Under the pieces are notes generated by a model. The model made no database searches and was not told the origin of the DNA. It saw nothing but the letters and a program-made list of their open reading frames with translations. Made by a program: the position numbers and the translations under genes. A stretch of DNA of 17,094 nt. Origin: Candidatus Heimdallarchaeota archaeon. GTDB lineage: Archaea; Asgardarchaeota; Heimdallarchaeia; JABLTI01. Within the stretch, counting starts at the first letter, position 1, and the number at the start of each line of letters is the position of its first letter. Of the stretch, positions 1 through 17,094 are shown in pieces. The stretch covers positions 1 through 17,094 of the forward strand of contig DXJV01000097.1 of assembly GCA_019056785.1 (NCBI GenBank), read 5' to 3'.

Positions 1-180
1 ACAGATGATATGTTACAAGGAGCAAAAGAAGGTGCGGTAGAAAATCTCGGTGCAACAATTACAGCAGAAAAAGAAATAACTTACGGCAAATATAAAGGAC
101 TTGAGTTTAAAGCAAACAGCACTCAATTTTATGTTAATTATAAAATCTTTTTAGTTATTTTTTTCTTCCCCTTTTTATAA
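1..180 (+). pseudogene. 5'-partial ORF fragment, probably truncated after about nt 156; resembles bacterial PsbP/DcrB-like exported proteins
   Basis: Frame 1 is open from nt 1 to TAA at 178-180: TDDMLQGAKEGAVENLGATITAEKEITYGKYKGLEFKANSTQFYVNYKIFLV, then IFFFPFL read from a pyrimidine tract. The family resemblance is from memory of the pattern GAxxGAV-N...EK-I...GxxGxEF...IFLV and was not searched. Confidence 0.4.
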
Positions 181-271
181 CGCGCGAGGGCTAAAACTAA
201 GGGCCCAGAGCAAAGTGGAAAATCTACGCACCCAAAAAGATAGAGAGAGTGGTAGAGGAGTTAGTAGTAGA

Positions 272-291
272 GCTAAAAAGAGGTTTTTAGC
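272..291. promoter_or_regulatory. Perfect 8-bp inverted repeat upstream of the ppdK promoter (possible operator or hairpin)
   Basis: GCTAAAAA-gagg-TTTTTAGC, read directly from the sequence. Confidence 0.35.
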
Positions 292-353
292 GATTGAATA
301 AATTACTAGTGGACTAAATATGGAGAGACAAACTGCCACAAATGAGGTTCAAG

Positions 354-375
354 GAAAAAAAGAGACCTTTAAACA
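354..375 (+). promoter_or_regulatory. Putative archaeal BRE/TATA promoter of ppdK
   Basis: Purine run GAAAAAAAGAGACC followed by TTTAAA (368-373), about 90 nt upstream of the start codon. Confidence 0.4.
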
Positions 376-452
376 TCTTAATCGCAAGTCTTTTATGTGG
401 GTCGTAATGCTGAAAAAATGAAACAAAAAAAGAAAAAATTGAACGAAAAATT

Positions 453-458
453 GGTGAT
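453..458 (+). promoter_or_regulatory. Shine-Dalgarno site (GGTGAT) for ppdK
   Basis: GGTGAT ends 6 nt before the TTG start at 465; this is an archaeal-type SD. Confidence 0.65.
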
Positions 459-464
459 AAAAAA

Positions 465-3170
465 TTGGCAAAGAAATATGTCTACTCCTTCGAAGAAGGA
501 TCAGCAAAAATGAAGGACCTCCTGGGAGGAAAGGGAGCAAATCTGGCAGAAATGACAGGATTAGGCATCCCGGTGCCACCAGGGTTCACGATAACAACAG
601 AAGCATGTATAGAATACCTGAAAAACAATAACACATTTCCAAAGGGAATGATGGAAGAAGTGGAAAAAGCCCTAGCAGCCTTAGAAAAGAAGATGGGCAA
701 GAAATTAGGAGATAAAAAAGACCCGCTACTCGTAAGTGTAAGAAGTGGAGCAAAAATTTCCATGCCAGGCATGATGGACACAGTCTTAAATCTCGGCCTG
801 AATGATGAGGCGGTGCAAGGGCTGGCGAAAGTCTCTGGCGACGAGCGGTTCGCCTATGATTCATATCGCCGTTTTATCATGATGTTTAGCGACATTGTGA
901 AGGGGCTCGACCGCAAGAAATTCGACGAAGTGTTCGATGCCATGAAGAAAAAGCGCGGCGTGAAGAATGATACCGACTTAACCGCAGACGACTTGAAAGA
1001 AGTGGTCAAGCAGTTTAAAGAACTGTATAAGAAATTATCAGGCTCTGAGTTCCCACAAGACCCCAAAGAACAATTGATAGATGCCATTCATGCAGTTTTC
1101 AGCTCATGGAATAATGAGCGAGCCATTAATTACCGAAACCATGAGGGCATTCCACATGATATTGGGACAGCAGTTAACGTGCAAAGCATGGTCTATGGAA
1201 ATCTCGGAGAGAACAGCGCCACAGGAGTGGCCTTCACACGAAACCCATCAACAGGAGAGAAGAAGCGCTTCGGAGAATACTTGCCACAGGCACAAGGAGA
1301 AGATGTCGTAGCAGGAGTAAGAACGCCACACCCAATAGAACAATTGAAAGAAGAAATGCCGGAAATGTACAAAGTGTTCGATGAAATATGCGAGAAACTC
1401 GAGCGACACTACAAAGACGTGCAGGACATAGAGTTCACAATACAGCAAGGAAAGTTCTACATGCTGCAAACACGCACAGGAAAACGCACAGGAGTAGCAG
1501 CAGCAAAAATAGCTTACGACCTAGTGCAAGAGGGATTGATCGATAAGAAAACAGCAGTAAGGAGAATAACACCAAGAGATGTGGAGAACACACTCTTCCC
1601 ACAAATAGACTGGCACAATCCAAAACAAAAAACCTACCTGGACGAAAACGGAAAAGAAGTGAAAGCAGAAGAGTTCGCAAAAGGACTGCCAGCAAGCCCA
1701 GGAGCAGCAGCAGGAAAAGTATACTTCACAGCAGATAAAGCAAAAGAAGAAGCAGACAAAGGAGAAAAAGTAATACTAGCAGCAGAAGAAACAACACCAG
1801 AAGACTTCCACGGAATGGCAGCAGCAGAAGGAATAATAACAGAAAGAGGAGGAATGACATCACACGCAGCAGTAGTGTCAAGACAAATAGGAACAACATG
1901 CATAGCAGGAGCAGGAGATGTCTCAGGAATGAGCATACACGAAGGAAAAATACACGGACAAAACGGCATAAAAATAGCAGAAGGAGAATGGGTATCACTA
2001 GACGGATTCGAAGCAAGAGCATACAAAGGAAAACTGCCGCTGAAAAAAGCAGAACTGTCAAAAGAAATGGAAACAATACTAAAATGGGCAGACGAAATAG
2101 CAACAAAAGAAGGAAAAGGATTCCACGTGAGAACAAACGCAGACAAACCAGACCAAACAAAACAAGCAATAGCATACGGAGCAAAAGGAGTGGGACTGAC
2201 AAGAACAGAACACATGTTCATGGAGAAAAATAGACTGCCAATAGTGCAGAAAATGATACTGGCAAGAAACGAACAAGAAAAAAGAAGAAAATACGTGTTC
2301 GAACTACTGCCATTCCAAAGAGAAGACTTCGAAGGAATATTCAGAGCAGCAAAAGGATACCCAGTAATAATACGCCTCATCGACCCACCACTGCACGAAT
2401 TCCTGCCAGACGAAATAGAACTGCTGGAAAAAATATGGAAAAATAACCTGCCAAACGACTCAGAAGAAGCAGTGCTATTACAGAGCGTACGGGCAACGGC
2501 GGAGAGCAACCCAATGCTTGGCTTCCGTGGTGTACGGTTGTGCCTCGCCATTCCTGAGCTGATCGAAATGCAAGCCAGAGCTATTCTCGAGGCAGCCTGC
2601 AATGTCCAGAAGGAAGGACAAGAAGTCTACCCGGAGATAATGGTCCCAGTCGTGGGCTTTGCAAAAGAATTCGAACTGGCAAAGGAAATCATACTCAAAA
2701 CAAAAGAAGAAGTGGAAAAAGAAAAGAAAACCAAACTGAAAAAGTTCAAAGTAGGAACAATGATAGAAGTACCACGAGCAGCACTGACAGCAGAAGAAAT
2801 AGCAAAAGCAGGAGCGGAATTCTATTCAGTGGGCAGTAATGACATGACCCAAATGCTTCTAGGCTTCAGCCGTGATGACGCCGGTAAGTTCATTCCTCTC
2901 TATCTCAAGCTCGGTATTCTCGAAGAGGATCCCTTTGTTTCTCTTGAGCAAGCCGGTGTTGGCAAGATTCTCCGCATTATGGTTGAAGGTGCTCATAAAG
3001 GTAATCCTGACATCGAGATTGGTATTTGCGGCGAACAAGGTGGTGAGCCTAAGTCCATTGACTTCTGTTATCGTGCTGGCTTTGATTATGTCAGCTGCTC
3101 TCCTTTGCGTGTTCCTGTTGCTCGTCTGGCTGCTGCTCATGCAGTCATCAACAACGGTCCTCGCAAATAA
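465..3170 (+). CDS. ppdK: Pyruvate, phosphate dikinase (901 aa, TTG start)
   Basis: Hallmark PPDK motifs in the correct order: LLGGKGANLAEM, VSVRSGAxxSMPGMMDTVLNLGLN, GEDVVAGVRTP, QDIEFTI..YMLQTRTGKRT, phospho-His GGMTSHAAVV (H467, nt 1863-1865), RTEHMF, DPPLHEFLP, NPMLGFRG, GTMIEVPRA, GFSRDD, GICGE. Confidence 0.98.
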   Translation: MAKKYVYSFEEGSAKMKDLLGGKGANLAEMTGLGIPVPPGFTITTEACIEYLKNNNTFPKGMMEEVEKALAALEKKMGKKLGDKKDPLLVSVRSGAKISMPGMMDTVLNLGLNDEAVQGLAKVSGDERFAYDSYRRFIMMFSDIVKGLDRKKFDEVFDAMKKKRGVKNDTDLTADDLKEVVKQFKELYKKLSGSEFPQDPKEQLIDAIHAVFSSWNNERAINYRNHEGIPHDIGTAVNVQSMVYGNLGENSATGVAFTRNPSTGEKKRFGEYLPQAQGEDVVAGVRTPHPIEQLKEEMPEMYKVFDEICEKLERHYKDVQDIEFTIQQGKFYMLQTRTGKRTGVAAAKIAYDLVQEGLIDKKTAVRRITPRDVENTLFPQIDWHNPKQKTYLDENGKEVKAEEFAKGLPASPGAAAGKVYFTADKAKEEADKGEKVILAAEETTPEDFHGMAAAEGIITERGGMTSHAAVVSRQIGTTCIAGAGDVSGMSIHEGKIHGQNGIKIAEGEWVSLDGFEARAYKGKLPLKKAELSKEMETILKWADEIATKEGKGFHVRTNADKPDQTKQAIAYGAKGVGLTRTEHMFMEKNRLPIVQKMILARNEQEKRRKYVFELLPFQREDFEGIFRAAKGYPVIIRLIDPPLHEFLPDEIELLEKIWKNNLPNDSEEAVLLQSVRATAESNPMLGFRGVRLCLAIPELIEMQARAILEAACNVQKEGQEVYPEIMVPVVGFAKEFELAKEIILKTKEEVEKEKKTKLKKFKVGTMIEVPRAALTAEEIAKAGAEFYSVGSNDMTQMLLGFSRDDAGKFIPLYLKLGILEEDPFVSLEQAGVGKILRIMVEGAHKGNPDIEIGICGEQGGEPKSIDFCYRAGFDYVSCSPLRVPVARLAAAHAVINNGPRK

Positions 3171-3200
3171 CCTCCCCCCCTCTCTTCTTTTTTTTCTTTT
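3171..3200 (+). terminator. Oligo-pyrimidine/oligo-T terminator of ppdK (archaeal type)
   Basis: A pure C/T tract with long T runs follows the TAA stop directly. Confidence 0.6.
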
Positions 3201-3360
3201 CACCCATAATTCTACTATGTTTGCGCTTATTTTCACCCCTCTTTTTGTCGCCTTAACTCTAATTTCCACCCTTACTATATAAATAGATTCGAAAGAGACC
3301 TCCCTATTATTTCCAACAATTGATATTATTACCATAACTGAACCCATAATTTGCCTTATT

Positions 3361-5787
3361 TTACCTCTCTTTAATTTCCCTTTTATCAATCCTTGAGCCT
3401 TTATCTGCAATGACTATATTGCTTCGTATTTTGCTCTTTTTGTCATTTAATTGATGTTCTTTGGAGAGCCAAGAAAGTACTTGCTCTTTCTGATGTTGTG
3501 TCGCTACCCGGATAAAAAGCTCTCCAAATTCAAAGTCAAAATAGTCACAAAGAAGTTGAAGATTTAATAATCGTTGAATAATGCTTTTTTTAGCATAAAA
3601 AAATTTGGAAGTATAATGAGAACAATCTGAACAAGAAACCAATATTCGAATAGGTTTGTTTGAAGAATTAATTCGAAATACTACCAAGTCTAATTCCCGA
3701 GTGTGTTGACCAATTAAAACAGCAACATGTCGAATAACTATATCTCCTTGAGCTAAAAATTGTCGGTACACATATTTTTCAAAAGCCGTGCCTTGGTTTT
3801 CATCGCTAATAAGCATCTTTACACCAATGGCACGGAATCGTTTGCCCCAAAAATTTTTGTGAGAAAGTAATAGCTTGAGATCTTTCGCTATTTCAGTTAA
3901 TAATTTGAGATTGAAAGTTTGACGACGACGTTGAAATTGACGTTTATAATTGGTAGGCAGGATCTCTCCAGTAGTTATCTTCTTGATACGTTCAGTAATA
4001 TGAAAACGCTCTTCCTCTACAATAATGGCTGTTCCTTTACAAAGTTCTTGGTGTAGTCTATCTAATGCTGAAGGGTTATGAAGAGGAATCTTTCCATAGC
4101 GATATAAACTTGCCCCCGGCGCAAGAGCAGTAACTTGTAAATAACGGAAAAGAGATAATAGATTGAGCATAGTAATTTCCATGTAATTAGCATAACTCTT
4201 AATTTCATCTTTTGTTGCTTCTTTAGTTCTTTTCCAATGTTCTATAATCGCTAAACCGTCATGAAAGGATCTTTTCTCATTGAATTGCTGTTTGAGCTCA
4301 TTAGCCAATAGCAATTGATGATAATAATTTAATTTCTCAAAAAAACCGCCGGAAGTTAAGAAATCATAAAGATCAGTCAAGTCAAGTAAAATAACTGAAA
4401 AACGTGAAGCATAGCTGATCCATTTTTGTTTATTTAATTTCCAATCTACAAAAATAACTGGTACTCCATAATTTGGAATCATCTTTCGAAATTTCACACC
4501 TTTAGCAATGGCAGCTTGTAATATTCTTGTTTTCTCAATGCCAAAGCAGCTTTTTAGTTCAATTGAATATCTCTCAAGAGAATTTTCAGGAGATAAATTA
4601 GTGACATACCAATCTACAGATTTAAACGTCGTACCATCAAGGTTTGATAAGAAAGCTTCTTGTAAGAAAAGGCGGCAAGTGTTCTGAGGGGCTGAAATAA
4701 GTAATGTTTGAAATAATTTTTTAACAAGAAAATCAAAACTCTTGTTATAATGGTGTTTGTTAAAGCGATCCACTCGAACAACAGGAATTGAGTATCCTTG
4801 TTGTGCCATTTTTCTGTAAAGCGACAATGTCTTTTGATAGACCTGCTTGTCTTTGGTAGCTCCTTGATTATAAGACATATTTTCATAAAAAGCTAAACCA
4901 GTAAAGGTACGATAGTCGCCGCTTTTCTTAACATTCGCAATAAAATTCTTGAAAATTTCTGGTTTGTCTTCATTTGCCCAAAGAATCTTTACACAAGACT
5001 CTTTAGTCATTGAGACAGATGAGTTACAAGTAAGAGAATTTTTAATTCGAGCAATAGTTGAAATTGTTACTTGATCATCTCGAACAAGAACAATCCTTCT
5101 CTCTTTCCCTACCACTAAATTAGCGACAGCATTTGGGATTTGAATGCCGGTCTTTGCTTTTCTACAATCAAATTCTACAGCAAGAAAGGGATCGTCAAAA
5201 ATTGCTATTCGTTTTCCATAGTAGTCTTTAAAACATATTATCGGTTGAAGTTCATCTCTGTGTTTTAAATATTGAAGAAAGCTTGTCAAAACAGCCTTTT
5301 TGTACCTTTGAGAAATACCTTTTTTTCCAGGTTGTATTATCGGTTGTAATTTTTGAAGGCTATACCCCTCCTGTGCAAATGACAATATTGTTCTGCAAAG
5401 ATCTGTTAATGGCAATTCCCCATGTGGTATAATTAATTCAATTTCCTTTGAGAACAATTGAGAAATTTTTAAGCTTGAAATTATTATTTTATCTCTCTTT
5501 CGATAATTCTCTCTAACTTTTCTTATGCATAAAGTGATGTGTTCTTCTTCACCAAAGACACCCTCTTCCGATTTAATTCTTATTTTACCTGAAAATGTTT
5601 GCTCCTCATTATACGCTATTTTGATATAATTTGTTAGAAAATTGGATTCAATAACTTTGGAAGAGCCAACTTTCGATTGGATAACAACCATTCCATTACC
5701 CCATAATTCGGTAATTCTATTATTATTTGTAAATATTCGAAGGCATTGCTTTTTCTCGTCTAAATTATGATTGTTGGTTTTTATCAT
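3361..5787 (-). CDS. 808-aa protein with two PD-(D/E)xK restriction-endonuclease-like modules
   Basis: Long AT-rich ORF. Internal motif SVDWYV...YSIELKS (D...ExK, nt about 4545-4620). C-terminal Mrr/HJR-like pattern GTAFEKYVYRQFLAQG...RELDLVV...ILVSCSD (nt about 3625-3795), in which ExK is replaced. The N-terminal half is unrecognised. Confidence 0.6.
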   Translation of the reverse strand: MIKTNNHNLDEKKQCLRIFTNNNRITELWGNGMVVIQSKVGSSKVIESNFLTNYIKIAYNEEQTFSGKIRIKSEEGVFGEEEHITLCIRKVRENYRKRDKIIISSLKISQLFSKEIELIIPHGELPLTDLCRTILSFAQEGYSLQKLQPIIQPGKKGISQRYKKAVLTSFLQYLKHRDELQPIICFKDYYGKRIAIFDDPFLAVEFDCRKAKTGIQIPNAVANLVVGKERRIVLVRDDQVTISTIARIKNSLTCNSSVSMTKESCVKILWANEDKPEIFKNFIANVKKSGDYRTFTGLAFYENMSYNQGATKDKQVYQKTLSLYRKMAQQGYSIPVVRVDRFNKHHYNKSFDFLVKKLFQTLLISAPQNTCRLFLQEAFLSNLDGTTFKSVDWYVTNLSPENSLERYSIELKSCFGIEKTRILQAAIAKGVKFRKMIPNYGVPVIFVDWKLNKQKWISYASRFSVILLDLTDLYDFLTSGGFFEKLNYYHQLLLANELKQQFNEKRSFHDGLAIIEHWKRTKEATKDEIKSYANYMEITMLNLLSLFRYLQVTALAPGASLYRYGKIPLHNPSALDRLHQELCKGTAIIVEEERFHITERIKKITTGEILPTNYKRQFQRRRQTFNLKLLTEIAKDLKLLLSHKNFWGKRFRAIGVKMLISDENQGTAFEKYVYRQFLAQGDIVIRHVAVLIGQHTRELDLVVFRINSSNKPIRILVSCSDCSHYTSKFFYAKKSIIQRLLNLQLLCDYFDFEFGELFIRVATQHQKEQVLSWLSKEHQLNDKKSKIRSNIVIADKGSRIDKREIKER

Positions 5788-5816
5788 AAAACATCAAAAA
5801 GATATATAAAAAGCAC

Positions 5817-5824
5817 TTTATAAA
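5817..5824 (-). promoter_or_regulatory. Putative TATA box of the 808-aa gene
   Basis: TTTATAAA about 30 nt upstream of the ATG at 5787, consistent with a leaderless or short-leader archaeal transcript. Confidence 0.4.
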
Positions 5825-5933
5825 CCCAACTAATATTATTTATTGCGGTGTTTTCAGTCTCATTTAAACAAGTCTAACTTTTCTTTAAGGAATAAATAAA
5901 AATACTTTAAACCTTTCTTTTAAATATAGGCTG

Positions 5934-6170
5934 ATGATTATGAAAGGTTTTCAAAGAAGAACAGTACTTGAATTGGTCGCTCAAATATTTCAATTGCTTA
6001 AAGAAGATAGTCCACAAACATTAGGAAGTTTATGTAAAGAATTGAATATTGTTTGGAAGCAAGCAGATAGCTATATCAATTTAATAACTTACATTCAAAA
6101 GCAACCAAAAATAAAAGATCAGAAATTAGGAGCGAGGACGAGAATCCTTTCCCTTGAGAAAAACGATTAA
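5934..6170 (+). CDS. Small winged helix-turn-helix protein, paralog A (start may be the ATG at 5940)
   Basis: IFQLLKEDSPQTLGSLCKELNIVWKQADSYINLI has a wHTH-like pattern. It shares 30 of 70 identities, without gaps, with 8074-8295 (counted by hand). Confidence 0.75.
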   Translation: MIMKGFQRRTVLELVAQIFQLLKEDSPQTLGSLCKELNIVWKQADSYINLITYIQKQPKIKDQKLGARTRILSLEKND

Positions 6171-6204
6171 GCATGACAAAATTCTCTCGGATTATTGATT
6201 AGCC

Positions 6205-7878
6205 TTAAGTCTTATCAATTTTATAGATAAAGAATGTCTCAAGAAAATCGTGCAAAACGTAATTACAAATACGGCTCGATTTTTCCCATTTGTTTTTTAG
6301 ATGGAAAAAACTCACAACTCTATCTATAAACTCAGGGGTTCTAAAGCTTATACTAACATAATTTCCATATAAAGGCTTAAGATTTGGGACAATTTCTAAC
6401 AGTTCTTTAGAGAGGGTTAAAGGAAGTTTTATTGTGTGATTTTTTATCCTAAAAAAGGAAAGTGAATGCTGTTCAAGAAAGTCCATCAATCCTTGTTTCT
6501 TAGAGTAAAAAATTTGAGTTATCCGTGCTATAACTTTAAGCGTTGGGGATATTCTTCCTGCTTCATATGTTGCAATAGTTTCATATGAGACATTTAATAA
6601 CTGTGCGAGGGTTTTTCTGGATAATCCTTCTTGTTCTCTTAATCTTTTTATTAATACCTCTGCATTACAAACAATGATTTTTTCTGAGAGAAAAGAGAAG
6701 TCAAGATACTTTCCATTGATAATTCTCTTCTTATTTAGTCCTTGAAACCGTAATTTTATTAAGCGACGCTTTTTTCCTCTGGGCTTCAATTCCTTATTAG
6801 TTAATTCAAGTAATTGCATTTTTTTCTGTGGGTGTAAACTAAGAATGATTGCTTGTAGTTTTGTGCGTGAACCAGCATAGATATATATTGTGAAAGTTTT
6901 TCCTGCTTTCCTTAATGAGTAAGCAACATTAAAATTCTGTAAATACTGTTCAAGGTCAACGACTAGTTTTTCTGATATTGAGGAGAAAGTAACTGTTTTA
7001 TGAAAACTGCCATCTGCATCAAACAATCCCCCCCAATAAGCAATCCTTAAAGGTTTGTAAACCCCCTTCCGGAGAAAAATCGGCTCTTGTAAAGATTCAT
7101 ATTTCCTTCCAATATGATGGTTTGTTAGAAAATTAATTAACCGAATTACCCATTTACTATTTAGAATCATATAATAATAGTTATTACTAACACCTTTTCT
7201 TAATTCTCCATTAATATTAAAAAGTTCAAAACAAAAAGCCAAAAGCTGCTTTATTTGATCTTTAGAATAGTCAACGATATGTAATTGATGTTTTGTGAGA
7301 TGGCCATCACCATCGATGATCCCTAAGAGATAAACGAGTTTTTCAGAAAGGACGAGAGGAATAGTTGAACGTTCACTTTTAGCTGACTGGATGATAATTT
7401 TTTGTTCATCGGTTGTTTGCTTTTTCAGCGTACACCAAGCGGTTGGATTCAGTCGGGCAAAAGGAAGCGGAAGGCTCTCCCGGTCGAGGTAGCGTTCCAG
7501 GCGTTTTTTCCAGCTGCTAATAGCAGGGTCGTTTAGTGCTGACCGGTAAAAGTAGTTACGAGCAGCTTCAGCTGTTGCCCAGAGCGTTCCCTCGAGCGAT
7601 TCTTTCACGCTGGGGTAATGCTCCAACGGTAAGAATGGCATTCGTGTCAAAATTCTTGCCTGCCCCCCAGAGGATTTGTTTGTATTTTTAATGAAGTCTA
7701 TTTTACGAATCAATATCCCATAGAAATTTTGCAGCGGGTGCTGGCTGTAGAAGGCATGAATTTTAGGTTCTGTCTCCTGAAGAAGATCATTTAAAGTACG
7801 CCACTCTGCTGCTTCTTGTGGCTCAAAGTCAAGTAGCAAGGGGTCAGTCTGCCAATTCAGGAGGGGTTGGAGTGTCAT
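6205..7878 (-). CDS. Free-standing double-motif LAGLIDADG endonuclease-like protein with an XRE/Cro HTH, copy 1 (557 aa)
   Basis: LAGLIDADG helices YLLGIIDGDG (nt about 7303-7332) and YWGGLFDADG (about 7009-7038). XRE HTH LIKRLREQEGLSRKTLAQLLNVSYETIATYEAGRISP. No intein splicing motifs were seen. Confidence 0.85.
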   Translation of the reverse strand: MTLQPLLNWQTDPLLLDFEPQEAAEWRTLNDLLQETEPKIHAFYSQHPLQNFYGILIRKIDFIKNTNKSSGGQARILTRMPFLPLEHYPSVKESLEGTLWATAEAARNYFYRSALNDPAISSWKKRLERYLDRESLPLPFARLNPTAWCTLKKQTTDEQKIIIQSAKSERSTIPLVLSEKLVYLLGIIDGDGHLTKHQLHIVDYSKDQIKQLLAFCFELFNINGELRKGVSNNYYYMILNSKWVIRLINFLTNHHIGRKYESLQEPIFLRKGVYKPLRIAYWGGLFDADGSFHKTVTFSSISEKLVVDLEQYLQNFNVAYSLRKAGKTFTIYIYAGSRTKLQAIILSLHPQKKMQLLELTNKELKPRGKKRRLIKLRFQGLNKKRIINGKYLDFSFLSEKIIVCNAEVLIKRLREQEGLSRKTLAQLLNVSYETIATYEAGRISPTLKVIARITQIFYSKKQGLMDFLEQHSLSFFRIKNHTIKLPLTLSKELLEIVPNLKPLYGNYVSISFRTPEFIDRVVSFFHLKNKWEKSSRICNYVLHDFLETFFIYKIDKT

Positions 7879-7902
7879 CTCAAAGGATAGTCCGTTATTA
7901 AG

Positions 7903-7926
7903 CTAAATAAACTCCCAGCTTAAAAA
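7903..7926 (-). promoter_or_regulatory. Conserved 24-bp promoter/operator element, copy 1
   Basis: Minus strand TTTTTAAGCTGGGAGTTTATTTAG, ending 24 nt before the ATG at 7878; 22/24 identical to 9990-10013. Confidence 0.7.
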
Positions 7927-8073
7927 CTGGAAAATAAGATTTGTTCTTAAAAGACAGTCGATATTGTAAGTTTTTCTGGTTATTTTGCTCTTGATTATTT
8001 TGTAGCATCTAATAACCTTCCTTTACGAGTTTATATAGGGTAAACCAAGACTAATAGTTGGTGAAAGAGCAGT

Positions 8074-8295
8074 ATGAGACAACGAAGAGCCCCTCAAACA
8101 TGTATTGAAGAAATTTTCACATTGCTGAAAGAGAAAGGCCTCCAATCTATGCACGGGATTTGTTCAAAACTAGGCTTTAGTTGGGATCAATTAGATTCTT
8201 ATCTTCAATTGATTCATTACATTCAAGCGGAAGCCACGCTTATTGATAATAAGCTGGGAGAGAAAACGCGCATAATCTATTTGAAAGAAAAATAG
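8074..8295 (+). CDS. Small winged helix-turn-helix protein, paralog B
   Basis: Paralog of 5934-6170. Upstream are TTTATATA (about 8030-8037) and a GGTGA SD (8060-8064). Confidence 0.78.
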   Translation: MRQRRAPQTCIEEIFTLLKEKGLQSMHGICSKLGFSWDQLDSYLQLIHYIQAEATLIDNKLGEKTRIIYLKEK

Positions 8296-8325
8296 TGCCA
8301 CTAGTCAAGGAACCGGTTTATCCCT

Positions 8326-9966
8326 TTATTTTACTGTTTGATAATTTCCATAGGTGGTTAAAAATGTCCAGAGAACATAATTGTATAACCGGTTTATTGC
8401 GGGGTCGGTAATTTTCAGCTCGAAAAAGTCATTCAATTTGGTTGTTACTTCCTGGTCGTTGGTTTCGAGGCTTATGGCATGATTGGCTCCTGGGCGCAAG
8501 TATTGCATTAGTTCTAAACATTGTTTGGATGGTCGCAATGGTAGTTTGACTTTTTTGACCGACCCGAACCTGCAAAGGTTGTTCTTGTGGAGAAACGGCA
8601 TTAGGTTCATGTTTTGCTTGCTGGCAAGCATTTGGACAAGTTGTAGTGGTGGATTTGTCCTGTTCTTTTCATAGGAGGTAAGAGTAAAATAAGAGAGCTG
8701 TAGGCTATTTGCCAGTTCTGTTCGCGACCAATTGTTTTCCCATCTAAATTGTTTGAGTAAATCTCCCATCTGTAAAACGGTGATTCGTTGGTCCATAAGG
8801 CTGAAGTCAAAAAAGCCTTCTGAAGTCAAGTTTGCTGTTCTTATTCCTTGAAATGCTTCTATCTCTCCATTTCGCCTTCGAGAAAGGAGAGTTTGTAATT
8901 CTTTTTTCTTTTCAGGATGCCAGGAACCTATTGCTTCAGCAACTTTCTGCCGGCTCCCAGAATAAACGTACATAGAGATTCCGGGGAATGTCTCCTTCAC
9001 ACGGAACTTCACTTCTAGTTCGGAAAAATATTGCTGCAAATCACTGATCACTTTTTCAGATATCGACGAGAAAACCATTGTTCTTCGGTAGGACGCGTCT
9101 GCATCGAACAGCCCCCGCCAATAGGCTCCACGAAAGTGTGACCATCGTTGCTCCCGGAGAAAGAGCGGTTCCCGTAACGAATGATATTTCCTCCCGAAGG
9201 TATGGCCTGTTAAAAAGTTAACAAACCGGACAACCCATTTACTATTGATAAAGAGGAGAAAATAGTTGCCGGTTTTGCCTTCTTTGAAATCCCCCTTCAC
9301 CTGGAATAATTCTTGGCAAAAGGATAAGAGCTGCTTTACTTGCTCTCTTGAATAATCCACGATGTGAAACATGTGCTTTTTAAGGTGCCCGTCGCCATCG
9401 ATGATTCCTAGAATATAGACGAGTTTTTCCGTCAAAACAAGGGGAATAGTGGAGCGCTCACCTTTCGCTGATTGGAGGAGGATCTTTTGTTCTTTTGTTA
9501 TTCGCTTGTTGAGCAGGTGCCAGCTTTGGCTCTGAATCCGGACGAGAACGAGGGGGATGCTCTTTCGTTCGAGGTAGCGTTCCAGACGTTTTTTCCAGCT
9601 GGTAATTGATGCATCGTTTAACGCCGACTTGTAGAAATAGTTGCGCCCTGCTTCTGCTGTTGCCCAAAGAGTCGCTTCGAGACTTTCTTTGAGCTCCCGG
9701 TAATAATCTAAGGGTAAAAAGGGCATTCTCGTAAGGATTCGAACGCGTTCGTTTGAGGAGGGATTATTTGCTTGGTTTACGAAATCGATTTTCCTTACTA
9801 CCACTCCAAAGATATTCCAGAGCGGTTGCTGGGAGTACTTCTGCTTGAGGTCAGCATCACCATTCTGTAGCAGGTCGTTTAATGTTCGCCAGCTTGCCAC
9901 TGGCACAGGTTTAAGGTCCAATAGCAAAGGATCCGTTTGCCAGTTCAGTGGAGGAGGTGAGGTCAT
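8326..9966 (-). CDS. Free-standing double-motif LAGLIDADG endonuclease-like protein with an XRE/Cro HTH, copy 2 (546 aa; start re-called at 9966 instead of 10176)
   Basis: YILGIIDGDG (nt about 9388-9417), YWRGLFDADA (about 9094-9123) and HTH LLKQFRWENNWSRTELANSLQLSYFTLTSYEKNRTNP. MTSPPPLNWQTDPLLLD aligns with the N-terminus of copy 1. Both starts read tgagATGAC, and both have the same 24-bp element upstream. Confidence 0.85.
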   Translation of the reverse strand: MTSPPPLNWQTDPLLLDLKPVPVASWRTLNDLLQNGDADLKQKYSQQPLWNIFGVVVRKIDFVNQANNPSSNERVRILTRMPFLPLDYYRELKESLEATLWATAEAGRNYFYKSALNDASITSWKKRLERYLERKSIPLVLVRIQSQSWHLLNKRITKEQKILLQSAKGERSTIPLVLTEKLVYILGIIDGDGHLKKHMFHIVDYSREQVKQLLSFCQELFQVKGDFKEGKTGNYFLLFINSKWVVRFVNFLTGHTFGRKYHSLREPLFLREQRWSHFRGAYWRGLFDADASYRRTMVFSSISEKVISDLQQYFSELEVKFRVKETFPGISMYVYSGSRQKVAEAIGSWHPEKKKELQTLLSRRRNGEIEAFQGIRTANLTSEGFFDFSLMDQRITVLQMGDLLKQFRWENNWSRTELANSLQLSYFTLTSYEKNRTNPPLQLVQMLASKQNMNLMPFLHKNNLCRFGSVKKVKLPLRPSKQCLELMQYLRPGANHAISLETNDQEVTTKLNDFFELKITDPAINRLYNYVLWTFLTTYGNYQTVK

Positions 9967-9989
9967 CTCATAGAGTAGTCTCTTTTTTC

Positions 9990-10013
9990 CTAAATAAACT
10001 CCTAGCTCAAAAA
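9990..10013 (-). promoter_or_regulatory. Conserved 24-bp promoter/operator element, copy 2
   Basis: Minus strand TTTTTGAGCTAGGAGTTTATTTAG, ending 23 nt before the ATG at 9966. Confidence 0.7.
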
Positions 10014-10498
10014 GGGAGTGAAAAAACCGTTTGTTCCAAATCGGTGCCATCAAAATCCTAACATTCTCATGAACACTTAGGAGTGAGCATCTGGCTGGTG
10101 AGGAATTATTAGTCATGGCAAAGATTTTTTGTGTAGAAATAATATCATTAGGTTTTAATTCAATAAACTGATACAATATTACAGAAGAGATTCCCTCTTT
10201 TGAATTTACACGAAGAGAGATCTTTATTTTTCCATTAACAAAGATTTGATAGTTTATTCCATTTTTTTTAAGGGAAAAACTGTCAGATTCTTTCCCATTA
10301 ATAATTGGTCTCTTTCAAATTGCTCATTCTTGTATTCACTTGTTTTTATCACCTTTACTTCGATAAACCGCTTAAAGTAAACCATGTGATTCCTATGCTT
10401 ATCTATCAGTGAAAAAATGGTTCTTTTAAGGAGGAGGGGGATTTATTTAGTGTTTTTATGAGCTTATTATAGGAAAGTAAAAAAGGAAAAGAAGAATC

Positions 10499-10786
10499 AT
10501 GATGAAACGTTGGGAACACATTTTTGATTGTTTATCAACGAAAGGGGTTTTTCGAATTATAATTTATTTAGCTCGGGAAGAGAACCCGGTTAACTTTTCT
10601 CAAATAGATAAAAATATTCCCAGTATTGGAAAACAAGCCATAAATACTGCGACCTTGTGTTTAATACTCAATGGGTTGGTAGAAGAAAAGCGTGAGCCGA
10701 AGCATAATCAACGCTTACTTTGTTTAACACCTTTTGGAAGAAGGATTGGTCAATACCTTCTCGGGCTTTTAGAAATACAAGAGTGA
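10499..10786 (+). CDS. Winged-HTH transcriptional regulator, HxlR/MarR/ArsR-like (95 aa)
   Basis: Pattern LSTKGVFRIIIYL..NFSQI..I...AINTAT..L...GLVEE.......LTPFGRRI; the GLV and LTxxG wing motifs are typical of this group. Confidence 0.75.
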   Translation: MMKRWEHIFDCLSTKGVFRIIIYLAREENPVNFSQIDKNIPSIGKQAINTATLCLILNGLVEEKREPKHNQRLLCLTPFGRRIGQYLLGLLEIQE

Positions 10787-10857
10787 ATGGTTCTAATTAT
10801 TTTGCAATTTTGTATTTACCAAAATAAAGTTGACAGAGTTTCAAGGAGAAAAAATCA

Positions 10858-11043
10858 TTACTGCTCGTCTTTCTCAACGAGTTTACTATTGCTAATTATC
10901 CTTGTTTTTGTTATGATAAGGTTTTGTTGTTTCACAGCAGTGGTCTCTTCTATTTTTTCGAGGAATTCATTCTCTGGTGCTGTTGAGCTAAAGAGTTGTC
11001 TATAGGAGGCTAACCCTGCTGTTGATGACTTTTTCACAACCAT
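10858..11043 (-). CDS. Small hydrophilic hypothetical protein (61 aa)
   Basis: ATG start with AAGGAG about 11 nt upstream on the minus strand. The composition is protein-like, but no motif was recognised. Confidence 0.4.
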   Translation of the reverse strand: MVVKKSSTAGLASYRQLFSSTAPENEFLEKIEETTAVKQQNLIITKTRIISNSKLVEKDEQ

Positions 11044-11300
11044 TATTCATCCAACTCCTTTTGTTATACTCTATTATTTAATAGCCACCAACTCTATATT
11101 TTTTCCTATTATTTGTAGTGGCCGGAAAAAAGCATTGTGCTATTACCCTCTAAGCTATTGCCAGTTTAGAGATAAAAGAGAGTTATAATGAACATCCACT
11201 GTTTTTCTTTTTAATTGAAAACTTCTTGTTTATTAGAGGAGAAAGATCTATCTTTTTATAGGCTATTATATCATTTTAAGATGCCAATGAGGTGTTCCTT

Positions 11301-11762
11301 ATGAGCTCTATACCCTTTTTTGATGAAGCAGGTGAACACTTGAAAATAGGTTTCCTTGCTAATAAATTACTTCAAATATTAGACAGAGATGGTACCATTA
11401 CTGAGAAAGAATGCTGGATAATCCAGAACGGAATTGCCTTTTTAAAACAAGCAGAAGCAGGTCGTAAACAGGTCATAACCGGCAAACTCACAAGAGATGC
11501 AGTGATGGCAAGTGATGCCTATACTCGTGCAATTTTTGCCTACAATCAAATGAGTAAAGAGAATGGAAAAAAAAGCTTCGAACAATTAATCAAAGACGTG
11601 ATTAAAGAGCTTCAAAAAGTCAAAGACATCAAGCAAACGAAAGCTAAGAACAATGCATTATCTATTTCTTTCTTTAGTTGTCTTGTTGATTTTTCTCTTA
11701 GCGGCTTGTCTGAAAACCGGCTTAAAAATCCCTTTGAGAAAAGGGACACCATATTCTTGTAA
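11301..11762 (+). CDS. Hypothetical alpha-helical protein (153 aa; ATG 11301 preferred over GTG 11292)
   Basis: Open frame with a GAGGTG SD at 11289-11294, 6 nt before ATG 11301. Amphipathic helical pattern; family not recognised. Confidence 0.7.
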   Translation: MSSIPFFDEAGEHLKIGFLANKLLQILDRDGTITEKECWIIQNGIAFLKQAEAGRKQVITGKLTRDAVMASDAYTRAIFAYNQMSKENGKKSFEQLIKDVIKELQKVKDIKQTKAKNNALSISFFSCLVDFSLSGLSENRLKNPFEKRDTIFL

Positions 11763-11931
11763 CAAACCATCCTTCTTCATCATTTATTTAATTAATCCAA
11801 ATGTCAGGATGGATTCATGGGTCAAATTCTGATGGACCATCTATCCCGCTTTAGTTTCCACAAGTCCTTTTTGTCCTTTTGTAGCTTTTTAAGCAAAATT
11901 TGCAGAGAAAAATACTAGCAGTAGAGGAGAG

Positions 11932-14900
11932 TTGCTTTTGGTTAGCACTGATAAATTAACAGCGTCGTCTAAAATAACGACAGATGCTCCTTCTTCGCAG
12001 AAGTTTGTAACTTCTTTTAATTCTCATCGCCCACGAACGATCACAGAAATTTTGGCGCATTTTCCACTGTTAACCTCCGGGCAACTGCCCAGAGAGTTGC
12101 TGGAGAAACTCTTCGAACAAAAAGGCTCCTTTGGTGTTCTCTTGAGAGCTAATGGCGCATTTTCCACTCGTTCTCACACTCCTTCTTTTAGTTCACGGGC
12201 AACTTCTCAAGCGGAGGAGCTTTCGCTTGACATGCAAATAGCTTTAATTGCTGCCTTGAATGCCAGTCGGGTCGAAGACCGTACAACAGTGCTCTTAGTT
12301 AACACTACTCGTGAAGCTAAACGTGCTATAGCCTTTCTTCTCCAAGCTTTTGGTCCCTTGTGCCGAATTTCTTCTACGAACAGCAGTCTCTCCACTTTTG
12401 TTCCTTGTGACCTGTTTTCTGATGTCAGGATTGTTATAGGCACCTATCGTTCTTTTCTCCGAAAACTGCTTACTGACGACCTTCCTTCTTTTCAAACGGT
12501 TGTTCTTGTTCACCCTCCTTATTGGTCAAGTTCCAGGATGTTTGCTACTCTGCTCTTGGATATCCTTCTCCTTCGGCTTCGTTTTACTGCTAAGCAGCGG
12601 TCCTCAGTAAGAACGATCTTTGTTTGCCGTTCTGTTGCTACTAAGCCAGCAAACGAAGTGAGAAATAATGCCGAAGAGCTTTCCCTGTGGGAATTCTTCA
12701 TCACTTGGCTGAATGTTCCTTTTTTTCTCTTAAAACACTCGAGTGAATCGCCAGCCACCACTTGCCACTCGTCACTCTCTTCGTTTTTTTCTGCTCCTTT
12801 CCCAAGAACCCCGGCTGATAGTTTTGCGCCATTATTTTTTCCGGCCATTTTTTCATCTGAGCGGTCATTTTCCCAACTTGTCCTTCTTCCAATGCTTGCT
12901 GTCCTCTTTCGTCGTCACCTCTCCCGGAAACAGCTCTTTTTTGAGCTGAAGCAAAGCATTGTTTATCGTCTGTTTCGAGCTCGAAAGGCAACCAGGCGAC
13001 TGCTCATTAATGCTCCCGACCGTCTTTCCCTCGAGAAAACTTTTGAGAAATTGCTCTATAAAGCGTTTCACTTATTGAGCCGCCCTTCCTTAGGTGGGTT
13101 CCGTTTGATTATTCCTTCCCATAATCGTTATACTCTTTCCAAATTCGCTGAAGAGTTTCTTATTGCTTTAACATATAGCCGGGCTAACTTGGCTTCGATT
13201 ATTGCGTTCCTACTCTTTCTCTGTTCTTCCGCTCGAGAAGGCACGCTTAATTGGGAAGCATTGGTCCGTTATCTTGGTTCTTCTTTTCCTTTAGAGAGCA
13301 ACTTCCACGCAAGCGCTTCCTTTGATCAGCTGGCTGCCTTTATTCAAACTATCCGCTTACAGCTGGCTGCCCTGACCCCGGAGGAGCGCTCCTCCCCTTC
13401 TCGTGCGCTTGCTTCTTCGAAGAAGCTTGCCGCTTTATTTCGCTCGAAAAACTTTTCCTTCCAGGATTTCCAATTTGTTCAACTGGTCGCTGCTATTGGC
13501 TCTCAATTTTCTGATGAACCTCTCCTTTCTCAAACGCTTGGTCTCATTAAAACACAGATGCTGAAAAGCTTCTTTTCTTCCAATACCCCTCGTAAAAAGT
13601 ATTCGCTTTATAATCGTCAACGGGCAAAGGAGCTGCTCCTTTCTGAGCTTCTGCATTCTCCTACGGCTCGAACTGCTACTGATCTGGCGCTTACTCTTCA
13701 GCTGGACAAGAAATTGGTTGACCGGCTTCTTCGATCGTTGGCGCAGAAAGGCGATGCTCTCATCTCTTCTCAGACGGTTGTCACGGCTTCGGGTCGCAGG
13801 AGTTATTTCGGTCTTTCCTCCTCCTTCCCCTTTTACTTTAAGCATTCTTGCAGCGAATGCCAATTCTACTCTCCTGTGGGAAATTGCACTGTCTACCAAA
13901 CGCTCGGTCGTTTTGCTCCGCATAAAGTCCCCATACTCTACCGGCAAAGAGCAGAGAGACAGCTTAAGCCTTCTACTGTTGCTTGCTCTCTTTTTCTCCT
14001 AAAAGAATTGCGAAAAGACACTCTTTCACTCGAGGTTTTTGCTTCAAAAACACGGGCGGTTCATTCTTTGACGCCTGAAGGGGTGCTCTTTGAACATCAT
14101 TGTCTTTATTGTTCTGCCTTACTTCCTTCTTTTGGCTCGGACTTTCTTCCAAAGGTGGGAACAAGTGCGCAGAGTTGTCCATCTTGTGGTTCCATTTACA
14201 AATTAACCCGACAGAAACAGAAGCAAAAAGGCAACACTAAGGGGGCTTCAGAAAGTTCTCCGGAAGAGCTTATTTTTGTGAGTTGTTTGGAAAATCGGTT
14301 AAATGCTTTTAATGACCTCTTGTATGACTTGTCCGGACTTTCCTGGGAGCATCTCTGGCGTCAACAAACTTCCTCTTCTTCCCATGGCATGACCATTAGA
14401 ATAGGTGAGCATGTGTCGCTGCAAGGGGAATTTCTAATCGTTGAGAATATCGCTAAAAAGATCTCTGATTTAGACTATCTTTACAGTTCCATTCCTCTTC
14501 CTTCGTCTCTTGTCTCTAAACTCGAGTCTGCGGGAGTAACTGTTCGATTCAATTTTTCGCTCGTTGAAGAAGCTTCTGAATCTTCGGCTGTTGGGAATAA
14601 TAATCTTGTGTCGCCAGAAAGCAATGGTTGTTGTTCACATGACGGGGTGGGTCGAAATCCCTTCAAGAACTCCTCCAGTGCTCAGCAATTAACCCCGGAC
14701 CAATGTCTTGCCTTAAAAGCTCTGCGAATCACCGGGTTATTAACAGCACCCTTCCTACGGGCTAATGTCCTTTCGCGTTGGGCTGTTACCATACAACTCT
14801 TTCCTCTCCTTAGTCGTTATTCTTCTGACGCTCTCGAGGAGCGCTCCCTTCCCCTTCACTCTTTCGAGTGGGAATTCTTGGATGTTCTCTTACGTTCCCG

Positions 14901-15867
14901 TGTTGTTAGCCATGCTTTTACTTTTCGCCTTTGTGAAGGCTTAGCAGGAGCTATCATGTGGTCCTTTCTTAAGGAGGTTTTTGATCGCCACGGCTTGCGG
15001 ATGTTCTCTCGAGTGCGGGACCGTTACGTAAGGGATAAGCTGTTCTTCCCTCATAAACGAACGCTAGCTTATTCCGCAATGAGTGCTCTTGTTAATTTCT
15101 TTCTTTTATTGGTACAGGATCGATTGCAATTGCTTCATCTTGATTTAGCTCTTGGCTGGAAAGGTTCGCCGGGATTAATTCATGGAACAAAGAAAACATC
15201 TGCACTTGACAGCTTGGGCTTCTTTCTTGACTTTATTGATATTATAAAAATCGCTGCTTTCTTGTTCGTTGCTCAGCTGGTGCATGAAGAAGCACTTGGG
15301 TTTGATGATGTTGAAGTGACAATTGGGAGAGCTGGGATCTCATTATATGCTGTTAAACCTTCAGCCATTCGCAAATTAGAGCAGCTTGTGGACCTGTTCT
15401 TTGACCAGGAGGTTTATTATTTGTCAAAAAAGCTCTCTTTAACGGAAGCTTATCGTTTATATACAACTCATTTCTATGACTTGTTGGCAGCTATTGCCGA
15501 ACAACTTAAGAACACTTACTCCTCCTTTCCATCATCAACAGGAGGAGAGGGAACCTTACCATTATCTTCTTGGCTCGAGCGCTGGGAAACCTTGCCGGAA
15601 GAGCAGCGAAAAAAGCTCTTTGAGTCTCTTTATTTATTAGTTTCAAGTATTCCTTGCGTTAACTCTTACTCTCCTTTAAGTTATCTGCCCTCTTCCCTTG
15701 TTGAGCGCCGAGAAAAGCTCCTCAGCTTTTTACCCTCAATCGAGGACTTCCCCGTTAATCTTTCCTGGGAAGAACAGCTCTTGCATAAGAACGGTGTCGC
15801 TAATTTTGTTTCTTTAACTAGAAAATTATCCTGGAGGTTGTTCGAAGATGAAAGGCAAGGAGATTAA
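11932..15867 (+). CDS. Multidomain Cas1-like protein: inactivated Hel308/Ski2-like helicase domain + WH + wHTH + two Cys4 clusters + diverged Cas1 (1311 aa; start TTG 11932 or 11938)
   Basis: Cas1 N-terminal beta-domain pattern at aa about 820-873 (VSLQGEFLIV...ISDLDYLY...LVSKLESAGVTVRF). Cas1 helical-domain motifs: LCEGLAGAIMW (E1002), FSRVR, SALVNF, and GLIHG...FFLDFIDIIK (H1084, D1100, D1103; compare E. coli Cas1 GFVH...FVYDIADIIK). GAGGAG SD at 11924-11929. Confidence 0.8.
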   Translation: MLLVSTDKLTASSKITTDAPSSQKFVTSFNSHRPRTITEILAHFPLLTSGQLPRELLEKLFEQKGSFGVLLRANGAFSTRSHTPSFSSRATSQAEELSLDMQIALIAALNASRVEDRTTVLLVNTTREAKRAIAFLLQAFGPLCRISSTNSSLSTFVPCDLFSDVRIVIGTYRSFLRKLLTDDLPSFQTVVLVHPPYWSSSRMFATLLLDILLLRLRFTAKQRSSVRTIFVCRSVATKPANEVRNNAEELSLWEFFITWLNVPFFLLKHSSESPATTCHSSLSSFFSAPFPRTPADSFAPLFFPAIFSSERSFSQLVLLPMLAVLFRRHLSRKQLFFELKQSIVYRLFRARKATRRLLINAPDRLSLEKTFEKLLYKAFHLLSRPSLGGFRLIIPSHNRYTLSKFAEEFLIALTYSRANLASIIAFLLFLCSSAREGTLNWEALVRYLGSSFPLESNFHASASFDQLAAFIQTIRLQLAALTPEERSSPSRALASSKKLAALFRSKNFSFQDFQFVQLVAAIGSQFSDEPLLSQTLGLIKTQMLKSFFSSNTPRKKYSLYNRQRAKELLLSELLHSPTARTATDLALTLQLDKKLVDRLLRSLAQKGDALISSQTVVTASGRRSYFGLSSSFPFYFKHSCSECQFYSPVGNCTVYQTLGRFAPHKVPILYRQRAERQLKPSTVACSLFLLKELRKDTLSLEVFASKTRAVHSLTPEGVLFEHHCLYCSALLPSFGSDFLPKVGTSAQSCPSCGSIYKLTRQKQKQKGNTKGASESSPEELIFVSCLENRLNAFNDLLYDLSGLSWEHLWRQQTSSSSHGMTIRIGEHVSLQGEFLIVENIAKKISDLDYLYSSIPLPSSLVSKLESAGVTVRFNFSLVEEASESSAVGNNNLVSPESNGCCSHDGVGRNPFKNSSSAQQLTPDQCLALKALRITGLLTAPFLRANVLSRWAVTIQLFPLLSRYSSDALEERSLPLHSFEWEFLDVLLRSRVVSHAFTFRLCEGLAGAIMWSFLKEVFDRHGLRMFSRVRDRYVRDKLFFPHKRTLAYSAMSALVNFFLLLVQDRLQLLHLDLALGWKGSPGLIHGTKKTSALDSLGFFLDFIDIIKIAAFLFVAQLVHEEALGFDDVEVTIGRAGISLYAVKPSAIRKLEQLVDLFFDQEVYYLSKKLSLTEAYRLYTTHFYDLLAAIAEQLKNTYSSFPSSTGGEGTLPLSSWLERWETLPEEQRKKLFESLYLLVSSIPCVNSYSPLSYLPSSLVERREKLLSFLPSIEDFPVNLSWEEQLLHKNGVANFVSLTRKLSWRLFEDERQGD

Positions 15868-17094
15868 TCGTGCAAATATAAATGAACGTTCTCCTCAGGT
15901 GCAAAGGGCGCCAACTGTTGAGCAGAATGGCCAGAATCTTCAAGCCAATCTTTCTTTCTCTTCTCCCTCTTCCTCGCCAAAACTTCCGCCACTAACTTTT
16001 ATCTGTGAGCTTCCTCCATCCGACAACCCTCGAGCAGCTATTTCTTGGTCTGACCCATCACTCTCCTTAAACCTTCTAGGACCTATTCTCGATAAACACT
16101 TCAATAGCCCTCCTTATCTTTTCCAACAGAAAGCTATTCCAAAGGTCATTGCCGGCAGTGACTTGTTACTAACCGCAGGAACCGGGAGCGGCAAAAGTGA
16201 AATTTTCCTTTTGGCTGTCCTTGAATTGCTTCTTCGAGGTGAGATCTCTTCTGCGCTTCTCTTTTATCCCAGCAAGCAATTAGTTCAAGACCAGGAGGTA
16301 CGCCTGGCAAAATATATTCGATGGGTCCGTGCAGAATTAGGTAAAAAGATCACCTTTAGTACTTATACTGGTGACCTCAAACCAAAGTCCATTGAAGGCA
16401 TTGAGCGCGCCAAGCCAGATATCTTGTTAGCAACGTTCGATAAATTATTCTATCGGATTGTTGGTCACAGTTCTATTGTCGCTTCTGCTTGTGCTTCTTT
16501 TCCAGAGGGAAAGGCGAAGAGCAAAAGCCTTTACCAAGAAGCGTTCTTTACTCGGCTTATTACTGCTGGCGTTGTTGTTTTCGATGAAGTGCATGATTAT
16601 TCTGGGTTGATGCTTTCGAATATCCACAACTATTTATTAATCCATAAACAAAAGAATCCTACTTGTCGGATCGTTTTATCTTCTGCCACTCTTCCCAACC
16701 CAGAAGTTTTCCGCGACCGGTTTCTCCCTTCAGCTGAGATCATCTCGGGGCAAGCGCGTCGAGGGCGGCTACAAATTTTATCCGTGGAAAAACAGCACCT
16801 GGATTCATTTCTTAATTATGTTCAAAAGAGCTTGCTTTCTGATATGGAGGATTCTCCCTCAAGTTCTCCTCTTACGCCATCTGCTTCTTCCCCTCAAACT
16901 CAGCGTTTGAAGCCGAACTCCAATCAGAAATGTGCCATTCTCTTTAATGATAATATCAGCGAAAATGAGTCGTTCACTTTCTTGCTGAAAAAAGAGTTGG
17001 CTCAAACCACCGGGCTGCCTCAGGATGCTATGAGCGATTATTCCGCCGCAAAAATAGCTTGTATCCACTCCCAATTGCCCCCCGAACGAAAGCG
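15848..17094 (+). CDS. SF2 DExH-box helicase, YprA/Hrq1/Lhr-like; 3'-partial, runs off the window (absent from the ORF track)
   Basis: My translation from ATG 15848 (GGAGGT SD at 15833-15838; 20-nt overlap with the upstream gene) has no stop to the window end. Motifs: Q-motif PYLFQQKAI, Walker A AGTGSGKS (16175-16198), Ia YPSKQLVQDQ, TYTGD, Ib ATFDKL, II DEVH (16583-16594) followed by DYSG, III SSATLPNP, and HSQL near the edge. Confidence 0.92.
   Translation, partial: MKGKEINRANINERSPQVQRAPTVEQNGQNLQANLSFSSPSSSPKLPPLTFICELPPSDNPRAAISWSDPSLSLNLLGPILDKHFNSPPYLFQQKAIPKVIAGSDLLLTAGTGSGKSEIFLLAVLELLLRGEISSALLFYPSKQLVQDQEVRLAKYIRWVRAELGKKITFSTYTGDLKPKSIEGIERAKPDILLATFDKLFYRIVGHSSIVASACASFPEGKAKSKSLYQEAFFTRLITAGVVVFDEVHDYSGLMLSNIHNYLLIHKQKNPTCRIVLSSATLPNPEVFRDRFLPSAEIISGQARRGRLQILSVEKQHLDSFLNYVQKSLLSDMEDSPSSSPLTPSASSPQTQRLKPNSNQKCAILFNDNISENESFTFLLKKELAQTTGLPQDAMSDYSAAKIACIHSQLPPERK

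Follow-up and report, generated by a model that had tools for sequence, protein, structure and literature searches.

The first ~555 residues of P0001, a protein of 1311 residues with a Cas1-like domain near its C-terminus, appear to be a dead remnant of a Ski2-like/Hel308-type SF2 helicase that is devoid of a RecA2 domain and that probably serves as a static arm, holding DNA or acting as a scaffold. We put the probability of this reading at roughly 65%. P0001 is encoded on the 17,094-nt contig DXJV01000097.1 (assembly GCA_019056785.1) of Candidatus Heimdallarchaeota archaeon, an Asgard archaeon; this contig, analysed over its whole length, is referred to here as the window. The gene (11932..15867, + strand) is an aCas1-type fusion, in which the putative dead helicase module is joined to DNA-binding domains and a Cas1-like integrase.

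The open reading frame at 11932-15867 is a real gene. It contains one stop, which is its own terminator, as compared to 49-89 stops in the other five frames. The start codon is TTG, with a purine-rich, GGAG-like stretch immediately upstream. The coding strand is pyrimidine-rich (AT skew about -0.25, 40% T at third positions) and Leu, Ser and Phe are abundant in the protein. An antisense artefact was considered and excluded, since this is the sole open frame and homologues exist, and since the downstream helicase gene, which has the same codon style, gives solid Pfam matches.

P0001 alone gave no Pfam, NCBIfam or PADLOC match, neither to a helicase nor to a Cas1 model. A word-based homologue search retrieved only P0001 itself, and a scan of the genome collection with the single protein gave no match. 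Scanning with a closer alignment returned three loci, and HMMER, run exhaustively against 1.84 billion representatives, gave a family of 54 proteins, the representatives of which carry no Pfam annotation suggestive of a helicase. Orthologues with 46-52% identity are present in the same Heimdallarchaeota genus. The relatives found in whole genomes are confined to this genus, where they occur in 7 of 10 genomes, some of them with up to 23 matching segments, and the other families of the class covered by the search yielded none. The closest relative is P0007. One subfamily is split into a ~690-residue protein, comprising the N-terminal module and the middle part, and a ~500-residue Cas1 protein that follows it. 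An HMM of residues 55-275 also matched the N-termini of ~1350-residue relatives, namely P0009 (3e-13), P0021, P0040, P0022, P0011 and P0019. Since the N-terminal domain is common to the fused, split and ~1350-residue forms, it is a maintained module.

The label of Cas1, given to P0001 in a sequence-only reading of this DNA, was established by the family profile. When a C-terminal profile of 42 sequences with P0001 as its first row was compared with solved structures, it matched casposase 6opm_A with E=4.1e-10 and Cas1 of A. fulgidus (4n06_A) with E=1.6e-6. PF01867 was matched by 11 of 48 family members, with a best value of 7.2e-12. The Cas1-like catalytic domain (aa ~985-1200; 14884..15531, + strand) carries the tetrad E1002, H1084, D1100 and D1103, which is kept as E/D, H, D and E/D in all 42 sequences; the catalytic residues of E. 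coli Cas1 are E141, H208, D218 and D221 (PMC4046053). Going by the family profile, and not by P0001 alone, the C-terminus is a very divergent Cas1, and the domain is apparently active. No CRISPR array was found in the 17-kb window and no PF01867 match in the 82.5%-complete host genome, while genes for Cas2 and family B polymerase were absent from the window (Pfam) and from the surroundings of the orthologous cassette.

The sequence-only reading had described the stretch 12050-13160, which corresponds to residues 40-410 of P0001, as a series of helicase-like segments in the right order. All of these were found as claimed, at residues 69-79 (Walker A position), 120-129 (motif Ia), 165-175 (Ib), 190-197 (motif II position), 208-217, 228-235 (equivalent of 'SAT'), 246-259 (NAEEL..W..WL), and 321-326 and 400-406 (winged helix). 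A RecA1-like SF2 helicase domain without Walker A and without DExH extends over aa ~60-270 (12109..12741, + strand). It is preceded by an N-terminal leader motif (aa 31-46; 12022..12069, + strand), in which the closest subfamily shows no variation at H32, P34, R35, T36, H43 and P45 and which is modelled with low confidence. The AlphaFold2 model of residues 1-460, built from an alignment of 13 sequences, is of middling confidence (mean pLDDT 60.8, pTM 0.63). In it, strands and helices alternate from ~67 to ~267; a region of low confidence follows at 270-306, and thereafter come helices with a beta hairpin at 393-402.

The top Foldseek matches of this model were all SF2 helicases, with RIG-I, Dicer-2 and Hef first (E ~1e-4), and some F1-ATPase chains were also among the matches. 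In an exhaustive structural search, Ski2-like/Hel308 entries held ranks 1-6 and had the longest alignments, which covered 278-310 residues over RecA1 and the following winged-helix/helical part, as compared to ~170 residues for matches to RecA1 only. Next in line were Lhr (12.7), HamB (12.2), Mtr4 (12.1) and MrfA (11.7), over which the margins of Hel308 were 1-3 Z units. Nearly all of the top 50 structural matches were SF2/SF1 helicase or translocase chains. The RecA1 assignment is thus well supported by structure. The RecA-like fold expected at the N-terminus from the earlier reading is indeed predicted, at ~60-270, with its best matches among SF2 helicases and not in an unrelated family.

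Profiles of the P0001 N-terminus gave no helicase match in a sequence search against solved structures. A Hel308 of the normal kind is present in the host genome (724 aa; DEAD, Helicase_C, HTH_61, domain 4 and HhH domains), and we compared the N-terminal alignment with 15 Hel308 orthologues by hhalign. The resulting alignment was co-linear over 157 columns (P=0.0064) and paired five of the segments with motifs I, Ia, Ib and II of the host Hel308 and with the helix that follows its motif II. A129, T171 and R177 of P0001 were aligned to invariant A81, T121 and R130, respectively, with Ser instead of the Thr in the split subfamily. V193-H194 were paired with V147-H148 of the Hel308 DEVH, and a gap lay opposite its D145/E146. 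What is retained of the RecA1 core is the part aligned with the Hel308 region that begins at motif Ia and ends with the helix behind motif II.

With 13 sequences, the N-domain scored 28.9 against Hel308 RecA1 (P=0.0012), as compared to 11.0 for the reversed control (P=0.66) and at most 17.3 in 30 column shuffles. The same alignment scored 13.4 against Hel308 RecA2 (P=0.33) and 14.8 against RecA1 of the helicase encoded next to P0001, referred to below as the partner helicase (P=0.23). With 24 sequences, spanning four or more subfamilies, the score against Hel308 RecA1 was 36.4 (P=9.1e-5, probability 59%), whereas 30 column shuffles gave at most 13.1 and a Cas1 control gave 13.1 (P=0.46). Hef RecA1 scored 32.3 (P=3.8e-4) and RecA1 of the partner helicase 24.8 (P=0.007) in this comparison. 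Likeness to Hel308 RecA2 was without support by hhalign (P 0.25-0.33). Two relatives also gave sub-threshold matches to PF00270 (20.4 and 14.6 bits, cut-off 26) over the expected positions of the profile. These matches and the hhalign signal together support homology with SF2 RecA1 at the level of sequence as well.

One could argue that the likeness to a helicase is not homology at all, and that a generic Rossmann-like alpha/beta domain happens to be followed by an unrelated winged helix in a model of medium confidence. The mean pLDDT of 60.8 would be in keeping with this, three-layer alpha/beta folds are widespread, F1-ATPase chains did appear among the Foldseek matches, and P0001 itself has no significant sequence match to any helicase model. 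We nevertheless regard coincidence as very improbable, as the profile signal is specific for helicase RecA1, co-linear with the order of the motifs and far above the reversed and shuffled controls. The weak PF00270 matches of the two relatives are independent of it, and the structural matches are drawn almost entirely from SF2/SF1 motors.

Within SF2, Hel308 was the best fit, though by a modest margin and with other families close behind, and to this extent the Hel308/Ski2-type assignment of the sequence-only reading stands: the top of the exhaustive structural search and the strongest profile signal favour it, while its lead over the rest of SF2 is small. A dead remnant of some other SF2 family, either of the YprA/MrfA-like partner through tandem duplication, or of Lhr, DEAH/RHA or Hef/RIG-I/Dicer, seems unlikely. 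Foldseek did rank RIG-I, Dicer and Hef above Hel308, and neither the 1-3 Z units of the structural search nor the P values for Hel308 and Hef (9e-5 versus 4e-4) set Hel308 far apart. However, the first six ranks of the exhaustive search and its longest alignments all belong to Ski2-like/Hel308 entries, whereas the alignment with Hef or Dicer covers RecA1 only and not the domains that follow. A beta-hairpin wing is present in the domain that follows the linker, and this sets it apart from Hef and RIG-I with their helical insertions. As for duplication of the partner, its RecA1 scored worst of the three helicases compared (P=0.23 and 0.007). A separate hhalign comparison of the N-terminus with the partner helicase gave nothing with thin alignments and nothing co-linear with deeper ones.

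The claim that the catalytic residues are missing was borne out. Neither GK[ST]/GKT at the motif I position nor DExH at the motif II position was present in P0001 or in any relative inspected, over four or more subfamilies. In the P0001 family the motif I loop is replaced by a variable, low-confidence insert, and the motif II position of relatives reads F-Y-x-P or F-V-D-P. Seven residues, L109, R113, V123, A129, T149, R177 and L180, are invariant across subfamilies. The invariance of R113, R177 and T149, an Asp kept at the first position of motif II in part of the family, and the partner helicase in every cassette examined might suggest that the module is still an enzyme, either an NTPase or nuclease that relies on unusual residues, or one half of a helicase for which another protein supplies RecA2 in trans. 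This is exceedingly improbable, as the motif I position lacks every type of P-loop, the loop there being variable and of low confidence, and no gene for a RecA2 partner was identified. No SF2 enzyme is known to function without motif I.

Residues 271-309 form a Ser/Pro/Phe-rich linker (12742..12858, + strand) at the place where RecA2 would be. Its pLDDT is below 50 over aa 270-306, it is ~30 residues shorter in the orthologues, and no PF00271 match was obtained in P0001. The stretch that separates RecA1 from the winged helix, only ~40 residues of low confidence, is too short for RecA2, as the sequence-only reading had also noted. The description of the module as 'internally deleted' concerns its history, which we infer. 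If the N-terminal module is a dead helicase remnant, then the loss of motifs I and II and of the second RecA domain makes ATP hydrolysis and translocation impossible, and, its ATP site and second motor domain being lost, its role is probably limited to holding DNA or partner proteins.

Two of the segments claimed earlier fared differently in the model and in the alignment. The 'SAT' equivalent at 228-235 lies on a strand at the expected topological place in the model, but was left unaligned by hhalign. Similarly, NAEEL..W..WL at 246-259 lies on a helix at the expected place, but it too remained unaligned and is found only in P0001 and P0007. A first winged-helix domain (aa 310-404; 12859..13143, + strand) follows RecA1 and the linker in the models and is real. 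It is succeeded by an all-helical domain, possibly ratchet-like (aa 405-555; 13144..13596, + strand), and by a second winged helix-turn-helix (aa 557-632; 13600..13827, + strand). A second model, of residues 296-665 (pLDDT 72.9), confirmed both winged helices and the helical domain at 405-555. Insofar as the model of residues 1-460 is reliable, the winged helix and the helices that open the following domain are placed relative to RecA1 as in Ski2-like helicases. When the winged helix and helical part were analysed alone, Hel308 was the best long Foldseek match, with a weak E of 0.07, and the hhalign comparison with Hel308 was likewise weak (P=0.13). Thus the winged helix that had been predicted after the helicase segment is present, but its specific kinship, and that of the helical part, to domains 3-4 of Hel308 is suggestive only. 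No helix-hairpin-helix domain 5 of the Hel308 kind was identified in P0001.

Beyond the second winged helix lie two four-Cys clusters, which are probable zinc sites (13849..14187, + strand). The first consists of C640, C643, C652 and C685, of which C640 is invariant and C643 and C652 are nearly so in the alignment of aa 296-665, which ends before C685. The second consists of C724, C727, C749 and C752, and its CxxC pairs are present in the family consensus.

The partner gene (15848..17092, + strand) encodes a DEXH helicase of the YprA/MrfA type; it overlaps the end of the P0001 gene and is cut by the contig end, which falls inside it. It matches PF00270 with E=1.2e-22 and its GKS/T and DExH are invariant, so that judged by its motifs it looks active. 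In orthologous loci the partner helicase carries the Zn-binding (DUF1998) domain of MrfA and is followed by a metallophosphoesterase. The helicase was present in the four cassettes read with Pfam, that of the window and those of loci L009, L010 and L011, and it adjoins the Cas1 gene in 10 more. Several defence systems have helicases of the YprA type at their centre (bioRxiv 10.1101/2025.09.15.676423). A complex prediction for the N-terminal module and the partner helicase core, made with the orthologous pair of genome G010, gave a score of 0.00, which speaks neither for nor against an interaction. LAGLIDADG genes were also observed near both the window cassette and the orthologous cassette.

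P0001 fits the known aCas1 family. Asgard archaea have been credited with an 'unprecedented diversity of Cas1 homologs' (Makarova et al. 2020, as quoted in PMC8730458). aCas1-TnpB loci have been described, and aCas1 has been proposed to act as the transposase in a separate family of transposons (Altae-Tran et al. 2023; PMC10691335). P0001 resembles aCas1, as described in the passages quoted, in its Heimdall-group host, its extreme divergence as a Cas1, its independence from CRISPR, with no array found, and the many copies per genome in relatives. In contrast to aCas1-TnpB loci, no TnpB was found in the 17-kb contig or beside the orthologous cassette. The Cas1 family itself is known. In the papers examined, PMC10691335 among them, we found no description of the dead-helicase module.

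Among solved structures, casposases (Cas1-solo group 2, 6opm) are the closest relatives of the P0001 C-terminus, and they share with it a complete tetrad and the lack of Cas2. P0001 differs from them in having no family B polymerase nearby, an N-terminal extension of ~900 residues, and a helicase and a phosphoesterase as partners. In the type I-F Cas1-Cas2/3 complex, a Cas1 integrase physically works with an SF2 helicase-nuclease, and there the helicase is active and fused to Cas2 (PMC12259127). In P0001, on the other hand, the helicase part fused to Cas1 is dead, the live helicase is encoded by a separate gene, and neither Cas2 nor an array accompanies it.

Hel308/Hjm and other Ski2-like proteins (Slh1, Brr2, the helicase-like domain of POLQ, Mtr4) possess Walker A, DExH and RecA2. 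The stub of P0001 is without all three, and therefore it cannot be a motor as Hel308-type helicases are. The C-terminal cassette of Brr2 is an inactive helicase platform in which both RecA domains are kept, and the Sec63/Brl unit consists of winged helix, ratchet and FN3 without any RecA domain. As in these two cases, where they are used for binding or regulation, Ski2-like parts have been retained in P0001 without motor activity. Unlike them, P0001 keeps exactly one RecA domain and has it fused to an integrase.

In Hel308-type helicases the accessory domains, winged helix and helical, line the path of the DNA. The helicase stub of P0001 would most likely hold the DNA without moving along it, or serve as a scaffold, and present a single-stranded tail, a fork or a DNA end to the Cas1-type active site in the same polypeptide. 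The adjacent YprA-like helicase would then unwind the DNA and the metallophosphoesterase would trim it, and together they would constitute the central part of a mobile element or integration module driven by Cas1 and operating without CRISPR, Cas2 or polymerase. As to origin, aCas1 might have been born from the fusion of a Hel308-like fork-repair helicase with a casposase-like integrase, the RecA1/winged-helix/ratchet stub being retained after loss of the motor and still reading a 3' tail or fork junction. P0054 and P0055, which are more distant and have ~165 additional residues behind RecA1, would then be intermediates that retain a remnant of RecA2. We consider this origin quite doubtful. 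If true, however, the stub would, as a protein, take the place of the Cas2 bridge and of end recognition in CRISPR adaptation and casposon integration, and would determine the site, or the DNA ends, at which the integrase works.

The domain map of this tiny family should be useful for annotation, and the module, retained as a structural element across several subfamilies, provides a clean example of a pseudo-enzyme. CRISPR adaptation and casposon transposition both go back to Cas1-type integrases, and how these choose and hold DNA without Cas2 is poorly understood. In the P0001 family, a Cas1 domain that seems active is combined with a motor-less helicase remnant that probably keeps its DNA-facing parts, and this offers a handle on the question.

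The orthologue of the Cas1 fusion protein P0001 at the related locus L010 (G005:C106, 11909-15543, minus strand) was found to be split into two ORFs of 196 aa and 1021 aa, with the break placed exactly at the position of motif II in the dead RecA1 domain. Therefore, this orthologue either carries a frameshift or is in decay. Positions 1-591, where the same contig begins, hold a second, partial N-terminal copy. Among the paralogues of the split form, two of the ~690-aa proteins (G008:C110:39830-41140 and G005:C33:97935-99248) each carry a single in-frame TGA within the match, which could be explained by recoding, by an error in sequencing or by the copy being a pseudogene.

A paralogous split cassette with additional genes was observed at L011 (G005:C84, 117-11082), where a 693-aa N-module protein and a 503-aa Cas1 protein are accompanied by an unknown protein of 257 aa, a 185-aa winged-helix protein and a 781-aa helicase with a Zn-binding domain. 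This cassette is adjoined by genes for a HEAT-repeat protein and a protein with a NERD nuclease domain.

Analysis of the window revealed two genes combining LAGLIDADG and XRE-HTH domains upstream of the cassette, both on the minus strand (6205-7878 and 8326-10176), one of which weakly matched the portion of V-ATPase subunit A that bears the intein. In the related genome G010, the orthologous cassette has another LAGLIDADG gene ~5 kb away, on the plus strand (L009:18774-19901). The 808-aa ORF at 3361-5787 of the window (minus strand) had no match in Pfam, NCBIfam or PADLOC. Genes of the window that lie on the same strand were opposite in base skew, most notably between 465-3170 and 11932-17092. 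The ppdK gene is rich in A, which occupies 46% of its third positions (AT skew +0.28 to +0.48), whereas the Cas1 fusion and helicase genes are rich in T, which occupies 38-40% of theirs (AT skew about -0.25). This contrast suggests differing origins or expression regimes.

In the distant relatives P0054 and P0055, ~165 additional residues (residues ~170-340) separate the RecA1-like domain from the winged helix. The sequence pattern of this insert is strand/helix-like, and it may be a remnant of RecA2. A PD-(D/E)XK nuclease domain (PF12705) was detected in 3 of the 48 family members in alignment A3, with a best E-value of 1.8e-8. Thus, nuclease fusions also occur among the forms of this Cas1 family.
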